DNA from: Escherichia coli
GTDB taxonomy: Bacteria > Pseudomonadota > Gammaproteobacteria > Enterobacterales > Enterobacteriaceae
Length of the DNA stretch: 64,000 nt
Assembly (NCBI RefSeq): GCF_003334315.1
Contig: NZ_QOWR01000012.1
Reading direction: 5' to 3' (one strand)
Positions 1 to 64,000 of this stretch are shown one piece after another (positions within the stretch are counted from its first letter, which is position 1; each line of letters begins with the position of its first letter). The notes under the pieces are model-generated. The model was not told where the DNA came from. It saw nothing but the letters and a program-made list of their open reading frames with translations, and did not search any database. The position numbers and the translations under genes were made by a program.

Positions 1-372
1 TTACGCGCGCTTGAACAACAGGCTGACTGGGTGTTAGTGGAAGGTGCTGGCGGCTGGTTTACGCCGCTTTCTGACACTTTCACTTTTGCAGATTGGGTAA
101 CACAGGAACAACTGCCGGTGATACTGGTAGTTGGTGTGAAACTCGGCTGTATTAATCACGCGATGTTGACTGCACAGGTAATACAACACGCCGGACTGAC
201 TCTGGCGGGTTGGGTGGCGAACGATGTTACGCCTCCGGGAAAACGTCACGCTGAATATATGACCACGCTCACCCGCATGATTCCCGCGCCGCTGCTGGGA
301 GAGATCCCCTGGCTTGCAGAAAATCCAGAAAATGCGGCAACCGGAAAGTACATAAACCTTGCCTTGTTGTAG
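1..372 (+). CDS. bioD: Dethiobiotin synthetase BioD, 3' partial (5' end outside window)
   Basis: Frame 1 reads through from window start to stop at 372; translation ...LVEGAGGWFTPLSDTFTFADWV... recognised as BioD C-terminus; lies just upstream of uvrB as in K-12. Confidence 0.85.
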   Translation, partial: LRALEQQADWVLVEGAGGWFTPLSDTFTFADWVTQEQLPVILVVGVKLGCINHAMLTAQVIQHAGLTLAGWVANDVTPPGKRHAEYMTTLTRMIPAPLLGEIPWLAENPENAATGKYINLALL

Positions 373-531
373 CCATTCTGTATTTGGTTAAATTGCGAGC
401 GAGATCGCGTCTTCGATTGACTGCAATTTAACCAATTAAATTCTAAAATAATCACGAAAAAAATTTTACTTCCGCCTCATGCGGCGAATGTGGGAATTGC
501 CCAGGCGGCGGGGGATAGGGGCTGCAGACAG

Positions 532-554
532 TTATCCACTATTCCTGTGGATAA
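532..554. promoter_or_regulatory. Pair of inverted DnaA-box-like 9-mers (TTATCCACT / TGTGGATAA) in the uvrB upstream region
   Basis: ttatccact at 532-540 and tgtggataa at 546-554; the second is a perfect match to DnaA box TTATCCACA on the opposite strand. Confidence 0.5.
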
Positions 555-856
555 CCATGTGTATTAGAGTTAGAAAACACGAGGCAAGCGAGAGAATACG
601 CGGCTTGCACGCGAATTGGCGTTAAAGACGGCTCAAAGAAATATCTTTTATTTTTTAACTGGTTAGATAAATGCAATGGCAGTCACTGAACAGGCATCTC
701 TTGCCATAAAACTGTCATCACTCATCTTGACAAATGTTAAAAAAGCCGTTGCTTTGGGGATAACCCGGTAAGGCCGGAGTTTTATCTCGCCACAGAGTAA
801 ATTTTGCTCATGATTGACAGCGGAGTTTACGCTGTATCAGAAATATTATGGTGATG

Positions 857-876
857 AACTGTTTTTTTATCCAGTA
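857..876 (+). promoter_or_regulatory. LexA (SOS) box of uvrB
   Basis: aaCTGtttttttatcCAGta, CTG-N10-CAG architecture, about 75 nt upstream of the uvrB start codon. Confidence 0.8.
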
Positions 877-950
877 TAATTTGTTGGCATAATTAAGTAC
901 GACGAGTAAAATTACATACCTGCCCGCCCAACTCCTTCAGGTAGCGACTC

Positions 951-2972
<2,022 letters not shown>

Positions 2973-3010
2973 CAGGATAGCGAAGAAGACTGATGACAAA
3001 CGGAAAACAG

Positions 3011-3108
3011 CCTGATGCGCTACGCTTATCAGGCCTACATTTTCTCCGCAATATATTGAATTTGCGCGGTTTGTAGGCCGGATAAGGCGTTCACGCCGCA
3101 TCCGGCAT
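3011..3108. repeat. REP/BIME cluster downstream of uvrB
   Basis: gcctgatgcgctacgcttatcaggcctac ... gtaggccggataaggcgttcacgccgcatccggca; canonical REP palindromes in inverted orientation. Confidence 0.85.
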
Positions 3109-3163
3109 AAACAACGCGCACTTTGTCTTCAATAGGAAGCCGGAATTTTCCTTCGGATTTCCG

Positions 3164-4132
<969 letters not shown>

Positions 4133-4269
4133 TTAACCTGCCAATATTGAGGATACAAACTATTTTCTTCTACCTCTAAAGGACGATGCACGCTATGCCT
4201 CCCTGATGATGTATATCAAAGTAAAACCGCCATTTTCCCTTATTCTGTAGCGAAATAGCACGATCATGA

Positions 4270-4293
4270 CGCTATATACATGATTACATAGCG
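4270..4293. promoter_or_regulatory. ModE-type operator palindrome upstream of moaA
   Basis: CGCTATATAcatgatTACATAGCG, near-perfect inverted repeat resembling the ModE consensus half-sites. Confidence 0.6.
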
Positions 4294-4334
4294 AAAGTGT
4301 GGATGGTAAAAATCTCATTTACACGCTAGTATCG

Positions 4335-4468
4335 GCATAACCACTAAACACTCTAGCCTCTGCACCTGGGTCAACTGATACGGTGCTTTGGCCGTGACAA
4401 TGCTCGTAAAGATTGCCACCAGGGCGAAGGAAGAAATGACTTCGCCTCCCGTATCTGGAAAGGTGTAC
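4335..4468 (+). promoter_or_regulatory. moaA 5' leader containing the molybdenum-cofactor (Moco) riboswitch; boundaries approximate
   Basis: Long structured leader immediately 5' of moaA ending in the RBS ggaaagg; placement from established knowledge of the moaA leader, structure not folded here. Confidence 0.5.
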
Positions 4469-5458
4469 ATGGCTTCACAACTGACTGATGCATTTGCGCG
4501 TAAGTTTTACTACTTGCGCCTGTCGATTACCGATGTGTGTAACTTTCGTTGCACCTACTGCCTGCCGGATGGCTACAAACCGAGCGGCGTCACCAATAAA
4601 GGCTTTCTTACCGTCGATGAAATTCGCCGGGTTACGCGCGCCTTCGCCAGTCTGGGCACCGAAAAAGTGCGCCTGACAGGAGGAGAGCCGTCTTTACGCC
4701 GCGACTTTACCGATATCATCGCCGCTGTGCGGGAAAACGACGCTATCCGCCAGATTGCGGTCACAACCAATGGTTACCGTCTGGAACGCGATGTGGCGAG
4801 CTGGCGCGATGCGGGACTTACTGGCATTAACGTCAGTGTCGACAGTCTGGACGCCCGCCAGTTTCACGCTATTACCGGGCAGGATAAATTCAACCAGGTC
4901 ATGGCAGGGATTGATGCTGCATTTGAGGCCGGTTTTGAGAAGGTCAAAGTCAATACCGTGCTGATGCGTGATGTTAATCATCACCAGCTCGACACCTTTC
5001 TGAACTGGATCCAGCATCGCCCTATCCAGCTGCGTTTCATCGAACTGATGGAAACGGGCGAGGGCAGCGAGCTCTTCCGTAAGCATCACATCTCTGGTCA
5101 GGTTCTGCGTGACGAGCTACTGCGTCGCGGCTGGATCCACCAATTACGTCAACGCAGCGACGGTCCCGCGCAAGTCTTTTGCCATCCAGATTACGCCGGA
5201 GAGATTGGCCTTATCATGCCGTATGAAAAAGACTTCTGCGCCACTTGCAACCGCCTGCGCGTTTCCTCCATTGGTAAACTCCATCTCTGCCTGTTTGGTG
5301 AAGGCGGCGTTAACCTGCGCGATCTGCTGGAAGACGATACCCAGCAACAGGCGCTGGAAGCGCGTATTTCAGCGGCGCTGCGGGAGAAGAAACAGACCCA
5401 TTTCCTGCATCAAAACAACACCGGTATTACGCAAAACTTATCGTACATTGGCGGCTAA
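4469..5458 (+). CDS. moaA: GTP 3',8-cyclase MoaA (radical SAM)
   Basis: MASQLTDAF...; CxxxCxxC radical-SAM motif (CNFRCTYC); 329 aa. Confidence 0.95.
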
Positions 5459-5479
5459 AACGTCAAAAGGAGAGATCAG

Positions 5480-5992
5480 ATGAGTCAGGTAAGCACTGAA
5501 TTTATCCCGACCCGTATTGCTATTCTTACGGTTTCTAATCGTCGCGGTGAAGAAGACGATACCTCCGGTCACTATCTGCGCGATTCGGCGCAAGAAGCGG
5601 GCCATCACGTTGTCGATAAAGCCATTGTGAAAGAAAACCGCTACGCTATTCGCGCTCAGGTATCTGCGTGGATCGCCAGCGACGATGTACAAGTGGTATT
5701 GATTACGGGTGGTACTGGCCTGACGGAAGGTGATCAGGCTCCCGAAGCATTGCTGCCGTTGTTCGACCGTGAAGTTGAAGGTTTTGGTGAAGTGTTCCGG
5801 ATGTTGTCGTTTGAAGAGATTGGCACTTCCACGTTGCAATCTCGTGCGGTAGCGGGCGTCGCCAACAAAACGCTGATTTTCGCCATGCCGGGTTCGACCA
5901 AAGCGTGCCGTACCGCATGGGAAAATATCATCGCGCCGCAGCTGGATGCCCGTACGCGTCCGTGTAATTTCCATCCACATTTGAAGAAATAA
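5480..5992 (+). CDS. moaB: Molybdenum cofactor biosynthesis protein MoaB
   Basis: 170-aa ORF; MogA/MoaB fold; operon position. Confidence 0.95.
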
Positions 5993-5994
5993 GT

Positions 5995-6480
5995 ATGTCG
6001 CAACTGACCCATATCAACGCCGCTGGCGAAGCGCACATGGTGGATGTCTCCGCCAAAGCGGAAACCGTGCGTGAAGCGCGGGCGGAAGCCTTTGTCACCA
6101 TGCGCAGCGAGACGCTGGCGATGATTATTGATGGTCGCCACCACAAAGGCGACGTATTTGCCACTGCGCGTATTGCCGGTATTCAGGCGGCAAAACGCAC
6201 CTGGGATCTGATCCCGCTCTGTCATCCGCTGATGCTCAGCAAAGTTGAAGTCAATTTACAGGCCGAGCCGGAGCACAATCGGGTGCGTATAGAAACCTTA
6301 TGCCGCCTGACCGGGAAAACCGGTGTCGAAATGGAAGCATTAACCGCGGCCTCCGTGGCGGCGCTGACCATTTATGACATGTGCAAAGCGGTGCAAAAAG
6401 ATATGGTGATTGGTCCGGTACGTTTGCTGGCGAAGAGCGGCGGCAAGTCGGGTGACTTTAAGGTGGAAGCGGATGATTAA
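5995..6480 (+). CDS. moaC: Cyclic pyranopterin monophosphate synthase MoaC
   Basis: 161-aa ORF directly after moaB. Confidence 0.95.
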
Positions 6481-6718
6481 AGTTCTTTTTTTCGCCCAGG
6501 TGCGCGAGTTGGTGGGAACAGATGCAACCGAAGTGGCTGCGGATTTCCCAACTGTTGAAGCGTTACGCCAGCACATGGCTGCGCAGAGCGATCGCTGGGC
6601 GCTGGCGCTGGAAGATGGCAAATTACTGGCTGCCGTCAACCAGACGCTGGTGAGTTTTGACCATCCGCTGACTGACGGCGACGAAGTAGCTTTCTTCCCG
6701 CCGGTAACCGGAGGTTAA
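6473..6718 (+). CDS. moaD: Molybdopterin synthase sulfur-carrier subunit MoaD
   Basis: 81 aa, [12 protein letters not shown]... ending in GG; overlaps moaC by 8 nt. Confidence 0.93.
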
Positions 6719-6719
6719 G

Positions 6720-7172
6720 ATGGCAGAAACCAAAATTGTTGTTGGTCCGCAGCCGTTCAGCGTAGGAGAAGAGTACCCGTGGCTGGCGGAGCGTGACGAA
6801 GACGGTGCGGTAGTCACCTTTACTGGTAAGGTGCGCAACCATAACCTGGGCGACAGCGTCAACGCATTAACCCTCGAACACTATCCGGGGATGACTGAAA
6901 AAGCACTGGCAGAAATTGTTGATGAAGCGCGTAACCGCTGGCCGCTGGGGCGCGTCACGGTGATTCACCGCATCGGGGAATTATGGCCGGGCGATGAAAT
7001 CGTTTTTGTCGGTGTCACCAGTGCGCATCGCAGCAGTGCGTTTGAAGCCGGGCAGTTTATTATGGATTATCTCAAAACCCGCGCACCGTTCTGGAAGCGC
7101 GAAGCCACGCCGGAAGGCGACCGCTGGGTTGAAGCCCGGGAGAGCGATCAGCAGGCGGCAAAACGCTGGTAG
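6720..7172 (+). CDS. moaE: Molybdopterin synthase catalytic subunit MoaE
   Basis: 150-aa ORF, start 2 nt after the moaD stop. Confidence 0.95.
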   Translation: MAETKIVVGPQPFSVGEEYPWLAERDEDGAVVTFTGKVRNHNLGDSVNALTLEHYPGMTEKALAEIVDEARNRWPLGRVTVIHRIGELWPGDEIVFVGVTSAHRSSAFEAGQFIMDYLKTRAPFWKREATPEGDRWVEARESDQQAAKRW

Positions 7173-7307
7173 TTTTTGTTAGCCGGATAAGGCACCGCTG
7201 CGTCCGGCAATTTCACCGCTCAGTACATGCGTTTACGCTGCGTCGATGCACAGCCTCATCATTTTGCAGTATCCTTAAGATATTCCTTATATCTTCAGGA
7301 GATCGTC

Positions 7308-8012
7308 ATGGACAGATTCCCACGTTCTGATTCAATCGTACAACCCCGGGCTGGCTTGCAAACTTATATGGCGCAAGTCTATGGCTGGATGACCGTTGGC
7401 TTGTTGCTGACCGCATTTGTTGCCTGGTATGCGGCTAATTCCGCGGCCGTGATGGAGCTGTTGTTCACTAACCGTGTCTTTTTAATCGGTCTGATCATCG
7501 CGCAATTAGCATTGGTTATTGTGTTATCAGCGATGATTCAAAAGCTGAGCGCAGGTGTAACGACGATGCTCTTTATGCTTTATTCGGCGCTGACGGGTCT
7601 TACGCTTTCCAGTATATTCATTGTCTATACCGCTGCTTCTATCGCCAGTACTTTCGTCGTTACTGCCGGGATGTTCGGCGCAATGAGCCTGTACGGTTAC
7701 ACCACGAAGCGCGATTTAAGTGGCTTTGGCAATATGCTGTTTATGGCGTTAATCGGCATTGTGCTGGCATCGCTGGTCAACTTCTGGTTGAAAAGCGAAG
7801 CATTGATGTGGGCAGTTACCTACATCGGCGTGATTGTCTTTGTCGGATTGACGGCGTATGACACGCAGAAACTGAAAAATATGGGTGAGCAGATTGATAC
7901 CCGCGACACGTCGAACCTGCGCAAATATTCCATTCTTGGCGCGTTAACCTTGTATCTGGACTTCATCAACCTGTTCCTGATGTTGCTGCGAATTTTTGGC
8001 AACCGCCGTTAA
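7308..8012 (+). CDS. ybhL: BAX inhibitor-1 / YccA family inner-membrane protein YbhL
   Basis: ORF 7227-8012; likely start MDRFPRSDSIVQ (234 aa); seven hydrophobic segments. Confidence 0.88.
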   Translation: MDRFPRSDSIVQPRAGLQTYMAQVYGWMTVGLLLTAFVAWYAANSAAVMELLFTNRVFLIGLIIAQLALVIVLSAMIQKLSAGVTTMLFMLYSALTGLTLSSIFIVYTAASIASTFVVTAGMFGAMSLYGYTTKRDLSGFGNMLFMALIGIVLASLVNFWLKSEALMWAVTYIGVIVFVGLTAYDTQKLKNMGEQIDTRDTSNLRKYSILGALTLYLDFINLFLMLLRIFGNRR

Positions 8013-8031
8013 TTCTTTTTCACCATCAATA

Positions 8032-8059
8032 TCCCGGCCATGTGTCGGGATTTTTTTTC
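8032..8059 (+). terminator. Putative intrinsic terminator after ybhL
   Basis: Short GC stem (cccgg...tcggg) followed by a T8 run. Confidence 0.5.
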
Positions 8060-8216
8060 TTACTAAAAACGACACTTAACAAGTACCAGGTATAAAATAC
8101 GCCTTATGGCGAGCGGAAGCGTTTTCCGTATCCATAAATACAAAAGTATTTTGTATGCGTGGTTTTAAATTTATTGATGGTGAATATTAATATTTTTTCT
8201 AAGGACAACTAAAAGA

Positions 8217-8930
8217 ATGGAATCATACTCGCAAAACAGCAATAAATTAGATTTTCAGCACGAGGCCAGGATATTAAACGGTATATGGCTCATTACCGCT
8301 TTAGGTTTGGTGGCAACCGCAGGACTGGCCTGGGGAGCTAAGTATCTCGAAATTACGGCAACCAAATATGATTCACCACCAATGTATGTCGCCATAGGGT
8401 TATTATTACTTTGTATGTATGGCTTAAGTAAGGATATCAACAAGATAAATGCCGCCATCGCAGGCGTAATATATCTGTTTTTACTCTCTTTGGTGGCGAT
8501 TGTCGTTGCAAGTTTAGTTCCTGTATATGCCATTATCATCGTGTTCAGCACTGCGGGCGCGATGTTTTTAATCAGTATGCTGGCCGGTTTATTATTTAAT
8601 GTTGATCCTGGTTCTCACCGTTTTATCATTATGATGACGTTGACAGGGTTGGCCCTGGTAATCATCGTGAATGCGGCATTAATGAGTGAACGGCCCATTT
8701 GGGTAATAAGTTGCTTAATGATTGTGTTATGGTCAGGCATTATCTCGCATGGACGAAATAAGCTCCTTGAATTGGCGGGGAAATGCCATAGTGAAGAGTT
8801 GTGGAGTCCGGTTCGTTGCGCTTTTACAGGTGCATTAACACTCTATTACTATTTTATCGGCTTCTTTGGGATACTTGCCGCGATAGCTATAACGCTTGTC
8901 TGGCAAAGGCATACGCGTTTTTTTCATTAG
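8217..8930 (+). CDS. ybhM: Inner-membrane protein YbhM (BI-1-like)
   Basis: 237-aa polytopic membrane ORF adjacent to ybhL. Confidence 0.85.
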   Translation: MESYSQNSNKLDFQHEARILNGIWLITALGLVATAGLAWGAKYLEITATKYDSPPMYVAIGLLLLCMYGLSKDINKINAAIAGVIYLFLLSLVAIVVASLVPVYAIIIVFSTAGAMFLISMLAGLLFNVDPGSHRFIIMMTLTGLALVIIVNAALMSERPIWVISCLMIVLWSGIISHGRNKLLELAGKCHSEELWSPVRCAFTGALTLYYYFIGFFGILAAIAITLVWQRHTRFFH

Positions 8931-8965
8931 CCGTAAATGCACATACTAAAGAACTTAACTAAACT

Positions 8966-9922
8966 TCACATCGCCGCTTCATTTTTCGCCCGTAGCTTCT
9001 TCGCCTGGCTTTCCAGCAACAGGTAACAGATCAGCGCCAGCAGCAGTGGGATAAAGTAATACAGCACACGGTAAGCGAGTAGGGCGGCGATAATTGTACC
9101 TTTGGAGGTATGCTCCCCAGCCAGTAGTGCGATAAACACCGCTTCCAGCACACCGATCCCCGCCGGAATATGCACGATGACGCCAGCAATACTACTAACC
9201 AGTAACACGCCCAGTACAAAGAAATAGTTCACGCTTTGACCAAGTAACAGCCAGATAATCGCCCCCATTACCATCCAGTTAACGCTGGAAATCAGCATCT
9301 GAGCGAGGGCGAATTTCCATGAAGGCAGCACCAGCTTTTGCCCTTTGATGGTCATATGGCGGTGCTTCGCGAAAGCGCAAAACCACAAATAAACCGCGAT
9401 AATCATCAGTAAGCCAATGCCGAGAATACGCAGCGTAGTTTGATCGACATACCAGTGATCCGGCAACTCCACCACGCCTGCGGTAAAGATAATCCCTGCC
9501 AGTAAAATGTAGCCCAGCCAGTTGGTGGTAATACTGAGCGAGAAAATCCGCGTAATAGTGCTACCGGGCAACCCCAGACGAGAGTACAAACGATAGCGCA
9601 TACCAATGCCGCCGACCCAGGTACTGAGCGTCAGGTTGAAGGCGTAGCAGATAAACGACACCAGCATCACCTGGCGCTTCGCCAGTTTGTGACCGCAGTA
9701 AAAGCGGGCGAGCAGGTCATAGCAGCCGTAAATCAGATAGCTGACGACCACCAGCCCGACCGCACTAAGCAGCGCAACGCGATTGTAGTCGCGGATGACC
9801 TTCCAGACCTCTTCCCAGTCCACTTTTTTGGCGTAGACCACCAGCAACACAATCACCGCGATAAAAAACAGCCAGGTGAGGATCTTCTTTGCTAAGCGCC
9901 AGCGCGGGTGTGATTTACTCAT
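8966..9922 (-). CDS. ybhN: Inner-membrane protein YbhN (UPF0104, lysylphosphatidylglycerol-synthase TM-region-like)
   Basis: 318-aa membrane ORF; start of clsB-ybhN co-directional cluster. Confidence 0.88.
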   Translation of the reverse strand: MSKSHPRWRLAKKILTWLFFIAVIVLLVVYAKKVDWEEVWKVIRDYNRVALLSAVGLVVVSYLIYGCYDLLARFYCGHKLAKRQVMLVSFICYAFNLTLSTWVGGIGMRYRLYSRLGLPGSTITRIFSLSITTNWLGYILLAGIIFTAGVVELPDHWYVDQTTLRILGIGLLMIIAVYLWFCAFAKHRHMTIKGQKLVLPSWKFALAQMLISSVNWMVMGAIIWLLLGQSVNYFFVLGVLLVSSIAGVIVHIPAGIGVLEAVFIALLAGEHTSKGTIIAALLAYRVLYYFIPLLLALICYLLLESQAKKLRAKNEAAM

Positions 9923-11163
9923 CAGGGTTTTACCCCCGTGTTTTCAGTTTCTACCCGATCCTGCGTTTCCATTGTCGGTTGTGCGGGCGGATCAACCTGC
10001 GCCAGACGTGGCGTGTGTGCCGGAAGCCAGCCAACCAGCGCCGGGAAGTGGCGTAAAAAGTGGAACGCCAGCACGCTTTTGGTCAGGTTCCACCAGGTGC
10101 GTTTGGGCAGCATGGTTTCATCCACCTGCTGACAATCTGCGGCGATAATGCCGTTCAGATTATCGCGCAGCGTCTGGTTAAAATTACGATCGTGGATGAT
10201 GACATTTGCTTCGAGATTCAGTGACAAACTGAGCGGATCGAGATTACTGGACCCTACTGTCGCCCAGTGATCGTCCATCAATGCTACTTTGCCGTGGAGC
10301 GGGCGGCGGCGGTACTCAAACACCTGAACGCCGCCTTTAACCAGATAGTTATACAGCAAGCGCGCGCCGACTCTGACAATCGGCATATCCGGTTCGCCCT
10401 GAATGATCAGTTTGATCCGCACCCCGCGGCGTGCCGCTTTACGCAAGGCGTGTAAAAATCGATAGCCGGGGAAGAAGTAGGCGTTGGCGATAATGACTTC
10501 CCGCCGCGCCTGAGTGAGCATTTTCAGATAGTGGCGTTCTATATCATCGCGGTGTTCTTCGTTATCGCGCCAGACCAGCAATACCTGCGCTTCTCCCGGC
10601 TGGCGATTTTCTTCCGCTTTGTGATGACGTCGCCACCAGCGTCGTGCCGCGCTCTGTCCAGGCAGGTTTTCCAGCTCAAACTGGAGAATATCTTCGACAA
10701 TCGGCCCTTCAAGGCGTACCGCGTAATCCTGTTTAGCCTCTGGACCGTAGCTGGACATATGCTCGGCGGAGTAATTCAGCCCGCCAATAAAGGCGATACG
10801 CGCGTCGATCACCACAATTTTGCGATGCATCCGGCGAAACACATTGGTGCGCATACCAAAAAGGCGAGGGCGGGGATCGTAGTAGCGAAATACCACGCCA
10901 GCTGCCGTCAGTTCATTGACAAACTCATCGCTGAGATCCGGCGAACCGTAGCCATCCAGCAAGACTTCCGCTTTAACCCCGCGTTGCGCTGCTGCCAGTA
11001 GTGCCGCATGCAGCTGTTTGCCGACGTCATCCTCAAACCAGATAAACGTTTCAAGAATGATGCGTTCTTGTGCCTCGCCAATCGCCTTAAACACCGCGGG
11101 ATAATATTGCTCGCCGTTTTCCAGCAACTCGATCTTATTGCCTTCACGCCAGCTACATTTCAT
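9922..11163 (-). CDS. clsB: Cardiolipin synthase B (phospholipase D superfamily)
   Basis: 413 aa; two HxK(x)4D (HKD) motifs visible ([16 protein letters not shown]). Confidence 0.93.
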
Positions 11164-11921
11164 AAATGAATCTCCGCACTTAAAGGGGCATGATCAGAAA
11201 GGTGTCGCCATGTCTGCAGCGGCAACGCGGTTGGCGCGCTGGCGCTGGCATTTTTGACGTAGATCCTGTCCAGACGTAGTAGAGGAAATTGCACCGGAAA
11301 CGTGCGCGCCGGGCGTCCGTGGGCGCGGGTAAATATCTCATCCAGTCCGGCCTGCACTTTTAACGGATGATTAGCTTTTTGCCGCCAGTCATTGAAATCA
11401 CCCGCCACCAATACCGGTTCGCCGTCCGGTAGCTCATTCACCCATTCGGCGAGCATCGCAAGCTGCGCCTGACGGTGCGCCTCACGCAGGCCCAGATGTA
11501 CGCACATCACATGAATCGCTTTTCCGGTCATCGGCGGCACAATGCGGCAGTAGAGCACGCCGCGCTTTTCCGCACCATCGACCGAAACATCGCGATTCTC
11601 ATAATGTTCAATGGGATAACGCGACAGTACGGCGTTGCCGTGATGCCCTTCCGGGTATACGGCATTGCGACCGTAGGCAAAATCGCTCCACATGGTGTCG
11701 GCGAGAAACTCGTAGTGCGAGGTATCGGGCCAGTTTTCCACATGCAGCGGATGAACTTCGTGCGCGCCCATCACTTCCTGCAGGCAAACAATATCGGCGC
11801 TGACGGTACGCACGGCATCGCGAAGTTCCGGCAAAATGAAGCGTCGGTTAAACGCGGTAAAGCCTTTGTGAATGTTGATGGTGAGCACCTTGAACGAAAA
11901 TTGTTGTGTTTGATCGGGCAT
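11160..11921 (-). CDS. ybhP: Endonuclease/exonuclease/phosphatase family protein YbhP
   Basis: 253-aa ORF; 4-nt overlap with clsB. Confidence 0.88.
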
Positions 11922-12053
11922 AATTTTCCTGTCTTTGCCTCTTATCTCATTGAAATAGTGTAGTCGGCGTCACAAAAAGGTGCGGTCTTACGGAATTTTC
12001 CGTAAAGTTCGGTACTCTGAGTAAGTAGAGATAAATTCTTCAGGAGAGAAGCC

Positions 12054-12464
12054 ATGAAGTGGCAACAACGTGTTCGTGTCGCAACGGGTCTAAGTTGCTG
12101 GCAGATTATGTTGCATTTACTGGTAGTGGCGCTGCTGGTGGTGGGCTGGATGAGTAAGACTCTGGTTCACGTCGGCGTGGGATTATGCGCACTGTATTGT
12201 GTCACGGTAGTGATGATGCTGGTGTTTCAGCGCCACCCCGAGCAACGCTGGCGTGAGGTGGCAGACGTGCTGGAAGAGCTGACCACGACCTGGTATTTTG
12301 GCGCAGCGCTGATTGTGCTGTGGCTGTTGTCCCGCGTTCTGGAAAACAACTTTTTGCTGGCAATTGCAGGGCTGGCAATCCTTGCCGGCCCGGCGGTAGT
12401 GTCTTTGCTGGCGAAAGATAAGAAGTTACATCACCTTACGTCTAAACATCGCGTACGCCGCTGA
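12054..12464 (+). CDS. ybhQ: Inner-membrane protein YbhQ
   Basis: 136-aa hydrophobic ORF. Confidence 0.8.
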
Positions 12465-13532
12465 CCCTGTCGTGGCCGTTATCACCAGTAGCGGCCACAA
12501 ACTATTCCACACAATATCCAGACTCGCATCCTTCAAATAAATCTGCTTGGTAATGTCCGTAAAGTGGCGAATAGGGTTAATCCACGTCAGGTTTTGCAGC
12601 CAAACTGGCATGTTTTCCACCGGCGAAACGTAACCGGAAAGGAGAATGGCGGGCATCATAAAGACAAACACGCCGATAAACGCCTGCTGTTGTGTCGAGC
12701 AGAGTGATGAAATCAACAGACCGAATCCCACCAGCGATAAACCGTAAATCACCATCGTAAAGTAGAACAGCGCCAGCGATCCGGCGAAGGGGATTTGATA
12801 CGCCCAGATACCAATCGCCAGCACAATGGTGGCCTGGAAGGTGGCGACAATTAACGCCGGTACGGCTTTGCCGATGAAGATCTGCCAGGTGGTGAGCGGC
12901 GAAACCAGTAGCTGATCGAGCGTACCTTGTTCACGTTCGCGGGCGACGGAAAGTGAAGTGACGATCATTACGCCGATAGTGGTGATCATGGCGATCAGCG
13001 ACGGCACCACAAACCATTTGTAGTCGAGATTCGGGTTATACCAGTTGCGTACTACCAGCTCGCTGTTGTTAGGTTTCGGTTTTCCTTCCAGCAGCTCCTG
13101 CTGATAATTTTTGACGATCTGTTGCAGGTAGTTGGCGGCAATCTGCGCACTGTTGGAGTTACGCCCGTCGAGGATCAACTGCAAAGGCGCGGTCTGGAAG
13201 GTATCCAGTTTGCGCGAGAAGTCAGCCGGGAAACGCACCAGTAGTAACGCCTTTTGTGTGTCGATGGTTGGGCGGATCTCCTGTGGGCTTTTCAGCAGCA
13301 GCACATGAGTAAAGGCGCTGGCGCGGGCAAAACGTTGGGTCAGCTCCACCGAATGCTCGCCGTTATCTTCATCGTAGATGGCGATGGTGGCGTTAGTCAC
13401 TTCCAGCGTGGCGGCGAACGGGAACAGGATCACCTGAATTAGCACGGGTAAAATCAGAATCGCGCGGGTTTGTGGTTCGCGCAGCAACGACTGCAACTCT
13501 TTGCGGATTAACGTCCATAAGCGATGAAACAT
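12426..13532 (-). CDS. ybhR: ABC-2 family exporter permease YbhR
   Basis: 368-aa membrane ORF. Confidence 0.9.
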
Positions 13533-13542
13533 GCTCTTCTCC

Positions 13543-14668
13543 CTAATCCAGCCGACGTTTGGTTTTCAGCCACGTCAGGCCGATAAACATCACCGCCGAA
13601 GCGATCAAAAACAGCACGTTTACCACCAGCACCACTGGAATATTCCCGGCGAGGAACAGGCTTTGCAGGGTGCTGACGAAATAACGAGCGGGAATAATGT
13701 ACGTCACCGCGCGGATCACCGCGGGCATACTGTCGATCTGAAAAATAAAGCCGGAAAGCATAATCGACGGCAGAAAAGCCGCGTTCAGAGCGACCTGAGC
13801 GGCATTGAACTGGTTGCGGGTTATCGTGGAAATCAGCAGCCCCATCCCCAGGGTACTGAGTAAAAACAGGCTGGAGATAAAAAACAGAATCAGCAGCGAC
13901 CCGCGATACGGCACGCCGAGAATAAACACTGACACCAGCATACACAGCAACATCGCCAGCATCCCGAGAAAGTAATAAGGGATCAGCTTACACAGCAGCA
14001 GTTCCGTGCGGGTAATCTCCGTAGAGAGCAGAGCCTCCATGGTGCCGCGTTCCCATTCTCGCGCCACCACCAGCGAGGTGAGAATCGCGCCGATGACCGT
14101 CATGATGATGGTCACCGCACCCGGGATAATAAAGTGCTGGCTTATCGCCGCCGGGTTAAACCAGTAGCGGGTTTGTACATCAATAAGCGGTTCAAAAGTC
14201 TGCCCGTTGTCCTCCGCTCGCTGCATTTGCCAGATCTGCCAGATCCCTTCGACATACCCCTGCACAAAGTTAGCGGTATTCGGCTCACTGCCGTCGGTGA
14301 TCACCTGAATCGGTGCGGTGGCGTTGGCGCGCTCCATCTGTTCCGCAAAATCCACCGGAATAACCACCAGACCGCGAATTTTCCCCGCCTGCATTTTGGC
14401 GATCAGTTCCTGACGGTTATCGCTGATGGTGGCGTCGATGTAGGGCGAACCGGTCATGGTGTGGGTGAAATCCAGCGCCGCTTCGCTACGCTGTTCCAGT
14501 AAAATCCCGACCCGCAGCTTGCTGGAGTCGAGGTTAATGCCGTAACCAAAAATAAACAGCAGTAGCAGCGGGATCACTACCGCAATCAGCCAGCTACTCG
14601 GATCGCGAACGATCTGCCGCGTCTCTTTAACGCACAGCGCCCGTACGCGACGCCAGGACAGGATCGGG

Positions 14669-14676
<8 letters not shown>
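13543..14676 (-). CDS. ybhS: ABC-2 family exporter permease YbhS
   Basis: 377-aa membrane ORF, paralogous to YbhR. Confidence 0.9.
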
Positions 14677-18067
<3,391 letters not shown>

Positions 18068-18080
18068 CGCACAGTCCATT

Positions 18081-18102
18081 CTTAATCAAATGATTGATTA
18101 AG
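18081..18102. promoter_or_regulatory. Perfect 9-bp-arm palindrome, candidate CecR (TetR-type) operator
   Basis: CTTAATCAAatgaTTGATTAAG, 14 nt upstream of the cecR start codon. Confidence 0.5.
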
Positions 18103-18295
18103 ATTATGACTCCATAGGGGAGTTGTCCAGTATGGCTAAGAATTTTAGCAACGCCAGTCACAGGGATAATTTATGCGCTGCGTCACAAAAACTGCTACAC
18201 TCCGCTCCCTCATGACATTGTGGTTTTTGTCATTTTCCTTTTCAGTATCTCCCTGAAAACTACACCGGTAACGGTCGGGGCGGTTCGGAGTAGTT

Positions 18296-19660
18296 ATGTC
18301 TTTCGATTCTTTGGGTTTAAGCCCTGATATCCTGCGCGCCGTTGCCGAGCAGGGTTACCGTGAACCCACCCCTATTCAGCAGCAGGCGATCCCTGCGGTG
18401 CTGGAAGGCCGCGACCTGATGGCTAGCGCCCAGACCGGCACCGGCAAAACAGCGGGCTTTACGCTGCCGCTGTTGCAACACCTGATCACTCGCCAGCCGC
18501 ACGCCAAAGGGCGTCGTCCGGTACGTGCGCTCATTCTTACCCCGACCCGTGAACTGGCGGCGCAGATTGGCGAAAACGTCCGTGATTACAGCAAATACCT
18601 GAACATTCGTTCGCTGGTGGTGTTTGGTGGTGTGAGTATTAACCCGCAGATGATGAAACTGCGTGGCGGCGTTGATGTGCTGGTGGCAACCCCGGGACGT
18701 TTGCTGGACCTGGAACATCAGAATGCAGTGAAGCTGGATCAGGTTGAAATCCTCGTCCTCGATGAAGCTGACCGCATGCTCGACATGGGCTTTATCCACG
18801 ATATCCGTCGCGTGTTAACAAAACTACCTGCGAAGCGCCAGAACCTGTTATTCTCCGCGACCTTCTCTGACGATATTAAAGCCCTGGCGGAAAAACTGTT
18901 GCACAACCCGCTGGAAATCGAAGTGGCACGCCGCAATACCGCGTCTGATCAGGTGACCCAGCACGTTCACTTTGTCGATAAGAAACGCAAACGCGAATTG
19001 CTGTCGCACATGATTGGGAAAGGGAACTGGCAGCAGGTGCTGGTGTTTACCCGTACCAAACACGGCGCTAACCATCTGGCTGAACAGCTCAATAAAGATG
19101 GCATCCGTAGTGCGGCGATCCACGGCAATAAATCGCAAGGTGCGCGTACTCGTGCGCTGGCTGATTTTAAATCGGGCGATATTCGTGTACTGGTGGCAAC
19201 TGACATCGCTGCGCGCGGCCTGGATATTGAAGAGCTGCCGCACGTCGTCAACTATGAACTGCCAAACGTACCGGAAGATTATGTCCACCGTATCGGGCGT
19301 ACCGGTCGCGCGGCTGCTACCGGTGAAGCGTTGTCGCTGGTGTGTGTTGATGAACACAAACTGCTGCGTGATATCGAAAAACTGCTGAAAAAAGAGATCC
19401 CGCGCATTGCGATTCCGGGCTATGAGCCGGACCCGTCAATCAAAGCCGAACCGATCCAGAACGGTCGCCAGCAACGTGGCGGCGGCGGTCGTGGGCAAGG
19501 TGGTGGTCGCGGTCAACAGCAACCACGCCGTGGGGAAGGTGGCGCAAAATCTGCAAGCGCGAAACCTGCAGAAAAACCGTCTCGCCGCCTCGGCGATGCC
19601 AAACCGGCAGGCGAACAACAACGTCGCCGCCGTCCGCGTAAACCTGCCGCTGCGCAGTAA
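18296..19660 (+). CDS. rhlE: ATP-dependent DEAD-box RNA helicase RhlE
   Basis: Q-motif, Walker [13 protein letters not shown] box, SAT; RG-rich basic C-terminal tail; 454 aa. Confidence 0.95.
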
Positions 19661-19715
19661 TCTTTTATGCCGGGCTATGCCCGGCATCAGGCTGATGAAC
19701 AAACGCAAAACTGTC

Positions 19716-19815
<100 letters not shown>

Positions 19816-19891
19816 ACAACAAGCACTTGTCAGCAATTTGAGAACACGGGAAAAAATTTATCTGTTTTACCGCCCATAAGCCACCGAGACG

Positions 19892-20374
19892 TTACTTCTC
19901 TATAGCCAATTGTTCGCGCAACTCCATTAAAAGGTAGCCCAGTCGATTCTTGCCCTTACCATTACCACCGTCTCCCCAGTAAGCATCGTTTTCCGTATGC
20001 TCAACCAGTTTTGCGGGCGCGGTTGCCTGCAAGAGCGCACGCAGTTCTGCATGCTGTTCGAATTTAGCGCGAAGTGCTTTTCGCATCACCTGTTCTTTGA
20101 CCGACTCCCAGTTTTTACGCAGAGGCTTAGAACGATCGCGCCCCATGCGTGCGGCGACCATAGGGGAAGAAACCCGACGGATCTCTTCGCGGTATTTTTC
20201 ATCAAGGAATTTTTGTGCCTGAAAATAGTGTTCTGAGGTGGGCCAGGTTTTCCCGTCAACCTTGATGGGCCAGGCGGCAAAGTTAGAAAAATCACCGTAG
20301 TCATCGCTGGTGCTGTAGAAATTTATGATGGTGTCTTGCATGACGTGTTGGATCCTTTGTGCTCGAACGGGCAT
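19892..20374 (-). CDS. ybiA: NADAR/DUF1768-family N-glycosidase YbiA
   Basis: 160-aa ORF, sequence recognised. Confidence 0.88.
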   Translation of the reverse strand: MPVRAQRIQHVMQDTIINFYSTSDDYGDFSNFAAWPIKVDGKTWPTSEHYFQAQKFLDEKYREEIRRVSSPMVAARMGRDRSKPLRKNWESVKEQVMRKALRAKFEQHAELRALLQATAPAKLVEHTENDAYWGDGGNGKGKNRLGYLLMELREQLAIEK

Positions 20375-20459
20375 TAAACCGCATTATGTTGGTGGTTATT
20401 GCGAGCCGCTTTCCAGAAACAGAAAAACCATTACCCCTGAAAACCGAAAAATGCCACAA

Positions 20460-20479
20460 TATTGGCTGTTTATACAGTA
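20460..20479 (+). promoter_or_regulatory. LexA box of dinG (non-canonical left half-site)
   Basis: tattggctgtttatACAGta; right half matches the SOS consensus; directly upstream of the dinG start. Confidence 0.75.
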
Positions 20480-20493
20480 TTTCAGGTTTTCTC

Positions 20494-22644
20494 ATGGCAT
20501 TAACCGCCGCGCTTAAAGCGCAAATTGCCGCCTGGTATAAGGCGCTTCAGGAACAGATCCCCGACTTTATTCCCCGTGCGCCGCAGCGGCAGATGATTGC
20601 GGACGTCGCCAAAACGCTGGCCGGAGAAGAAGGGCGGCATCTGGCGATTGAAGCCCCCACCGGCGTTGGGAAAACGCTCTCCTATTTGATCCCCGGCATC
20701 GCCATTGCCCGCGAAGAGCAAAAAACGCTGGTGGTGAGTACCGCCAACGTGGCGTTGCAGGATCAGATTTACAGCAAAGATTTACCGCTGCTGAAAAAGA
20801 TCATTCCCGATCTTAAATTCACTGCCGCTTTTGGGCGTGGGCGCTACGTTTGCCCGCGTAATCTGACGGCGCTCGCCAGCACTGAGCCCACGCAACAGGA
20901 TCTGCTGGCGTTTCTTGACGACGAACTGACGCCAAATAATCAGGAAGAGCAAAAACGTTGTGCGAAGCTGAAGGGCGATCTCGACACTTATAAATGGGAT
21001 GGTCTGCGCGATCATACTGATATCGCTATAGATGACGATCTCTGGCGTCGTTTAAGTACCGACAAAGCCAGCTGCCTCAACCGCAACTGTTACTACTATC
21101 GTGAATGCCCGTTTTTTGTTGCTCGTCGGGAGATTCAGGAAGCGGAAGTGGTGGTGGCAAACCATGCGCTGGTGATGGCGGCGATGGAAAGCGAAGCGGT
21201 ATTGCCTGACCCGAAAAATTTACTGCTGGTGCTGGACGAAGGCCATCACCTGCCGGATGTGGCGCGGGATGCGCTTGAGATGAGCGCCGAAATCACCGCG
21301 CCGTGGTATCGGCTACAGCTGGACTTGTTCACGAAACTGGTCGCTACCTGCATGGAGCAGTTTCGCCCGAAGACCATCCCACCGCTGGCGATCCCTGAAC
21401 GTTTGAATGCGCATTGTGAAGAGTTGTATGAGCTTATCGCCTCGTTAAACAACATTCTCAATCTCTACATGCCTGCCGGGCAGGAGGCAGAGCACCGTTT
21501 TGCGATGGGCGAACTGCCAGATGAAGTGCTGGAGATCTGCCAGCGGCTGGCAAAACTCACCGAGATGCTGCGTGGCCTGGCGGAGTTATTTCTTAACGAT
21601 TTAAGTGAGAAAACCGGCAGCCATGACATTGTACGTCTGCATCGGTTGATTTTGCAGATGAACCGCGCGTTGGGGATGTTCGAGGCGCAAAGCAAACTCT
21701 GGCGGCTGGCTTCGCTGGCGCAATCTTCCGGTGCACCGGTGACCAAATGGGCGACGCGGGAAGAGCGCGAAGGGCAGCTACACCTCTGGTTTCACTGCGT
21801 GGGAATACGTGTCAGCGATCAGCTGGAAAGGCTGCTGTGGCGCAGTATTCCGCACATTATTGTCACCTCCGCAACCTTGCGTTCGCTGAACAGTTTTTCG
21901 CGTTTGCAGGAGATGAGTGGTCTGAAAGAGAAAGCGGGCGACCGTTTTGTGGCGCTGGATTCCCCCTTTAACCACTGCGAACAGGGCAAAATTGTTATTC
22001 CCCGGATGCGCGTTGAGCCTTCCATCGACAACGAAGAGCAGCATATTGCCGAAATGGCGGCCTTTTTCCGTAAGCAGGTGGAGAGCAAAAAACATCTCGG
22101 TATGTTGGTACTGTTTGCCAGCGGACGGGCGATGCAGCGCTTTCTCGACTATGTGACGGATTTACGTCTGATGTTGCTGGTTCAGGGCGATCAGCCGCGT
22201 TACCGTTTAGTTGAACTGCACCGCAAACGCGTCGCCAACGGTGAGCGCAGCGTGCTGGTGGGCTTACAGTCATTTGCCGAAGGGCTTGATTTGAAAGGTG
22301 ATCTGCTCAGCCAGGTGCATATCCACAAAATCGCTTTTCCGCCCATCGACAGCCCGGTGGTGATCACCGAAGGGGAATGGCTGAAAAGCCTCAACCGCTA
22401 TCCGTTTGAGGTGCAAAGCCTGCCGAGCGCCTCGTTTAACCTGATTCAGCAGGTTGGGCGACTGATTCGAAGCCACGGTTGCTGGGGCGAAGTGGTTATC
22501 TACGACAAACGCTTGCTGACCAAAAATTATGGCAAGCGACTACTGGATGCATTACCGGTATTTCCGATAGAGCAACCGGAAGTCCCTGAAGGTATAGTTA
22601 AAAAGAAAGAAAAAACGAAATCCCCACGCCGTCGGCGGCGTTAA
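20494..22644 (+). CDS. dinG: ATP-dependent DNA helicase DinG (Fe-S, XPD-like)
   Basis: Start MALTAALKAQ (716 aa); Walker A APTGVGKT; DEGH motif. Confidence 0.93.
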   Translation: MALTAALKAQIAAWYKALQEQIPDFIPRAPQRQMIADVAKTLAGEEGRHLAIEAPTGVGKTLSYLIPGIAIAREEQKTLVVSTANVALQDQIYSKDLPLLKKIIPDLKFTAAFGRGRYVCPRNLTALASTEPTQQDLLAFLDDELTPNNQEEQKRCAKLKGDLDTYKWDGLRDHTDIAIDDDLWRRLSTDKASCLNRNCYYYRECPFFVARREIQEAEVVVANHALVMAAMESEAVLPDPKNLLLVLDEGHHLPDVARDALEMSAEITAPWYRLQLDLFTKLVATCMEQFRPKTIPPLAIPERLNAHCEELYELIASLNNILNLYMPAGQEAEHRFAMGELPDEVLEICQRLAKLTEMLRGLAELFLNDLSEKTGSHDIVRLHRLILQMNRALGMFEAQSKLWRLASLAQSSGAPVTKWATREEREGQLHLWFHCVGIRVSDQLERLLWRSIPHIIVTSATLRSLNSFSRLQEMSGLKEKAGDRFVALDSPFNHCEQGKIVIPRMRVEPSIDNEEQHIAEMAAFFRKQVESKKHLGMLVLFASGRAMQRFLDYVTDLRLMLLVQGDQPRYRLVELHRKRVANGERSVLVGLQSFAEGLDLKGDLLSQVHIHKIAFPPIDSPVVITEGEWLKSLNRYPFEVQSLPSASFNLIQQVGRLIRSHGCWGEVVIYDKRLLTKNYGKRLLDALPVFPIEQPEVPEGIVKKKEKTKSPRRRRR

Positions 22645-22671
22645 TGATGTGAGTCAGGTAAGGAGTCGTAA

Positions 22672-23634
<963 letters not shown>

Positions 23635-23640
23635 TTCTTT

Positions 23641-23717
<77 letters not shown>

Positions 23718-23762
23718 ACGCCCGGCGTGCAGCATAAAAATACAACAAACACATAACATAAA

Positions 23763-24860
<1,098 letters not shown>

Positions 24861-24964
24861 AAAAAGCCCGTCCAGTGGCGGACGGGCAAACAAGGGTAAC
24901 ATAGGATCAATGAGGGTTAGAGCATATGCGTCTGTCGGCAAACAGACAGGGAAATACTTGTGCT

Positions 24965-25085
24965 GGACGTAGCGTAAACGCCTGATCCGTCCAACGGTTC
25001 GGATTTTGTAGGCCTGATAAGACGCGGTAGCGTCGCATCAGGCATCTGTTGCCGGATGCGGCGTAAACGCCTTATCCGTCCTACG
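24965..25085. repeat. REP/BIME cluster downstream of hcxB
   Basis: Multiple REP units (gcctgataagacgcggtagcgtcgcatcaggc, gccggatgcggcgtaaacgccttatccg). Confidence 0.85.
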
Positions 25086-25087
25086 AA

Positions 25088-25348
25088 TTACTTATAAATT
25101 ACCGCAGTACCGCTTAATTTATTGTTGTTGGTGGCGGAAGTGATGCTGTATCCACTGGCACCGGCTGCCGCGGCTTTCTCAGCCAGTTTCGCTTCCAGGG
25201 CATCGAGGGTGGATGCGCCATCGGCAGAAACCACGCCGATTTTATTCATGTTCTGTGCCTGGGATGCCGTTACCGGTTCCGCCGCGAACACGCCAAATGA
25301 CAGAGTTGAAAGAGCCATAGCAGCAACAACAGTATTGATAGTTTTCAT
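25088..25348 (-). CDS. ybiJ: DUF1471 (YhcN/BhsA family) secreted protein YbiJ
   Basis: 86 aa with signal peptide; paralogous to McbA. Confidence 0.88.
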   Translation of the reverse strand: MKTINTVVAAMALSTLSFGVFAAEPVTASQAQNMNKIGVVSADGASTLDALEAKLAEKAAAAGASGYSITSATNNNKLSGTAVIYK

Positions 25349-25612
25349 AATTAATCTCTCGCAGGTGATTTTTGTATAAGTGACGTTGTTTCGTCGATGT
25401 GATGAGTATCACGTTTTTTTACGAGAGATAAAATCGAAGAGAATTGACCGCCTTGTTCAAATAAATTGATTGATATCTAACCTACTGATAAACCATTTAT
25501 TTGTTGTACTTATGAACTTGTTTTATACCGCGTGGCAGTCACAGCAGCGTTAAAGGCACGGAATGACACGCAAAATACAAATTATACTCGCTATGCATCT
25601 CGCCAGTTGTAG

Positions 25613-25879
25613 TTAACGTAACTGGCTGTCTTTCGAACCTCTGCGATTATATCCTGTATAAGCTGGTTTTTGTAAATCTTTCTCCTGCTGACAATGAATA
25701 CATAAGCGCACGCCAGGAATGGCTTCCCGACGGGCCTGCGGGATGGGGGCACCGCACTCTTCACATTCATCCAAGCTTTCGCCGCGCGGAATTTCACCCC
25801 GAGCGCGGGCAATCGCATCTTCAATTGTACTGTTGATCTGTTCGTTGACGGCGTCATCGTTAGCCCAACCGGATGCCAT
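25613..25879 (-). CDS. ybiI: DksA/TraR-family C4 zinc-finger protein YbiI
   Basis: 88 aa; CxxC...CxxC motif (CEECG...CIHCQ). Confidence 0.88.
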   Translation of the reverse strand: MASGWANDDAVNEQINSTIEDAIARARGEIPRGESLDECEECGAPIPQARREAIPGVRLCIHCQQEKDLQKPAYTGYNRRGSKDSQLR

Positions 25880-25952
25880 ATCGACCTCCCCATATCAATA
25901 CTTGTACAGTTAAGTGTAGCTAATCCAGGGACGAACTCGGGCAGTTCAAGCA

Positions 25953-26630
25953 TCAGATCTCCGACCATTCCCGCAGCAGATTATGATAAAGATTAAGCAG
26001 CGACAGGATCTCTTCACTTTCGCCGTAGCGGCTTTTCAGCGACTGAATATTGTTGTCCAGTTCAAACAGCATGGCGCGCTTTTTATCATCGCGGATCATC
26101 GACTGGATCCACATAAATGATGCCACTCGTACGCCGCGGGTTACGGGTGTCACGCAATGCAGGCTGCTGGAGGGATACAACACGAGATCGCCTGCCGGGA
26201 GTTTTACCCGATGTTGTCCGAAGGTGTCATTAACGACCAGTTCGCCGCCGTCGTAGCTTTGTGGATCGCTTAAAAACAGCGTGGCAGAAAGGTCAGTACG
26301 CATCCAGCCGTTTTGTGGATGGCTGCGTACTGCGCCATCCACATGGAAACCATAGGTTTCATTGTTCTGATAGCGATTAAACAGCGGCGTGGAAAGGGTA
26401 CGCGGCAAGGCCGCGGCAAAGAATAAAGCATGTTGGTTAACCGCGTTCAGCACCTCATTTTGCAGGGCGGCGTATAACGTGCTGCGGGTGTCGACCTGTT
26501 GATTGTTCTTAACTTGCGCACCTTGTGCGCCGGTGGTGACGCGTCCATCCACCCATTCGGCTTGTTCCAGTTGTTCGCGAAAACGAGCGACGTCCTGTGG
26601 CGATAACACGCCGGGAATGTGGTACATCAT
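25953..26630 (-). CDS. ybiX: PKHD-type Fe(II)/2-oxoglutarate hydroxylase YbiX
   Basis: ORF 25953-26666; likely start [10 protein letters not shown] (225 aa). Confidence 0.85.
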
Positions 26631-26671
26631 ACAATTTCTCCAAAAAGTGGGGCCTGCGCCCCACATCTGAA

Positions 26672-28954
26672 TCAGAAATGCATATTGGCTGTGAGCAAGA
26701 AGGTTCTTGGCTCGCCCGGGTGATAACGGTAGCCGCTCTTGTTGATTGAGGCGACGTAATCGGTATCAAACAGGTTGTAAACGTTTAGCTGGAAGTCGAG
26801 ATTGCGATTAACTCGATACCCCAGTTTGGCATCGGCGACCCAGTAACCTTCGGTAAACGCTGGCGTTCCCACCGCGCCGTCTGAACCTTTATGCATACTG
26901 CCGATATAGCGTGCGCCCGCGCCAACAGAGATATCGTCGGTTGCCTGATATTGGCTCCATAAGGTGAAGGCGTGCTCCGGGGTATACGGCAGCGATGAGG
27001 AACCATCCTGGGCAACATCTTTGCCGTTTTTGATGGTTGCTTTTTGCTGGGTATAGCCGCCAATCACCTGCCACGCGGGAGTGATATTCCCGGCCACGGA
27101 TATCTCATAGCCTTCGACGCGTTTCTTACCGTATTGCGAGTAAGTTCCGTCATCATTTTGCTCAACTTCATTTTCGATATCAGTGCGGAACAGCGCGGCG
27201 GTGAGCAACAGACGTTTATCCAGAACCTGCCATTTGGTGCCAATCTCGCTGGTGTTGGCTTTTTGCGGTTTAAAATCGGTGCGGTTGGCACTGTTACCGC
27301 TGCCAGACTGCGCAAGGGCGAAGTTGTTGCCGCCCGGAGGCTGCTGGGAAACGGCATAGTTAATATAGACATTGCCGTTTTCCGTCAGGTGATACAGCGC
27401 CCCGGCTTTCCAGTTCATCAGATTGCCCGACTTGGCGGTGTCGACGGTGGTGACCGGAGAACCTTTTGCCACACCAGTTGGGCAGGTGATGGCACCGCGT
27501 CCGCTGCCGCCGCAGGCGGTGGCACTGTCATATTCAGTATGATAATTATCCAGACGGATCCCGCCGTTCAGCTCAAAATCACGGGTGATTTGCAGCGTAT
27601 CAAAGGCGTAAATTGCGAAGGTATCCGTCTGACCATTGGCGTTTGCGCCGTTGCGCGTCAGGCCGCCGGGATGAATGCTGCTGTCAGGATGATAAATATT
27701 TACCGCGGGTAACGTCACCGGATTAACGCCGTAGTTAGTCTGCGTTTCACGGGTAAATTCCACGCCGGTACTGACATCATGACCGATAGAACCGGTATAG
27801 AACGTCGAGGTCAGGTTGGTCTGGTTGGTGAGAATTTTATTACTCACATCTTTGGTATTCGCCGTGCGTGACCAGGTCCAGCTATTCACATCGCTGGTGG
27901 GCTGAGTAATATTCGACGCCCCGCCCATAATCGCCGTCATCAGGTAATCCTGCTTTACGCGCGACCAACGGGTAGTATTGCGAATGGTGGTGTTATCGTT
28001 GATGTCGTGCTCAAAACGCATGGTGGCGGTGTCGGTGGTCGAATCGTCGTAATCGGAATCCGTGCCGTAAAAGTTATGAGTATCAACTTTTCCGGAATGA
28101 TTCAGGGCCGCCGTTCCCGCAGATGGGGCAGAATAGCCCGGCAAACCGATGGTCGGAATGCCGCCGTCTGGCGTGTTGTGCTGGGTGACATGCAGATAAT
28201 TAAGATACAAACGATTCGCTGTACCAAGGCCAAAAGCGACAGAAGGGGCGACGCCGTAACGCTCATTTTTGACTTTGTCGCGTCAGGCATCGTGCGTTTT
28301 TTCGCCCATTACATTCAGGCGCACCGCGGTGGTATCACCAATGACCTGATTGACGTCCAGCGTGCCGCGGCGGAACCAGGCGCTGCCAATACTGGCGGAG
28401 GCGTCAATGCCGGAATCATTGCGCGGCTGCTTGCTGATCATATTGATCGAGCCTGTCGGTGCGCTGCGCCCGTAGTCGGTGCCGGACGGCCCTTTAATCA
28501 CTTCGACCTGCTCGGTATTGAAGGTGTCGCGCGAGACGCTGCCGATATCGCGAATGCCATCAATATAAATACTGTTAGAGGTATCGGCACCACGCATATA
28601 AATGGCGTCGCCAGTGGTGGAGTTACCGTTCTCACCCGCAAAAAACGCACCCACGCCGGGGACGTTTTTGAGCGCGTCGGTAAGGTTGGTTGCGCCCTGA
28701 TCTTTAATCACTTGTTCAGAAATTACCGTCATCGTGCGGGTAGTATCCGCTACCGGACGCGAGAATTTCGGATCGGCAGATTGTTGTGGCGCATAAAGCG
28801 AAGGCGTTGATGCTTCGACAACCAGCGTGTCATCCGCGTTAGTTTGCTCTTCGGCGGCGAGTGCCTGAGCCACAGGCGTGATGCCAATACAAAGACCGGC
28901 AAAGAACGTGAGCGAATGAAATTGTCTGGCAGGGAAATTGCGATTGTTTTCCAT
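26672..28954 (-). pseudogene. fiu: TonB-dependent catecholate siderophore receptor Fiu, interrupted by an in-frame TGA at 28283-28285
   Basis: Two same-frame ORFs (28283-28954 and 26672-28210) separated only by a TGA codon; the total span equals one 760-codon reading frame; signal peptide and plug domain lie in the upstream piece, the beta-barrel in the downstream piece. Confidence 0.85.
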
Positions 28955-29057
28955 TTTGCAGGTGACTTTTTCTTATATGTTGAAATTTTCACTGCCACGA
29001 GAAAGCCTCTCTGCGGATGCGATGCCACTGTTAATCCCGTGATAGTGCTCGTGAAAG

Positions 29058-29082
29058 TGATAATAATTTTGATAAGCATTAT
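29058..29082. promoter_or_regulatory. Fur box in the fiu promoter
   Basis: gataataattttgataagcattatc, close match to the GATAATGATAATCATTATC iron box. Confidence 0.8.
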
Positions 29083-29218
29083 CACTTGGAGCGATTTTCT
29101 ATCACCCATTGCGCGAAAAAGAAATACATTTATTTACATTGAGTTCATATTTGATGTTTTTTGATTACAAAACAGACGAAAACTGCATCCAGAGGCGAAT
29201 GCAGTTACGTTGGTGGGG

Positions 29219-29479
29219 TTATTTGTAGATGGTTGCAGTACCGAACATCTGGTCATTTCCGCCTGCGGAATTAATGACATAACCTTTCGCGCCTTGTTCG
29301 CGCGCTTTTTCTGCCAGTTTATCCTCCAGATCGCTTAGGTTTGATGCGCCAGTTGCCGAAACGGTACCGGCGGGCCGTAGCTGACCGCTGTCCAGGTTAC
29401 TCATCGGTTGCGCGGCATAAGCCGTGAGAGAGATTCCGCTCAGGACGGTGGCAATCAGTAGTGTGAGGCACTTTTTCAT
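29219..29479 (-). CDS. mcbA: DUF1471 periplasmic protein McbA (YbiM)
   Basis: Start MKKCLTLLIATVLSG (86 aa); signal peptide. Confidence 0.85.
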   Translation of the reverse strand: MKKCLTLLIATVLSGISLTAYAAQPMSNLDSGQLRPAGTVSATGASNLSDLEDKLAEKAREQGAKGYVINSAGGNDQMFGTATIYK

Positions 29480-29751
29480 AATGACATCCTCATAAATACA
29501 ACGGGTAGTGCCTGATAAGTGTAGGTCGCCTGCGCGATGCAAATGACGCAAAAAATTGACAGAGATGTGCTTATTTTTTGAACGATATATTTTTACAAAA
29601 TAAGACAAATCAATGACATGCATAATGCTGATTTTTATGATGAATTGCCATAAACCATAGCCATGTTAAGGTTTTGGGGAATGATAAACGCAGCCAGATA
29701 TTTACCCTGTCGCGTTATGCGGGTATCTTACGCCGCTGCTTAAAGGAGAAT

Positions 29752-30681
29752 GCTATGTCCGCCCAGAAACCGGGGTTGCATCCGCGCAACCGTCATCACA
29801 GCCGCTACGATCTCGCCACGCTTTGTCAGGTCAATCCTGAACTCAGGCAATTCCTCACGCTTACACCCGCCGGGGAGCAAAGCGTAGACTTTGCCAATCC
29901 GCTGGCGGTGAAGGCGCTCAATAAGGCGTTGCTGGCCCATTTTTACGCCGTAGCGAACTGGGATATCCCCGACGGTTTTCTCTGCCCACCAGTACCGGGC
30001 CGGGCGGATTATATTCATCACCTTGCCGATTTACTGGCAGAAGCAAGCGGAACAATTCCAGCGAATGCCAGCATTCTGGATATCGGCGTTGGTGCGAACT
30101 GTATTTATCCGCTGATTGGCGTACATGAATATGGCTGGCGTTTTACCGGTAGTGAAACCAGCAGCCAGGCGTTAAGCAGTGCGCAGGCGATTATCAGTTC
30201 TAATCCGGGGCTTAACCGCGCCATTCGTCTGCGTCGGCAAAAAGAGAGTGGGGCGATTTTTAACGGCATCATCCATAAAAACGAGCAATACGACGCGACC
30301 TTGTGTAACCCGCCATTCCACGATTCCGCCGCTGCGGCACGGGCAGGTAGTGAGCGTAAACGCCGTAACCTGGGGCTGAACAAAGACGATGCACTGAACT
30401 TTGGCGGCCAGCAACAGGAGTTGTGGTGTGAAGGCGGTGAAGTCACCTTTATCAAAAAGATGATTGAAGAGAGCAAAGGCTTCGCGAAGCAGGTGATGTG
30501 GTTTACATCACTGGTATCTCGTGGTGAAAACTTACCGCCGTTGTATCGTGCCCTGACGGACGTGGGCGCGGTGAAGGTGGTTAAAAAAGAGATGGCCCAG
30601 GGGCAAAAGCAGAGTCGCTTTATTGCCTGGACCTTTATGAACGACGAGCAGCGCCGCCGTTTTGTCAATCGCCAGCGTTAA
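29752..30681 (+). CDS. rlmF: 23S rRNA m6A1618 methyltransferase RlmF (YbiN)
   Basis: Start [15 protein letters not shown] (308 aa); SAM-MTase motifs; NPPF motif (CNPPFH). Confidence 0.9.
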
Positions 30682-32903
30682 AGCGTTGGTTCCCCCGGCG
30701 GTAACGGTTCAGCCGGGGTCGCGCCCGGAGCAGGCAGCACCTGATAAGTCTGCACTGGCGCGCGAACGCCCGCCAGGTCGAAATGTTTTTTCACCTGGCT
30801 GTCGAGGGCAAAGCGTACCGTCCACTGTTTGAGTGGCAGCGTGGTGAACGAAACACGCAGTGTAAACGCGGTATTGCTTAAGCCGACAATCCCGGCAAAA
30901 TTCGGTTCACCAATAATCAGCCCGCGAATTTCTTCGTTTTCCATTAATTCCGCTACCGCATCTTTCAGTGCCTGATTGGCTTTATCAGCATCTTCATGGC
31001 GATCAACATCATAATTTGCCACCACCGAACCAATGCCGCGGACAAAGTTAGCAAAGGTGGTTATCGAAGACCACGGAATGATGTGATACGCCCCGGTATC
31101 CTGTCGTACGCCCACGGAGCGAATCGACATCCGTTCCACTGTGCCGGTCAACGGCCCGATAGTCACCAAATCTCCAGTGTTCATGCCGTTTTCAAACTGA
31201 ATAAATACCCCGGTGATAATATCTTTCACCAGCGTTTGCGAACCAAACGAGATAGCCAGACCTAATGCCCCGGCACCTGCCAGCAATGGCGCGATATTGA
31301 CGCCGATTTCCGACAACACAATCATGATGGTGATGGTACTGATAATCACCGCCAGCGCGTTACGAAACAGCGTAAGCAGGGTACGCGTGCGGGCGCTGGG
31401 TAGCGGGCGGCCATGAATATCCGAAGCCAGCCGGTTTTCGATCAAACTGGCGAGCACCGTCCAGCCAACCGCCGAGAAGAAAAGAATGAGTGCGATACGG
31501 ATCAGGATATCTACGGTTTTCTGCCCCGCGCCGTTTTGCAGCCAGTTCCAGAAATCGAACAATCCCCATGCGCTCAACAGCAACATTACCGCCACGCAGA
31601 CTGTCAGAATACGCGCCGTTTTCAGCGCCGCCGACAGCCAGCCATTCAACCGTTTTTGCAGCTCCGGATAGTTACGCTGAGTATGTGGCGAGAGAGTGAT
31701 GGTTTTCGCCAGCCAGCGGGAAAACATACCGGAAACAAACGCTGCGATACCAATAATCGCCAGGCTGCGCACCGTTGCACCCATCATAAATTTCAGGCTG
31801 TTGCCCGGATCGAACAACGAAAAGAAAAACAGCACGATAAAATAGGCGCTTGCCAGCCAGTGCCACACCAGCGCAAAGGCGCGGATAAACAGGCTGAAAA
31901 AGGCCAGCGAATGCTCCGCGAAGTTGAGCAAATGCTGGGTAATCTCTTTTTTATTACGAAAGATCAGGTACAACGCCCAGACGGTCATGCACAGCATAAT
32001 GATGACGTTCGCCAGCGCACCTATCTGTACATTCACCTGATTAGAGATAATCGGCACGGCCACAATCAGGCCATAACCTATCAAACTGCTTAACCAGCTC
32101 AGGCGACGACTCCAGTAACGGGCGCTCTCGTCCTGAATCGTGAACGGGCGCAGCTCCGCCACGTTTGGGCAAAAAATCAGGCGTAGTACGGCTTTGAAAA
32201 ATTCAATGAGGGCAAAGGCGTTGAGAAACAAACTTTGTTGGAAAGCGATGGTGCGACTGCCTGCATTCAGGTTGTCGCTTAATACCTGGCCGACAAATAA
32301 TGTCAGGGCCAGTAACAGCAGGTCGATAATAAACGCCCCGATAATCATCGCCGGAAGCTGCAACCAGTTGCTGCGCTCACGATTTTTTTGCCGCGCCCAC
32401 TGACCCATTTTGCGATACAGCGGCAGTGCGCACAGGCGAATCAGCCAGTAAAAACCAAACACTAATACCGCTAACATTGAAAAATGGGTCAGCGCATTGC
32501 TGAAGGTTTGTGGATTAAACGGCTTATGCGGGGAGCCGGTGATATTGCGATAAAGTTGCCCGAAGCGGGCGGAAAGGGCTTCACCATAATGGCGGCTGAC
32601 TTCGGTGACCTTTTGCAGCACGGTTTGCTCTTCGACCAGCGTCGGCGGCACTATTTTTGGTACCGGTTCAGCAGGGGGCGTAGCGGCAACGGTGCGCAAC
32701 TGGTCGATCAACTCTTTACGCGAGGTGTCATTATCCAGCACATCCGCCAGTGCGCCATAGGCCGCTTTTTTTTGTTCGATATCCGGTTCCGGGGCCGGTT
32801 CAGTCGTTGAGTCCGTTGTCGTTGTGGTTGTAACGCCGGGTATGGATACCGCGTGGGCAGGTGCGCCCAGCAGGCAGAAGAGGATGAACAGGATCCACCG
32901 CAT
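30678..32903 (-). CDS. ybiO: MscS-family mechanosensitive channel YbiO
   Basis: Start [18 protein letters not shown] (741 aa); signal peptide, multi-TM region, MscS C-terminal domain. Confidence 0.9.
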
Positions 32904-33053
32904 GACTCCTCCAGTGAGAAAATAGAGCAAAAAGATAAGTATAGATGCTGGAGGAGGGGCGATTTTAAATGAGAGGAATCTGGTGTGCCTCCCTTTCGGG
33001 TGAAAGGGAGGAAGGGATATTAAGCAGGTTGCTGACAACGTGCGGGCTTTTTT

Positions 33054-33153
33054 GCCGGATGCGGCGTGAACGCCTTATCCGTCCTACAAGTTCATGCAAT
33101 TTTAATAAGTTGCCAGATATCCTGTAGGCCTGATAAGCGTAGCGCATCAGGCA
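33054..33153. repeat. REP/BIME cluster between ybiO and glnQ
   Basis: gccggatgcggcgtgaacgccttatccg ... gtaggcctgataagcgtagcgcatcaggc. Confidence 0.85.
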
Positions 33154-33163
33154 ATGTGTCTTA

Positions 33164-33886
33164 TTAAGAGACGTGCTGCAAAAATTCCTGCAAGCGCTGG
33201 CTCGGCGGGTTCTTGATCAACACCTGCGGATTGCCATCTTCCGCAATCCGGCCTTTGTCGATAAAGATCAGCCGCGAAGCTACTTTCTCGGCAAAACCGA
33301 TTTCGTGGGTCACGATCACCATCGTCATCCCTTCTTCAGCCAGATCCTGCATAACCTTCAGCACTTCATGGCGCAGTTCCGGGTCAAGAGCGGAAGTCGG
33401 TTCATCAAACAGCATCATTTTCGGCTTCACCGCCAGCGCGCGGGCAATCGCCACACGCTGCTGTTGACCACCAGAAAGTTCGGAAGGGTAGTGATGTGCA
33501 CGTTCTGCCAGACCGACTTTCGCCAGCAGCTCACGTGCCAGTTTTTCCGCCTCTTCTTTGTTCGCGCCACGCACGCGTAGCGGGCCAAACATGACGTTTT
33601 CCAGCGCCGTCAGATGCGGGAAGAGGTAAAACTGCTGGAACACCATACCTGCTTCCTGGCGAATCAGGCGCTCGTCAACTTTCGGATCGTTAACCTTCAG
33701 GCCATCGACAATCAGATCGCCGGAGGTGATTTCTTCCAGTTTGTTGATGCAGCGCAGCAGGGTCGATTTACCGGAACCGGACGGCCCGATAATCACCACG
33801 ACTTCGCCCTGGGCAATGTTCAAATCGATATTGTGCAGCACCTGGGTTGGGCCAAAGTGCTTGGAGACGTTTTTAAATTCAATCAC
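33164..33886 (-). CDS. glnQ: Glutamine ABC transporter ATPase GlnQ
   Basis: 240 aa; Walker [18 protein letters not shown]. Confidence 0.95.
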
Positions 33887-34542
33887 AGGATTTTCATCCT
33901 TCTTTCCAGACGACGCAGAATAAAGCTCAGCACCAGGGTAATAATCAGATAGAACACCGCCACGGCGCTCCAGATCTCAAGGGCGCGGAAGTTACCGGCA
34001 ATAATTTCTTGCCCCTGACGGGTCAGTTCCGCCACGCCGATCACAATAAACAGCGAGGTGTCTTTAATGCTGATGATCCACTGGTTACCCAGCGGCGGCA
34101 GCATACGACGCAGTGCCAGCGGTAAAATGACGTAGCGAATGGTTTCCCAACGTGAAAGACCGAGCGCCAGTCCTGCTTCACGAAAACCTTTGTGGATAGA
34201 CAGCACCGCACCACGCGTGATTTCCGCAATATACGCGCCGGAGTTGATCATGATGGTGACCACCGCCGCAGTAAATGGGTCGATGCGTAAGTCGTTAAAC
34301 GCCATCGGCAGGGCGAAATAAATAAACATCACCTGGACGACGATAGGTGTGCCGCGGATCACTTCAATAAAGACCAGCGCGACGTGGTTGGCTATCCAAC
34401 CTCCGAAGGTGCGTGCAAAACCTGCCAGCAATCCGATTACCAGACCGCCTGCCAGACCGAGGACCGAAATCCACAGGGTCATTTTGGCACCTTCAATCAG
34501 AAGCGGAATGGCAGGCCAGATGGCACTCCAGTCAAACTGCAT
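33883..34542 (-). CDS. glnP: Glutamine ABC transporter permease GlnP
   Basis: 219-aa polytopic ORF; 4-nt overlap with glnQ. Confidence 0.95.
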
Positions 34543-34590
34543 ATGTTGTTCCTGTTACCGTGGTGTAAATAATCAAATTCAGGGTAATTA

Positions 34591-34660
34591 ATGGCCCCGG
34601 AGCGGGTTTGCGCCCCTCACCCTAATCCTCTCCCCATAGGGGAGAGGGAACTGCCAGTGC
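34591..34660. repeat. BoxC-type intergenic repeat between glnP and glnH
   Basis: ggccccggagcgggtttgcgcccctcaccctaatcctctccccataggggagagggaactgcc; matches the BoxC family as I recall it. Confidence 0.7.
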
Positions 34661-34680
34661 GTTTTACAGGTGTAGCGTTA

Positions 34681-35442
<762 letters not shown>

Positions 35443-35480
35443 CTATCCACGGGACGATCCCCTGCGTGACATTCACATAT

Positions 35481-35497
35481 ATGAAAAAATCGTGCCA
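35481..35497 (-). promoter_or_regulatory. glnHp2 sigma-54 promoter (-24/-12)
   Basis: Minus strand reads TGGCACgatttTTTCA (GG-N10-TC spacing). Confidence 0.75.
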
Positions 35498-35570
35498 GTT
35501 TTGCAACTCCTTGATTTTTCGAGATGCGGCAAAAACGTGATGCACGATTTATAGGGCAATACCCTGAAGA

Positions 35571-35600
35571 TGCACCATTCTGGGGCACCAATCTGGTGCG
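35571..35600. promoter_or_regulatory. Overlapping NtrC enhancer sites upstream of glnHp2
   Basis: TGCACCAttcTGGGGCA and GCACCAatcTGGTGC, about 100-130 nt upstream of the sigma-54 promoter. Confidence 0.75.
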
Positions 35601-35830
35601 CTAAAATTGTGCACTCAACACAGTGATTATTTAGCGTAAAACCTGATGAAAAAACAATCTTTATGTAACGATTGTGTGATGATGTGGATACAAAAAATTT
35701 ACTTAATCAGCTGGAGATAGCAGATGGATGCACTAAATAAGTGCGTTGAGGTGGGCTGCAAAACAAAACGGCCTCCTGTCAGGAAGCCGCTTTTATCGGG
35801 TACTAAAGTTCTGCACCATCAGCGATGGAT

Positions 35831-36478
<648 letters not shown>

Positions 36479-36594
36479 TTAGATATATTGATAAGAACAA
36501 TTCTTATTTATCTGCTCGCCAGGAATTTTCGGAATAAATATGCTTTTGCATAATTCGATATATAAAGACGGTGTAGAGGAAAAGTAGCGAGAAA

Positions 36595-36624
36595 TTCTGC
36601 ATGGTTATGCATAACCATGCAGAA
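36595..36624. terminator. Perfect 30-bp palindrome downstream of rhtA (putative terminator or binding site)
   Basis: ttctgcatggttatgcataaccatgcagaa, 13-bp arms, 9 nt past the rhtA stop. Confidence 0.5.
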
Positions 36625-36632
36625 ATGTAAAT

Positions 36633-37520
36633 TTAATTAATGTCTAATTCTTTTATTTTGCTCTCTTTGCGTACTGTCAGCGTAGACCCCATTGAAGCGG
36701 CGATAATCGCGCCGAGCGCCAGTAGCTGTATGGGTGTCAGTGTTTCTCCGAGGAAAATCATCCCGGAAACGGCAGCCAGCGCCGGTTCCATGCTCATCAG
36801 CGTACCAAATGTCCGTGTTGGCAAACGGGTGAGGGCAATCATTTCCAGCGAATAAGGCAGAGCGGTCGAGAGAATAGCGACAGCCAGACCCAATGGAATA
36901 ACCGACCAGTGCCAGAGTGCTTCACCAGCCTGAAGCGCTCCAATTGGCACGAAAATTAACGCTGCAATCAACGAACCAATTGCCACCGTCGCAGGGCCAT
37001 GTTCCGCTCCTGCGCGTTGCCCACTTAAAATGTAAATAGCCCAACAAGCCCCGGCCCCCAGTGCCAGCGCACAGCCGGTTAAATCGACATGGGAAACGTC
37101 TTGCCCCAGCGGTAGCAGGAACCACAGACCAAGAACCGCCAGCACAACCCAGACGAAATCTACCGGGCGACGAGAAGAGAACAGCGCCACCGCCAGTGGT
37201 CCGGTGAACTCCAGCGCCACCGCAATACCCAGCGGTACTGTCTGAATAGAAAGATAAAAAAGATAATTCATCCCACCCAGCGAAACGCCGTAAAACAACA
37301 GCGGTAACCGTTGCTCTTTGGCAAAGCGCAGTCGCCATGGCTTAAAGAACGCGATGAGGATCAGCGTTCCTAATGCCAGACGCAGCGCAGTGACACCCGG
37401 TGCGCCCACCAGAGGAAAAAGTGACTTAGCTAACGAGGCTCCACCCTGAATAGACGCCATGGCAACGAGCAATATGACTATTGGTAACCAGACCGGCATT
37501 TTACGTAATGAACCAGGCAT
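36633..37520 (-). CDS. rhtA: Threonine/homoserine exporter RhtA (DMT family)
   Basis: Start MPGSLRKMPVWLPIV (295 aa); 10 TM segments. Confidence 0.9.
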   Translation of the reverse strand: MPGSLRKMPVWLPIVILLVAMASIQGGASLAKSLFPLVGAPGVTALRLALGTLILIAFFKPWRLRFAKEQRLPLLFYGVSLGGMNYLFYLSIQTVPLGIAVALEFTGPLAVALFSSRRPVDFVWVVLAVLGLWFLLPLGQDVSHVDLTGCALALGAGACWAIYILSGQRAGAEHGPATVAIGSLIAALIFVPIGALQAGEALWHWSVIPLGLAVAILSTALPYSLEMIALTRLPTRTFGTLMSMEPALAAVSGMIFLGETLTPIQLLALGAIIAASMGSTLTVRKESKIKELDIN

Positions 37521-37872
37521 CCTTTCTCCCACAAATATCTAGACTTAAGTAAAGCGTGGAGTGTACTGGATATACCCAATGCTGGTTGAGCATTTGTTGA
37601 AAAAATTTTCCCCCGTTTTGACTAAAATGCGCCAGGATTGATGGAATCATTAGTCTGGTGATTAGGAATAATCTGGATGAATGACAGGGAAAACATGCGT
37701 AATACTTACGCAGTTCTCTGAAAAAGTGATTTAAATTTAGATGGATAGCGGTGTATGGAAACGTTCTGTTACATGAAATGGCCCGTTAGACATCACAAAT
37801 CGCGAAGAGTTTCCCATTAATTTTTGATATATTTAAAACTTAGGACTTATTTGAATCACATTTGAGGTGGTT

Positions 37873-38388
37873 ATGAAAAAAATTGCATGTCTTTCAGCAC
37901 TGGCCGCAGTTCTGGCTTTCACCGCAGGTACTTCCGTAGCTGCGACTTCTACTGTAACTGGCGGTTACGCACAGAGCGACGCTCAGGGCCAAATGAACAA
38001 AATGGGCGGTTTCAACCTGAAATACCGCTATGAAGAAGACAACAGCCCGCTGGGTGTGATCGGTTCTTTCACTTACACCGAGAAAAGCCGTACTGCAAGC
38101 TCTGGTGACTACAACAAAAACCAGTACTACGGCATCACTGCTGGTCCGGCTTACCGCATTAACGACTGGGCAAGCATCTACGGTGTAGTGGGTGTGGGTT
38201 ATGGTAAATTCCAGACCACTGAATACCCGACCTACAAACACGACACCAGCGACTACGGTTTCTCCTACGGTGCGGGTCTGCAGTTCAACCCGATGGAAAA
38301 CGTTGCTCTGGACTTCTCTTACGAGCAGAGCCGTATTCGTAGCGTTGACGTAGGCACCTGGATTGCCGGTGTTGGTTACCGCTTCTAA
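37873..38388 (+). CDS. ompX: Outer-membrane protein OmpX
   Basis: MKKIACLSALAAVLAFTAGTSVA signal peptide; C-terminal GYRF; 171 aa. Confidence 0.95.
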   Translation: MKKIACLSALAAVLAFTAGTSVAATSTVTGGYAQSDAQGQMNKMGGFNLKYRYEEDNSPLGVIGSFTYTEKSRTASSGDYNKNQYYGITAGPAYRINDWASIYGVVGVGYGKFQTTEYPTYKHDTSDYGFSYGAGLQFNPMENVALDFSYEQSRIRSVDVGTWIAGVGYRF

Positions 38389-38403
38389 TCACTTTGGTGA
38401 TAT

Positions 38404-38436
38404 AAAAAATCCGCCTCTCGGGGCGGATTTTTGTTT
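38404..38436. terminator. Bidirectional intrinsic terminator between ompX and opgE
   Basis: aaaaaATCCGCCtctcgGGGCGGATttttgttttt; GC stem flanked by A and T runs. Confidence 0.8.
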
Positions 38437-40020
38437 TTAAGGTTTCGGGTCGAAAATATCGGTTCCGAGATGGTTGTAATCCACCTTCTGTAACTGGAAG
38501 TTGGTGATGTATATCGGCCCGGCTTTCTTCTCAGATATAAACGGGTATTTGATGTTAATTTCCTTCGCTTTAATCCCCGTCCACTGGGAGAAAAAGCCTA
38601 AGAAGTCATTGGCTGAGCGGCGGGCTTTAATCACACGATGCGCTTTATCGTCGCTGGAAATGACCATAAAAGGCACCTGGAAATTTTGCTGATATTTATC
38701 ATCATGGGCAAGGTATTGCACGTCTTTACCGCGCTCTTTAAAGGCCAGACCGTGGTCAGAAAAGTAAACCAGCGAGAAGCTGCTGCCGCTGTTGCGTAAC
38801 TGATCGTACAGCTTGCGCAGTAAATCGTCCGTTTGCGTCATGGTATAGAGATAGCACGACGTTTCTTTCGATTGCACAAAGGTTTCGTATTTTCCTTGTG
38901 TCCTGTCGCAGGCCTGCGGATGTGAGCCCATCAGATGTAGAACAATCAGCTGCGGTTGCGAGTGCTCTTGCGCCAGCACTTGAGCGGTCATATCCAGTAA
39001 CGCTTCGTCTTTGGTGTTTTTATCTGCTTCAAAATTACCTTCTTTCAGGAAGTACACTTCATCTGCTCGTTTGGCGATGCTGGCGATAGCGGTATCGTAT
39101 TCGCCGATTTGACCCTGGTTGGAAAACCACCAGGTCTGGAAGCCCGCGCGATTTGCCAGGGTGACAAAGTTATCCTGAAACTGTGGTTTGCCATCGACAA
39201 CGCGATTGAGCGTTAAGCCAAGCGATTTCTGCGTGGAGCCACTGGCGGCAATGTAGTCAGCAAATATCAAACCGTTAACGCTGCTGGCAAACGGGGTATT
39301 GTCCCAGTGACCGCCAAAGGCACCGAGGGCATCGCGACGCGCGCTTTCACCGATCACCACCACATAGGTCTGATACTTCGGCTTAACGGCAGTGACCGTC
39401 CAGGTATCTTTCATTCCGGAAAGTTTTGCCATCCGTTCTTGCTCTTCAATCACCTCGTTATTATTGACGATGACATCCTTAGCAAAACGAAATACCGGAT
39501 AGCCAGTATCTTTCAGTTTAAATACGCCACCCCAGGCCAGGTTTTGCACGGGAGCAACAAAAAATGTCGCCACACTGAATACCAGACACAGGCTGTCGAA
39601 GGTATTCCAGCGCGCTTTTTCATTCTCTTTTTTTCGCCTGATTGCTATTACGCCGAGCGCAAAAATAAATAAGCCGACCAGGTAGCTGTACCACGGAAAA
39701 ATCGTCAGGATTTCGGTCGACTCTTCCATATTGGTGGAGTGCAATGCCAGCAATGTATTGAAATTAGGCGCGCCGTAGGCCTGAGCAAAAGGGAAATAAC
39801 AAGCCGCCACCAGCGAACTGACACCGACCAGAACTTTTTGTACGCGAGGCAATGTTCGCCATAGCAAAAGCAAAATAGCCGTAAACGCAGCGGTGTAGAG
39901 CAAACTGAAGGGGTAACCTAAGCCGAGGTTAATTAATAGCGACTGTAAAAAGTAGAACGCAGTCCACGGGCTAAATACCCGGCTACGGGTAACAAGCGAT
40001 TCTTTGAGGGTTAAATTCAT
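38437..40020 (-). CDS. opgE: Phosphoethanolamine transferase OpgE (YbiP)
   Basis: 527 aa; N-terminal TM region and sulfatase-like domain. Confidence 0.9.
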   Translation of the reverse strand: MNLTLKESLVTRSRVFSPWTAFYFLQSLLINLGLGYPFSLLYTAAFTAILLLLWRTLPRVQKVLVGVSSLVAACYFPFAQAYGAPNFNTLLALHSTNMEESTEILTIFPWYSYLVGLFIFALGVIAIRRKKENEKARWNTFDSLCLVFSVATFFVAPVQNLAWGGVFKLKDTGYPVFRFAKDVIVNNNEVIEEQERMAKLSGMKDTWTVTAVKPKYQTYVVVIGESARRDALGAFGGHWDNTPFASSVNGLIFADYIAASGSTQKSLGLTLNRVVDGKPQFQDNFVTLANRAGFQTWWFSNQGQIGEYDTAIASIAKRADEVYFLKEGNFEADKNTKDEALLDMTAQVLAQEHSQPQLIVLHLMGSHPQACDRTQGKYETFVQSKETSCYLYTMTQTDDLLRKLYDQLRNSGSSFSLVYFSDHGLAFKERGKDVQYLAHDDKYQQNFQVPFMVISSDDKAHRVIKARRSANDFLGFFSQWTGIKAKEINIKYPFISEKKAGPIYITNFQLQKVDYNHLGTDIFDPKP

Positions 40021-40291
40021 ATGCCACTATCGTAACAAACGCCATGTGCTTACCCTGGCGTCAAGGGTCAATACCTGCAAGAGTGCGTGAAGAGTGGAAA
40101 GGGGTCCGCATCCGCGAGCCGCAATATACGCAGGGCTGCAAGAAGATAGAGCGAGCCGCCGTTCAGGTCAACTACTGACGAACAAATCTTTTGCGAAGGG
40201 GATTGCAAATCCGACAAAAAGTGGGGTTTTTCAGACCAAAACGCGTTATGCCTGCATGAAAGCAGGAGTGAAGCGGCGTACCGCGACGCCG

Positions 40292-40420
40292 CTATTTATC
40301 GGAAGGTTTATCTTGCTGCGGTTTGTTGTTGACCATATCGCACAACATAGAGAGCAGCATTAACCGTACTTTAAAGGGAGAATGACTAAACACGCGCATA
40401 CACCTCTTGAACTCATTCAT
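40292..40420 (-). CDS. mntS: Small protein MntS (42 aa), within the rybA sRNA locus
   Basis: Minus-strand translation MNEFKRCMRVFSHSPFKVRLMLLSMLCDMVNNKPQQDKPSDK with SD ggagg upstream; not in the supplied ORF track (below its size cutoff). Confidence 0.85.
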   Translation of the reverse strand: MNEFKRCMRVFSHSPFKVRLMLLSMLCDMVNNKPQQDKPSDK

Positions 40421-40477
40421 AAGACCTCCTGACTTGCTAATCCCGTCGATCCTTGAGGGATGATTGCATTACATACA

Positions 40478-40515
40478 GATATAGCACAGGCTATATTATA
40501 TAGCTATTGCTAAAA
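40478..40515. promoter_or_regulatory. Tandem MntR-type operators upstream of mntS
   Basis: ATAGCacagGCTAT followed by ATAGCtattGCTA; matches the MntR inverted-repeat core. Confidence 0.6.
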
Positions 40516-40605
40516 CGTTAATTTTTTGTACCTTCGCAACTCTGGTTTACAATGTGCGCACGAAATGAGAACGCTATGTATGCGTCACCATAATGAGGAA
40601 GCACA

Positions 40606-41073
40606 ATGAGTCGTCGCGCAGGTACGCCAACAGCAAAAAAAGTGACGCAGTTAGTGAACGTGGAAGAGCACGTTGAAGGGTTCCGCCAGGTCAGAGAGGC
40701 GCATCGGCGCGAGCTTATTGATGATTACGTTGAGCTGATTTCTGACTTGATCAGGGAAGTGGGGGAAGCTCGTCAGGTGGACATGGCTGCTCGTCTGGGA
40801 GTTTCGCAACCGACGGTGGCTAAAATGCTTAAGCGGCTGGCAACCATGGGGCTGATTGAAATGATCCCCTGGCGTGGCGTGTTTTTAACGGCAGAAGGAG
40901 AGAAGCTGGCGCAGGAAAGCCGCGAGCGACATCAGATAGTCGAAAATTTCTTGTTGGTGTTGGGCGTCAGTCCGGAAATCGCCCGTCGCGACGCGGAAGG
41001 CATGGAGCACCATGTTAGTGAAGAGACGCTCGACGCTTTTCGTTTGTTTACCCAGAAACACGGTGCCAAATGA
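40606..41073 (+). CDS. mntR: Manganese-responsive regulator MntR (DtxR family)
   Basis: 155-aa ORF with DtxR-type HTH. Confidence 0.93.
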
Positions 41074-42188
41074 GTCTGCCTTTTTTACGCACGCTGCAAG
41101 GCGATCGTTTTTTTCAGTTATTAATTCTTGTTGGTATCGGATTAAGCTTTTTCGTGCCCTTTGCACCGAAATCCTGGCCTGCTGCTATCGACTGGCACAC
41201 CATCATCACCTTAAGCGGCCTGATGCTGCTGACCAAAGGTGTGGAGTTAAGCGGTTATTTTGATGTGCTGGGGCGCAAAATGGTGCGCCGCTTTGCTACG
41301 GAGCGTCGGCTGGCGATGTTTATGGTGCTGGCGGCGGCGCTGCTTTCTACCTTTCTGACCAACGATGTCGCGCTGTTTATTGTTGTTCCGCTGACTATCA
41401 CGCTAAAAAGACTGTGTGAGATCCCGGTTAATCGGCTGATTATTTTTGAGGCGCTGGCAGTCAACGCTGGTTCGCTACTGACGCCAATTGGCAACCCGCA
41501 AAATATTCTTATCTGGGGACGTTCTGGTCTTTCGTTTGCCGGATTTATTGCCCAAATGGCACCGCTGGCTGGCGCAATGATGCTGACGCTCCTGCTCCTG
41601 TGCTGGTGTTGTTTCCCTGGAAAGGCGCTGCAATACCATACGGGGGTGCAAACACCGGAGTGGAAACCGCGGCTGGTGTGGAGTTGTCTGGGGCTGTATA
41701 TCGTCTTTCTGACGGCGCTGGAGTTCAAACAAGAGCTGTGGGGACTGGTGATTGTGGCGGCAGGCTTTGCGCTGCTGGCACGTCGCGTGGTGCTCAGTGT
41801 GGACTGGACGCTGCTGCTGGTGTTTATGGCGATGTTTATCGACGTCCATTTACTGACCCAGCTTCCAGCGTTGCAAGGCGTGTTGGGTAACGTGAGTCAT
41901 CTATCTGAACCCGGGTTATGGTTAACGGCAATCGGTTTATCGCAGGTGATCAGTAACGTGCCGAGTACCATATTGTTGCTGAACTATGTGCCGCCGTCTT
42001 TATTACTGGTATGGGCGGTAAACGTAGGTGGCTTTGGGTTATTACCCGGATCGCTGGCAAATTTGATTGCGCTACGTATGGCGAACGATCGCCGCATCTG
42101 GTGGCGTTTCCATCTCTATTCAATACCGATGCTGTTGTGGGCGGCGTTGGTGGGATATGTTTTGTTAGTTATACTCCCGGCCAACTAG
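41070..42188 (+). CDS. ybiR: Inner-membrane transporter YbiR (ArsB/NhaD-like)
   Basis: 372-aa polytopic ORF; 4-nt overlap with mntR. Confidence 0.88.
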
Positions 42189-42201
42189 GGTCTGGCAAAT
42201 A

Positions 42202-42235
42202 AAAAAGGCGGATTATGAGTCCGCCTTTTGCTTTA
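42202..42235. terminator. Bidirectional intrinsic terminator between ybiR and ldtB
   Basis: aaaaaAGGCGGAttatgagTCCGCCTtttgcttt. Confidence 0.8.
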
Positions 42236-42246
42236 AGTTTTGAAGA

Positions 42247-43167
42247 TTAATTCAGACGAACCGGCATCCCGGAGCGGTTTTTAATCGCTTCATCAAGAAC
42301 AACCTGGTCAACATCTGGCTGACCGGTCACTGTCTGCACGCTCTTCGTCAGGGTAATTGGCACAATTTCCTGACCTTCAAACTGGGCTTCGGTGGTAGAC
42401 AGCGGGTTATGGACTTCAATATAACGGCTGCCGTCTGGCTCGGTGGTCGCTTTTACCGGCTCATCAATAAACTGTACGCGGGTACCGACCGGTACTTTCT
42501 CGAACAGGAATTTGATGTCTTCGTTACGCAGACGCACACAACCATGACTTACACGCAGGCCGATACCGAAGTTGGCGTTGGTGCCATGGATAGCATACAG
42601 GCGACCGATATAGAGTGCATACAGCCCCATCGGGTTATCCGGACCTGCCGGAACGACAGCCGGAAGCGGTTCGCCCGCAGCGCGGTACTCTGCGTGCATT
42701 TTGGCGGTCGGCGTCCAGGTCGGGCCTGCTTTTTTACGCTCAACTTTGGTGGTCCAGTTGATAGGCGTATCTTTGCCTAACTGACCAATGCCGATCGGCA
42801 GCACGATAACGGTGTTGGTCCCTTTCGGATAGTAATAAAGACGCATCTCAGCACTGTTAATGACGATGCCTTCATGAACGGTATCCGGCAGGATCAGCTG
42901 CTGCGGAATGTTCAGTACAGTACCGCCTTTCGGCAGGAAGGTATCCACACCCGGGTTCGCTTCCATCATATTGGAAAGCCCCATCTGGTACTCGGCGGCA
43001 AAATACTCCAGCGGCTGAGTGTTACCTTCAGGAATGGTGATCACCTGATTCTGACCAACCAGGCGACTCCCGTCGGTTGGCAGAGGATAAGTTACCGCAG
43101 AGGCGGTACTGCAAAAGCCGACAACAGCGAAGGCCGCTGCGAATAATGTTTTCAATTTCATATTCAT
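42247..43167 (-). CDS. ldtB: L,D-transpeptidase LdtB (YbiS)
   Basis: 306 aa; signal peptide; YkuD domain with catalytic SHGCVR. Confidence 0.92.
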
Positions 43168-43385
43168 GTTAAGCGAGATTTTGTGCCTGGCAGGCCATTG
43201 GGTTGAGAATATTAGAGTATTGGAAGCGCATTATAAGTTCATTCCAGCTCACAGTGAAATCAGATGTGTACGAAATCACATTTTTTGCCTTTGGCTTGAG
43301 TGTAGACCTTAAGCGAGGAGCAGGATCTTCTTTCAGACTTATGGCATAATGCGCGGTTTGTCATATCTCTTTTCAGGATACGCCT

Positions 43386-44978
43386 GTGTTAGTTTCCAGT
43401 AACGTCACCATGCAGTTCGGCAGTAAGCCGTTGTTTGAAAACATTTCCGTCAAATTTGGCGGCGGCAACCGTTACGGCCTGATTGGCGCGAACGGTAGTG
43501 GTAAATCCACCTTTATGAAGATCCTCGGCGGCGACCTTGAGCCGACGCTGGGTAACGTTTCCCTCGATCCCAACGAGCGCATTGGTAAACTGCGTCAGGA
43601 TCAGTTTGCCTTTGAAGAGTTCACTGTGCTGGATACGGTGATCATGGGGCATAAAGAGTTGTGGGAAGTGAAGCAGGAGCGCGACCGCATCTATGCTTTG
43701 CCGGAAATGAGTGAAGAAGACGGCTATAAAGTGGCCGATCTGGAAGTTAAATACGGCGAAATGGACGGTTACTCTGCGGAAGCTCGCGCCGGTGAACTGT
43801 TGCTTGGCGTGGGAATTCCAGTGGAACAGCACTACGGCCCGATGAGTGAAGTTGCTCCTGGCTGGAAGCTGCGTGTGCTTCTGGCGCAGGCGCTGTTTGC
43901 TGATCCGGATATTCTCCTGCTCGACGAACCGACCAACAACCTCGACATCGACACCATTCGCTGGCTGGAACAGGTGCTGAACGAGCGTGACAGCACCATG
44001 ATCATCATCTCGCACGACCGTCACTTCCTTAACATGGTCTGTACCCACATGGCGGATCTGGATTACGGCGAGCTGCGCGTTTATCCGGGTAACTACGATG
44101 AGTACATGACGGCGGCGACCCAGGCGCGTGAACGTCTGCTGGCCGATAACGCCAAGAAGAAAGCGCAGATTGCTGAGTTGCAATCTTTCGTTAGCCGCTT
44201 TAGCGCCAACGCCTCGAAATCTCGCCAGGCAACTTCGCGCGCGCGCCAGATTGATAAAATCAAACTGGAAGAGGTGAAAGCCTCCAGCCGTCAGAACCCG
44301 TTCATCCGTTTTGAACAGGATAAGAAACTGTTCCGTAACGCGCTGGAAGTGGAAGGTCTGACCAAAGGGTTTGATAACGGTCCGCTGTTTAAAAATCTCA
44401 ACCTGCTGCTGGAAGTGGGTGAAAAACTGGCGGTACTGGGTACCAACGGCGTCGGTAAATCAACGCTGCTGAAAACGCTGGTGGGCGATCTGCAACCGGA
44501 CAGCGGCACCGTAAAATGGTCTGAGAACGCGCGCATTGGTTACTATGCTCAGGACCACGAATATGAGTTTGAAAATGATCTGACCGTGTTCGAATGGATG
44601 AGCCAGTGGAAGCAGGAAGGCGATGACGAGCAGGCGGTACGCAGTATTCTCGGTCGTTTGCTGTTCAGCCAGGACGACATCAAAAAGCCAGCTAAAGTGC
44701 TTTCCGGTGGGGAAAAAGGGCGGATGCTGTTTGGTAAGTTAATGATGCAGAAGCCGAACATTCTGATCATGGACGAACCGACCAACCACCTGGATATGGA
44801 ATCCATTGAGTCGCTGAACATGGCACTGGAACTGTATCAGGGCACGCTGATCTTTGTTTCACACGACCGTGAGTTCGTAAGCTCCCTGGCGACCCGCATT
44901 CTGGAAATCACCCCGGAACGCGTGATCGACTTTAGCGGTAATTACGAAGATTACCTGCGTAGTAAAGGGATCGAGTAA
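43386..44978 (+). CDS. ybiT: ABC-F family ATPase YbiT
   Basis: GTG start; two Walker A motifs ([18 protein letters not shown]); 530 aa; hairpin tcaccccgatactgtcggggtga follows the stop. Confidence 0.92.
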
Positions 44979-45038
44979 GTGATTATCCGTCACCCCGATA
45001 CTGTCGGGGTGACGGCGGCTGATGACAAATGCAAAATA

Positions 45039-45144
45039 GCCTGATGCGCTAGGCTTATCAGGCCTACGCAGTACCTGCAATATATTGAATCTGCAGGACT
45101 TTGTAGGCCGGATAAGGCGTTAACGCCGCATCAGGCATTAACAA
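45039..45144. repeat. REP/BIME cluster downstream of ybiT
   Basis: gcctgatgcgctaggcttatcaggcctac ... gtaggccggataaggcgttaacgccgcatcaggca. Confidence 0.85.
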
Positions 45145-45218
45145 AGCGCATTTGTCAGCAATCTGAGTAACGTCGAATCGATTTTCTTAATCCCACATCA
45201 ATTCACTTCCATTAATTC

Positions 45219-46484
45219 TCAAACATCCATGCCCAACGCTCGCTTACCGTGAATGTTGAGGTCGGCAAGCGTAAAGCGTCCTTCCCAGTTTGTTTCATAG
45301 TCCTCGCGCGGGAAGTCGCCCGGCGATGCGCCTTTTTCCAGTGCGGCCTTCACCTTGTGCGCGTAGGCAAGATTTTTCTCGCACATCGGTGCCGCAGGAA
45401 TGTACATCACGTTGCCCCAACCTTGTTGATTTTCAACGGGGGCAACGGAATGGATGACGTCGCAGTGCCACCAGACGGAGTCTCCGGCTTCGAGTTTTGG
45501 AATGCTGGTTAACGCCTCAATCAACAGTGGATGCCATTGCTCTGATACCGGCAATACTCTTCCGGGCGCTACGCCGCACAGTTCATCCTCCGGCACATCA
45601 TCAAGCAGCGGACGTAACAGTACGTACGCCATAGCTTCAGGAATGGGCACGACGTGCAGCAGCCCCTGACAAGGCAGCATATCAGAGAGCGCTGTCCAGC
45701 CCTGGAATGTCCGAAACACGGAACATTTGGTGGTGTTGTCCACCGTGTACTCTTCAACTTCCGTACGATGTGCCGCATGCCAGGGATCATATTGCGCCAG
45801 ATTGCCATTAAAGACGTTGACGAAAACGCGCTGATACGCTGGAAGCAGCCAGCGTTCCAGTGCCCCGGAGTCGGTATGCGCTCCAAGACCTTTGGAGGTC
45901 GTTCCGGGCGGACGGCGGCGGATACGGTCAGGGTAGATGACGCTCACATCCGGGTTAAACCATTGCTTTCCATCACTTTCAAATGTCCACAGACGATTGA
46001 GAAACGACTGCGCATTCGCCATTTCTTCACTCTGGCGGGCCTGCATTTGCGCCTGCGACCAGTAGATGGGGTAAATCTCGGGACGTGAAGCGCTGAGCGT
46101 CCCGAAGAAATTATCGCCGGGGCCTTTGTAGACCTCGTCAAAGCGGTTGCGGTCCAGATAGTCCAGCATCGACTGATCCCAGCCTAGCGCTTGTTCGCGG
46201 GGGAAATGGCCTTTTATCACCGCACAACCGCGACGTTTAATCTGTTCGCGCTGCTCTGCAGTAACATGACCTGCTTTGATATCGGCATAAGACAGCACCG
46301 GCCAGACGGCATCGCCCTGTGCTTTGAGTGCGTTGATTTCAGCCACTCGCGTGGCAATGTCATCGCTTAGCTGATTAAAGATCTGCTGGACGTCGCCAAG
46401 CTGCGCCCGCAGCGCGTGCTTCATCTGACGGATAGCTGCTTTGTGATCGGCAGGCAATGTGTCGCTGGTAAAAGTAGAAGCCAT
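45219..46484 (-). CDS. ybiU: DUF1479 family protein YbiU
   Basis: Start MASTFTSDTLPADHK (421 aa). Confidence 0.88.
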   Translation of the reverse strand: MASTFTSDTLPADHKAAIRQMKHALRAQLGDVQQIFNQLSDDIATRVAEINALKAQGDAVWPVLSYADIKAGHVTAEQREQIKRRGCAVIKGHFPREQALGWDQSMLDYLDRNRFDEVYKGPGDNFFGTLSASRPEIYPIYWSQAQMQARQSEEMANAQSFLNRLWTFESDGKQWFNPDVSVIYPDRIRRRPPGTTSKGLGAHTDSGALERWLLPAYQRVFVNVFNGNLAQYDPWHAAHRTEVEEYTVDNTTKCSVFRTFQGWTALSDMLPCQGLLHVVPIPEAMAYVLLRPLLDDVPEDELCGVAPGRVLPVSEQWHPLLIEALTSIPKLEAGDSVWWHCDVIHSVAPVENQQGWGNVMYIPAAPMCEKNLAYAHKVKAALEKGASPGDFPREDYETNWEGRFTLADLNIHGKRALGMDV

Positions 46485-46499
46485 AACCACCTCTCATTA

Positions 46500-46513
46500 A
46501 CTTTCATTCGAAA
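46500..46513 (-). promoter_or_regulatory. Copy A of the 14-bp motif TTTCGAATGAAAGT, 16 nt upstream of the ybiU ATG
   Basis: Plus strand actttcattcgaaa is the reverse complement of TTTCGAATGAAAGT; followed on the ybiU strand by SD gagaggtgg. Confidence 0.6.
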
Positions 46514-46635
46514 CCATTCTGATTTGCATGTGACAATATAAGTTATAAATAAGTTAATGCAAGTTTAATGATTTGATGTGATGTACAGGATGTAAAAAGA
46601 AGGGAAAACCGGAGCGCACGGCTCCGGTAGAGAGG

Positions 46636-47451
46636 TCAGCTGTTAAAAGGGGATGTGTTATCCAGCACCGCCTGAATCACATTCAGCGCGCCTTCATGAT
46701 TATTATCATCGGTAGCGTAACGGGCGATTTGTTTAATGTTTTCCGCAGCATTGCCCATCGCAAAGGAATAACGCGCCATTTTCAGCATCTCCGCATCGTT
46801 ACCGCTGTCGCCAATCGCTACCACATTTTGCGGTGACAGATCCCAGCGTTTCAGTAACCGCGAAATACCGTTTGCTTTATGTAGACCGGGAATAATCAGG
46901 TCGATAAAGCCAAAACCACTGGTGACGGGTTTCATAATGCCATCGAGCGCTAGGTGCAGTTTGTCGATCACTAACGGGATTTGTTCATCCGGCAGGTTGA
47001 GCGAAAACTTGAACAGTACGTCGTCAATCTCCTGATAATCTTTTACAGGTTTCAGGCGATGGTAGTGTTTTGCCATCAGTGCGACAAATGCTTCGGGGGC
47101 ATTTTCGCTGACATATGCACTTTGCAGACCGCAGGCGACAAAATTGAGTTGCTTATCTTTTAGCAACTCGCCAATAACAATCCGCGATTCATGTCGGGTC
47201 AGTTCGCCGTGGAACAGTTGCTTGCCATGTTCGTAAACCAGCGCGCCGTTTTCCGCGACAAAAGAGATCTCATCTTTTAGCTCAGGAAAGAACGAAATAA
47301 GCTGGTAATACTGATTACCGCTGGCGACAACGAACTCAATGCCGCGCTTTTTCAGTTCCTGATATTGCGCCATAAAACGTGGTTGGTTGTACGTTTTGGC
47401 GTCGTTAAGAAAAGTACCGTCCATGTCTGTGACGATAACTTTTACGCTCAT
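46636..47451 (-). CDS. ybiV: HAD-family sugar phosphatase YbiV
   Basis: 271 aa; N-terminal DxDGT (VTDMDGTFL) motif. Confidence 0.9.
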
Positions 47452-47521
47452 AGATGTGCTCCTGGCTCGAAAATGAAACCGTAACAGTGTAATAACAATG
47501 TGACACAGAGCACAAATTATA

Positions 47522-47535
47522 TTTCGAATGAAAGT
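47522..47535 (+). promoter_or_regulatory. Copy B of the 14-bp motif TTTCGAATGAAAGT, in the ybiW-ybiV intergenic region
   Basis: Exact 14-mer; about 70 nt upstream of the ybiV start; a CRP-like TGTGAcacagaGCACA lies at 47499-47514. Confidence 0.6.
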
Positions 47536-47596
47536 AGGGGTGGAATTGATGATGTGAATGATTTGGCCCGGCGACGCCGCCGCCGGGCCGAGGAGA

Positions 47597-50029
47597 TTAC
47601 AGCATATGTTCAGTACGGGCGATGATATCGTCCTGAGCGTCTGGAGAGAGCGCGGTGAAGAAGGCGGAATAGCCCGCGACGCGCACTACCAGATCGCGAT
47701 ACTGATCGGGATGTTTTTTCGCCTCCAGCAGCGTCTCGCGGGAAACGATGTTGTACTGAATATGCCAGCCTTTATGCACTTCAAAGAAGGTACGCAGCAG
47801 GATCATCAGTTTCTGCTTGTCAGATTCGTTCTCCAGCGTTGCCGGATTCAGTTTCTGGTTGAGCAACACGCCGCCGAGAATCGCTGCCGTAGGCAGTTTA
47901 CCCACTGAGCCAATGACCGCAGTAGGGCCAAGATGGTCAGTACCGGAAGCCGGACTTGCGCCTTCTGCCAGCGGGGTGTGGGCTTTACGCCCGTCCGGTG
48001 TTGCCATAGTCTGCGCGCCAAACGGTACGTTAGCGGAGATAGACGACGTACCCGCGTAATAGTTGCCGCCAACCGGACCACGACCATAGCGTGGGTTATG
48101 GTACTGTTTCAGTTCGTCGATATAGGTCTGATAAGCGCGAGCCAGCAGCGTATCGACGGTATCATCGTCGTTGCCGTACTTCGGCGCACCGTTAATCAGC
48201 CGCTGACGCAGTTGCTCATGAGTCAGGCCATCGAAGTCATCCGCCAGTGCGGCAGCCAGCTGTTGCTGACCAATCGCACCCTGTTCAAACACCAGTTTCT
48301 TCACTGCCGCCAGGCTGTTGCCGAGGTTGGCAATGCCAACCTGCAGGCCAGAAACCCAGTCATATTTCGCGCCGCCTTGCTTGATACTTTTCGCTCGCTC
48401 AATACAGTCATCCACCAGCGCCGAGCAGAGAATATCGTGTACGTTCTCTTCCAGCATGGTGTCGACGACATATTCGATTTCGATTGATTTACGCGTGTAA
48501 TAACGGATTTGCGTATCCCACGCGTCCATTACTTCATCGAAATTGTTAAAGTTGCCTGCCGACAACGCTTTTTCTTGTGGCAGGAACACTTTGCCGCTGG
48601 TGGCATCACGCCCGCCTTCCAGCGCCGCCAGCATCACGCGGGCGAAGTTGATAAAGCTCATGCCGGTACAGCGATAGCCCCATTTGCCACCGACGGCGGT
48701 TTCGATACAACCAATCGCTGCGTAGTCGTAAGCGTCCTGCGGTTCAATACCGAGTTTAATAAATTCCGGGATCACGATTTCGTCGTTGTTGAACGCCGGC
48801 ATCCCGAAGCCGCAACGGATCACCTGTACGCAGGCGTCGAGGAAATCATTACTCATTCCTGCATGGTAACGCACGCTGAGGTTAGGCTGAGTGGAACGCA
48901 GGCGACCGCAGGATTCGAGGATCGCGTAAGAGAGGGGATTCACTGCATCCATTGGTTGACCATCAACCAGATTTTGTCCGCCAATGGTAACGTTCTGATA
49001 CAGCGGACTTCCCGCAGAGGCTTTTGAGTGTGAGCCGGAGCGGATCTTGTTCACTTCCAGCAGTTTCAGCCAGCAGCTATGCAGCATCTCGATGGCGTGT
49101 TCGCGATCCAGCGTCTGGTTGAGTTCAACGTCGCGGCGATAGTACGGGTAGAGATACTGGTCCATACGACCAAACGATACCGAGTGACCGTTAGATTCGA
49201 TCTGCAAAATCAATTGGATGAAGTAACACAGTTGCAGCGCCTGCCAGAAAGTCTGCGGCGGCTGGTGGGCGATAAGATCGCAGTTTTCTGCCATCGTCAG
49301 CAGTTCATCGCGACGGCTTTCGCGAGTTTCGGTAGCAGCCATTTCACGCGCCAGGGCAGCGAAACGTTCAATGTGTTCACTGACTGCCACCAGCACGATA
49401 TCAATCGCTTTCAGGAATTGTTCGCCATGTAAATCTTCCAGCACCGTCAGATTGATGCGCGAGCGACGTTCCGCTACTTTCTCACGCAGACCATCAAGAC
49501 CTTTTTCCAGCAGCAGCGGGAAATTCACCGCCAGGTGCGCATCGCCGGAGGTCATATTGCCTTCCGCTTTAATGATTCCGGTCGCCAGCAGACCTTTTTG
49601 CTCATCGGTAAACATGCCGTAGCAGCGATCCTGTACGGTCTGACCGCGCCACCACGGGCACACTTCATGCAGAACGCGTTTGTTCTCTTCGCTCACCGCA
49701 AAGCCAGCACCGGGACGATCTGCCAGATCATCAATCTCTTTTTCGATCCACGAGACAGTATATTCCGGGAAGATCGGCGCGGCGCGAACTTCGCTTGCCT
49801 GGTTGCCAATGATCAACTCATCGTGTTTGATCCAGATGGTGCGATTCGCCAGGTGATGCGCCAGTGCCAGCGCGCGACGTACCGGGATCGGCTTATCGAG
49901 ATGTTGTTGATACATCTCGGTATAGTGCTGCGCGCGCTCGGTACAGACTGGCGGTTTCACAATATGCACCAGCGCATTTTTGTGCGCTTTAATGCGGTCG
50001 CTGAGCGTGTCCAGTTTCAGTGTGGTCAT
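47597..50029 (-). CDS. ybiW: Glycyl-radical enzyme (pyruvate formate-lyase-like) YbiW
   Basis: 810 aa; C-terminal glycyl-radical signature RVAGYSAFF. Confidence 0.92.
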
Positions 50030-50034
50030 GGTTG

Positions 50035-50934
50035 TTATCCTCGTAAGGTCGCGGTTAACCCTTTCTGGCAGGCATACTGCTGGGCAAAGTCGAGCAGTTC
50101 TGGCGCATCAAGCGGTTTTTCCGGGGCGTCATAGGGCAGATTAAGTAAGTGATATTTGTTGATGCCCAGCGTGTGGTAGGGCAGAAAATGAATTTCGCCA
50201 ACGTGCAGCTCGTCGGCGGCAAAATCGGTAATGGCTTTTACAGAGGTTTCGTCGGCATTAAAGCCCTGAATCAGCGGCACGCGGATAATGATTTTTTTGC
50301 CCGCTGCGGCGAGTTTTTTCAGGTTATCCAGCACTCTGGCGGCGTTACCGTCGGTCCACTGTTTAAACGGCGCGTCGGCAACGTGTTTTAAATCGGCAAG
50401 AAACAGATCGATATAGGGCAGAGAAGGGGCGATATATTTCCACGGCACATGCAGACAGGTTTCTACCGCAGTATGAATGCCTGCCTCGTGGCTGGCTTGC
50501 AGTAGCGCCATCGCCATTTCCGGCTGCATAAAGGGCTCACCACCCGAAAGCGTTAAACCGCCGCCGCTGCGATCGTAAAACGGTTTATCGCGCAGAACGG
50601 TCGTCATGATCTCCTCAACGCTTTTCACTTCACCACACACGGTTAATGCCTGTGTCGGACAGCAGTCGGTTAACGCCGTCAGATGCTCCGGGGTTAACTT
50701 TTCCCGATGAATAAGCAAACCATTCAGCGCGCGCTCAATCACTTCCGACGCGGCCTTAGCGCACAGCTCGCAGCCTTCCAGACACAGTCGTGCGTCATAC
50801 AGCAGATCCTGCGTGCGGGCGCGGCTTTCCGGGTTCTGACACCAGCGGCAGCCCAGCGAACAGCCTTTAAGAAATACGACCGTGCGGATACCGGGGCCAT
50901 CATGGGTCGAGTAGCGCTGAATATTGAAAATCAT
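50035..50934 (-). CDS. ybiY: Glycyl-radical enzyme activating protein YbiY (radical SAM)
   Basis: CxxxCxxC (CSLGCRWC) near the N-terminus; start taken at [10 protein letters not shown] (299 aa); the ORF extends to 50961 if the upstream ATG is used. Confidence 0.88.
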
Positions 50935-50969
50935 AGTTGCCTCTCTGTTTCGTTCAAACATTAAAATAC

Positions 50970-50983
50970 TTTCGAATGAAAGT
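50970..50983 (+). promoter_or_regulatory. Copy C of the 14-bp motif TTTCGAATGAAAGT, in the ybiY-fsaA divergent region
   Basis: Exact 14-mer; here it is a perfect palindrome in context (ACTTTCgaatGAAAGT). Confidence 0.6.
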
Positions 50984-50987
50984 TAGA

Positions 50988-51001
50988 TTGATGTGCGTCA
51001 A
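50988..51001. promoter_or_regulatory. FNR-like box (TTGATgtgcGTCAA) in the ybiY-fsaA intergenic region
   Basis: One mismatch to TTGAT-N4-ATCAA; centred about 41 bp upstream of a plausible ybiY transcription start. Confidence 0.45.
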
Positions 51002-51064
51002 CTGTTCAGAGAGTTTTCCCGTGATAGTCTACATTCAGACAAAAAGTACATTTTGAGGATGGTT

Positions 51065-51727
51065 ATGGAACTGTATCTGGATACTTCAGACGTTGTTGCG
51101 GTGAAGGCGCTGTCACGTATTTTTCCGCTGGCGGGTGTGACCACTAACCCAAGCATTATCGCCGCGGGTAAAAAACCGCTGGATGTTGTGCTTCCGCAAC
51201 TTCATGAAGCGATGGGCGGTCAGGGGCGTCTGTTTGCCCAGGTAATGGCTACCACTGCTGAAGGGATGGTGAATGACGCACGTAAATTGCGTTCTATTAT
51301 TGCGGATATCGTGGTGAAAGTTCCGGTGACCGCCGAGGGGCTGGCAGCTATTAAGATGTTAAAAGCGGAAGGGATTCCAACGCTGGGAACCGCGGTATAT
51401 GGCGCAGCACAAGGGCTGCTGTCGGCGCTGGCAGGTGCGGAATATGTTGCGCCTTACGTTAATCGTATTGATGCTCAGGGCGGTAGCGGCATTCAGACTG
51501 TGACCGACTTACACCAGTTATTGAAAATGCATGCGCCGCAGGCGAAAGTGCTGGCAGCGAGTTTCAAAACCCCGCGTCAGGCGCTGGACTGCTTACTGGC
51601 AGGATGTGAATCAATTACGCTGCCACTGGATGTGGCACAACAGATGATTAGCTATCCGGCGGTGGAAGCCGCTGTGGCGAAGTTTGAACAGGACTGGCTG
51701 GGAGCGTTTGGCAGAACGTCGATTTAA
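51065..51727 (+). CDS. fsaA: Fructose-6-phosphate aldolase 1 (FsaA)
   Basis: Start [20 protein letters not shown] (220 aa); transaldolase-like fold. Confidence 0.92.
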
Positions 51728-51812
51728 CCGGACGTTCTGCATCCTCATAAATTGCTGATGACGTGGCGGAGTGCACCGATGCCTGCCGCGCTTGGAAATC
51801 TGTGCCCGAACC

Positions 51813-51895
51813 GTAGGCCAGATAAGGCGTTCACGCCGCATCTGGCGTCTGGAGCAAATGCCTGATGCGACGCTTGTCGCGTCTTATCAGGCCTG
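51813..51895. repeat. REP/BIME cluster downstream of fsaA
   Basis: gtaggccagataaggcgttcacgccgcatctggc ... gcctgatgcgacgcttgtcgcgtcttatcaggcc. Confidence 0.8.
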
Positions 51896-51905
51896 AAGGT
51901 GGCAA

Positions 51906-52655
51906 TTACTGCCCGCACACCTCACACCCCGGATTGCGCATCAGTTTCATTTCGCGAAACTGACAGGTCATCGCATCGTACATGACGATTTTCCCGCTGG
52001 CCGGTTTGCCATAACCTGCCAGCAGTTTGATCGCTTCCATTGCCTGCAACGAACCAATTACGCCGATCAACGGTGCCATCACGCCTGCTTCTACGCAGGT
52101 TAATGCGTTCTCGCCAAACAAACGGCTAAGGCAGCGATAGCACGGTTCGCCGTCCTGATAAGTGAAGACCGTGATTTGCCCTTCCATACGAATTGCCGCG
52201 CCGGAAACCAGCGGCACCTTCGCGGCAAAACAGCCTGCGTTCAGTTGATTACGTACCGCAACGTTATCCGTACAGTCGAGCACCAGATCGTGTTCAGCAA
52301 TCAATGCTGCAAGTTCTGCGTCATCTAGCAGTGCATTGACTGGCGTAATCGCGATATGTGGGTTGATCCGCGTCAGGGCGTAACGGGCGGATTCCACCTT
52401 CGGTTGCCCGACCGTGGCATCACTGTGCAGTGTCTGGCGTTGCAGATTCGAGAGCGAAACCGTGTCGAAGTCGAGCAGCGTCAGGTTGCCGACACCGGCG
52501 CTTGCCAGATACTGCGAAGCTGCGCAGCCGAGTCCACCGAGGCCGACTACCAGCACACGAGAATCTTTTAGCGCCTCCTGACCGTCAAAATCAAAACCGC
52601 GCAGAATGATTTGCCGGTTGTAGCGCAGCATCTCCTGATCGCTGAGTTCCGCCAT
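51906..52655 (-). CDS. moeB: Molybdopterin-synthase adenylyltransferase MoeB
   Basis: 249 aa; ThiF/MoeB fold with GxGxxG; C-terminal CxxC pair. Confidence 0.95.
   Translation of the reverse strand: MAELSDQEMLRYNRQIILRGFDFDGQEALKDSRVLVVGLGGLGCAASQYLASAGVGNLTLLDFDTVSLSNLQRQTLHSDATVGQPKVESARYALTRINPHIAITPVNALLDDAELAALIAEHDLVLDCTDNVAVRNQLNAGCFAAKVPLVSGAAIRMEGQITVFTYQDGEPCYRCLSRLFGENALTCVEAGVMAPLIGVIGSLQAMEAIKLLAGYGKPASGKIVMYDAMTCQFREMKLMRNPGCEVCGQ

Positions 52656-64000: not shown

Follow-up and report, generated by a model that had tools for sequence, protein, structure and literature searches.

A palindrome upstream of Escherichia coli ybhM as a probable by-product of A/T tracts in promoter DNA reported to bind H-NS

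Introduction

Does the short perfect palindrome that precedes ybhM in Escherichia coli mark the operator of a regulator, or is it a symmetry of the kind that AT-rich promoter DNA acquires by chance? The question is raised by ATACAAAAgtaTTTTGTAT (equivalently ATACAAAAGTATTTTGTAT), which was read directly at positions 8138–8156 of the 64,000-nucleotide stretch of DNA analysed here (the window). The neighbours of the locus in the window are moaE and ybhL, followed after ybhM by ybhN and clsB on the minus strand. The palindrome sequence itself is absent from the literature that was searched, in which a single, unrelated primer was the only hit. We consider that the palindrome is probably a by-product of A/T-tract composition in promoter DNA that is bound by H-NS, where the tract possibly plays a generic UP-like or H-NS-related role.

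Sequence and setting of the palindrome

The arms of the palindrome (8138–8145 and 8149–8156) show perfect dyad symmetry in an 8+3+8 arrangement that cannot be extended, A8137 being opposed to G8157. The ATG of ybhM is at 8217 and 60 nt therefore separate the palindrome from the start codon, which begins about 61 nt on. The initial annotation had described perfect 8-bp arms with a 3-nt spacer some 60 nt before ybhM, in the AT-rich promoter region of a gene for a BAX-inhibitor-like membrane protein, and this description is borne out: the arms and their spacing are as given, the setting is a promoter region and the product belongs to the BAX-inhibitor-1/YccA family. The setting can be stated more closely, with a mapped ybhM start on each side of the palindrome. 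The ybhL–ybhM spacer is 204 bp in length with a GC content of 33%, and the 100 bp from 8131, around the palindrome, are the AT maximum among the 100-bp stretches of the window (75% AT). The stretch 7990–8260 is identical (100%) to strain CP53 and differs from the K-12 allele. The features of the locus are collected in Table 1.

Table 1. Features of the ybhL–ybhM region (window positions) and alleles of the palindrome
Feature	Position	Strand	Description
ybhL	7308..8012	+	Conserved BI-1/YccA-family gene, upstream of ybhM
ybhL intrinsic terminator	8031..8060	+	Stem-loop 8031–8051 followed by a T run
Distal promoter P1	8069..8106	+	−35 ACGACA 8069–8074; −10 TAAAAT 8093–8098 or TATAAA 8091–8096; start A8106
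H-NS motif match TCCATAAATA	8131..8140	+	8/10; overlaps first 3 nt of left arm
Palindrome	8138..8156	.	ATACAAAA-gta-TTTTGTAT; perfect 8-bp arms and 3-nt spacer in the window strain
A4-GTA-T4 core AAAAGTATTTT	8142..8152	+	Invariant in the alignment of 8 E. coli and Escherichia sp. E1V33
Proximal promoter P2	8164..8202	+	−35-like TTTAAA 8164–8169; 18-bp spacer; −10 TAATAT 8188–8193; start about 8200–8202
H-NS motif match TCAATAAATT	8168..8177	-	9/10; on the other side of the palindrome
ybhM	8217..8930	+	237 aa; BAX-inhibitor-1/YccA-family membrane protein
Allele ATACAAAA (perfect)			Window strain, O157-like strain, H7, NT1F25, Escherichia sp. E1V33
Allele ATGCAAAA (7/8)			K-12 BW2952, ST131, E10; G at 8140
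Allele AAACAAAA			O111:H8; A at 8139
Allele ATGTAAAA-ata-TTTTGTAT			E. albertii; left arm and spacer ATGTAAAAata

Promoters and start sites

In E. coli K-12 W3110 the ybhL–ybhM spacer carries an RpoD-holoenzyme peak in genomic SELEX, with a predicted promoter ACGACA-16-TATAAA (Shimada et al., 2014; PMC3946193); our promoter scan of the window returned ACGACA-18-TAAAAT for P1. Cappable-seq of O157:H7 EDL933 gave ybhM leaders of 113 and 18 nt, and a leader of 15 nt is recorded for K-12 in RegulonDB v10.5 (both listed in PMC10469882, Table S5); ybhM is unlisted in the other published start-site supplements that were checked. These distances, which belong to EDL933 and K-12 and hence to strains other than that of the window, were mapped via an O157-like locus (L007) and a K-12 locus (L012). 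The P1 start mapped in this way is the A at 8106, in agreement with the predicted promoter, and the P2 hexamers were assigned by direct reading of the sequence. The −10 hexamer of P2 is polymorphic at 8192, being TAATAT in the window and K-12 and TAATGT in ST131 and E10.

The palindrome is thus observed between the two ybhM starts, spanning +33 to +51 of the P1 transcript and, in the O157-like locus, −62 to −44 of P2. Its centre, T460 of that locus, is exactly at −53 when the EDL933 start with its 18-nt leader is used and at −55 when the K-12 start site is used. From the position of the centre at −53 of the proximal promoter, it follows that the A4-N3-T4 core occupies the place of the distal subsite of an UP element.

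Chance expectation

Across the whole window there were 17 palindromes whose arms pair perfectly over 8 bp or more around a spacer of 0–6 nt, compared with 8.0 ± 3.1 in dinucleotide shuffles, and the excess consists mostly of GC-rich terminator hairpins. In shuffles of the 204-bp ybhL–ybhM spacer, at least one palindrome of this kind was present in 5.7% (P = 0.057), and 37% (0.37) held a perfect inverted repeat of 8 bp when any distance between the arms was allowed. The palindrome at 8138–8156 is statistically unremarkable and stands at the chance level for such AT-rich DNA. About eight such palindromes are to be expected in 64 kb. Of the two readings put forward initially, the evidence favours the chance AT-rich symmetry over the operator.

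A separate palindrome, TTACGGAATTTTCCGTAA at 11988–12005 (8-bp arms, 2-nt spacer), lies between the divergent ORFs 11160–11921 (−) and 12054–12464 (+), which by gene order we take to be ybhP and ybhQ.

Conservation and the case for an operator

Matches to a query of the spacer were obtained in 4673 of 5426 complete E. coli genomes, the other 753 giving none, and shorter queries of the palindrome region matched in 4646. Among the latter, the 30-mer 8131–8160 is exact in 1916 genomes, has one mismatch in 2729 and has two mismatches in 1, so that all but one of the 4646 carry it with at most one mismatch; across the species, conservation of the spacer as a whole is comparable. The strains with one mismatch include XL1-Blue and TG1, as expected of K-12 derivatives. 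A 45-mer identical to the window occurs in 1325 genomes and the corresponding K-12 45-mer, with ATGCAAAA, in 2307. The perfect palindrome is a minority allele, present in at most 41% of the E. coli genomes that bear the region, and an imperfect form is found in at least half of them (about 59%), K-12 included.

Whether the symmetry is perfect hinges on one polymorphic position, 8140 (A or G), and other alleles (O111:H8) break the symmetry at arm position 2. When nine Escherichia sequences were aligned, 19 of the 204 spacer columns were variable; for the palindrome 2 of 19 columns were variable, compared with 1.8 expected. Judged from this alignment, the palindrome is free of extra constraint and as variable as the rest of the spacer. 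The variation is confined to the outer left arm. The central 13 nt, CAAAAGTATTTTG, are invariant in the nine sequences, and E. albertii, too, retains the right arm TTTTGTAT without change.

These alleles bear directly on the proposal that the palindrome is the operator of a dimeric transcription factor, which from −53 of P2 would act in the manner of a class I activator or from +33 to +51 of P1 would block elongation. We regard this as distinctly unlikely. The palindrome does resemble the operators of dimeric regulators, for example those of the TetR family, in its dyad, 8-bp arms, short spacer and location in a promoter region; the arms are perfect in the window strain, the site is flanked by two mapped starts and the inner 13 nt are invariant in the E. 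coli sample. It differs from such operators in that the symmetry varies within the species, being 7/8 in K-12 and at least half of the region-bearing genomes and broken at position 2 elsewhere. The initial annotation, which had suggested the operator, had itself looked to conservation of the symmetry among close relatives; this is poor, and the operator reading fails that test. Conservation of the palindrome is, moreover, no better than that of its flanks, and its occurrence in an AT-rich spacer is at chance level. There is no regulator gene adjoining ybhL or ybhM that might encode a cognate protein, and the 64-kb window contains no second copy of the palindrome when up to three mismatches are allowed. 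Cross-genus or deeper footprinting of the palindrome was ruled out because ybhM is confined to Escherichia, with only decayed remnants in E. marmotae and E. albertii, and an operator therefore has no regulon-level or cross-genus footprint in its favour. To our knowledge, none of the sites of CRP, LexA, Fur, Fis, IHF, Nac/LysR (T-N11-A), AcrR, HipB, EvgA, CpxR and OmpR fits the palindrome convincingly. Since the central 13 nt are invariant and the right arm is kept in E. albertii, a protein could conceivably recognize a shorter or imperfect dyad.

CecR, a TetR-family protein encoded about 9 kb away, was considered as a regulator and rejected, its own upstream palindrome CTTAATCAAATGATTGATTAAG being unrelated. 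As a possible operator, the candidate CecR site at 18081–18102, in the divergent cecR–rhlE spacer, is far more convincing than the palindrome at 8138–8156.

Likeness to UP elements and to H-NS-bound regions

An A-tract followed by a T-tract is intrinsically self-complementary. The self-complementarity of the palindrome would then arise from A4-GTA-T4 together with a chance match of the adjoining two or three bases in the window strain. The role of the core, if any, would be a generic one that requires no dyad: contact with RNA polymerase through its alpha C-terminal domain (alpha-CTD), participation in an H-NS tract, or both. The drift of the outer arm bases could be accounted for in the same way, because neither an alpha-CTD nor an H-NS role needs dyad symmetry.

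Through the narrow minor groove of its A4/T4 core, the palindrome could contact the alpha-CTD and so provide P2 with an UP-like distal subsite. The distal subsite for the alpha-CTD is centred near −53 and is typically an A-tract followed by a T-tract (PMC3326320). The core of the palindrome has the same order of tracts and the same centre, the subsite being taken here to occupy −57 to −47 of a sigma-70 promoter, and it is separated by 11 nt from the −35-like hexamer TTTAAA downstream. For the distal subsite, Estrem et al. in 1998 reportedly gave the consensus AAAWWTWTTTT. The core AAAAGTATTTT agrees with this string at 10 of 11 positions, and matches of at least 10/11 occur at only about 15 places in the 64 kb. 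The likeness to the UP elements of Estrem, Ross and Gourse is incomplete: in the strict register counted from the EDL933 start the agreement falls to 8/11, the value of 10/11 requiring either a 1-nt shift or counting from the −35-like TTTAAA, and an A-rich proximal subsite is lacking, positions 8153–8163 reading GTATGCGTGGT. Dependence on alpha is putative here, and the UP-like reading of the core is post hoc, the resemblance having been seen after the fact.

The palindrome could also be part of a tract on which H-NS nucleates and spreads to silence ybhM. An H-NS site is marked in the ybhL–ybhM spacer of K-12 W3110 by genomic SELEX, which is an in vitro method and does not place the site at base resolution (PMC3946193). 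The high-affinity H-NS motif is tCGATAAATT (Lang et al., 2007; PMC2094087), and two matches to it, of 8/10 and 9/10, flank the palindrome in DNA that has T-A steps and contains the AT maximum of the window. In these respects, as in the reported SELEX binding and in the lineage-specific, low-GC gene that follows, the region resembles those on which H-NS nucleates and silences horizontally acquired AT-rich genes (PMC2094087). The 10-bp motif is, by contrast, not matched by the palindrome itself, which is overlapped solely by the match on its left side, for 3 nt, and H-NS needs no dyad. From these resemblances we infer the possible roles of alpha and of H-NS; the placement between the two starts and the distribution of the alleles are direct observations.

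Taken as a whole, the palindrome comes closest in its working to a common UP-like A/T tract in an H-NS-silenced promoter region, and it may be one. On present evidence it is not a discrete functional element, and it is nothing new in kind. The most it would do is to lengthen by one the list of natural promoters that have an UP-like A/T tract in an H-NS-silenced, lineage-specific gene. The useful outcome is a negative one, in that a textbook-looking palindrome before a gene whose function is unknown can be disregarded, as even K-12, the reference strain, lacks the perfect form. For studies of ybhM, the two start sites, the reported H-NS binding and the Escherichia-only islet in which the gene is found offer a better start than the palindrome.

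A still plainer account would deny the palindrome any role at all, UP-like or H-NS-related, and treat it as neutral sequence in a decaying accessory locus. The shuffle statistics permit this, the ybhM locus is often deleted, interrupted or decayed, and even the −10 hexamer of P2 varies (A8192G in ST131 and E10). We nevertheless think it unlikely, as the exact placement at −53 and the order of A-tract then T-tract resemble functional distal UP subsites, H-NS binding is reported for the spacer and AT tracts in regions of this kind are rarely inert for H-NS.

The transcribed leader

As the palindrome is transcribed from P1, it might act as an RNA hairpin within the 111-nt P1 leader, affecting the stability of the mRNA or the translation of, or after, a mini-ORF that ends with the TAA at 8135–8137. 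We hold this to be very improbable. As with the hairpins and attenuators of other 5′ leaders, its place is within the distal transcript's leader, where it could form a stem of 8 bp with a 3-nt loop, and this hairpin is present in the minimum-free-energy fold of the leader. On the plus strand, the A-to-G change of K-12 and the A-to-G and C-to-U changes of E. albertii all give G-U pairs, so that the stem is formally kept. Three wobble-compatible transitions are also compatible with chance (about 1 in 8 by our own estimate rather than by computation, or 1 in 4 on the assumption of only a single change at position 8140). Across the alleles the stem changes comprise these three, all one-sided, and one that is disruptive, and a compensatory double change was not seen among them. 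The stem differs from those of known leader elements in being almost entirely A-U, with a marginal stability of −4.1 kcal/mol that is equalled in 12 of 200 shuffles, and there is no significant fold signal (hairpin, z = −1.84; whole leader, z = −1.39). The O111:H8 allele reaches only −1.6 kcal/mol, E. albertii folds differently and P2 transcripts do not contain the hairpin. A search against Rfam gave no match at E < 0.1.

A terminator or attenuator was excluded: the stem is not GC-rich and is not followed by a U-run, for which reason it is not a terminator, and a terminator scan around the palindrome returned that of ybhL only. A coding explanation, in which a 20-codon ORF at 8106–8168 runs over the palindrome, was also rejected; a 1-nt indel in K-12, O157, H7 and E1V33 introduces a stop before the palindrome, and E. 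albertii lacks the ATG.

The P1 start that gives the 113-nt leader of EDL933 is the A of an ATG and could thus begin a leaderless mini-ORF (L012:129–161 in K-12). This mini-ORF has ten codons in K-12, O157, H7 and E1V33, reading M-[D/A/R]-E-R-K-[R/S/C]-F-[L/P]-Y-P-stop, with its TAA just 5′ of the palindrome, and 20 codons in the window strain owing to a 1-nt indel; four alleles (−, A, C and G) occur at site 8109/8110. One might imagine that the invariant inner dyad CAAAAGTATTTTG is a regulator site, or else a functional hairpin of the leader that is linked to the leaderless mini-ORF, and that it switches ybhM between its distal and proximal promoters. We give this idea very little credence; if it were true, the roughly 41% of strains with the perfect-arm allele would carry the site in a stronger form.

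The statistically unusual symmetry of the ybhL–ybhM spacer is a different one from the 8138–8156 palindrome, namely a perfect 13-bp inverted repeat, a length that none of 1500 shuffles of the spacer (0/1500) attained. Its arms, TTCACCATCAATA and TATTGATGGTGAA, are at 8018–8030 and 8172–8184, and the similarity extends to 20 nt at 85%. The first arm is in the 3′ UTR of ybhL just before the terminator and the second is in the P1 leader of ybhM, inside the P2 spacer. The arrangement recalls that of a small RNA derived from a 3′ UTR, with a seed followed by a terminator and placed opposite the leader of a neighbouring gene. It departs from such a system in that none of the five arm substitutions among the nine Escherichia sequences is compensated and that pairing is abolished in the O157-type allele.

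The ybhM islet

The GC content of ybhM is 36–44% in 300-bp windows, compared with about 55% in its neighbours. In a scan for YbhM with one genome per species, only Escherichia loci and two probable contaminants were recovered. The latter (L003 and L004) are short contigs in assemblies of a Collinsella sp. (MAG) and a member of the Acidobacteriia that carry ybhM DNA of the Escherichia type, with protein identities of 89–100%, and probably reflect assembly contamination. For comparison beyond E. coli, YbhL was used as the anchor, and the islet was compared across five loci (L002, L005, L017, L019 and L020). In the Salmonella enterica and Citrobacter loci examined ybhM is absent, and ybhL is directly followed by the convergent ybhN. 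In E. marmotae (L017) ybhM has decayed to a remnant of roughly 540 bp, in E. albertii it is internally deleted with a different gene upstream, and in Escherichia sp. MOD1-EC7003 an additional BI-1 paralogue lies between ybhL and ybhM and the palindrome is absent. As far as the compared sequences allow it to be delimited, ybhM and its upstream region (about 8060–8965) make up an AT-rich islet that lies between ybhL and ybhN, occurs in Escherichia only and has often been lost or interrupted, and ybhM is a dispensable, young accessory gene.

Extra BI-1 paralogues in tandem and other small genes are found at the islet in Escherichia sp. MOD1-EC7003 and E. albertii. Insertion sequences have also reached it. 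In strain WCHEC4533 an IS200C insertion (L011:944–1402) separates the terminator region of ybhL from the promoter region of ybhM, and the only annotation for ybhM is that of a shortened hypothetical protein; in HB101/RR1 the ybhM locus has been hit by IS5 (PMC5379014). In the remnant of E. marmotae (L017:3805–3850), the octamer TTTGTATG from the region of the right arm of the palindrome (8150–8157) appears to be joined to an identical octamer at 8411–8418 within the ybhM coding region, a junction which suggests a microhomology-mediated deletion.

Follow-up and report, generated by a model that had tools for sequence, protein, structure and literature searches.

The divergent spacer between ybhP and ybhQ of Escherichia coli contains an 18-bp palindrome, TTACGGAATTTTCCGTAA, and the question raised by this locus is what, if anything, reads the palindrome and which of the two flanking genes it serves. 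The window, meaning the whole 64-kb stretch of DNA that was analysed, corresponds at the palindrome to positions 824564-824581 of MG1655 (NC_000913.3). The first-pass annotation had described perfect 8-bp arms, a location between the divergently transcribed ybhN-clsB-ybhP cluster and ybhQ, and the absence of a T-run after the palindrome on either strand; all three were confirmed in the sequence, the gene names being checked on NC_000913.3. The spacer is 132 bp long, extending from the ybhP start (11921, minus strand) to the ybhQ ATG (12054, plus strand). YbhQ is an uncharacterised inner-membrane protein, and its gene is flanked by operons for a cardiolipin synthase and an ABC exporter. The gene converges with ybhR, the two coding regions sharing 39 bp (12426-12464), and the pair has been listed as a convergent 'excludon' (PMC12288877). 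The features of the locus are given in Table 1.

Table 1 Features of the ybhP/ybhQ divergent region, in window coordinates
Feature	Position	Strand	Remarks
ybhP CDS	11160..11921	-	First gene of ybhP-clsB-ybhN
Putative sigma-S-type -10 element for ybhP, C-TACACT	11957..11963	-	Read from the sequence; conserved with ybhP
Block GTCACAAAAAG	11969..11979	.	Nearly invariant; upstream of the palindrome; kept in Kluyvera without ybhP
18-bp palindrome, TTACGGAA-TT-TTCCGTAA	11988..12005	.	Perfect 8-bp arms, 2-nt TT spacer
Predicted sigma-E -35 element for ybhQ, GGAATTTTC	11992..12000	+	Consensus GGAACTTTT
Predicted sigma-E -10 element for ybhQ, TCTGA	12016..12020	+	17-nt spacer from the -35 element
Putative sigma-E transcription start of ybhQ	12026..12027	+	5-6 nt after the -10 element (discriminator length, Rhodius 2006)
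ybhQ CDS	12054..12464	+	Inner membrane protein, PF11076

The symmetry of the site is a poor guide to its function. A search of the window for any palindrome having 8-bp arms and 0 to 6 nt between them gave 25 hits, at about 16 sites, compared with about 8 hits per shuffle, and because palindromes of this size are so frequent the dyad alone is unremarkable; its significance comes from conservation and not from symmetry alone. The bases that flank the palindrome (c...a) do not extend the dyad. With as many as 3 mismatches allowed, the palindrome pattern is found at one place in the 64-kb window against an expectation of 0.21, with no second copy, and a repeat element was ruled out since the surrounding 61-nt region is single-copy in each E. 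coli genome. When the palindrome sequence was used as a search string, the only matches in the searchable literature were unrelated eukaryotic papers. Two of the other palindromes in the window may be noted. In the cecR-rhlE spacer, the perfect palindrome CTTAATCAAATGATTGATTAAG (18081-18102) is located 14 bp ahead of the cecR (ybiH) start; it probably serves the neighbouring TetR-family regulator CecR as its operator, and it is unrelated in sequence to the ybhQ palindrome. The second, GCATGGTTATGCATAACCATGC, is a 22-bp spacerless perfect palindrome at 36599-36620, near 849.18 kb of MG1655, between the minus-strand open reading frames 35831-36457 and 36633-37532.

Conservation was assessed by aligning YbhQ relatives, fetching the ybhQ locus from 80 Enterobacteriaceae species and comparing the upstream regions. 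Every one of the 18 palindrome positions is 80-100% conserved in the 80 species; for comparison, the majority base at four-fold degenerate ybhQ sites has a mean frequency of 0.58 in this set of species, and none of these sites reaches 0.9. The conserved blocks upstream of ybhQ are, in order, AATAGTGTAGTC, GTCACAAAAAG, the palindrome and GGTACTCTGA. The block containing the palindrome (11988-12006) starts with the first base of the palindrome itself, the two preceding positions (11986-11987) being variable, and conservation falls directly after TCTGA (12020) before climbing again at the Shine-Dalgarno sequence. The exact 18-mer is found in 39 of the 80 species, a perfect 7-2-7 dyad in 48 and the 12-bp core CGGAATTTTCCG in 67, whereas the pattern GGAAnTT-N17-TCT is kept in 74, so that the promoter pattern has been retained in many more species than the exact palindrome. 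Within both arms the inner 5 bp hardly vary. The outermost arm pair, formed by the first and last bases, is broken in 9 of 32 distinct sequences, no arm pair in these 32 shows a compensatory change, and column-shuffled alignments pair at least as well; there is no sign of the half-sites evolving together in this set. Among 5426 complete E. coli genomes the 61-nt region was recovered from 5424, of which 1298 show some difference within the 61-nt query, and the two variant genomes that were inspected carry a single nucleotide change, G to A at 12021, which lies outside the palindrome and just past the putative -10 element.

On balance, the palindrome probably belongs to the ybhQ core promoter, which would be a conserved sigma-E promoter having its -35 region at the palindrome centre. 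The sigma-E promoter consensus has the -35 element GGAACTTTT, the -10 element (T/C)GGTCAAAA and a spacer of 15-19 nt, of which 16 nt is preferred (Rhodius 2006). At the centre of the palindrome, GGAATTT (11992-11998) matches GGAACTT at 6 of 7 positions, and the longer element GGAATTTTC matches the long form at 7 of 9. The one deviation within the heptamer is a T (11996) in place of a well-conserved consensus C, which is present at that position in none of the 80 species. The putative -10 element matches 4 of 9 positions of the long consensus, its context being TAC-TCTGA. Most species lack the GG/GTC that the long consensus has there; GTCTGA, which is nearer to the consensus, occurs in eight species. 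Across the 64-kb window, GGAAYTT-N15-17-TCNRA is matched at this site alone (11992-12020), in the orientation of ybhQ and 34 bp ahead of its ATG; of the 80 species loci, 53 show this strict pattern. The 17-nt spacing is kept unchanged in 74 of the 80 and falls within the allowed range, not at the preferred 16 nt. Judged from the sequence, GGAATTT and TCTGA would be the elements actually used, and transcription would start about 27 nt before the ATG; the Cappable-seq table had no ybhQ start-site coordinate for this region.

Other promoters were sought over the same bases. A minus-strand sigma-E promoter using the mirrored GGAAAAT was rejected, as no TC-type -10 element lies 15-18 nt downstream. 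No sigma-70 promoter overlapping the palindrome was found by consensus scan, and hand inspection gave hexamers with 2-4 of 6 matches. For FliA (sigma-28), TAAAGTTC at 12003-12010 matches 7 of 8 positions of the -35 element, but there is no GCCGATAA-like -10 element and the last bases are not conserved.

In the proposed arrangement, region 4 of sigma-E (RpoE) would read GGAATTT(TC) as the -35 element and TCTGA, 17 bp downstream, would serve as the -10 element. The left arm (TTAC) would supply the upstream context that rpoE P2, an autoregulated promoter, also has, and the right arm, TTCCGTAA, would lie in the -35-proximal, A-rich part of the spacer, so that the dyad symmetry would be mostly a by-product of a well-conserved sigma-E promoter. 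The ybhQ promoter would stand back-to-back with a sigma-S promoter of ybhP, and the two polymerase footprints would overlap over the palindrome.

Published expression and occupancy data agree with this reading. Overexpression of sigma-E raises ybhQ 5.0-fold, and ybhQ had also been reported by Kabir 2005 (PMC2731931). The ybhQ start designated ybhQp2 rises within 5 min of sigma-E induction, like bona fide sigma-E starts (PMC7075262); according to the same paper, EcoCyc gave ybhQp2 no sigma-E-dependent label. The gene is also outside the validated list of Rhodius 2006. In Salmonella, sigma-E ChIP-seq placed a 79-bp peak between ybhP and ybhQ in which MEME found the sigma-E consensus (PMC4577112), and the element in the S. 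enterica spacer is identical to that of E. coli.

Which of the divergent genes the element serves is indicated by loci of altered gene content, in which the presence of ybhP was judged by tblastn and inspection of open reading frames (L025, L028, L034, L046, L049 and L073; Kluyvera, Cedecea davisae and Yokenella). The ybhP-clsB-ybhN operon is absent from four Kluyvera species and C. davisae, where a gene of the Bax1-I family (ybhL/ybhM-type) lies directly upstream of ybhQ on the same strand. In these species the -10 block of ybhP is gone and the palindrome, GTCACAAAAAG and GTACTCTGA are retained, the Kluyvera form of the palindrome being TTACGGAATTTTCCGTAC/G. Because it is kept in genera that lack the ybhP operon, the element belongs to ybhQ. 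In Yokenella, ybhP alone has been lost, and clsB begins right after the shared spacer. More distant YbhQ homologues were obtained, with their encoding contigs, from a 50%-cluster search. The loci L093-95 (65% identity, no ybhP) have GTACGGAAATTTACGAAAAG...GGTACGCTGA, and L089 (44% identity) has TTAACGGGAATTAGTG; in both cases the left arm and the -35 element survive and the right arm is lost. Nothing comparable to the element was found at the YbhQ homologues of symbionts. Two loci (L096 and L097) are frameshifted and are probably low-quality assemblies of ordinary enteric (Salmonella-like) loci, which makes them uninformative.

On the ybhP side, the block C-TACACT lies about 29 nt upstream of the ybhP ATG and would place the palindrome centre near -46 of the ybhP promoter. 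It is lost or replaced in Kluyvera, which has no ybhP, and in E. albertii (L004, a short contig in which no ybhP hit was found) two of its bases are substituted. RpoS dependence of ybhPO has been measured as 251-fold (PMC2907692), in agreement with a sigma-S-type -10 element at this position. Between this block and the palindrome, GTCACAAAAAG is perhaps an UP-like A-tract, or else it may contribute the right half of a CRP-like site at 11959-11974. The arrangement TGTAG-N6-TCACA, together with GTCACAAAAAG (11959-11979), resembles a CRP site centred about -60 from the putative ybhQ start, and Kluyvera has at this position GTGAC-N6-GTCAC, a perfect dyad. ybhQ is among candidate Crp-activated genes (PMC8085971).

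The sigma-E promoter reading leaves some of the conservation over, as the conserved stretch, with its sharp left edge and the CCGTA in the spacer, exceeds the minimal requirement of a -35 element and counts against a purely sigma-E explanation. It is conceivable, if doubtful, that the dyad is additionally the operator of a dimeric helix-turn-helix regulator which gates the sigma-E -35 element and could influence the ybhP promoter as well. The perfect 8-bp arms, the coincidence of the conserved block with the left edge of the palindrome, and the near-invariance across genera of both CCGTA and the non-consensus T are what such a regulator would account for. A different dyad, GGAAAC-C-GTTTCC, also stands at the same place in a distant homologue (L082:1-67, a short metagenomic contig encoding a 50%-identical YbhQ), as far from the ATG as the palindrome is in E. 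coli. Against this, no protein candidate emerged, the searchable literature does not mention the sequence, and the window has no second copy. The outer arm pairs decay independently, none being changed on both sides, the distant lineages retain only the left arm and the -35 element, the left arm is accounted for by its identity with rpoE P2, and ybhQ mRNA changes only 1.3-fold under strong Rcs/Cpx activation (PMC5105897). To our knowledge, none of the sites of IclR/AllR, DeoR, LacI-family regulators, ArgR, TyrR, TrpR, MqsA, EvgA, UvrY or NarL fits the palindrome. The more specific proposal that the dyad is the operator of a dimeric protein, which might be RcsB or another NarL/FixJ-type regulator related to it, and which occludes the ybhQ -35 element while touching the region upstream of the ybhP-clsB-ybhN sigma-S promoter, is unlikely. 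If the dyad were such an operator, one 18-bp site would couple two envelope/stationary-phase stress regulons, at a pair of back-to-back promoters conserved across the Enterobacteriaceae.

An RcsB (NarL/FixJ-type) box that activates ybhP-clsB-ybhN during outer-membrane lipoprotein stress is very unlikely, although RcsB boxes in promoters lie near about -46 and the palindrome is centred at about that distance from the putative ybhP start. The box has been defined for the RcsB homodimer of Salmonella and E. coli as TN(G/A)GAN4TC(T/C)NA (PMC7913699), and the core GGA-N4-TCC fits the (G/A)GA-N4-TC(T/C) part of it, but the site reads ACGGA-ATTT-TCCGT, with an outer A and T where the box needs T and A. 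Treatment with a LolCDE inhibitor raises ybhP 17.6-33 fold, clsB 12-24 fold and ybhN 4.4-9 fold, alongside strong induction of the Rcs-regulated rcsA, wza-wca and yjbEFGH; the RpoS-only genes ybgS, ytjA, yciG and katE rise to a similar extent as ybhP in the same data (PMC5105897), which, together with the RpoS dependence of ybhPO, makes direct Rcs input unnecessary. The persistence of the element in genera without the ybhP operon also speaks against an RcsB box for that operon.

A CpxR site formed by the right arm and the bases downstream of it, repressing the sigma-E promoter, is highly improbable. The tandem consensus of CpxR is GTAAA-N5-GTAAA, of which GTAAA-GTTCG-GTACT (12002-12016) matches 8 of 10 positions, and the 5 nt that separate the pentamers are less well conserved than either of them. 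As a repeat, however, the second pentamer is weak, its GTAC could equally be -10 context (compare ACAC-TCTAA in rpoE P2), the left arm is left unexplained, and ybhQ responds only 1.3-fold under conditions in which cpxP is induced 12-20 fold (PMC5105897). A nucleic-acid hairpin acting as terminator, attenuator or cruciform has a negligible probability, for although RNA from the palindrome would fold (z about -2.2 to -2.5 in a 46-nt context, either strand), no T-run follows on either strand, the site lies between divergent genes and upstream of both putative starts, and the lack of covariation in the 32 distinct sequences argues against it.

The element is protein-binding promoter DNA and not a terminator, because it stays with ybhQ, because changes in its arms are uncompensated and because it has no T-run. 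The first-pass annotation had proposed that a protein-binding operator was more likely than a terminator, and that proposal stands in so far as it excluded a terminator and pointed to conserved protein-binding DNA in a divergent promoter region. Its operator part is less well supported. The best-supported binder is RNA polymerase with sigma-E, whose predicted -35 element GGAATTT is at the palindrome centre, and the reading of the palindrome as an unrecognised operator is probably wrong or incomplete.

The gain in knowledge from the sigma-E promoter reading is modest overall. A sigma-E promoter conserved throughout the family would place ybhQ firmly in the envelope-stress response, and the reading supplies the exact bases to mutate. 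It also provides a caution for palindrome scans, in that a conserved dyad can consist of a sigma-factor element and its context and need not be a repressor site. Should a regulator also use the dyad, the locus would illustrate how such a protein competes directly with an ECF sigma factor at a divergent promoter that they share.

Among known regulator sites, the palindrome resembles the RcsB box in its pseudo-palindromic form over 14 bp, its GGA-N4-TCC core and its placement upstream of a stress promoter, and differs from it in its outer bases and in that the element is linked to ybhQ and not to the Rcs-responsive ybhP operon. The NarL/NarP heptamer pair has the consensus TACYYMT-N2-AKRRGTA. 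The palindrome shares with it the 7-2-7 geometry and the outer TAC...GTA bases, but has GG in place of pyrimidines at positions 4-5 and A in place of T at position 7, giving 4 of 7 matches per heptamer, and the ybhQ site has no nitrate-related context.

The closest likenesses are to known sigma-E promoters (rpoE P2, degP, rpoH P3 and rybB), which were fetched from MG1655 for comparison, and the ybhQ promoter would be a new, not formally validated example of this well-known class. In rybB, TTCCG follows the -35 element one nucleotide out of register and was therefore not counted as evidence. The promoters of degP and rpoH P3 have the identical -10 pentamer TCTGA and the -35 elements GGAACTT or TGAACTT; they differ from the ybhQ site in having 16-nt spacers, no palindrome around the -35 element, and validated start sites. 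The rpoE P2 promoter, which in MG1655 reads GTTACGGAACTTTACAAAAACGAGACACTCTAA, shares TTACGGAA(C/T)TTT with the ybhQ site in register, 11 of 12 bases being common, so that the left arm and centre are TTACGGAATTT in ybhQ and TTACGGAACTT in rpoE P2 (also written TTACGGAACTTT). Both have AC right before TCT(A/G)A and an A-rich spacer after the -35 element. The two differ in that rpoE P2 has the consensus C in its -35 element, a 16-nt spacer that begins TACAAAAA, and no dyad, whereas the ybhQ site has T in the -35 element, a 17-nt spacer, and a right arm that mirrors the left.

Follow-up and report, generated by a model that had tools for sequence, protein, structure and literature searches.

Bidirectional intrinsic terminators between convergent genes were reportedly described by Ju et al. 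in 2019. Convergent genes may also share coding sequence: in a survey of 338 genomes, convergent pairs made up 7% of all overlaps, and in no other orientation did long overlaps look real (Palleja et al. 2008, PMC2478687). The excludon, a concept that comes from Listeria, covers opposite neighbours with overlapping transcripts, and the Escherichia coli genes ybhQ and ybhR are among 165 convergent excludons detected in at least 50% of 58 MG1655 transcriptomes (ExcludonFinder, PMC12288877). For Rho-dependent transcripts, 3′ ends trimmed to a stem-loop have been described (Dar and Sorek 2018, cited in PMC7815308).

The overlap of ybhQ and ybhR is already known from the RefSeq annotation and from the excludon listing (NAR 2025). 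Our analysis adds that its 39 bp are fixed family-wide, that YbhR dictates the sequence and YbhQ fixes its own stop and two basic residues, and that insertions in some genera, ERIC-derived where recognisable, uncouple the genes and relax these constraints. From these findings and the published transcript data, we consider it likely that the overlap is a genuine, ancient, tail-to-tail, dual-coding one and that Rho ends both transcripts inside the partner genes.

Geometry and annotation of the overlap

The window that we analysed, that is, the whole stretch of 64,000 nucleotides, comes from a close relative of MG1655 with a few 1-bp indels; near ybhQ, the window coordinate is the MG1655 coordinate minus 812576. 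The 3′ ends of ybhQ (+) and ybhR (-) have 39 bp in common (Table 1). This sharing of 3′ nucleotides by two opposite-strand ORFs, which the sequence-only reading had reported, is found alike in the ORF list, the raw sequence and RefSeq, and the RefSeq ends are identical in strain CP53 and in K-12 MG1655 (b0791, 824630-825040; b0792, 825002-826108). The locus (1.8 kb) was found in 5424 of 5426 complete E. coli genomes. Each gene's share of the 39 bp is 12 sense codons and a stop codon, and the count of 13 codons each given earlier is right if the stop is included; the sense codons alone number 12. Codons of the two genes lie exactly opposite each other in antisense, position 1 facing position 3.

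Table 1. Features at the convergent ends of ybhQ and ybhR, in window coordinates.
Feature	Position	Strand	Description	Source
Shine-Dalgarno sequence	12042-12046	+	AGGAG, before ybhQ	
ybhQ CDS	12054-12464	+	136 aa; YbhQ family inner-membrane protein (PF11076); stop TGA	ORF list, RefSeq
ybhR CDS	13532-12426	-	368 aa; ABC-2 type permease; stop TAA	ORF list, RefSeq
Dual-coding overlap	12426-12464	both	YbhQ L125-R136 (tail ..LTSKHRVRR) and stop (+); YbhR S357-M368 (tail ..AMFRRKVM) and stop (-)	Sequence
ybhR stop TAA	12426-12428 (TTA on +)	-	Antisense of ybhQ Leu125 TTA	Sequence
ybhQ stop TGA	12462-12464	+	Antisense of ybhR Ser357 TCA, a rare Ser codon	Sequence
Hairpin	12472-12498	+	GTGGCCGTTA-TCACCAG-TAGCGGCCAC; within ybhR codons W345-T353	
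C-rich, G-poor untranslated stretch past ybhQ stop	12499-12545	+	Candidate rut (putative)	
Dominant ybhQ mRNA 3′ end	12504 (MG1655 825080)	+	Term-seq "primary, antisense"	PMC7815308
Rho region peak, ybhQ read-through	~12606 (MG1655 825182)	+	Antisense to ybhR; score 3.95, p = 5e-7	PMC7815308
Rho region peak, ybhGFSR transcript	~12353 (MG1655 824929)	-	Antisense in ybhQ, 73 nt past ybhR stop; score 3.85, p = 2e-7	PMC7815308

Both ORFs are real, conserved genes: YbhQ belongs to the PF11076 family, and YbhR matches ABC-2 permease profiles. The reported start site (TSS) of ybhQ is ybhQ2. By annotation, ybhR is the final gene of cecR-ybhGFSR, which agrees with the CecR-controlled operon context named at the outset, and its product is 27% identical to the paralogue YbhS. 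Both stops are conserved in orthologues, neither end being a lineage-specific 3′ extension; a check for an earlier end of either gene found none, and the comparative evidence indicates reading to both annotated stops. Of the nine convergent pairs within the window's first 50 kb, two overlap: ybhQ/ybhR and, by 4 bp, rlmF/ybiO.

Conservation and ownership of the shared sequence

In this antisense register, only TTA, CTA and TCA in the partner make a stop, and these codons account for 14 of the 368 ybhR codons (3.8%), so that a run of 12 codons would stay open by chance with a probability of about 0.63. An open antisense frame is by itself unsurprising; its retention exceeds chance. We scanned one genome per species, which gave 80 Enterobacteriaceae loci, and ybhR was convergent to ybhQ in all 80. 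Two loci were left out as disrupted, those of E. albertii (early ybhQ stop) and Lelliottia (ybhR frameshift). Among the 78 with both genes intact, the overlap is exactly 39 bp in 64 and 48 bp in one, and 13 have gaps of 2-206 bp between the genes. The 48-bp case is Kosakonia cowanii, in which Ser357 of YbhR is replaced by Thr and ybhQ extends accordingly. At the other end, the ybhR stop is TAA, TAG or TGA across species, and position 125 of YbhQ is correspondingly Leu (TTA or CTA) or Ser (TCA).

Several ABC-2 permease profiles align to YbhR as far as residue 363-366 and come to 2-6 positions from their own ends. Among 1.84 billion representative proteins, there are 14,076 YbhR homologues; those of 33-59% identity align to residue 365-367, end 1-3 residues later and share the tail pattern ..F-R-[RK]-[RK]-x-x. 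A PDB search with YbhR gave distant ABCG permease domains only, over residues 110-325, and is uninformative on the tail. For YbhQ, we found 817 homologues with a precomputed PF11076 match, most of them 136 aa long, and no model match in a search of NCBIfam; all 80 genome loci and every named protein match belong to Enterobacteriaceae. The YbhR tail is the ancestral ABC-2 permease C-terminus, on which the YbhQ tail was probably overprinted.

The residues of the YbhQ tail follow ybhR. Variation at YbhQ 129-135 is confined to the antisense translations of synonymous ybhR codons: T/A/S/P at 129-130 (antisense of the six Arg codons), K/E at 131 (Phe TTT/TTC), H/Q at 132 (Met/Leu), V/I at 134 (Tyr TAC/TAT) and R/G at 135 (Ala GCG/GCC). 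In Phytobacter, a new upstream stop shortens ybhQ, and the old tail frame is still open because ybhR holds it.

At a few positions, YbhQ holds ybhR in turn. Codon 357 of ybhR, the antisense of the ybhQ stop, is TCA in 62 of the 64 overlap species and CTA, which gives the stop TAG, in the other 2. In a codon alignment of the 59 overlap species with full-length ybhR, all 57 species with Ser at 357 use TCA, and the remaining two have Leu CTA (ybhQ stop TAG). Ser357 is the sole column without synonymous diversity among the 21 Ser columns of ybhR in this alignment, and TCA is the commonest codon at just 1 of the 20 others. Mean synonymous diversity of ybhR is 0.305 in the overlap versus 0.413 over the whole gene (rank 14 of 357 windows of the gene), and codons 351-361 hold five of the six least diverse Ala columns.

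The 13 gap species allow the same sites to be compared with and without the overlap. An antisense stop at ybhR codon 357 is present in 64/64 overlap and 9/13 gap species (Fisher p = 5e-4), GCG at Ala359, opposite YbhQ Arg135, in 61/64 and 7/13 (p = 5e-4), and TTT at Phe363, opposite YbhQ Lys131, in 60/64 and 5/13 (p = 2e-5); these p values carry no correction for phylogeny, and a single-gene NJ tree places the 13 gap species in only about 5-6 groups. Consistent in direction, the comparisons indicate, at the level of sequence, that the 39 bp are read as YbhQ and that selection acts on its stop and on two basic residues.

In some of the gap-type relatives, the DNA between the genes can be recognised. 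In Raoultella, the spacer is a tandem pair of units, each about 125 nt long. The unit, an imperfect palindrome with a folding energy of -64.6 kcal/mol, can be aligned over its whole length (about 125 nt) with a repeat in the E. coli yjbE-yjbF intergenic region. The ERIC-PCR primer pair is matched at 34/42 positions by the core of the Raoultella unit and at 36/44 by the E. coli yjbE-yjbF copy. Across 4,496 E. coli genomes, the unit also has matches of about 75% identity at 13,364 unannotated places; the median is 3 places per genome with any match. The insert thus has the features of an ERIC (IRU) element, an imperfect palindrome of about 127 bp, with a conserved central core, that is dispersed, multi-copy and intergenic. 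Since it is placed exactly at the ybhR stop, YbhR is intact and the YbhQ tail is new and ERIC-encoded (..AFGLHQGGNAANPxKHR). Recognisable remnants of the ERIC left arm are present in Kosakonia and in two "Enterobacter sp." loci (L036 and L060); in the four loci with the shortest gaps (L030, L031, L072 and L080), ERIC similarity is too weak to assign the inserts. In about 10 species, the ERIC-encoded tail substitutes for the original one. Because the tail can be replaced wholesale in this way, the exact sequence of the YbhQ tail matters little.

This replaceability bears on the possibility that the overlap is a neutral leftover, in which an accident of stop-codon drift gave YbhQ a functionless tail that is conserved only via the YbhR tail. 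The tail swap itself would agree with such a history, as would the free variation of YbhQ 128-130 and 134 with the synonymous sites of ybhR and the former tail frame of Phytobacter, which is open purely through ybhR. However, TCA, GCG and TTT are near-fixed only under dual coding, the low Ala diversity is concentrated in codons 351-361, and the replacement YbhQ tails again end in basic residues (..KHR, ..DHR). We therefore regard a neutral origin without function as unlikely.

Based on these results, we propose how the dual-coding overlap may have arisen. YbhR ends at the ancestral C-terminus of its family, where a short basic tail in the cytoplasm comes after the last transmembrane helix. The younger, Enterobacteriaceae-restricted ybhQ reads 12 codons into the antisense of this tail, probably by overprinting: since the frame easily stays open in this register, ybhQ would have read on to the antisense of Ser357 (TCA to TGA). 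YbhR dominates the shared sequence, most YbhQ tail residues being the antisense of whichever synonymous codon ybhR has, and the species comparison shows that YbhQ adds constraint at three points, namely the position of its stop, Arg135 and Lys131. By the predicted topology, YbhQ thereby gains a basic tail that follows its last transmembrane helix and lies in the cytoplasm.

Transcript ends inside the partner genes

The sequence-only reading held that the overlap leaves no room for separate terminators. It was right that there is no intergenic DNA, and because of this each transcript ends within the partner CDS; the published 3′-end and Rho data place the ends there. The dominant 3′ end of ybhQ mRNA, which appears twice in the three-condition table of Adams et al. 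2021 (Supplementary file 1, PMC7815308) and which we mapped onto the window by an exact 61-nt match at 12454-12514, is inside ybhR at 40 nt from the ybhQ stop, and a hairpin ends 6 nt before it. No 3′ end on the - strand is listed there as assigned to ybhR. In the bicyclomycin data of the same study (DirectRNA-seq with and without the inhibitor, Supplementary file 2), read-through rises on Rho inhibition on both strands, as expected of Rho terminators, at peaks whose resolution is low owing to the 800-nt comparison windows. On the + strand, the C:G ratio is 13:2 at 12505-12544 and 17:7 at 12499-12560. On the - strand, the 40 nt that follow the ybhR stop have a modest ratio of 15:8, and the ratio over 12425-12353 is 25:16.

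The hairpin lies 8-34 nt beyond the ybhQ stop. Its MFE is -19.2 kcal/mol (z = -3.2 vs shuffles), and over 73 distinct sequences 89% of the stem cells are paired and 5 are compensatory. It has a GC-rich 10-bp stem and, in many species, is perfectly palindromic. Over the 59 species, it folds on both strands, and its mean MFE is -19.3 vs -13.8 kcal/mol for synonymous-codon shuffles, or about 5.5 kcal/mol more stable. The stem uses the rare codons CTA (37/59) and ATA (46/59), and GCC is fixed (55/55). The W-P and A-A-T codons in part determine the stem, and a fold of -13.8 kcal/mol is left after synonymous shuffling. Wobble asymmetry did not assign the hairpin to a strand, with 20 cells paired in the + RNA only and 14 in the - RNA only (p = 0.39). 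Neither strand has a U-tract, the flanks being CCCTGTC and AAACTATTCC, and our terminator and promoter scan of 11800-13000 did not call the hairpin. All that the scan gave were weak hairpins within ybhQ (for example, 12382-12396), which were rejected as conserved signals, the synonymous diversity of their codons being high (0.53-0.72). Downstream of the ybhR stop, structure on the - strand was no better than in shuffled sequence (z = -0.38), and an Rfam scan of 11800-12900 at E values up to 1 gave no match.

In the simplest reading of these data, the RNA past each stop is untranslated, and Rho, as the published bicyclomycin data show, acts on it inside the partner gene. The ybhQ mRNA would then be trimmed back to the hairpin or stop at it; the 3′ end is mapped, and the trimming step is our suggestion. 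The hairpin probably protects or defines the 3′ end of ybhQ mRNA. Since each mRNA ends inside the partner, those of ybhQ and ybhR have complementary 3′ ends.

Such complementarity raises the question of regulation. The published data show overlapping transcripts, the ybhQ end being inside ybhR and the Rho region of the ybhR transcript inside ybhQ. Transcriptional interference between ybhQ and ybhGFSR, which had been put forward from the sequence, is plausible, and a regulatory effect of it is hypothetical. A selected regulatory excludon, in which YbhQ and the YbhGFSR exporter are made mutually exclusive by RNA polymerase collision or by RNase III cleavage of the duplex, would be in line with the place of the pair in the core E. 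coli excludome, with the reach of the transcripts into the partner (at least 40 nt for ybhQ and about 70 nt for ybhR) and with convergent adjacency in all 80 species sampled. However, excludon listing is automatic when both genes are expressed because their coding regions overlap, and it adds little for a pair that is an excludon by definition. Moreover, we found no report of expression anticorrelation, RNase III dependence or a phenotype for ybhQ/ybhR, several lineages tolerate 2-206 bp inserted between the genes, and protein coding, rather than a need for RNA complementarity, accounts for the constrained sites. Selection for mutual exclusion is therefore doubtful. In a more specific version, the overlap and the hairpin within the ybhR codons would act as one conserved module, by which YbhQ production is inversely coupled to the CecR-controlled YbhGFSR exporter via transcript collision or pairing, with YbhQ as an accessory or antagonist of the pump; this is speculative and quite improbable. 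If it were true, the codons of a transmembrane helix would double as a terminator and RNA-stability element that is retained for regulation.

Another possibility is that the hairpin is a canonical bidirectional intrinsic terminator for both genes. Its palindromic, GC-rich stem that folds on both strands and the ybhQ 3′ end just beyond it would suit this role, but the U-tract is absent from both strands, the scan did not call it, and a 3′ end is listed for the + strand only (12504). On the - strand, the hairpin precedes the ybhR stop, so that termination there would truncate ybhR, and read-through is bicyclomycin-sensitive on both strands. We thus consider this role very unlikely.

Finally, an annotation artefact, with one gene stopping earlier or YbhQ not being a real protein and hence no dual reading, can practically be dismissed: YbhQ lacks an NCBIfam match and a known function, an open antisense frame is expected by chance, and long convergent overlaps are often misannotated 3′ extensions (PMC2478687), but YbhQ is a conserved 136-aa family with a ribosome-binding AGGAG site, a TSS and a mapped 3′ end, its stop is held by ybhR codon 357 in every overlap species and relaxed once the genes are uncoupled, and the YbhR end is the family-wide C-terminus.

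Comparison with known systems

The dual-coding reading that we prefer makes ybhQ/ybhR a clean textbook case of a mid-length convergent overlap in E. coli that is real and old. In its 39 shared bases, one protein dictates the amino acids and the other holds its own stop and a few synonymous sites in place. The locus also illustrates that genes without intergenic space can still be terminated, since Rho and a hairpin inside the partner gene suffice. The lineages separated by insertions, which are ERIC-derived where recognisable, provide a rare natural control for dual-coding constraint. Our picture of the exporter and of YbhQ is unchanged by these findings.

Compared with the conserved convergent overlapping pairs of Rogozin et al. 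2002 and Palleja et al. 2008 (PMC2478687), ybhQ/ybhR is alike in that real opposite-strand genes share 3′ ends across genera and in that one partner dominates the amino-acid constraint, consistent with 3′ extension into a neighbour. Unlike them, the overlap is mid-sized, under the 60-bp threshold for "long", its length is unusually stable family-wide, and the insertion-uncoupled lineages are at hand for comparison. As in the convergent excludons of ExcludonFinder (PMC12288877), opposite neighbours have overlapping transcripts, and the pair is listed as one; the transcript overlap is trivial given the CDS overlap, and mutually exclusive expression or RNase III processing, the functional outcome that defines excludons, is hypothetical for this pair.

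With ERIC/IRU elements, the likeness is in the gap-type spacer, a palindrome of about 125 nt that matches an E. coli intergenic ERIC copy and the primer core; the difference is that the E. coli window has no ERIC here and that part of the element in the relatives, its left arm, now codes for a new YbhQ C-terminus.

The hairpin recalls the bidirectional intrinsic terminators attributed to Ju et al. 2019 in being palindromic, GC-rich and placed where the ybhQ and ybhR transcripts meet, and it differs from them in having no A- or U-tracts, in having a 3′ end on the + strand only and in lying inside ybhR, upstream of its stop. In mechanism, the locus fits the Rho-dependent ends trimmed to a stem-loop of Dar and Sorek 2018 (cited in PMC7815308): the ybhQ transcript has bicyclomycin-sensitive read-through, a C-rich, G-poor stretch and a 3′ end just past a hairpin without a U-tract. 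The ybhQ terminator, including its hairpin, is distinct in being embedded in the convergent ybhR CDS, and for this reason its sequence must also encode the last transmembrane helix of YbhR.

Shifted ends of ybhQ in relatives

ybhQ and ybhR are convergent genes whose coding regions overlap. In Kosakonia cowanii (locus L052), Thr replaces Ser at position 357 of ybhR; the antisense TGA is thereby lost, so that ybhQ is longer by three codons and the overlap grows to 48 bp, the sole length variant among the overlapping species. In the Phytobacter loci L030 and L031, a new upstream stop terminates ybhQ 18 bp short of ybhR, and the former 12-codon tail frame (LHHLTPEHRIGR*) remains open downstream of it, evidently kept so only by the coding constraint on YbhR.

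An ERIC-family repeat (enterobacterial repetitive intergenic consensus) lies precisely at the ybhR stop in Raoultella (L064 and L066), and likewise at L060, L068, L025, L027, L029 and L036. Both Raoultella loci carry two tandem units, each of about 125 nt. At the repeat loci ybhQ and ybhR are 36-206 bp apart, and the new YbhQ C-terminus (..AFGLHQGGNAANPxKHR*) is now encoded by the left arm of the repeat.

Positions of the features discussed (L-numbers are ybhQ/ybhR loci in their own coordinates)
Feature	Position	Organism
ybhQ/ybhR overlap variant, 48 bp	L052:3373-3420	Kosakonia cowanii
ybhQ end and old tail frame	L030:3399-3456, L031:3402-3459	Phytobacter
ERIC-family repeat	L064:3380-3620	Raoultella
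ERIC-family repeat	L066:3380-3650	Raoultella
In-frame TAG, ybhQ codon 16	L005:574-576	Escherichia albertii NBRC 107761
Short same-strand overlaps	window 9922, 11160-11163, 14669-14676, 16398-16405, 17396	E. coli

Apparently interrupted reading frames

Trp16 of ybhQ is replaced by a stop in Escherichia albertii NBRC 107761. Apart from that codon the gene is undamaged, and the geometry of the 39-bp overlap is preserved; ybhQ may have become a pseudogene recently here, or the stop may stem from a sequencing error. The ybhR alignment is in several pieces or frame-shifted near its 3' end at L079 (Lelliottia nimipressuralis), L034 (Kluyvera genomosp. 3, in which a CCCCC run is short of one C), L020 and L045. 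Frameshifts, pseudogenes and errors in the assemblies are possible explanations.

Transcript end and neighboring overlaps in the window

Published Term-seq (LB, OD 0.4) placed a 3' end inside the ybhQ ORF, 60 nt from its start, at window 12114 (+) (MG1655 824690), with a Rho score of 0.6 and an intrinsic-terminator score of 4.9 (PMC7815308); it possibly reflects premature termination or attenuation of ybhQ. Window 1-50000 is not identical to MG1655 812577-862576: there are several 1-bp indels and some substitutions, and the offset changes near window 7250, 8050, 8150 and 24900.

Same-strand overlaps of 1-8 bp each link ybhN-clsB-ybhP and cecR-ybhG-ybhF-ybhS, which is typical operon coupling; unlike the latter genes, ybhS and ybhR are separated by 10 bp. 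A second convergent coding overlap, 4 bp common to rlmF (+) and ybiO (-) at about 30678-30681, is likewise on the published excludon list (PMC12288877).

Follow-up and report, generated by a model that had tools for sequence, protein, structure and literature searches.

A near-invariant palindromic core in the cecR promoter region of Escherichia coli, the probable operator of CecR

Genes and palindrome at the cecR/rhlE spacer

The window analysed here, a stretch of 64 kb of E. coli DNA taken at its full length, contains the cecR-ybhGFSR genes, the divergent gene rhlE and the 228-bp spacer between cecR and rhlE, in which the palindrome under study is located.

12426–17393, minus strand: ybhG(hlyD)-ybhF-ybhS-ybhR, genes for the adaptor and the ABC exporter (coordinates converted from an identical, annotated E. 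coli record)
17396–18067, minus strand: cecR (ybiH), TetR-family regulator of 223 aa (annotation of the identical E. coli record)
18080–18103, no strand assigned: 24-bp E. coli palindrome, TCTTAATCAA-atga-TTGATTAAGA, with 10-nt arms and a 4-nt spacer
18082–18101, no strand assigned: conserved 20-bp core, the putative operator, reading TTAATCAATCATTTGATTAA on the cecR-sense strand
18163–18295, plus strand: conserved rhlE promoter-proximal block (GGGATAATTTATGCGC...) and leader of ~120 nt (Enterobacteriaceae alignment)
18296–19660, plus strand: rhlE, transcribed divergently from cecR; PMC12998191 reports its activation by CecR

CecR carries a TetR_N domain (E=7e-14) and a CecR_C domain (E=5e-35), is identical to PDB entry 9i1x ('CecR') and also matches 1t33, a Salmonella homologue. 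Together with the ybhG(hlyD)-ybhF-ybhS-ybhR genes annotated after cecR, these domains bear out an earlier description of cecR, made from the sequence alone, as a TetR-family gene heading the ybhGFSR cluster, and the palindrome thus has a TetR-fold regulator with an N-terminal helix-turn-helix (HTH) as its immediate neighbour. The structure of the CecR dimer has been solved, and no structure of CecR bound to DNA exists (PMC12998191). An in-frame ATG at positions 18077–18079 on the minus strand adjoins the palindrome and would lengthen the cecR ORF to 227 aa. Since this ATG is not conserved outside Escherichia and is mutated in E. coli strain Ec-U10, the annotated start at 18067 is supported.

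On the plus strand, positions 18080–18103 read TCTTAATCAAatgaTTGATTAAGA. The sequence-only reading had described a 22-bp palindrome with perfect 9-bp arms at 18081–18102. The letters of that interval (CTTAATCAAatgaTTGATTAAG) are as it gave them, but the symmetry runs one base further on each side and the palindrome is therefore longer than claimed. A repeat finder placed the arms at 18080–18089 (TCTTAATCAA) and 18094–18103 (TTGATTAAGA), 10 nt each, 100% complementary and 4 nt apart. The distance of 14 nt to the cecR start held: with the annotated start at 18067, the 22-bp version ends at -14 from the A of the ATG, and the palindrome lies 13–14 nt upstream of this start. Operators of the TetR type are palindromic or near-palindromic over ~15–30 bp, and perfect 10-nt arms around a 4-nt spacer have this form. 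Each half of the palindrome holds a tandem AATC-AATC. The repeat finder gave no second strong palindrome in the spacer, where two further inverted repeats fall in the rhlE leader, and no second core-like half-site was found between cecR and rhlE.

Chance occurrence was modelled with 100 dinucleotide-preserving shuffles of the 64-kb window, in which we counted inverted repeats whose arms measured 10 nt or more and whose spacer did not exceed 8 nt. The shuffled sequences contained 0.56 such repeats per 64 kb, which by arithmetic gives ~0.002 for a 228-bp spacer. The pattern TTAATCAA-N4-TTGATTAA has exactly one exact match within the window, and the other long palindromes of the window are mostly G+C-rich, terminator-like stems. 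One of the window's palindromes, perfect over 28 bp (TCTGCATGGTTATGCATAACCATGCAGA), occupies 36596–36623, shortly after the end of the rhtA coding region and towards dps. It is a possible terminator, and an IS1 element adjoins it in strain HS30-1. Two inverted 9-mers occur between bioD and uvrB, in the region upstream of uvrB (GTTATCCACtattcctGTGGATAAC at 531–555), and we take them to resemble DnaA boxes (TTATCCACA).

Conservation of a 20-bp core and its register with the predicted cecR promoter

A CecR protein scan over one genome per species yielded 80 loci, ranging from Escherichia to Kosakonia and from 73 to 99% identity, so that with the window 81 sequences were compared. The same block was present upstream of cecR in all 80 loci. 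When the 81 sequences were anchored on this block, the 20-bp core at 18082–18101 was near-invariant, with 1.94 bits per position versus 0.56 bits in both flanks, and from the cecR -35 element to the start codon the palindrome core was the sole strongly conserved block. The distance from the end of the core to the start codon is 12–16 nt in 80 of the 81 loci.

In 68 of the 81 loci the core is TTAATCAATCGATTGATTAA, a perfect uninterrupted palindrome of 20 bp and the consensus of the other genera. Seven loci, those of Escherichia plus one other, have the E. coli form, TTAATCAATCATTTGATTAA; the core centre reads TCGTTT in four Kluyvera loci, and single arm changes were seen in two loci. Escherichia departs from the consensus at the central four bases only (TCGA to TCAT). 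By this comparison, the ancestral form is a perfect palindrome of 20 bp, of which E. coli has a derived variant whose centre is no longer palindromic; the arms and 4-nt spacer noted in E. coli are the remnant of a 10+10 palindrome. The outer TC/GA bases, which lengthen the palindrome in E. coli, also occur in Citrobacter and Salmonella but not in other genera. On this alignment, the constrained unit is the 20-bp core at 18082–18101 and not the full 22- or 24-bp palindrome of E. coli.

Within the species, 5409 of 5424 E. coli genomes matched a 30-bp query over the palindrome at 100% identity, and a 60-bp query showed at least one difference in 1746 E. coli genomes. The two variants inspected leave the core intact, their changes falling at 18079 and 18102. 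A query of 1.1 kb spanning the site had matches in 5424 of 5426 complete genomes, where the annotated features were cecR, rhlE and hlyD (ybhG).

Across the same 81 loci, the core stands in a fixed register with hexamers that we predict to be the cecR promoter elements.

18092–18096, minus strand: predicted cecR transcription start at ~18094, inside the palindrome, placed from the -10 position
18101–18106, minus strand: predicted -10 hexamer TAATCT (TAnnnT), in register as TAnnnT in 81/81 loci
18124–18129, minus strand: predicted -35 hexamer, TGGACA in 72/81 loci, with a 17-nt spacer in 77/81

The promoter assignment is a prediction based on conserved hexamers in a fixed register. A simple consensus promoter scan called no sites here, because the -10 hexamer TAATCT matches the consensus at only three of six positions. 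The last T of TAnnnT is the first base of the core, which in this way overlaps the predicted core promoter and start, as operators of this kind do. Given the fixed register, bound CecR would cover about -7 to +13.

CecR as the probable regulator bound at the core, and rival readings

The palindrome had been proposed, from its position and form, as an autoregulatory operator of the TetR type, and the near-invariant core overlapping a conserved predicted -10 element and start in 81 loci agrees with that proposal. The CecR (YbiH) binding site of E. coli K-12 is said to have been placed in the cecR/rhlE spacer by Yamanaka et al. in 2016 (Microbiology 162:1253; cited in PMC12998191, PMC5934670 and PMC6237786). 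CecR is described as a single-target regulator with its SELEX site at cecR (PMC5934670). PMC12998191 puts the DNA recognised by CecR in the spacer between cecR-ybhGFSR and rhlE, with cecR-ybhGFSR controlled negatively and rhlE positively; a reporter assay underlies the repression of the cecR operon, and antibiotic binding by CecR is reported as well. The single SELEX target, the recognised sequence in this spacer and the repression of cecR-ybhGFSR (PMC12998191, PMC5934670) speak for CecR as the protein that binds here. ChIP-exo data are consistent with the SELEX result and yield an AT-rich palindromic motif whose inverted repeats are 'separated by 7-nt' (PMC6237786). In the palindrome, the 7-mers TTAATCA and TGATTAA stand 6 nt apart. 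As the palindrome is even in length, repeats 7 nt apart (PMC6237786) cannot be symmetric about it. The letters of the published CecR box were not found in the full text of the papers searched, where matches to the palindrome, its half-sites or the core sequence were unrelated primers. With the same gene pair, the same spacer and a single site, the palindrome is very probably the published CecR site and would then be the footprinted sequence. The element itself is therefore already known, as a CecR operator mapped to this spacer, and the interpretation given to the palindrome from sequence alone is supported.

We consider it highly probable (about 90%) that CecR has its operator in this palindrome and represses cecR-ybhGFSR through promoter overlap. 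The exact core also adjoins promoter elements of distant CecR-family genes (see below), which agrees with this reading. In the proposed mechanism, a CecR homodimer, possibly two, would bind the 20-bp core at 18082–18101 when inducer is absent. Since the core takes in the final base of the -10 element and the predicted start, spanning about -7 to +13, bound CecR would exclude or block RNA polymerase, and cecR-ybhGFSR would be repressed. A ligand bound at the C-terminal domain would make CecR let go of the DNA and would thereby lift the repression of the pump operon. The predicted promoter geometry fits repression by occlusion, in line with the reported control of the cecR operon.

CecR is named in the literature as a regulator with two functions, and the palindrome could also be an activator site at which bound CecR directly stimulates the divergent rhlE promoter. 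The rhlE operon was positively controlled in a reporter assay (PMC12998191), the spacer has only one SELEX site (PMC5934670), and it lacks a second core-like half-site as described above. The arrangement of the spacer speaks against such a role. The ~145 nt proximal to rhlE are highly conserved and the stretch towards the cecR promoter varies in length, so that between genera the operator centre lies 62, 78, 86, 91, 105, 115, 129, 138, 151 or 160 nt from the rhlE block. These steps are irregular and do not correspond to whole helical turns; a Class I-type activator would keep a fixed distance or one that preserves helical phase. In E. coli, ~86 nt would separate the operator centre from the predicted rhlE start downstream. 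Linkage points the same way: the core accompanies cecR in 81 of 81 Enterobacteriaceae loci, and the gene after cecR is a ybhG homologue in 80 of 80. A divergent rhlE lies upstream in 76 of these 80; the core is also kept in the other four, which have no rhlE in the 2.5 kb upstream of cecR (L044 Klebsiella pneumoniae, L061 K. spallanzanii, L073 Pluralibacter and L077 K. grimontii). Because the distance varies and the operator is kept without rhlE, activation of rhlE is not the conserved role of the site, and we conclude from the alignments that this role is control of the cecR promoter. Direct activation of rhlE from the palindrome is thus possible but, in our judgement, rather doubtful; rhlE activation may be real in E. 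coli, where it may be indirect, without being what holds the site in place.

Binding of the palindrome by some protein other than CecR, be it a nucleoid protein or a different regulator, with CecR binding elsewhere in the spacer, would suit an AT-rich site. Yet the palindrome is the only invariant block near cecR, a CecR-like or other TetR gene lies beside the exact core in 94 of 120 metagenome contigs (among the matches listed; see below), and the only other inverted repeats of the spacer belong to the rhlE leader, which makes this reading very unlikely. A nucleic-acid hairpin, whether an RNA leader, a terminator or a DNA cruciform, is highly improbable even though the palindrome has a folding energy of -7.8 kcal/mol as single-stranded DNA, with z = -4.7. 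An intrinsic terminator or RNA hairpin has a G+C-rich stem and a T-tract and lies inside a transcript; here the stem is AT-rich, the T-tract is absent and the terminator scan was silent, Rfam gave no family match for the site, and with the predicted start inside the palindrome a transcript would not hold both arms. Moreover, every arm position is fixed in sequence with no co-variation and the centre alone varies, a pattern that fits base-specific protein contacts. As for a chance palindrome without function, one might be expected in a shuffled window at the rate of ~0.56 given above, but invariance across genera and within the E. coli population, together with linkage to the regulator, leaves this reading a negligible probability, conservation having already refuted it. 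Chance, hairpin and terminator readings were accordingly rejected on conservation, the terminator scan and the shuffles, and the CecR operator is retained as the preferred reading.

On the rhlE side of the spacer, the rhlE block and its ~120-nt leader are almost invariant across Enterobacteriaceae. The inverted repeats of the leader pair 18185–18192 with 18223–18230 and 18258–18267 with 18286–18295. RNAalifold on the block and leader gave 27 pairs, only two of them with compensatory changes, and the cecR/rhlE spacer including the rhlE leader had no Rfam family match. In the K. pneumoniae locus L044, the place of rhlE upstream of cecR is taken by an ORF of 307 aa on the same strand.

The core beyond Enterobacteriaceae and its relation to known operators

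Metagenome contigs were scanned for the exact consensus 20-mer TTAATCAATCGATTGATTAA, and at least 120 contigs contained it (contigs among L082–L201; for example L118:7077-7096, L175:4098-4117, L107:4467-4486 and L198:5149-5168). Among the matches listed, a CecR-like TetR ORF flanks the core in 94 of 120 contigs, and 46 of these flanking ORFs are less than 60% identical to E. coli CecR. When the distant regulators were grouped by HTH sequence motif, two groups stood out.

Group 1 comprises at least 24 regulators of ~230 aa, 30–36% identical to CecR, on contigs of 58–70% GC. The one protein tested has a CecR_C domain (E=4e-42), YbhG-, YbhF- and YbhS/R-like genes come next in contigs long enough to show them, and a TTGACA-like hexamer abuts the core in many contigs. 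One group 1 protein is from Brucella/Ochrobactrum and is named 'DUF1956/CerR family'. Group 2 comprises at least 15 regulators of ~206 aa on contigs of 35–46% GC; the one protein tested has TetR_N and TetR_C_4 domains, with no CecR_C match reported. In the group 2 operon of contig L107, the TetR gene is followed by TolC, EmrA-like and EmrB-like genes. The core is followed by TTTTG in most group 2 contigs, giving TAATTTTG, which presumably matches the Bacteroidota -7 element TAnnTTTG. In both groups, identity to CecR is 41–55% in the HTH and 8–28% in the rest of the protein; a closer relative in the same alignment (L180) has 65% and 40%, respectively.

Three kinds of regulator thus have the exact 20-mer on their promoters: CecR_C-family proteins ~30% identical to CecR (Alphaproteobacteria of the Brucella/Ochrobactrum group and other high-GC contigs, ahead of YbhGFSR-like ABC pump genes), TetR_C_4 proteins (YsiA-like, low GC, with Bacteroidota-like promoters, ahead of TolC-EmrA-EmrB-like MFS pump genes) and enterobacterial CecR, for which E. 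coli has the derived centre. We lean somewhat towards the view that TTAATCAATCGATTGATTAA marks an old and widely reused pair of HTH and operator and not an enterobacterial peculiarity, in which one DNA-reading head would have been combined with different sensor domains and pumps.

An unbiased distant sample limits how far this extends. Among 11 CecR_C-family loci of 30–59% identity, drawn from 50%-identity representatives, the exact core was present in one and three more had it at 3–4 mismatches; the remaining loci of this sample had different AT-rich palindromes or none recognisable. With the exact core in only one of the 11 distant loci, we dropped the idea of a core common to the whole CecR_C family. 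In Providencia alcalifaciens, whose cecR orthologue (46% identity) has the same ybhG/F/S genes after it and a divergent DEAD-box helicase gene, no core was recognisable in the 290-nt AT-rich upstream region (L206:2711-3000), the best match having eight mismatches. On this sampling, the core is widespread but not universal.

The site shares features with several known operators. Like the operators of TetR (tetO) and of TetR-family repressors that bind as a single dimer, it is a palindrome overlapping the core promoter of regulator or pump genes and would be bound by a ligand-released homodimeric repressor of the TetR fold. The tetO core has 15 bp, whereas the CecR site has 20 invariant bp and a symmetry extending to 24 bp in Escherichia, Citrobacter and Salmonella. 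Operators of the QacR IR1/CgmR type are likewise long palindromes over the promoter and start of a drug-efflux gene, and IR1 of QacR has 28 bp. Two dimers, as in QacR IR1/CgmR, could be accommodated by the length of the CecR site and by the half-site repeats inside it, a likeness and not membership of that type. The operators of distant CecR_C ('DUF1956/CerR') regulators before TetR-HlyD-ABC-ABC2 operons have the exact 20-mer, which lies 0–35 nt from the regulator start; these regulators are 27–37% identical to CecR, CecR_C was confirmed by Pfam for the one tested, and YbhG/F/S/R-like genes follow. In the distant high-GC contigs, a TTGACA -35 abuts the core and the operator fills the spacer and -10 region, whereas the enterobacterial core is at -10/+1. 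Other members of the CecR_C family have different AT-rich palindromes.

For E. coli, these results are a confirmation only of an operator already mapped. They add a precise definition of the constrained unit (a core of 20 bp that tolerates change at its centre), a promoter geometry, predicted here, that would explain the repression, and an argument against rhlE activation as the conserved role of the site. The reuse of the exact core across lineages is the only part that might be new. If such cross-phylum reuse is true, it would provide a natural set of regulators that share a single DNA specificity and span many ligand specificities, which would be of some interest for studies of efflux regulation and for sensor building.

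Follow-up and report, generated by a model that had tools for sequence, protein, structure and literature searches.

Specific binding of LexA is described as requiring two trimers, CTG and CAG, placed exactly 10 bp apart and each occupied by one LexA monomer. The operator of dinG is treated in the literature as a recognised exception to this CTG-N10-CAG rule. It was named the "asymmetric dinG operator" by Lewis and Mount (1992; J Bacteriol 174:5110), who, according to later citations, reported LexA binding. A MEME alignment of the SOS boxes preceding genes found to be UV-induced with tiling arrays (PMC3009722) also contains this 20-mer. Culyba et al. (2018) classified the dinG promoter as "early", with a low threshold (low ED50) and full derepression at low UV dose; across the 28 operators of that study, the LexA off-rate correlates with both ED50 and timing. 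The degenerate half-site, which an earlier note on the DNA analysed here offered as a fresh observation, had thus been published and named in 1992, and its heterology index (HI), timing class and fold induction are all in print as well. What is added here is a comparison across the family, the boxes of outgroup species and the overlap of the operator with a putative -10 element and discriminator.

In the stretch of E. coli chromosome under study (64,000 nucleotides; hereafter the window), the operator reads TATTGGCTGTTTATACAGTA and occupies positions 20460 to 20479, as seen directly in the sequence and in exact agreement with the published dinG SOS box. Neither the box nor its half-sites are assigned a strand. 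It ends 14 nt before the ATG (20494) and therefore lies in the promoter region, close to the gene start. The dinG coding sequence (20494 to 22644, plus strand) specifies a 716-aa ATP-dependent DNA helicase starting with MALTAALKAQ, as identified from the open reading frame, its translation and the RefSeq annotation of identical DNA. It is followed by ybiB (22672 to 23634, plus strand; open reading frame and annotation), which is described in the literature as co-transcribed with dinG under LexA control. On the other side, ybiA, encoding a NADAR N-glycosidase, is divergent from dinG (19892 to 20374, minus strand; open reading frame and RefSeq annotation).

The two halves of the box differ sharply in quality. 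The right half-site, TTATACAGTA (20470 to 20479), ends in ACAGTA (box positions 15 to 20), the same as in the LexA consensus, TACTGTATATATATACAGTA. The left half-site, TATTGGCTGT (20460 to 20469), has TTGG at positions 3 to 6 where the consensus has CTGT: a T replaces the conserved C at position 3 (20462) and a G replaces the T at position 6. Consequently, the box departs from the CTG-N10-CAG pattern, having the right CAG and a TTG as left trimer. HI values were calculated with a symmetrised Berg-von Hippel matrix, for which 20 published boxes of E. coli were taken from PMC3009722 (Table 4, 18 boxes; Table 7, two boxes, whose outer bases were supplied separately). The rebuilt matrix reproduces published HI values with r = 0.988. 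The dinG box scores 9.10 (11.44 once dinG is removed from the matrix) and the uvrB box 4.91, as compared to 8.65 and 4.26, respectively, in the list of Courcelle (2001) as tabulated in PMC11002266 (Table S2). All three dinG values are below 15, approximately the usual cut-off for LexA boxes and the threshold quoted by the ciprofloxacin study considered below. The left half incurs most of the penalty (8.11, compared with 0.99 for the right half, entirely from position 11), with main contributions from the C to T change at position 3 (3.27) and the A to C change at position 7 (2.83). The matrix predicts that restoring the C at position 3 would lower the index from 9.10 to 5.83. These results bear out the earlier note as to the location and identity of the box, the consensus right half and the aberrant left half. 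The index is about twice as high for dinG as for uvrB, which agrees, like the early, low-threshold class of Culyba et al. (2018), with its prediction that LexA would bind dinG more weakly.

The uvrB box, AACTGTTTTTTTATCCAGTA (857 to 876, likewise without strand), has its CTG-N10-CAG intact and is canonical, as the earlier note had it. It is the best-scoring 20-mer in the 64-kb window, and the dinG box is the second, whether or not dinG is included in the matrix. Shuffled windows are expected to contain 0.035 sites with an HI of 9.10 or less and 0.195 with an HI of 11.44 or less; the resemblance of the dinG box to a LexA operator is beyond chance. Searches for CTGT-N8-ACAG, or for the consensus with up to three mismatches, matched nothing in the window. 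As these searches also missed the uvrB box, they are too stringent to inform. Two lesser sites were recorded. The 3′ end of dinG contains a candidate box, TACTGGATGCATTACCGGTA (22541 to 22560, HI 12.65), some 110 bp ahead of ybiB. With an HI of 15 to 24 in other species, this site is not maintained, and it was rejected as a probable chance match in coding sequence. The fourth-best LexA-like site of the window, GCCTGTGTTAGTTTCCAGTA (43382 to 43401, HI approximately 13), retains CTG-N10-CAG and overlaps with the GTG at which an open reading frame of 530 aa starts. The N-terminus of the latter product looks like YbiT.

Conservation of the dinG box was assessed in the dinG loci of 80 Enterobacteriaceae species (74 distinct sequences), anchored on the box. 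The box is found at the orthologous promoter in all 80 species, 13 to 16 nt before the ATG, and its commonest form, TAGTGGCTGTTTATACAGTA, is shared by 61 of them. The ACAG of the right half and the T and G at positions 4 and 5 of the left half are invariant in the 74 distinct sequences, and so is the segment CTGTTTATACAG. Position 3 behaves differently: it is a G outside Escherichia, a T in E. coli, Escherichia sp. MOD1-EC7003 and E. albertii (loci L005-L007) and an A in E. whittamii. C is absent from this position in all 80 species, as it is from every complete E. coli genome searched. Within E. coli, approximately 5400 genomes share an identical 61-bp sequence around the box, and a 30 bp segment comprising the putative -10 element and the box finds a match in 5409 of 5426 complete genomes (megablast, 28-base exact word). 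One E. coli-like assembly (GCA_049893985.1) has dinG split into several open reading frames and a box spacer lengthened by one T, CTGTTTTATACAG; both anomalies probably result from assembly error. A separate feature was noticed in the species outside Escherichia (loci L008-L083), where the presence of a G at position 3 makes the sequence equivalent to 20453-20466 a perfect inverted repeat, GCCAC-AATA-GTGGC. The repeat spans the putative -10 element and the left half-site and is broken in Escherichia (GCCAC...TTGGC).

A 1.1 kb segment surrounding the box has a match in 5422 of the 5426 complete E. coli genomes. The DNA to the left of the dinG promoter (19892 to 20400) is variable: in some 2000 E. 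coli genomes, coverage of the 1.1-kb query falls below 80%, and many strains have ybiA truncated or replaced next to an intact box. For example, the O18:H1 strain CFSAN067215 has only a truncated NADAR pseudogene for ybiA, and the effector gene espX2 is found in its place in the O145:H28 strain RM13516; both strains retain an intact box and conserved promoter block. In E. coli strain TUM13064 (NZ_CP135653.1; positions 616-2500 of locus L001), the dinG SOS box itself is interrupted by an ISEc53-like element of the ISL3 family, which carries a ClbS/DfsB passenger gene. The 8-bp target duplication, CTGTTTAT, corresponds to box positions 7 to 14 (20466 to 20473 in the window). The element thus separates the promoter and the left half from the right half, which stays beside dinG, and both box remnants have an HI above 24. 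Truncated matches of this kind were obtained with 6 of about 5420 genomes.

The conservation profile also points to the likely position of the promoter. Upstream of 20452 little is conserved, except for a TT at 20431-20432 (T in 59 and 72 of the 74 sequences, respectively). Conservation jumps at 20452 with an invariant TG, followed by a free base, then by CACAAT and then by the whole box. The bases equivalent to A-11, A-9, A-8 and T-7 of the CACAAT hexamer are invariant in the 74 sequences. Thus, TG is present one base before the hexamer, A-11 and T-7 are kept and the -35 region shows little conservation, a combination from which we infer an extended -10 promoter, TGcCACAAT (20452 to 20460, plus strand), whose last T would be position 1 of the box. 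The TT would belong to a possible weak -35 element, TTACCC (20431 to 20436, plus strand), located 18 bp upstream from the -10 hexamer and conserved at these two bases only. In TGn promoters the -35 element is dispensable and an 18-bp spacer is common. The promoter assignment is drawn from conservation; a simple scan for the sigma-70 consensus returned no classic -35/-10 pair at dinG.

Outgroup DinG proteins were obtained by searching 50%-identity cluster representatives. A DinG of the Rosenbergiella/Tatumella type (63% identical) is preceded by the box TACTGTGTAAAAATACAGGC (HI 7.6), and that of a second lineage (53% identical) by TACTGGCTAAAAACACAGCT (HI 10.4), itself preceded by TGgCAAAAT. 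Both boxes carry a canonical CTG at the aligned left-trimer position, opposite CAG, and in a MAFFT alignment both coincide column for column with the E. coli dinG box and its TG. A shared GGCTGTTT had suggested that the box was displaced by 14 bp between the Rosenbergiella-type locus and E. coli; this alignment, together with the second outgroup, disposed of the idea, as box aligns on box. No LexA-like site was found upstream of dinG in Edwardsiella piscicida (GCA_000711175.1), in which the gene is called as two overlapping pieces, or upstream of two distant DinG representatives (approximately 40% identity). Most simply, the loss of the C at position 3 would be a derived state common to the Enterobacteriaceae sampled.

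Taken together, we consider it very probable that LexA controls the dinG(-ybiB) promoter through this 20-mer, an asymmetric operator forming a weaker, faster-dissociating LexA complex and allowing early, about 3-fold derepression. One monomer of the LexA dimer would sit on the consensus right half-site (ACAGTA) and the other on a left half-site that offers the T at position 4 and the G at position 5 without the normally invariant C at position 3. Such a lopsided site would release LexA more readily, and hold it less tightly, than a box with both CTG trimers. Since the operator would span approximately -7 to +13 of the putative extended -10 promoter, bound LexA would occlude RNA polymerase; upon DNA damage, cleavage of LexA would derepress dinG early and at low dose, albeit only about 3-fold. 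The positions of the -10 element and of the transcription start, the occlusion and the equivalence of position 3 with position -5 of the discriminator are what we infer here from the sequence. The early, low-dose derepression of dinG fits a weak or fast-dissociating operator. Counted against this explanation are the TTG left trimer, a lexA dependence of just 1.7-fold in the azidothymidine (AZT) data presented below and the outcome of the sigma-70 scan.

An alternative to the asymmetric operator, which we regard as unlikely, is that the left half is kept merely as promoter DNA (-7T, discriminator and start), LexA being anchored by the right half while its second monomer binds non-specifically. 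Box position 1 would indeed coincide with the putative -7T and positions 2 to 7 with the discriminator, the right half-site is perfect, and position 3 is a G, a T or an A but never the C that LexA prefers. However, the remaining bases of the CTG trimer, T4 and G5, are invariant, the nTGG left arm is that of the ruvA and cho boxes (CTGG) save for its first base, and the outgroup homologues have the full CTG. Furthermore, secondary sources refer to the 20-mer as the characterised operator. Far less probable is a different register, in which an inner palindrome with a 4-bp spacer, CTGT-TTAT-ACAG (20466 to 20477), would be the real site and TATTGG irrelevant. This reading draws on the invariance of CTGTTTATACAG, unexpected in an SOS box, whose AT-rich spacer usually varies; the same invariance is equally explained if the segment is the transcription start region. 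Against the inner palindrome stand the need of LexA operators for trimers exactly 10 bp apart and the scarcity of other registers, no alternative 20-mer between 20380 and 20500 having an HI below 16. Moreover, the aligned outgroup box is CTG-N10-CAG and lacks the inner CTGT (TACTGGCTAAAAACACAGCT). The column-for-column alignment of the outgroup boxes implies that the register of Lewis and Mount is the homologous one and that the inner CTGT-N4-ACAG palindrome is not ancestral. Finally, the idea that the dinG site is a chance resemblance devoid of regulatory role, for which one might invoke the empty strict pattern searches, has a negligible standing, as 0.04 to 0.2 sites are expected per window at the dinG score, the box is one of only two such sites, and family-wide conservation, published characterisation and damage induction effectively refute it.

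If the asymmetric operator is accepted, one may ask why its left arm lacks the C. Should the -10 hexamer end at 20460, box position 3 (20462) would be position -5 of the discriminator. According to a review of Haugen et al. (2006), a G at -5 lengthens the half-life of the open complex 10- to 50-fold relative to a C. The base preferred by LexA would then be the worst for RNA polymerase, and the G of the Enterobacteriaceae consensus its best. We tentatively raise the possibility, which we hold to be less than even, that the asymmetry has been maintained, as a compromise between the strength of the promoter and that of the operator, rather than arising by decay. On such a reading, an ancestral, canonical operator, its C still present in the Rosenbergiella-type and the second outgroup lineage, would have acquired a G at the root of the Enterobacteriaceae, and this G would have given way to T or A in Escherichia; the phylogenetic pattern reflects only a few substitution events. 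If the compromise is real, repressor affinity has been traded for promoter strength, and dinG has been fixed as a leaky, early, low-amplitude SOS gene. Three small additions, namely that no species of the family sampled has a C at position 3, that the outgroup boxes are canonical and that this position would fall on -5 of the discriminator, may bear on how overlapping promoter and operator constrain the tuning of SOS genes.

Published expression data allow dinG and uvrB to be compared directly. In RNA-seq analysis of AZT-treated cells, dinG is induced 3.2-fold and uvrB 3.6-fold, with a lexA (lexA3) dependence of 1.7-fold and 2.0-fold, respectively. In a ciprofloxacin time course, the maximum log2 fold change is 1.69 for dinG (approximately 3.2-fold) and 1.35 for uvrB (approximately 2.5-fold). 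In Salmonella exposed to nalidixic acid, the increase is 10.6-fold for dinG (HI 10.08) and 14.1-fold for uvrB (HI 5.66). Thus, the two genes are both modestly induced, and to a roughly equal extent. A modest SOS induction of dinG, as anticipated in the earlier note, is therefore confirmed by the approximately 3-fold values with AZT and ciprofloxacin, whereas the contrast with uvrB that it also predicted finds no support in the three data sets. Equal affinity and equal induction at the two promoters had been named there as the outcome that would tell against its view; the induction is indeed about equal, which is half of that outcome.

The near-equality of induction can be traced to the architecture of the uvrB promoter region rather than to box quality. 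The gene has three promoters, and the LexA box lies between the -35 and -10 elements of one of them only, uvrBp2. In addition, uvrB is co-repressed by DnaA, and deletion of lexA derepresses it only about 3-fold. The authors of the ciprofloxacin study also point to uvrB architecture. In the window, the last two bases of the uvrB box are also the first two of a perfect -10 hexamer, TATAAT (875 to 880), and a promoter-like sequence, TTGGCA-17-TAAAAT (884 to 912), is found directly downstream of it; both agree with the published arrangement of uvrB p2 and p1. With an approximately 2-fold difference in HI accompanied by about equal induction, box quality alone is no predictor of the induction ratio. 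For genome scans the lesson is a negative one: the quality of an SOS box does not, by itself, forecast how strongly a gene will be induced.

The dinG operator is a textbook exception to the CTG-N10-CAG rule and illustrates that one poor arm does not prevent LexA from using an operator. The operator of E. coli K-12 described by Lewis and Mount is the identical 20-mer in front of the same gene, with no difference from the site considered here. The uvrB box is, like the dinG box, a single 20-bp LexA operator of a repair gene in the window, and each gene is induced about 3-fold. Unlike the dinG box, it keeps both CTG and CAG (HI 4.3 to 4.9, versus 8.65 to 9.1), and it lies 74 nt from the uvrB ATG (951) at one of three promoters, whereas the dinG box, only 14 nt from its ATG, serves what is apparently the sole promoter. 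The ruvA and cho boxes share with dinG the G at position 6 (CTGG arm) but retain the C at position 3. The putative box of IncC higBA has the TTG trimer of dinG and has been expressly compared with dinG in the literature; unlike in the dinG box, its right arm deviates too.

What the first reader, a model, noticed from the sequence alone, without database searches (positions are those of the whole stretch)
25088..29479. Two DUF1471 paralogs (ybiJ, mcbA) flank the fiu-ybiX-ybiI block
ybiJ and mcbA encode similar 86-aa secreted proteins of the YhcN/BhsA stress and biofilm family, on the same strand on either side of fiu, ybiX (Fe/2OG hydroxylase) and ybiI (zinc finger). Together with the Fur box this hints at an iron and envelope-stress cluster formed by local duplication.
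Basis: inference. Interest (0 to 1): 0.25.

Follow-up and report, generated by a model that had tools for sequence, protein, structure and literature searches.

The report
Old DUF1471 paralogs bracket fiu block
Two small secreted stress proteins of the same family (YbiJ and McbA) do sit on either side of an iron-uptake gene block in this E. coli window, but they are known genes that duplicated long ago and are regulated separately, so the arrangement is ordinary.

Summary
ybiJ (25088-25348) and mcbA (29219-29479) are 86-aa DUF1471/PF07338 paralogs on the minus strand. They share 47% identity with no gaps (E 1e-22) and bracket fiu-ybiX-ybiI. A Fur-box cluster lies upstream of fiu.

The duplication is ancient: third codon positions are 30% identical and the flanks show no homology. 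YbiJ, McbA and the distant BhsA are about equally far apart (43-49%), their branching order is unresolved, and YbiJ+McbA gets only 11-20% bootstrap support. So a local duplication is possible but not shown.

In 53 Enterobacteriaceae species genomes, 19 keep the order mcbA-fiu-ybiX-ybiI-ybiJ. About 32 have mcbA-ybiI-ybiJ, with deletion scars showing repeated loss of fiu(-ybiX).

Only fiu has a conserved Fur box. The upstream regions of mcbA, ybiI and ybiJ look like background. In the literature, fiu, ybiX and ybiI are in a Fur iModulon, ybiJ is acid-induced, and mcbA is repressed by McbR.

All of this is annotated and mostly published, so interest is low.

Side notes: fiu in this window carries a private nonsense codon. 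The ybiJ 3'UTR sRNA ZbiJ shares an ACCCUCAU motif with the 3'UTRs of bhsA (BhsB) and yhcN, and mcbA lacks it.

The parts
25088..25348 (-). ybiJ, 86-aa DUF1471 protein: signal-peptide-like N-terminus (MKTINTVVAAMALSTLSFGVFA|AEP) plus one PF07338 domain
   Evidence: ORF, RefSeq annotation, NCBIfam NF007611 173 bits, Pfam PF07338 1.2e-17
29219..29479 (-). mcbA (ybiM), 86-aa DUF1471 periplasmic protein: signal-peptide-like N-terminus (MKKCLTLLIATVLSGISLTAYA|AQP) plus one PF07338 domain
   Evidence: NCBIfam NF040473 174.5 bits; Pfam 3e-19
29182..29205 (-). hairpin (ACTGCAT..ATGCAGT) followed by a T-rich run just after the mcbA stop; probable mcbA terminator, which would make mcbA monocistronic
   Evidence: sequence. 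The same CTGCATC...GATGCAG hairpin is seen downstream of the mcbA-position gene in Enterobacter and Lelliottia loci (output). Termination itself is inferred.
29053..29089 (.). cluster of overlapping Fur-box-like 19-mers upstream of fiu
   Evidence: 4-6 mismatches to the Fur consensus. It overlaps a promoter-like site at 29105-29078. It is conserved at 3-5 mismatches in all 19 fiu-bearing species loci, against a background mode of 8-9.
26672..28954 (-). fiu, catecholate siderophore TonB-dependent receptor; interrupted here by an in-frame TGA at 28283-28285 (codon 224), plus G36E at 28848
   Evidence: translation, comparison with HS30-1 and MG1655, NCBIfam NF007349 on the N-terminal 223 aa
25953..26630 (-). 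ybiX, PKHD-type Fe(II)/2OG hydroxylase, partner of fiu
   Evidence: NCBIfam NF003972 519.8 bits; annotation
25613..25879 (-). ybiI, DksA/TraR-family C4 zinc-finger protein; the only gene that always lies between the two DUF1471 genes in relatives that have both
   Evidence: NCBIfam NF008243 160.5 bits; synteny survey
24858..24954 (-). ZbiJ, Hfq-associated sRNA from the ybiJ 3'UTR, with terminator hairpin at 24866-24887
   Evidence: MG1655 annotation mapped onto the window, terminator scan, fold z -5.3, 82-91% conserved across genera, PMC8175672
24961..25085 (-). REP elements (BIME) inserted between the ybiJ stop and ZbiJ; part of it matches Rfam naRNA4
   Evidence: direct repeat D1, RF02564 78.4 bits at 25011-25081, absent from the non-Escherichia loci

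Best explanation
ybiJ and mcbA are two long-diverged members of the Enterobacteriaceae-restricted DUF1471 (YhcN/BhsA/McbA) family. Each encodes a roughly 64-residue single-domain protein behind a 22-residue Sec-type signal peptide. Each is its own transcription unit with its own regulation: ybiJ is acid-induced and carries the ZbiJ sRNA in its 3'UTR, and mcbA is repressed by McbR and ends in its own terminator-like hairpin. Between them lies a separate Fur-controlled unit, fiu-ybiX, with ybiI probably read through from the fiu promoter. The order rlmF | mcbA-fiu-ybiX-ybiI-ybiJ | ybiB is inherited from an early Enterobacteriaceae ancestor. It persists by synteny, and fiu(-ybiX) has been deleted repeatedly. 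The duplication that produced the two genes predates the Escherichia/Enterobacter split. It may have been local (about even odds) but left no detectable trace. The neighbourhood is therefore a historical juxtaposition, not a co-regulated iron and envelope-stress module. Shown here: identities, paralogy, synteny, deletion scars, Fur-box distribution. From the literature: the regulators. Inferred: export to the periplasm, transcription-unit boundaries, and ybiI read-through.
For: Paralogy: 47% identity, E 1e-22; PF07338 in both. Age of the duplication: ungapped nucleotide identity 49.8% and third codon positions 29.9%; the flanks are not homologous. The only DNA repeat left is 25 nt at the two 3' coding ends (D5). 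Orthologue groups for YbiJ, McbA and BhsA are each monophyletic (84-99% bootstrap), but the order among them is unresolved. Clade consensus identities are 46.5, 48.2 and 49.4%. Synteny: of 53 Enterobacteriaceae species loci anchored on ybiI, 19 have the full five-gene order (Escherichia, Citrobacter freundii complex, Silvania, Leclercia). About 32 have mcbA-ybiI-ybiJ, and Salmonella has ybiI-ybiJ only. Fiu is 77-90% identical across these genera, in line with its neighbours, which fits vertical descent. Deletion scars with different end points: E. albertii keeps the last 17 nt of ybiX; C. werkmanii and C. youngae ATCC 29220 lack 3.2 kb; Citrobacter sp. Awk 4 lacks 2.36 kb and keeps ybiX. Regulation: a conserved Fur box is found only at fiu. 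The Fur-1 iModulon contains fiu, ybiX and ybiI. ybiJ is among the top acid-induced genes together with bhsA and yhcN. McbR represses ybiM/mcbA. McbA evolves faster than YbiJ: median 64% against 80% identity to E. coli.
Against: Proximity itself argues for some local origin. With 10 DUF1471 genes on 4.64 Mb, about 0.085 pairs are expected within 4.4 kb by chance (own calculation from coordinates). The family also has another adjacent pair, yjfN-bsmA. No expression data were generated here. ybiJ was induced in the same acid data set as the Fur-regulated fhuF, so indirect iron-linked effects on ybiJ are not excluded. Transcription-unit boundaries were not measured. The phylogeny rests on about 60-86 sites and neighbour-joining only.
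Confidence: 0.8

Rival explanations
1. A local duplication created the two DUF1471 genes around the iron genes. The five genes work as one iron and envelope-stress cluster under common, Fur-linked control.
For: The five genes share a strand and are compactly spaced. There is a Fur box in the cluster. ybiI is co-modulated with fiu and ybiX. The five-gene order is conserved in four genera.
Against: No Fur box upstream of mcbA or ybiJ in any of 53 species. Neither gene is in the Fur iModulon text. Their known regulators differ: acid for ybiJ, McbR for mcbA. mcbA is followed by its own hairpin with a T-run. fiu-ybiX is lost in about 60% of species while both DUF1471 genes stay.
Confidence: 0.07
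2. Dispersed origin. mcbA is a copy of a bhsA-like gene that landed next to rlmF independently of ybiJ. The two neighbours are then not products of a local duplication at all.
For: Both proteins score higher against the BhsA model than against each other's model: 116 and 101.5 bits against 80.6 and 74.3. McbA+BhsA has the highest bootstrap of the three pairings, 29-40%. It also has 5 outgroup-polarised shared sites against 1 for YbiJ+McbA. YbiJ is closer to YhcN (44%) than McbA is (34%). ybiJ, bhsA and yhcN share a 3'UTR motif that mcbA lacks in all loci examined.
Against: Support is weak and could reflect rate differences, since BhsA evolves slowly and McbA fast. Landing 4 kb or less from another family member by chance is unlikely (expected about 0.085 pairs). 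The 3'UTR motif could simply have been lost by mcbA.
Confidence: 0.4
3. Insertion model. The ancestral state was mcbA-ybiI-ybiJ, and fiu-ybiX was inserted between the paralogs in the E. coli lineage.
For: The first loci examined (Citrobacter, Huaxiibacter, Enterobacter, E. albertii) lack fiu-ybiX at this site.
Against: The full order is present in Escherichia, Citrobacter, Silvania and Leclercia, and fiu-ybiX-ybiI-ybiJ in Klebsiella, with Fiu identity tracking the neighbours. fiu-less genomes keep ybiX remnants. End points differ between lineages.
Confidence: 0.05

Closest known systems
DUF1471 / YhcN / BhsA-McbA family (Pfam PF07338), as described by Eletsky et al. 2014 (PMC4092069)
   Same: Same domain, size, signal peptide and C-terminal GTAxIYK motif. 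The family is restricted to Enterobacteriaceae. That paper already treats YbiJ and YbiM/McbA as two of about twelve paralogous subfamilies that arose by repeated duplication, and notes that Salmonella lacks YbiM.
   Different: Nothing differs in kind. The paper cites yjfN-yjfO and yhcN-ycfR-like as adjacent pairs but does not mention the ybiJ...mcbA neighbourhood. The cross-genus synteny and the repeated loss of fiu were worked out here.
BhsA (YcfR), multiple stress resistance protein
   Same: It is as close to YbiJ (46.5%) and McbA (43%) as they are to each other. It is acid and stress induced together with ybiJ. Like ybiJ, it carries a 3'UTR-derived sRNA, BhsB.
   Different: It lies about 330 kb away, next to comR and ldtC. 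It is 85 aa and much more conserved across genera, 84-92%.
yjfN-bsmA adjacent DUF1471 pair
   Same: Two family members on the same strand in one neighbourhood. It is the textbook example of local duplication in this family.
   Different: Those two are directly adjacent (149 bp apart) and only about 30% identical. ybiJ and mcbA are never adjacent in any genome examined: ybiI always intervenes.
Fiu-YbiX / PiuA-PiuC / CciT-CciO receptor-dioxygenase pairs
   Same: The flanked block is the E. coli member of a Fur-regulated TonB-dependent transporter plus 2OG/Fe(II) dioxygenase pair that is syntenic across Proteobacteria (PMC12004947).
   Different: That pair predates the DUF1471 family and is independent of it. 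Outside Enterobacteriaceae it has no DUF1471 neighbours, because the family does not occur there.

Membership tests
DUF1471 (PF07338, YdgH/BhsA/McbA-like) | Significant match to the Pfam domain over its full length | tested here: met
   YbiJ residues 34-86 match model 1-55/55, 1.2e-17. McbA residues 34-86 match model 1-55/55, 3e-19.
DUF1471 (PF07338, YdgH/BhsA/McbA-like) | Small single-domain protein of about 90 aa with an N-terminal Sec signal peptide (periplasmic) | tested here: inconclusive
   Both are 86 aa with a basic N-terminus, a hydrophobic core and an A-x-A site at residues 20-22 (sequence). No signal-peptide predictor was available. Localisation comes from the literature only.
DUF1471 (PF07338, YdgH/BhsA/McbA-like) | Restricted to Enterobacteriaceae/Enterobacterales | tested here: met
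   All named homologues of YbiJ, McbA and BhsA are from Enterobacteriaceae genera, apart from one unclassified 'Proteobacteria bacterium' MAG. YbiI loci from Pseudomonas, Halomonas and others carry no DUF1471 gene.
YbiJ equivalog (NCBIfam NF007611) and McbA (NF040473) | Score above the curated whole-protein cut-off of the specific model and below it for the sister model | tested here: met
   YbiJ scores 173 (cut-off 110) on its own model and 80.6 on the McbA model. McbA scores 174.5 on its own model and 74.3 on the YbiJ model. Note that both also exceed the cut-off of 90 for the BhsA model (116 and 101.5).
Local (tandem) gene duplicates | Each is the other's closest paralog | tested here: not met
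   YbiJ-McbA 46.5%, YbiJ-BhsA 46.5%, McbA-BhsA 43%. Bootstrap for YbiJ+McbA is 11-20%. Polarised shared sites: 1 for YbiJ+McbA against 5 for McbA+BhsA.
Local (tandem) gene duplicates | Homology extending into flanks, or direct adjacency in some lineage | tested here: not met
   No flank similarity. In 52 loci that have both genes, at least ybiI separates them.
Fur regulon member | Fur box in the promoter region, conserved in orthologous promoters | tested here: met
   This applies to fiu only: 3-5 mismatches in 19/19 loci, window site 29053-29089.
Fur regulon member | Fur box upstream of ybiJ and of mcbA | tested here: not met
   Best matches have 7-8 mismatches (ybiJ) and 7-10 (mcbA) in 53 loci. 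This equals the background from 1,000 random 210-nt windows, mode 8-9.
Fur regulon member | Derepression in a fur mutant or under iron limitation | not testable with these tools
   Literature only. The Fur-1 iModulon lists fiu, ybiX and ybiI. ybiJ and mcbA do not occur in that paper's main text.

The most novel reading that the evidence does not exclude
The four closest DUF1471 genes may have duplicated together with a 3'UTR small-RNA module. ybiJ (ZbiJ), bhsA (BhsB) and yhcN all keep an exposed ACCCUCAU(U) element just upstream of their terminators. All three are among the top acid-induced genes. Their 3'UTR sRNAs could therefore be paralogs with a common seed that form a shared post-transcriptional arm of the acid and envelope stress response. 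mcbA, the McbR-controlled neighbour, has lost the element. The two genes that flank fiu would then differ not only in protein sequence and regulator but also in whether they deliver an sRNA.
Probability: 0.4. Interest if true: 0.45.

Novelty: already known. Interest (0 to 1): 0.12.

Why it matters
It matters little as a discovery. Both genes, their family, their paralogy and the Fur control of fiu-ybiX are annotated or published. The useful outcome is negative and clarifying: the neighbourhood should not be read as an iron and envelope-stress operon or regulon. The cross-genus survey adds a tidy picture of a conserved five-gene order in which the siderophore receptor module is lost repeatedly. 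That fits with fiu being a gateway for catechol-cephalosporins such as cefiderocol, and with the nonsense allele seen in this window. The side observation of a shared 3'UTR motif in ybiJ, bhsA and yhcN is a small, testable lead for sRNA biology.

Tried and rejected
(1) Insertion hypothesis. After I thought fiu-ybiX had been inserted between tandem paralogs in E. coli. The 80-locus survey and the deletion scars reversed this.

(2) The Fur consensus with 3 or fewer mismatches found nothing in the window. I had to relax to 6 or fewer and use cross-species conservation. A 5-mismatch hit at 25979-25997, inside the ybiX 3' end and upstream of ybiI, is not conserved and is deleted in E. albertii, so I did not treat it as a site.

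(3) I tested whether the two fiu mutations signal selection. The background against HS30-1 is 15 SNPs in about 63 kb, so 2 in 2.3 kb is not significant (Poisson p about 0.1).

(4) DNA-level search for duplicated flanks around ybiJ, mcbA, bhsA and yhcN: none between ybiJ and mcbA.

(5) Neighbour-joining with bootstrap, clade consensus identities and polarised-site counts did not resolve the YbiJ/McbA/BhsA trichotomy. No maximum-likelihood program was available.

(6) The representative search (417 family members at E 0.001 or better) was not developed into a larger tree, because about 60 informative sites would not resolve the question.

(7) A literature search for 'ZbiJ' by word start matched an author name. 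Lord et al. 2014, which describes the McbR site, is not held, so the McbR operator could not be placed in the window.

(8) Solved structures: only distant relatives, 2NOC and 2MA4. Structure prediction was judged unnecessary.
Full report
WHAT IS THERE

The window is E. coli chromosome. Stretch 24500-30000 matches all 5,426 complete E. coli genomes searched, and strain HS30-1 differs at only two bases in 11.5 kb. RefSeq annotation transferred to the window gives the following genes, all on the minus strand:
- ybiJ 25088-25348
- ybiI 25613-25879
- ybiX 25953-26630
- fiu 26672-28954
- mcbA 29219-29479

They lie between hcxB/ybiB and rlmF/ybiO. The finding's coordinates run exactly from the ybiJ stop to the mcbA start.

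CHECK OF THE OBSERVATION

- YbiJ and McbA are both 86 aa and align without gaps at 40/86 identities (47%), E 1e-22.
- Both carry one PF07338 domain over residues 34-86.
- Each passes its own NCBIfam model: 173 and 174.5 bits against a cut-off of 110.
- Both start with a basic, hydrophobic, A-x-A stretch of 22 residues typical of Sec signal peptides. This is by inspection only; no predictor was available.
- YbiX is a PKHD-type Fe(II)/2OG hydroxylase and YbiI a DksA/TraR C4 zinc-finger protein.
- Overlapping Fur-box-like 19-mers at 29053-29089 sit on a promoter-like site upstream of fiu.

HOW OLD IS THE DUPLICATION, AND WAS IT LOCAL?

I extracted all ten DUF1471 genes of E. coli K-12.
- YbiJ, McbA and BhsA form a near-equidistant trio: 46.5, 46.5 and 43% identity. 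YhcN is close to YbiJ at 45%.
- Both window proteins score higher against the BhsA profile than against each other's.
- At DNA level, ybiJ and mcbA are 49.8% identical. Third codon positions are 29.9% identical, which means saturation, and the flanks show no similarity. The only repeat left is 25 nt at the two 3' coding ends (D5).
- A neighbour-joining tree used orthologues from 8-12 genera per group. Each orthologue group is monophyletic at 84-99% bootstrap, but the order among them is open: YbiJ+McbA 11-20%, McbA+BhsA 29-40%, YbiJ+BhsA about 10%.
- Clade consensus sequences are 46.5-49.4% identical pairwise. Sites polarised with YhcN give 5 for McbA+BhsA against 1 for each alternative.

It does not discriminate, because BhsA, about 330 kb away, is just as similar.

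Proximity does hint at a local origin. About 0.085 pairs within 4.4 kb are expected by chance for ten genes on 4.64 Mb (my calculation). The family also has a directly adjacent pair, yjfN-bsmA (PMC4092069). But no lineage shows ybiJ and mcbA adjacent. I put a local origin at roughly even odds.

SYNTENY

Context look-ups for orthologues were followed by a scan of one genome per GTDB species anchored on YbiI. Loci were classified by tblastn with the E. coli proteins. This gave 53 Enterobacteriaceae loci.
- 19 have rlmF | mcbA-fiu-ybiX-ybiI-ybiJ | (hcxB) ybiB. These are E. coli, E. whittamii, Escherichia sp. E1V33, many Citrobacter of the freundii complex, Silvania and Leclercia.
- About 32 have mcbA-ybiI-ybiJ without fiu-ybiX. 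These are E. albertii, Enterobacter, C. amalonaticus, C. sedlakii, C. werkmanii, Lelliottia, Huaxiibacter and Pseudenterobacter.
- Salmonella has ybiI-ybiJ only, in line with PMC4092069.
- Klebsiella michiganensis has fiu-ybiX-ybiI-ybiJ, with a flavin reductase gene where mcbA would be.

Fiu identity to E. coli (77-90%) tracks that of YbiO, RlmF and YbiB, as expected for vertical descent.

The fiu-less genomes carry deletion scars with different end points:
- E. albertii keeps the last 17 nt of ybiX.
- C. werkmanii and C. youngae ATCC 29220 lack 3.2 kb relative to sister species.
- Citrobacter sp. Awk 4 lacks 2.36 kb that removes fiu but leaves ybiX.

The five-gene order is therefore ancestral and fiu(-ybiX) has been lost repeatedly. 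My interim idea that fiu-ybiX was inserted between tandem paralogs is rejected.

McbA evolves faster than YbiJ, with median identity to E. coli of 64% against 80%. Outside Enterobacteriaceae, YbiI orthologues (64-74% identical) have none of these neighbours.

REGULATION

I scanned 210 nt upstream of each gene in all loci for the Fur consensus.
- fiu has a site with 3-5 mismatches in 19 of 19 loci.
- mcbA (7-10), ybiX (7-9), ybiI (6-10) and ybiJ (7-8) do not differ from 1,000 random windows, whose mode is 8-9.
- ybiI has no Fur box in species that lack fiu. Its membership of the Fur-1 iModulon with fiu and ybiX (PMC10164565) is therefore most simply explained by read-through from the fiu promoter. 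This is an inference.
- ybiJ and mcbA do not appear in the main text of that paper.
- ybiJ is among the 20 most strongly induced genes at pH 4.4, together with bhsA and yhcN, and was singled out as exclusively pH-dependent (PMC10746267).
- mcbA is repressed by McbR/YncC, and its overexpression causes excess colanic acid (Zhang et al. 2008 as cited in PMC4092069 and PMC7705038).
- mcbA is followed by a conserved hairpin and T-run.
- ybiJ has a 264-nt upstream intergenic region and its own terminator after ZbiJ.

MECHANISM

Each gene most likely makes a small periplasmic or envelope-associated DUF1471 domain protein that acts in a stress response. The biochemical activity is unknown for the whole family. 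A structural resemblance to RcsF has been noted for YbiJ (bioRxiv 10.1101/2025.02.11.637708). Together with the colanic-acid phenotype of McbA, this makes modulation of Rcs envelope signalling a reasonable but unproven idea. Only distant relatives have solved structures, 2NOC and 2MA4.

The flanked fiu-ybiX pair belongs to the widespread receptor-dioxygenase module PiuA-PiuC / CciT-CciO (PMC12004947). That module is older than the DUF1471 family and independent of it.

VERDICT

It is unsupported on the claim of a functional iron and envelope-stress cluster made by local duplication. The genes, the family, the paralogy and the regulators are all known. Novelty is 'already known' and interest is low.

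SEEN IN PASSING

(a) fiu nonsense allele. fiu in this window has GGA to TGA at codon 224 (28283-28285), plus G36E at 28848. None of 5,419 complete genomes shares the 101-mer around the stop. With 15 SNPs per 63 kb against HS30-1, two changes in fiu are not significantly enriched.

(b) ZbiJ and a shared 3'UTR motif.
- The ZbiJ sRNA region downstream of ybiJ is more conserved across genera (82-91%) than the coding sequences (73-77%).
- ZbiJ and BhsB share TAACCCTCATT(G/A)AT. Their alignment score is 18 against 8.5 +/- 1.6 for shuffles, reached by 0 of 500 shuffles.
- yhcN has ACCCTCAT directly after its stop codon.
- The 8-mer occurs five times in 326 kb of fetched E. coli DNA, and three of those are in these 3'UTRs.
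- It is unpaired in the predicted folds.
- It lies downstream of ybiJ in 51 of 53 loci and never downstream of mcbA.
- The paper that named these sRNAs does not mention yhcN or a seed, and in the passages read it does not relate ZbiJ to BhsB.

(c) REP elements. The REP pair between ybiJ and ZbiJ matches Rfam naRNA4 and is specific to Escherichia.

Noticed in passing
window 28283-28285 (and 28848): fiu carries an in-frame TGA at codon 224 (GGA in HS30-1 and MG1655) and a G36E change, so the receptor is truncated in this strain. No complete E. coli genome of 5,419 with a match has the exact 101-mer around the stop. Against HS30-1 the background is 15 SNPs per 63 kb, so two changes in fiu are not significantly enriched.
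   Followed up: yes
window 24858-24954 (-); L002 9304-9403; L003 7803-7855: The 3'UTR sRNAs ZbiJ (ybiJ) and BhsB (bhsA) share TAACCCTCATT(G/A)AT (0 of 500 shuffles reach the alignment score). The yhcN 3'UTR starts with ACCCTCAT. Three of the five occurrences of this 8-mer in 326 kb of E. coli DNA lie in these 3'UTRs, and the motif is unpaired in predicted folds. It is conserved after ybiJ in 51/53 species loci and is absent after mcbA in all. The three may be paralogous sRNAs with a common seed. The naming paper does not mention yhcN or a seed.
   Followed up: partly
window 24859-24951: The ZbiJ region is more conserved between genera (82-91% to Citrobacter, Enterobacter, Salmonella, Klebsiella) than the neighbouring coding sequences (73-77%).
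   Followed up: yes
window 24961-25085 (Rfam hit 25011-25081); ybiE 24926-24985 (+): REP elements sit between the ybiJ stop and ZbiJ. One pair matches Rfam naRNA4 (RF02564, 78.4 bits). They are present in E. coli and E. albertii but absent from the other genera, so the ybiJ-ZbiJ spacing was expanded in Escherichia. The annotated 19-aa ybiE ORF overlaps this region on the other strand. These REPs explain the median of 11 matches per genome.
   Followed up: partly
L015, L032, L045, L065 compared with L016, L043, L020, L058: fiu(-ybiX) has been deleted independently in several lineages with different end points. E. albertii keeps 17 nt of ybiX. C. werkmanii and C. youngae ATCC 29220 lack 3.2 kb. 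Citrobacter sp. Awk 4 lacks 2.36 kb and keeps ybiX without fiu.
   Followed up: yes
L066-L093 (match at about 7001-7264): YbiI orthologues of 64-74% identity occur in Pseudomonas, Halomonas/Billgrantia, Morganella, Pantoea and a Desulfovibrio MAG, without fiu, ybiX or DUF1471 neighbours. That is unusually high conservation for an uncharacterised 88-aa zinc-finger protein across such distances, and could reflect strong constraint or horizontal transfer.
   Followed up: no
window 36522-36529: HS30-1 has an IS1 element between rhtA and dps, flanked by an 8-bp duplication of this window sequence. The window lacks the insertion.
   Followed up: no
window 26647-26664 (-): A GC-rich hairpin followed by TTTTTGGAGA lies between the fiu stop and the ybiX start, and the T-run leads into the ybiX ribosome-binding site. 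It could be a partial terminator that sets the fiu:ybiX ratio.
   Followed up: no
window 25349-25393 (-) and L003 about 7495-7538: ybiJ-yhcN nucleotide similarity (61% over 144 nt, E 1e-6) starts about 45 nt upstream of the start codons. These two acid-induced paralogs may therefore share 5'UTR sequence. No such similarity was seen for mcbA.
   Followed up: no
L011 3457-4071: In Klebsiella michiganensis a flavin reductase gene (PF01613) occupies the position between rlmF and fiu where mcbA lies in E. coli. This is a plausible iron-related replacement and was not examined further.
   Followed up: no

Follow-up and report, generated by a model that had tools for sequence, protein, structure and literature searches.

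A nonsense allele of the catecholate siderophore receptor gene fiu (G224*) in a small clonal lineage of Escherichia coli

Fiu of Escherichia coli K-12 (b0805; PDB IDs: 6BPM, 6BPN and 6BPO) is a TonB-dependent iron-catecholate transporter, and in transporters of this kind the plug must be enclosed by a barrel of 22 strands (PMC6926462). In catecholate iron uptake, Fiu is partly redundant with CirA and FepA, a growth defect being seen only after several of the receptors have been removed (PMC6926462). Microcin E492 (PMC6926462 reference 51) and cefiderocol (PMC5740388) are both documented to enter through Fiu. In BW25113, deletion of fiu alone shifts the cefiderocol MIC from 0.063 to 0.125 μg/ml, deletion of cirA alone does not change it, and the fiu cirA double deletion brings a 16-fold rise (PMC5740388); a later study gives cefiderocol MIC effects of 3-fold for fiu and 8-fold for cirA (bioRxiv 10.1101/2025.11.06.687119).

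Disrupted alleles of the gene occur in several lineages. At least 19 complete genomes from hosts of various kinds (including VR50 and UMNF18) have IS4 near codon 102 of fiu, where PGAP annotates a pseudogene, and an IS1 element interrupts the gene in one more complete genome, LR-17-1. Other deposited genomes carry an additional A at fiu position 653, within an A6 run, an additional C at position 707, within a C4 run, or other indels; some of these records come from long-read assemblies with more indels nearby and may be errors. The same +A at position 653, equivalent to position 28296 of the window (the whole 64-kb stretch of DNA analyzed here), is present in several genomes, among them three large NCTC-type contigs, and might reflect a hotspot of slippage or else a homopolymer error that recurs in long-read data. 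Premature stops in a catecholate TonB-dependent receptor used by catechol-cephalosporins are likewise represented by the cirA and fiu truncations of cefiderocol-non-susceptible Enterobacterales, in which most lesions of clinical importance affect cirA.

The window extends from bioD-uvrB to dgcI and contains the same gene as K-12, of the same length and at the same locus: the order mcbA-fiu-ybiX-ybiI (mcbA upstream; ybiX and ybiI downstream) is shared with K-12 and four other genomes. It differs from the K-12 gene in codon 224, which is TGA instead of GGA, and in residue 36 (E36 instead of G36), and a transporter made as one polypeptide would be impossible. As in the IS4, IS1 and homopolymer-frameshift alleles, the plug-bearing N-terminal part is cut from the barrel, and all of the compared lesions fall within the first third of the gene; unlike them, the lesion is a point nonsense substitution at a unique position, in a different lineage, and is present in draft assemblies only. 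The likeness to the cefiderocol-linked truncations extends to the type of lesion and of receptor, whereas nothing ties the TGA lineage to exposure to the drug. The low number of run SRR1122540, in which the allele is also present, presumably places that run at about 2014, before cefiderocol was in use. Very probably, the locus represents a genuine and recent loss-of-function allele of fiu (G224*, GGA to TGA) that has been fixed in a small clonal, phylogroup-A-like lineage distinct from K-12.

The fiu reading frame and the mutated codon

On the minus strand of the window, the fiu frame (28954..26672) comprises 760 codons followed by the natural TGA stop. Plus-strand translation of the same interval is full of stops and meaningless, and this reading of the coordinates was dropped. 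Minus-strand translation contains exactly one internal in-frame stop, at codon 224, where the peptide runs ...NVMGEKTHDA*RDKVKNERYGVAPS...; positions 28283-28285 read TCA on the plus strand and thus TGA on the minus strand. A mechanical list of open reading frames shows the gene as two pieces broken at codon 224, 28283..28954 (223 aa, starting with ATG) and 26672..28210 (512 aa, starting with TTG). Of the 57 complete genes of the window that were checked, 56 are free of internal stops and fiu alone has one. The features of the frame are as follows.

26672..28954, minus strand: fiu reading frame, now a pseudogene broken at codon 224 (translation, NF007349, PDB 6bpm, RefSeq comparison)
28283..28285, minus strand: premature TGA at codon 224, with the mutated base at 28285 and C as the next base, giving the signal UGA-C (base-by-base comparison)
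28848, minus strand: G36E (GGG to GAG), a natural polymorphism beneath the stop, common to the intact allele WP_061350528.1

An earlier note on this DNA had reported an in-frame TGA in fiu within a frame of 761 codons at 26672-28954, together with the surrounding peptide. The observation is confirmed: coordinates, codon count and peptide are all correct, and only the strand, which the note had left unstated, has to be supplied as minus.

When glycine is restored at codon 224, the protein scores 1507 bits against the NCBIfam equivalog NF007349 ('catecholate siderophore receptor Fiu') over positions 1-760 of 760 (cut-off 686), and this end-to-end match indicates that the gene derives from fiu. 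The restored protein also matches Fiu in PDB 6bpm over residues 34-760. As the 6BPM chain begins at residue 34, the mature protein would start there, and G224 would correspond to mature residue 191.

The fiu gene of the window was compared by megablast with 5,426 complete E. coli genomes, in 5,422 of which fiu was detected. The six best matches were displayed as '100.0%', and in their records fiu is annotated as intact (WP_061350528.1) and not flagged as a pseudogene. A base-by-base check found GGA in all six, which rejects them as carriers of the stop and identifies the percentage as a rounding effect. The fiu genes of Res13-Lact-EB12-05 and MS15047 are one base apart from that of the window: a G to T change at gene position 670 (C to A on the plus strand, at window position 28285) turns GGA (Gly224) into TGA. 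No indels separate the window gene from its closest intact alleles. Codon 224 is GGA in every relative that was fetched and read there, K-12 included, and a mutant 69-mer centered on the site had no exact match among the 5,170 complete E. coli genomes that it matched. This one-base difference from intact alleles bears out the earlier view of a single-base nonsense change rather than a frameshift or a deletion; the wild-type codon, looked up in the reference and in relatives, is GGA (Gly), and the reference K-12 fiu is free of this stop.

The lesion is one G:C to T:A transversion on the E36 background allele, whose intact protein is widespread (273 blocks of the collection). A sense codon thus stands at this position in intact orthologs and the remaining frame is conserved, as is the case for a pseudogene arisen by nonsense mutation. 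Since fiu shows no other changes, the pseudogene is young, with no time for further decay.

Authenticity of the stop codon and the lineage that carries it

The absence of the mutant base from all 5,170 complete genomes could be taken to mean that the TGA is a sequencing or assembly error and that the true genome has GGA, the more so as several other 'split fiu' records are homopolymer indels (+A in A6, +C in C4) that may be long-read errors. The change in the window is, however, a substitution outside any homopolymer, and the comparison of the window with a close relative is free of indels over 49 kb. Besides, the TGA was checked base by base in three other sequences. The Logan contig SRR1122540_230 (8,020 nt, 4 samples), which was built from raw reads and is 100% identical to window positions 25059-33078, TGA included, has a gene call for precisely the 223-aa N-terminal product. 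The two NCBI assemblies GCA_003334315.1 (QOWR01000012.1) and GCA_012531215.1 (DABAWT010000004.1) match window positions 9892-30374 with 100% identity, the TGA of codon 224 included, and their NCBI annotations lack a fiu product, as expected of a pseudogene. Recurrence of the TGA in two assemblies by separate submitters and in a Logan contig re-assembled independently, with complete identity over 8-20 kb, makes an error extremely improbable, and for practical purposes it is excluded.

The two assemblies are connected by a rare lineage marker, Q116 of YbiA (window position 20028), where the closest complete genome and K-12 have Leu. Its carriers are 19 contigs, all from draft E. coli assemblies. 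A further 16 contigs have the same gene neighborhood. The 24 longest contigs with intact E36 Fiu were searched for an intact immediate ancestor combining E36 and G224 in Fiu with Q116 in YbiA, and none was present. The TGA allele belongs to a small clone that is missing from the complete-genome collection. L116Q in YbiA (codon 116) is non-synonymous relative to the closest complete genome, as are G272C and A222V in YbiU (window positions 45671/45820), and the YbiU variant is commoner (154 contigs).

The earlier note had also held that the stop marks the source as something other than K-12, or else as a sequencing error. The first half of this statement stands and the second falls, since the same base recurs in independent assemblies. 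An origin from K-12 is rejected by the 116 mismatches between the window and MG1655 over 45 kb; the mismatches number 13 against the dog isolate Z1323PEC0011 and 14 against the human isolate HS30-1. Judging from the nearest neighbors (e.g., VR50 and UMNF18), the source is probably a wild, non-K-12, phylogroup-A-like E. coli.

Mobile and repeated elements are also seen in this comparison. The diguanylate cyclase gene dgcI (yliF) is disrupted as well: an IS1 element interrupts it near codon 312 of 442, and the initial 204 nt of that element close the window (63797-64000). In HS30-1, dgcI is intact at the IS1 site; a shared insertion at the window end was considered and rejected as a joining artifact with another IS1 copy. 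Z1323PEC0011 has IS1A between ybhL and ybhM, flanked by a 9-bp target duplication of window positions 8095-8103, and the site is empty in the window. Two intergenic stretches of about 140-155 nt (2990-3127 and 19690-19845) match each other's HS30-1 counterpart at about 85% identity and are probably REP/BIME-type repeats.

Products of the interrupted gene

The stop divides the protein between its two domains: Pfam places Plug at residues 68-168 and TonB_dep_Rec_b-barrel at 257-728, with codon 224 in between. The parts of the gene on either side are as follows.

28286..28954, minus strand: translatable N-terminal product of 223 aa (ORF list, Pfam, NF007349, Logan gene call)
28856-28954, minus strand: signal peptide, approximately codons 1-33 (PDB mature chain starts at residue 34)
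28451-28753, minus strand: Plug domain, codons 68-168 (Pfam)
26672..28282, minus strand: untranslated remainder, codons 225-760 plus the stop, essentially the whole beta-barrel (translation, Pfam, NF007349)

The N-terminal fragment alone scores 411.9 bits against NF007349, which is under the cut-off of 686; in addition to the signal peptide and the plug, it includes the TonB-box region and approximately 55 residues of the first barrel strands. As the earlier note had proposed, the N-terminal piece retains the signal peptide and the plug, and nearly all of the barrel profile (257-728) follows the stop. The 512-aa C-terminal fragment maps to NF007349 positions 249-760; it was considered as a marker of the allele and rejected, as it is called after any upstream lesion. 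Signal peptide, plug and the complete 22-strand barrel are therefore not encoded in one uninterrupted frame, the TGA at codon 224 falling between them. Because the barrel is needed around the plug and the stop precedes most of the barrel, a Fiu transporter in the outer membrane probably cannot form.

Two readings would nevertheless preserve an active receptor. In the first, UGA is recoded, as selenocysteine or by programmed or suppressor readthrough, and functional full-length Fiu is made. Among stop codons UGA is the leakiest; Trp-tRNA competes with RF2 for it and decodes it at a low level (PMC10570021). The ancestral codon is, however, the Gly codon GGA in the relatives read and in K-12, and UGA at this position is unconserved (0 of 5,170 complete genomes). 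A conserved UGA and a SECIS-like stem-loop directly downstream, as a selenoprotein or another recoded gene would have, are both absent: a 65-nt stretch that surrounds the UGA and continues downstream has a fold no better than those of shuffled sequences (z = -0.38), and an Rfam scan of the locus gives no family at E<=1. The window contains no tRNA genes, and readthrough would put Trp in place of Gly. The context UGA-C does favor leakage, as UGA followed by C is said, from the work of Poole, Brown and Tate in 1995, to be the weakest termination signal in E. coli; readthrough normally stays at around a percent or below. Traces of full-length G224W Fiu may thus arise by readthrough, and nothing suggests a programmed event; functional recoding appears highly improbable.

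In the second reading, plug and barrel are made separately and reassemble into an active transporter, as in a split gene. The precedent is FhuA, whose separately expressed cork and barrel reportedly reconstitute in vivo if each has a signal sequence (Braun et al. in 2003). In fiu, the only in-frame ORF 3' of the stop begins with TTG at 28210 (codon 249), extends for 512 aa and has no signal peptide; residues 224-248 are absent from both pieces, and no gene-like start context was identified. Given the TTG start at codon 249 and the missing signal peptide, a working split gene is not credible, and we regard this reading as vanishingly improbable.

Simple loss of function is preferred over both. 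The features of the regions flanking the gene are as follows.

29058..29105, minus strand: fiu upstream control region, in which a promoter-like site (match at 29105..29078) overlaps Fur-box-like GATAAT repeats (sequence)
26647..26664, minus strand: terminator-like hairpin, rich in G+C and with TTTTT behind it, in the interval from the fiu stop to the start of ybiX (consensus match only)
25953..26630, minus strand: ybiX, intact, 41 nt downstream of fiu (ORF; annotation in related genomes)

Fur regulates fiu. Positions 28955-29218 show no differences from Res13-Lact-EB12-05, whose fiu is intact, and transcription should therefore be unaffected. On the downstream side, the hairpin (GTGGGGC-GCAG-GCCCCAC, then TTTTT) lies within the 41-nt fiu-ybiX gap, and its presence makes it a question how far ybiX is co-transcribed with fiu; expression of ybiX could be lowered by polarity of the premature stop.

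The following course of events is proposed for the mutant. Under iron limitation, the unchanged fiu promoter would still be transcribed. Translation would stop at codon 224 and release a precursor of 223 aa, from which cleavage of the signal peptide would leave about 190 aa consisting of the TonB box, the plug and the first barrel strands. The 1.6 kb 3' of the stop would stay untranslated, the 22-strand barrel would not be formed, and no Fiu would be present in the outer membrane, as judged from the architecture of the protein. The cell would be down one of its three partly redundant catecholate receptors (FepA, CirA and Fiu), for which the published knockouts predict a small fall in the uptake of monomeric catecholates and a 2-3 fold rise in catechol-cephalosporin MIC, which would become large only in combination with cirA loss.

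Recurrent fiu lesions, possible selection and expected phenotype

The closest sisters of the window lineage are GCA_004172725.1 and GCA_004172665.1, which come from one project, share Q116 of YbiA and have GGA at codon 224 and G36. Both carry a +C frameshift in the C4 run at fiu codon 236 (equivalent to window position 28244). GCA_004172665.1 and the window are separated by four called differences in 20.5 kb, three of them in fiu (G36E, G224* and +C at codon 236). Under a uniform expectation the binomial probability of this clustering is P = 0.005, and it becomes approximately 0.03 when conditioned on the TGA that drew attention to the gene.

Such clustering raises the question of whether loss of fiu is adaptive, i.e., selected by catecholate microcins (E492, M, H47), by catechol-beta-lactams or by the saving of cost, rather than a product of neutral decay. 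The disruptions by IS4, IS1 and frameshifts in other lineages point in the same direction, as does the role of Fiu in the entry of microcin E492 and cefiderocol. The test is, however, post hoc and rests on four sites, and the +C lesion is located within a homopolymer, in assemblies containing N bases. Loss of fiu alone protects only 2-3 fold, and redundancy of the receptors also predicts relaxed selection and recurrent loss without any benefit; moreover, no mention of G224* was found in the published literature. The clustering in the sister lineage therefore represents a post hoc hint of selection on fiu that is equally compatible with relaxed constraint, and adaptive loss seems doubtful. A narrower version is distinctly unlikely: that fiu is a recurrent target of selected loss within a narrow phylogroup-A clade, with independent lesions in two near-identical sister lineages in addition to G36E. 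If it were true, it would imply pressure from microcins or antibiotics that depend on catecholate receptors, or from another agent, and possibly a trickle of Fiu from the leaky UGA-C.

The earlier note had expected the lesion to affect antibiotic susceptibility. Its direction agrees with the published deletions; the expected size is small, as the effect of fiu alone is modest (2-3 fold; PMC5740388; bioRxiv 10.1101/2025.11.06.687119). The consequence of the TGA allele alone is probably modest as well. The genes cirA and fepA lie outside the 64-kb window.

In kind, the event is an ordinary and already understood one, the recent inactivation of a well-known gene. For the biology of the organism, the G224* allele is an ordinary case of a redundant outer-membrane receptor that decays or is lost, and no new question arises from it. 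Its practical relevance derives from the position of the gene: Fiu and CirA are the two main entry routes for catechol-cephalosporins such as cefiderocol, and Fiu is also a catecholate microcin receptor. A lineage devoid of Fiu would be one cirA mutation away from the 16-fold MIC rise of the double knockouts, and for this reason the allele may serve as a useful marker for surveillance and for the interpretation of MIC values in this clone.

Follow-up and report, generated by a model that had tools for sequence, protein, structure and literature searches.

The perfect 30-bp palindrome between rhtA and dps of Escherichia coli, found at positions 36595-36624 of the 64-kb stretch of DNA that was analyzed (referred to here as the window), is quite probably the DNA image of a stem-loop in the 3'-untranslated region of the rhtA mRNA, where it would form a protective 3' end, with Rho-dependent release of the transcript downstream of the hairpin and possibly some intrinsic termination in E. 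coli. The hairpin is real, and its position is tied to the stop codon of rhtA; it is an ordinary RNA stem-loop of a known class. Nearly all of the Enterobacteriaceae that were examined carry a hairpin just past the end of rhtA, and the palindrome is the Escherichia version of this element. Comparisons among the related loci show that the pairing of the hairpin is under selection on the rhtA-sense RNA strand. The anchoring of the hairpin, the covariation of its stem, the restriction of the wobble pairs largely to one strand, and the variable spacing of the arms indicate a structure formed by the rhtA mRNA and not an operator for a dimeric protein. The result supplies rhtA with a defined 3'-boundary element and has little significance beyond annotation.

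The gene order in the window is glnH-dps-rhtA-ompX, and rhtA and dps are found in tandem on the minus strand. The open reading frame of rhtA was listed as 36633-37532 with a GTG start; the ATG at 37520 was adopted here, and the resulting coding sequence of this threonine/homoserine exporter (36633-37520, minus strand) matches the 295-aa RhtA of RefSeq. The stop codon, TAA, is located at 36635-36633 on the minus strand, and the palindrome begins 8 nt later, after the spacer AUUUACAU (36625-36632, minus strand). The coding sequence of dps is at 35831-36334 on the same strand. Window positions were converted to those of NC_000913.3 with an offset of +812587, which was derived from the 3' end of the dps terminator at 848340 in the tables of Adams et al. 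2021, and the palindrome is thereby placed at 849182-849211. The published transcription start sites for dps (848950) and rhtA (850130), determined by SMRT-Cappable-seq (PMC6131387), correspond to window positions 36363 and 37543, respectively, and the dps unit from its transcription start to the end of the coding sequence spans 35831-36363. Approximately 246 bp separate the center of the palindrome from the dps transcription start downstream of it. The rhtA-dps spacer region is 99.8% identical to that of K-12, with no differences over the 101 nt around the palindrome. A scan for consensus promoters and terminators returned no promoter-like site in the region of the palindrome. On the other side of rhtA, the RefSeq annotation of K-12 places a small protein of 21 codons, YliM, in the rhtA-ompX spacer at approximately 37700-37765 of the window on the plus strand (2956-3021 of locus L001).

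The palindrome consists of TTCTGCATGGTTATG followed directly by CATAACCATGCAGAA, two arms of 15 nt that are 100% complementary with a spacer of 0 nt. When drawn as an RNA hairpin on the minus strand, it forms a 13-bp stem and a 4-nt loop, with the 5' arm at 36624-36612, the loop UGCA at 36611-36608, and the 3' arm at 36607-36595. Five of the 13 pairs are G-C, and A-U pairs are found at the base of the stem. The palindrome is the sole one in the window with a spacer of zero and arms of at least 7 nt. The longest such arm ranged from 7 to 11 nt when the window was simulated 100 times with a first-order Markov model, versus the 15 nt observed. The energy of the hairpin fold is -18 to -18.7 kcal/mol. 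When folded within a context of 81 nt of the minus strand, a value of -18.7 kcal/mol was obtained with z = -5.7, and 0 of 200 shuffled sequences were equally stable. The length of the arms relative to the simulations, together with the z value of the fold, establishes that the palindrome is real and rules out chance. A preliminary description of this DNA had reported a perfect 30-bp palindrome with 13-bp arms, just past the rhtA stop and upstream of the dps promoter, and had proposed a calculation of the fold energy; the palindrome and its position are both confirmed, and the calculation is the one given above. An Rfam scan of 35000-38500, with E-values of up to 1, returned no covariance-model match at the palindrome.

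Among 5426 complete genomes of E. coli, the rhtA-dps spacer was found in 5422 and the palindrome in 5366, where 29-30 of the 30 nt were matched at a single site in each genome. Two places per genome were returned because the palindrome matches both strands of that one site. No annotated feature underlies the match in the E. coli genomes. A scan for relatives using Dps identified 80 loci, and rhtA was found upstream of dps on the same strand in every locus with enough flanking sequence. In 68 distinct sequences, the stop codon of rhtA is followed by a hairpin with 9 or more pairs. Measured from the stop codon in these 68 loci, the hairpin is centered at 25.2 ± 2.3 nt and its stem begins after a gap of 8.5 ± 2.6 nt, whereas the distance from the hairpin to the ATG of dps is 269 ± 26 nt with a range of 195-375 nt. 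The nearly constant offset from the rhtA stop, set against the variable distance to dps, indicates that the element is tied to the end of rhtA and not to the dps promoter.

The sequence of the stem differs among the genera. It is TTCTGCATGG in Escherichia, TATTTACCGTGG in Buttiauxella, CATTTAATGCGG in the Cedecea group, TTATTCAGCATGAG in Kosakonia, GTTCTGCACGAGGC in Raoultella, and CGGCCCG in Klebsiella pneumoniae. The outer arms TTCTGCATG / CATGCAGAA (36595-36603 and 36616-36624; alignment columns 14-46) are invariant across ten genera, among them Escherichia, Salmonella, Citrobacter, Enterobacter, Lelliottia, and Silvania, with flanking sequences that have diverged past recognition. These outer arms are as conserved as the core promoter block of dps, and the approximately 170 nt between the two blocks cannot be aligned. 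Pairing by itself would not strictly require so strong a constraint on the outer arms; the constraint is nonetheless compatible with a slow compensatory evolution of the stem. The spacing of the outer arms ranges from 10 to 14 nt among the genera, and the sequence of the inner stem and the loop is variable. Perfection with a spacer of zero is limited to Escherichia, and the palindrome is exact there because the loop of the hairpin happens to be self-complementary. The characterization of the arms in the preliminary description as unusually long and error-free thus holds for Escherichia and not beyond it; Citrobacter sedlakii differs at one base of the loop. Within Escherichia, a perfect palindrome of 34 bp is found in E. 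coli SCPM-O-B-8794 (L003, 2209-2242), and one of 32 bp, with a compensated change of a C-G pair to U-A, is found in E. albertii (L002, 1811-1842).

The covariation of the stem was measured in a plain MAFFT alignment of 58 distinct sequences, and the controls were alignments in which the pairing partners were slid and 500 shuffles. The cells of the helix are paired in 90.9% of the cases, versus 30-47% when the partners were slid. Changes on both sides were found for 13 of the 14 pairs, and the observed values were reached by 0 of the 500 shuffles. The same helix was predicted independently by RNAalifold. One of the pairs is found as a series from C-G to U-G to U-A (E. albertii, Salmonella), which is the expected path for the slow compensatory evolution of a stem.

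The exceptions to Watson-Crick pairing identify the strand on which selection acts. When read on the rhtA-sense strand, there are 34 G·U or U·G cells and 3 A·C or C·A cells among those of the helix that are not Watson-Crick; the sequences include related ones, so these counts and those for covariation overstate the number of independent events, and several genera contribute different wobbles. Selection on duplex or cruciform DNA would not favor G·T over A·C, and the bias argues for selection on the rhtA-sense RNA. When the two strands of each hairpin were folded separately, the sense strand gave the more stable hairpin in 46 loci and the antisense strand in 11, with ties in another 11; the folds of the hairpins contain 55 G·U pairs on the sense strand versus 13 on the antisense strand. 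When the whole 66-nt region was folded instead, neither strand was clearly preferred: the sense strand came out ahead in 37 loci and the antisense strand in 28.

The element is missing from a few lineages. No hairpin follows the rhtA stop codon in Pseudocitrobacter (L014 and L016) or Trabulsiella (L046 and L069), where the spacer is only 118-133 nt in length. The distal spacer is missing entirely from these two genera, and dps and its core promoter are kept. The hairpin is thus dispensable in some lineages. The scan with Dps also returned two short contigs from assemblies of other bacteria, one of 703 bp from Marinobacter sp. BW6 (L006) and one of 573 bp from Streptomyces polyasparticus (L076), in which Dps is 92-97% identical to that of E. 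coli; these contigs are almost certainly enterobacterial contamination of those assemblies.

The tail that follows the hairpin on the rhtA-sense strand, UUUCUCGCUACUUUUCC (36578-36594, minus strand), is an imperfect U-tract. It begins with UUU and contains 9 U in the first 15 nt, and a TransTermHP-like scoring gives -3.97 for this tail, versus -3.42 for the canonical terminator of ompX (38405-38432) by the same scoring. The tail (UUUCUCGC) has 4 U in its first 8 nt and fails the rule of 5 in 8 that is applied in the consensus terminator scan, which did not list the hairpin at 36595-36624. We take the default cutoff of TransTermHP to be -2.5, which a score of -3.97 would pass. The statement in the preliminary description that the palindrome lacks a clear U-tract is roughly right. 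The U-tract is not conserved; most of the other genera score from -1.5 to -3, and the tails of Enterobacter score about -1.5. At the ompX terminator itself, the Rfam scan gave subthreshold matches to rnk_pseudo, STnc370, and RNAI (38346-38440, plus strand), all on the hairpin at 38405-38432, and these look like generic matches to a terminator.

Downstream of the hairpin, the RNA is rich in C and poor in G. The 80 nt at 36514-36593 (minus strand) contain 20 C and 10 G, and the 40 nt nearest the stem account for 12 of the C and 3 of the G; by these base counts, the stretch is a candidate loading (rut) region for Rho. C also outnumbered G in 69 of the 72 related loci, where the mean counts over 80 nt were 19.5 for C and 9.4 for G across the set. 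In the SMRT-Cappable-seq study (PMC6131387), the transcription unit from the rhtA promoter contains b0813 alone, and dps is a separate unit. These units support a transcript boundary somewhere in the rhtA-dps spacer and do not give its position. Neither a 3' end nor a Rho region is entered at 8490xx-8492xx of NC_000913.3 in the full tables of Term-seq ends and Rho regions from Adams et al. 2021, which cover three growth conditions, and no 3' end of rhtA is listed near the hairpin in the TERMITe supplements. Low expression of rhtA may well account for these missing entries. Since a mapped 3' end of rhtA was found in neither set of tables, we infer the mechanism from the comparative evidence.

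The closest known counterparts are the Rho-dependent transcript ends of E. coli described by Dar and Sorek in 2018 (PMC6061677), which are stable stem-loops of the size of a terminator that lack a U-rich tail or an upstream A-tract, are followed immediately by an excess of C over G, and block PNPase and RNase II. The rhtA hairpin resembles this class in its position just past the gene, in the size of its stem and loop, in having neither a conserved U-rich tail nor an upstream A-tract, and in the excess of C over G immediately downstream. It differs from the typical member in that the tail in E. coli is more U-rich, and the U-poor character of the class is thus found across the family and only in part in E. 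coli. For rhtA, the Rho dependence and a precise 3' end at the base of the hairpin are predictions, and no Rho region is entered for this site by Adams et al. 2021.

In the mechanism that we propose, RNA polymerase would leave rhtA and the 13-bp hairpin would form in the transcript 8 nt past the stop codon. The hairpin would then set the stable 3' end of the rhtA transcript, and its role across the family would most likely be that of a barrier to 3'-to-5' exonucleases. Rho would load on the C-rich, G-poor stretch and release the transcript a short way beyond the hairpin. For E. coli itself, the partial U-tract (UUUCU...) may add direct termination driven by the hairpin. With or without this intrinsic component, the predicted outcome is the same: the rhtA message would be stabilized, and transcription from rhtA would be kept out of the dps promoter. 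The hairpin would then account for the behavior of rhtA and dps, which are arranged in tandem on the same strand, as separate units. It would also offer a clean and well-conserved example with which to ask whether hairpins that lack a U-tract terminate transcription or merely protect 3' ends.

The preliminary description had left it open whether the palindrome is the rhtA terminator, a binding site, or both. Of these, a function of the terminator type is supported by the anchoring to the rhtA stop, the compensatory changes, and the wobble pairs of the sense strand. It is possible, if rather doubtful, that the element is a plain Rho-independent terminator of rhtA, in which the hairpin and the tail release RNA polymerase without Rho. 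Such a terminator would fit the sense-strand hairpin of -18.7 kcal/mol at 8 nt past the stop codon, the tail that begins with UUU and scores no worse than that of ompX, and the recovery of rhtA as a unit of one gene in full-length reads (PMC6131387). With the canonical ompX terminator the rhtA hairpin shares its placement on the sense strand soon after a stop codon, a similar fold energy, and a tail that begins with UUU. The hairpin departs from the canonical intrinsic terminator in having only 5 G-C pairs of 13 and an AT-rich base, an interrupted U-tract that is absent from most of the genera that keep the hairpin, and no upstream A-tract; it fails the consensus scan with 4 U of 8, and the tables of Adams et al. 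2021 and TERMITe give no mapped 3' end. The AT-rich base of the stem, together with the imperfect U-tract, indicates that this is not a canonical intrinsic terminator. A binding site for a sequence-specific protein, the other option that had been raised, is not supported in view of the spacing of the arms (10-14 nt), the unconserved inner half, and the different stem sequences of the distant genera. As an operator through which a dimeric transcription factor would control dps or rhtA, the palindrome would offer perfect dyad symmetry and outer arms that are invariant in ten genera amid unrecognizable flanks. We nevertheless consider an operator to be extremely improbable. The variable spacing and the unrelated inner part do not fit a rigid dimeric operator and are what would be seen in a stem that evolves slowly by compensatory changes; Buttiauxella, Cedecea, Kosakonia, and Klebsiella have stems of unrelated sequence that nevertheless pair. 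There is also only one copy per E. coli genome, and the position, downstream of rhtA and approximately 246 bp from the dps start, is a poor one for an operator. When up to 3 mismatches were allowed in a half-site, the 64-kb window yielded 5 other matches; each of these had 3 mismatches and stood unpaired, and they were not regarded as sites. Our literature search for dps, rhtA, the palindrome, and binding sites in the intergenic region found only two papers on Dps binding, neither of which names the palindrome as an operator.

The 30-bp inverted repeat itself is already known in the Dps-binding literature. Melekhov et al. 2015 (PMC4433220) reported a Dps footprint upstream of dps, and Antipov et al. 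2017 (PMC5553809) located the same 30-bp repeat at the center of the DNase I footprint of Dps and speculated that the loss of the Dps contact at the repeat may alter the topology of the promoter. The palindrome could accordingly be read as a preferred contact or cruciform site for Dps or another nucleoid protein, approximately 246 bp upstream of the dps start, that tunes the topology of the promoter. This reading draws on the naming of the repeat in the footprint (PMC5553809 and PMC4433220), on the near invariance of the palindrome in E. coli (5366 of 5426 genomes), and on the AT-rich center without a spacer, which would be expected to favor extrusion. We judge it to be unlikely, and the comparative data lend it no support. 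The wobble pairs lie almost entirely on the rhtA-sense strand, as would be the case for selection on RNA and not on duplex or cruciform DNA; the element follows the rhtA stop and not the dps promoter; perfection with a spacer of zero occurs only in Escherichia; and dps with its core promoter persists in Pseudocitrobacter and Trabulsiella, which lack the element. The Dps binding in both papers was observed in vitro and is broadly nonspecific. Relative to the reading as a Dps contact site, the evolutionary signal is at the level of the RNA and is tied to rhtA. The "30 bp inverted repeat" of the Dps literature carries the evolutionary signal of an RNA function linked to rhtA and not to dps. It is very unlikely that the element has two jobs in Escherichia, in which the RNA hairpin at the 3' end of rhtA would double as a perfect DNA palindrome of 30-34 bp that is extruded as a cruciform or gripped by Dps and couples supercoiling, including that driven by rhtA transcription, to the dps promoter.

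Two other families of elements were considered for the palindrome and rejected. REP elements are extragenic palindromes at the 3' ends of genes that are able to stabilize the upstream mRNA. The rhtA palindrome is likewise extragenic and located at the 3' end of a gene, but it is present as a single copy per E. coli genome with no REP consensus and no close copy in the window, and it occupies an orthologous position across genera. The inner sequence, GGTTAT-GC-ATAACC, recalls what we take to be boxes of the Fur/Zur type; the spacing is wrong for such a box, and this inner part is not conserved outside of Escherichia, Citrobacter, and Salmonella.

Two additional repeats were observed in the window. 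An imperfect inverted repeat pairs 36540-36553 with 36605-36618 over 14 nt with 86% complementarity. On the rhtA-sense RNA, the segment at 36540-36553 is approximately 55-70 nt downstream, where it could compete for pairing with the hairpin, and it is probably due to chance. At 44987-45015, a strong hairpin with the sequence CCGTCACCCCGA-TACTG-TCGGGGTGACGG has a perfect, G+C-rich stem of 12 bp; only one perfect stem in the window is longer.

Follow-up and report, generated by a model that had tools for sequence, protein, structure and literature searches.

In Escherichia coli, MntS is a textbook example of a small protein that regulates a transporter. Transcription of mntS is repressed by manganese-loaded MntR, and overproduction of MntS causes manganese toxicity, an effect that does not require Hfq and is lost when a frameshift is introduced at Phe11 or Phe16 (PMC4361602). 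The abundance of the mntS transcript has been used as a calibrated manganese sensor that reads out Mn-MntR occupancy (PMC11742986). The protein binds and inhibits the manganese exporter MntP and self-associates with manganese, a behavior for which a role as an off-switch has been proposed (bioRxiv 10.1101/2023.06.02.543501). According to the same study, MntS appears to be derived from the signal peptide of an MntR-linked SitA. SitA signal peptides of the type found in Rahnella and Sodalis resemble MntS in length (40 to 45 residues), PF motif, and bihelical shape, are also associated with mntR, and can replace MntS, whereas MntS has neither an AXA cleavage motif nor a mature SitA domain and is less hydrophobic (bioRxiv 10.1101/2023.06.02.543501). 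Whether the short reading frame is translated is answered in the literature: chromosomally tagged MntS was detected under manganese limitation (PMC4361602), and for the Salmonella orthologue a call from Ribo-seq data was confirmed by a western blot (bioRxiv 10.1101/2020.05.26.116038).

The locus considered here lies in a 64-kb stretch of E. coli DNA (the window), of which an earlier account was made from the letters without database searches (the sequence-only reading). Taken as a whole, the locus is almost certainly the E. coli mntS gene with its own promoter and operators, repressed by Mn-MntR and encoding an MntS that inhibits MntP. Features and their positions are collected in Table 1.

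Table 1. Positions in the window of the features of the mntS region and its neighbors
Feature	Position	Strand	Description
mntS reading frame	40292..40420	-	42 codons plus stop
Shine-Dalgarno AGGAGGT	40424..40430	-	Upstream of the mntS ATG
Leader hairpin AUCCCUC, loop AAGGAUC, GA(C)GGGAU	40440..40461	-	Candidate CsrA site; the role is suggested by its architecture
RybA/mntS transcript 5' end	40487	-	Mapped from the K-12 rybA annotation; leader of 67 nt
mntS -10 hexamer TATAAT	40495..40500	-	Perfect; from sequence, conserved across genera
Proximal MntR-type operator ATAGC-ACAG-GCTAT	40481..40494		Perfect arms; overlaps the transcript start
Distal MntR-type operator ATAGC-TATT-GCTAA	40500..40513		One mismatch; abuts or overlaps the upstream edge of the -10 hexamer
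RybA RNA	40148..40487	-	340 nt; K-12 rybA, 852725-853064; equals the mntS mRNA plus a long 3' tail
Post-stop G+C-rich hairpin	40272..40293	-	8 bp, -13.8 kcal/mol; overlaps the stop codon; stem conserved across genera
Promoter-like element TTGACC-17-TATCTT	40143-40171	-	Conserved; between mntS and opgE, overlapping the RybA 3' end (40148)
Likely mntR -10, TACAAT	40548-40553	+	Within conserved block CATTGTAAACC (40554-40544)
mntR	40606..41073	+	Divergent gene for the Mn-sensing repressor
89-aa ORF	40094..40363	+	GTG start; overlaps mntS

Identity of the gene and relation to K-12

The minus-strand ORF starts with ATG, ends with TAG, and encodes the product MNEFKRCMRVFSHSPFKVRLMLLSMLCDMVNNKPQQDKPSDK; it is mntS (b4705), a known small-protein gene of E. 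coli. By coordinate mapping, the ORF corresponds to K-12 positions 852869 to 852997 (b4705), within the annotated RNA gene rybA (b4416). The predicted peptide matched the NCBIfam equivalog family NF033226 (small_MntS) over residues 1 to 39 of 42 with a score of 96 bits (E = 6.3e-28), compared to a curated whole-protein cutoff of 36 bits. The sequence-only reading had described a 42-codon minus-strand ORF behind a strong Shine-Dalgarno sequence, had recognized its product as MntS of the rybA locus, and had named mntR as the neighbor. These elements were all recovered: the ORF listing and a new translation gave the quoted peptide exactly, AGGAGGT lies 3 nt before the ATG, alignment gave coordinates equal to those of b4705 within b4416, in agreement with the family score, and the product of the neighboring gene scored 269 bits against the MntR equivalog NF008273.

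The annotated gene order is opgE, mntS/rybA, mntR, ybiR, and ldtB. Compared to mntS (b4705) and rybA (b4416) of K-12, the protein sequence, the coordinates, the neighbors (opgE downstream and mntR divergent), and the promoter are identical. Alignment of window positions 37423 to 43423 with positions 850000 to 856000 of E. coli K-12 MG1655 revealed 2 mismatches in 6,001 bases. No difference falls inside positions 40292 to 40515; both lie in ybiR, one a synonymous change in codon 2 (C>T at 41075) and the other a Met187Leu substitution (A>C at 41628). With these as the sole two differences in 6 kb, the strain is very close to K-12 but is not MG1655 itself. A 651-bp region around mntS was matched in 5,422 of 5,426 complete E. 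coli genomes, and both the “manganase accumulation protein MntS” and MntR were annotated by RefSeq in all 12 genomes among the matches listed.

Conservation of the reading frame

With MntR as the anchor, 80 loci were collected from Enterobacteriaceae, one per species-level genome; 2 of these came without upstream sequence, leaving 78 assessable loci. An MntS-like ORF divergent from mntR was found in 77 of the 78, always with an ATG start and a length of 41 to 44 codons, and the distance from the mntS ATG to mntR was almost fixed at about 185 bp (185 bp in the window). The genera in which the ORF is kept include Escherichia, Citrobacter, Salmonella, Enterobacter, Klebsiella, and Raoultella, as well as Kluyvera, Kosakonia, Leclercia, Lelliottia, Franconibacter, and others. 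Codon analysis of the first 37 codons in 74 distinct MntS sequences gave a mean pS of 0.53 and a mean pN of 0.12 (pN/pS, 0.22), and variation was found at 34 of 37 third codon positions versus 14 of 37 second positions. The mntS frame contained no stops, while each of the other five frames had them in 46 to 74 of the 74 sequences. The consensus of these sequences was MNEfkRC..VF.HSPFkVRLmL..mlcd, with which MntS of the window agrees, including the N-terminal core MNEFKRC..VF.HSPFKVRL and the PF motif.

The window also contains a longer ORF opposite mntS, 89 codons in length, which the sequence-only reading had dismissed as spurious. This ORF is listed by a default ORF search, the minimum of which is 60 aa; the 42-aa mntS product falls below that value, which would explain why mntS was missing from the supplied ORF track. 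Greater length and its place in the default list are the points in favor of the 89-aa ORF as the real gene, with the 42-codon ORF a chance frame in a noncoding leader, an arrangement that is next to inconceivable given the comparative evidence. The 89-aa ORF begins with GTG, and its product had no match among NCBIfam families. Stops or frameshifts break it in another E. coli (locus L003), Escherichia sp. (L004), and E. albertii (L006), that is, even within Escherichia, and in most other genera, and its frame had a pN/pS of 1.15 across the overlap with mntS; by comparison, 77 of the 78 loci have the 42-codon ORF intact. As a true gene, the 89-aa ORF was rejected on the basis of the pN/pS comparison and the stops in relatives, and the judgment that it is spurious was upheld. 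Variation dominated by third positions, a low pN/pS, stops in the other frames, and the broken antisense ORF together indicate that the small ORF is the selected reading frame and that mntS is under purifying selection.

The mntS promoter and its MntR-type operators

The TATAAT hexamer precedes the mapped RybA/mntS transcript 5' end by 7 nt, and the CsrA CLIP-seq peak described below stops beside that 5' end, at K-12 position 853065. No convincing -35 element for the mntS promoter was found by inspection or with a consensus promoter scan, and the poor -35 accounts for the scan calling no mntS promoter. When approximately 75 distinct orthologous intergenic regions were compared, positions 40527 to 40468 proved nearly invariant (at least 95% conserved across genera) and the flanks variable.

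Three occurrences of TAGC-N4-GCTA were found in the 64-kb window, compared to 0.72 expected, and two of these are at 40482 to 40493 and 40501 to 40512. Two such sites within 30 bp occurred in 4 of 3,000 shuffles of the window. The sequence-only reading had placed two adjacent ATAGC-N4-GCTA(T) repeats just upstream of the gene and had taken them to fit Mn-dependent repression by MntR. Both repeats exist, but their placement required refinement: rather than lying simply upstream, the pair straddles the -10 hexamer, with the transcript start inside the proximal repeat. The proposed link to MntR agrees with the published repression and with the presence of the same core motif at other MntR-controlled promoters.

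In K-12, the core box ATAGC-N4-GCTAT that mntS has in common with the MntR regulon is present as a single perfect copy at each of mntH and dps and as a perfect and a mismatched copy at mntP, and the flanks are similar, of the form A(C/T)ATAGC ... GCTAT(G/A)T. The mntP promoter therefore resembles that of mntS in having one perfect box and one box with a mismatch. Unlike at mntS, however, a distance of 40 bp separates the mntP boxes, which lie far upstream of their gene, and mntP is activated by MntR (PMC8632737). At mntS, the boxes are 19 bp apart from center to center and lie on the -10 and +1 positions, a geometry of repression. From motif identity, position, conservation, and secondary citations, we infer that both palindromes are occupied by MntR; their placement over the -10 and +1 suggests that they act by excluding RNA polymerase.

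The distal palindrome could instead be conserved through promoter elements of mntS or mntR, with MntR binding only the proximal site. The mismatch in one arm of the distal site (GCTAA) and its location, abutting the mntS -10 and approximately 46 to 59 bp upstream of the presumed mntR start, where promoter function could explain the conservation, are consistent with this alternative. It is nonetheless unlikely, as the arms of the distal box are conserved as strongly as those of the proximal box, mntP likewise bears a pair consisting of a perfect and a one-mismatch box, and a biosensor paper mentions MntR binding sites for its figure of the mntS promoter, with a plural that refers to its three promoters together (PMC9806134).

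With MntR occupying both palindromes, the circuit would operate as follows. At high cytoplasmic Mn(II), MntR loaded with manganese would bind the two ATAGC-N4-GCTAT palindromes that flank the -10 and cover the start, and bound MntR would exclude RNA polymerase; repression itself is published, and occlusion is suggested by the geometry. When manganese is scarce, the promoter fires, and the 67-nt leader with its strong Shine-Dalgarno sequence allows translation of the 42-residue MntS. The protein then binds MntP and blocks efflux, as published, such that the cell retains manganese, and self-association of MntS in the presence of manganese would provide the off-switch that has been proposed. The mntP gene is present in the K-12 genome and lies outside the 64-kb window.

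A third perfect ATAGC-N4-GCTAT box was observed at 36384 to 36397, 51 to 64 nt upstream of the dps start codon. By its title, a 2011 study by Yamamoto reportedly places dps in the MntR regulon, and the box at dps fits this membership. Each of the three perfect or near-perfect box clusters in the window is located at a promoter that has been reported to be an MntR target. A further match with one mismatch, ATAGCGTGGGTTAT, was observed at 48086 to 48099 and may be due to chance, with 1.4 such sites expected per window.

On the mntR side, the 5' untranslated region of mntR starts at K-12 position 853136, equivalent to window position 40559, in the corresponding table of Potts 2017. TACAAT lies just upstream of this published start and is most simply the mntR -10, and the conserved block that contains it is probably conserved as that element. 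The divergent starts at 40487 and approximately 40559 would be about 72 bp apart. The spacing of the distal MntR box from the mntR start raises the possibility of mntR autoregulation.

The only one of the 78 assessable loci without mntS beside mntR was that of Citrobacter sp. R56 (L013; NZ_CP069159.1). There, an A/T-rich foreign segment interrupts the proximal box directly behind its first arm (ATAGC), such that the distal box and the -10 are kept and the remainder of the proximal operator is lost. No MntS ORF was found within 2.5 kb upstream of mntR at this locus.

The RybA transcript and its 3' end

The transcript of the locus is cataloged as the small RNA RybA, and signs of RNA structure were few. 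A scan of positions 39000 to 42000 against Rfam at E ≤ 1 returned no match. The minimum free energy of the 340-nt RybA was no better than that of shuffled sequences (z = 0.00), and folding of the 70-nt leader likewise gave no thermodynamic sign of a structured RNA (z = +1.10 versus shuffles). Conserved structure in RybA was limited to a short hairpin in the leader and a hairpin at the stop codon.

The post-stop hairpin was not significantly more stable than shuffled sequences (z = -1.56), its T tract in E. coli is weak, and a terminator scan found nothing at mntS. The tail of the hairpin is T-rich in most genera (TTCATTTTT), compared to TTCACTCC in E. coli. RybA species have been reported as a ladder from 205 to about 400 nt with a common 5' end (PMC4361602), and the shortest species, at 205 nt, would end near position 40283. 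The hairpin is likely to be the 3' end, or terminator, of this shortest transcript, and the T-rich tail has decayed to TTCACTCC in E. coli, which may explain a read-through ladder up to about 400 nt. Past the hairpin, conservation is poor until the TTGACC-17-TATCTT element, which is probably the promoter of opgE.

These observations bear on whether the locus acts mainly, or additionally, as a regulatory RNA that lowers aroF and aroL under peroxide stress, with the ORF secondary. The annotation of a 340-nt noncoding rybA in K-12 speaks for an RNA function, as does the repression of aroF and aroL, independent of Hfq and dependent on TyrR, that is attributed to Gerstle 2012 where that work is cited (PMC4361602, PMC11878033); the authors of PMC4361602 leave room for a role of the RNA in other contexts, and the transcript begins with 20 invariant nt, more than the MntR core requires. 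A regulatory RNA, as either the main or an additional function, is nevertheless quite improbable, considering the lack of an Rfam match or a favorable fold in the scans described above, the codon-periodic conservation inside the ORF at a pN/pS of 0.22, and the poor conservation of the 3' tail between the post-stop hairpin and the presumed opgE promoter. In addition, frameshift alleles lose the manganese phenotype, and the effect is independent of Hfq (PMC4361602). Despite the cataloging of the transcript as a small RNA, the conserved and selected feature is the reading frame.

The leader and possible control by CsrA

Leaders repressed by CsrA, such as those of glgC and cstA, have a two-site layout, in which a hairpin loop presents one GGA and the Shine-Dalgarno sequence contains the other. 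The mntS leader has a candidate arrangement of this kind. The loop of its hairpin has the form A-N-GGA-N-N, with the loop GGA at 40452..40450 and the Shine-Dalgarno GGA at 40429 to 40427, and the two are separated by 21 to 23 nt in most leaders. The Shine-Dalgarno core AGGAG did not vary among 36 diverse leaders, and across 75 sequences its conservation was at least 95%. Across the 36 diverse leaders, 77.7% of cells in the hairpin pair, compared to at most 57% with the partners slid, and changes on both sides were found in 5 of the 7 pairs. When 70 distinct leaders were folded singly, a GGA was placed in a hairpin loop in 58, compared to 173 of 1,400 shuffled sequences. The sole prediction of RNAalifold for the 36 leaders was a trivial 4-bp helix; because the program did not predict the leader hairpin, support for the hairpin is moderate.

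A CsrA CLIP-seq peak has been reported on mntS (peak_81; K-12 852943 to 853065, minus strand; logFC, 1.93; padj = 5.8e-12), as given in Supplementary Data 1 of Potts 2017. The maximum of this peak, K-12 position 853004, maps to window position 40427, within the Shine-Dalgarno sequence. Among the papers searched, none was found that discusses CsrA together with mntS or rybA or reports a functional assay of CsrA on mntS, and mntS did not appear in the part of the expression data that was covered. In contrast to glgC and cstA, a role of CsrA at mntS is suggested by the CLIP-seq peak and the architecture of the leader. On the basis of this peak and the conserved two-site layout, CsrA might bind the GGA of the leader hairpin and the GGA of the Shine-Dalgarno sequence and repress translation of MntS, adding a second, posttranscriptional layer of control; this reading is tentative and has somewhat less than an even chance of being correct.

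A further segment of the leader, transcript positions +12 to +20 (40468 to 40476, minus strand; GTATGTAAT), was invariant in the 36 diverse leaders and belongs to neither the 14-bp core nor the flanks of the MntR box. This segment could be part of a CsrA site or of another site. A Fur box was considered for this A/T-rich invariant segment and was rejected, the passages of PMC4676285 on MntS/RybA giving no Fur site at mntS.

Implications for manganese homeostasis

The MntS gene, its MntR-type operators, and the mechanism are already known and characterized, and the locus adds nothing new on mntS as such. It does illustrate that a real 42-codon gene can be masked by a spurious longer antisense ORF, and short conserved ORFs with a strong ribosome binding site deserve rescue for that reason. 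The CsrA lead is the only part with fresh value, the mildly new point being the GGA hairpin together with the undiscussed CLIP-seq peak. If true, control by CsrA would tie manganese retention to a regulator of carbon storage and growth phase, which would be a modest addition to what is known of manganese homeostasis.
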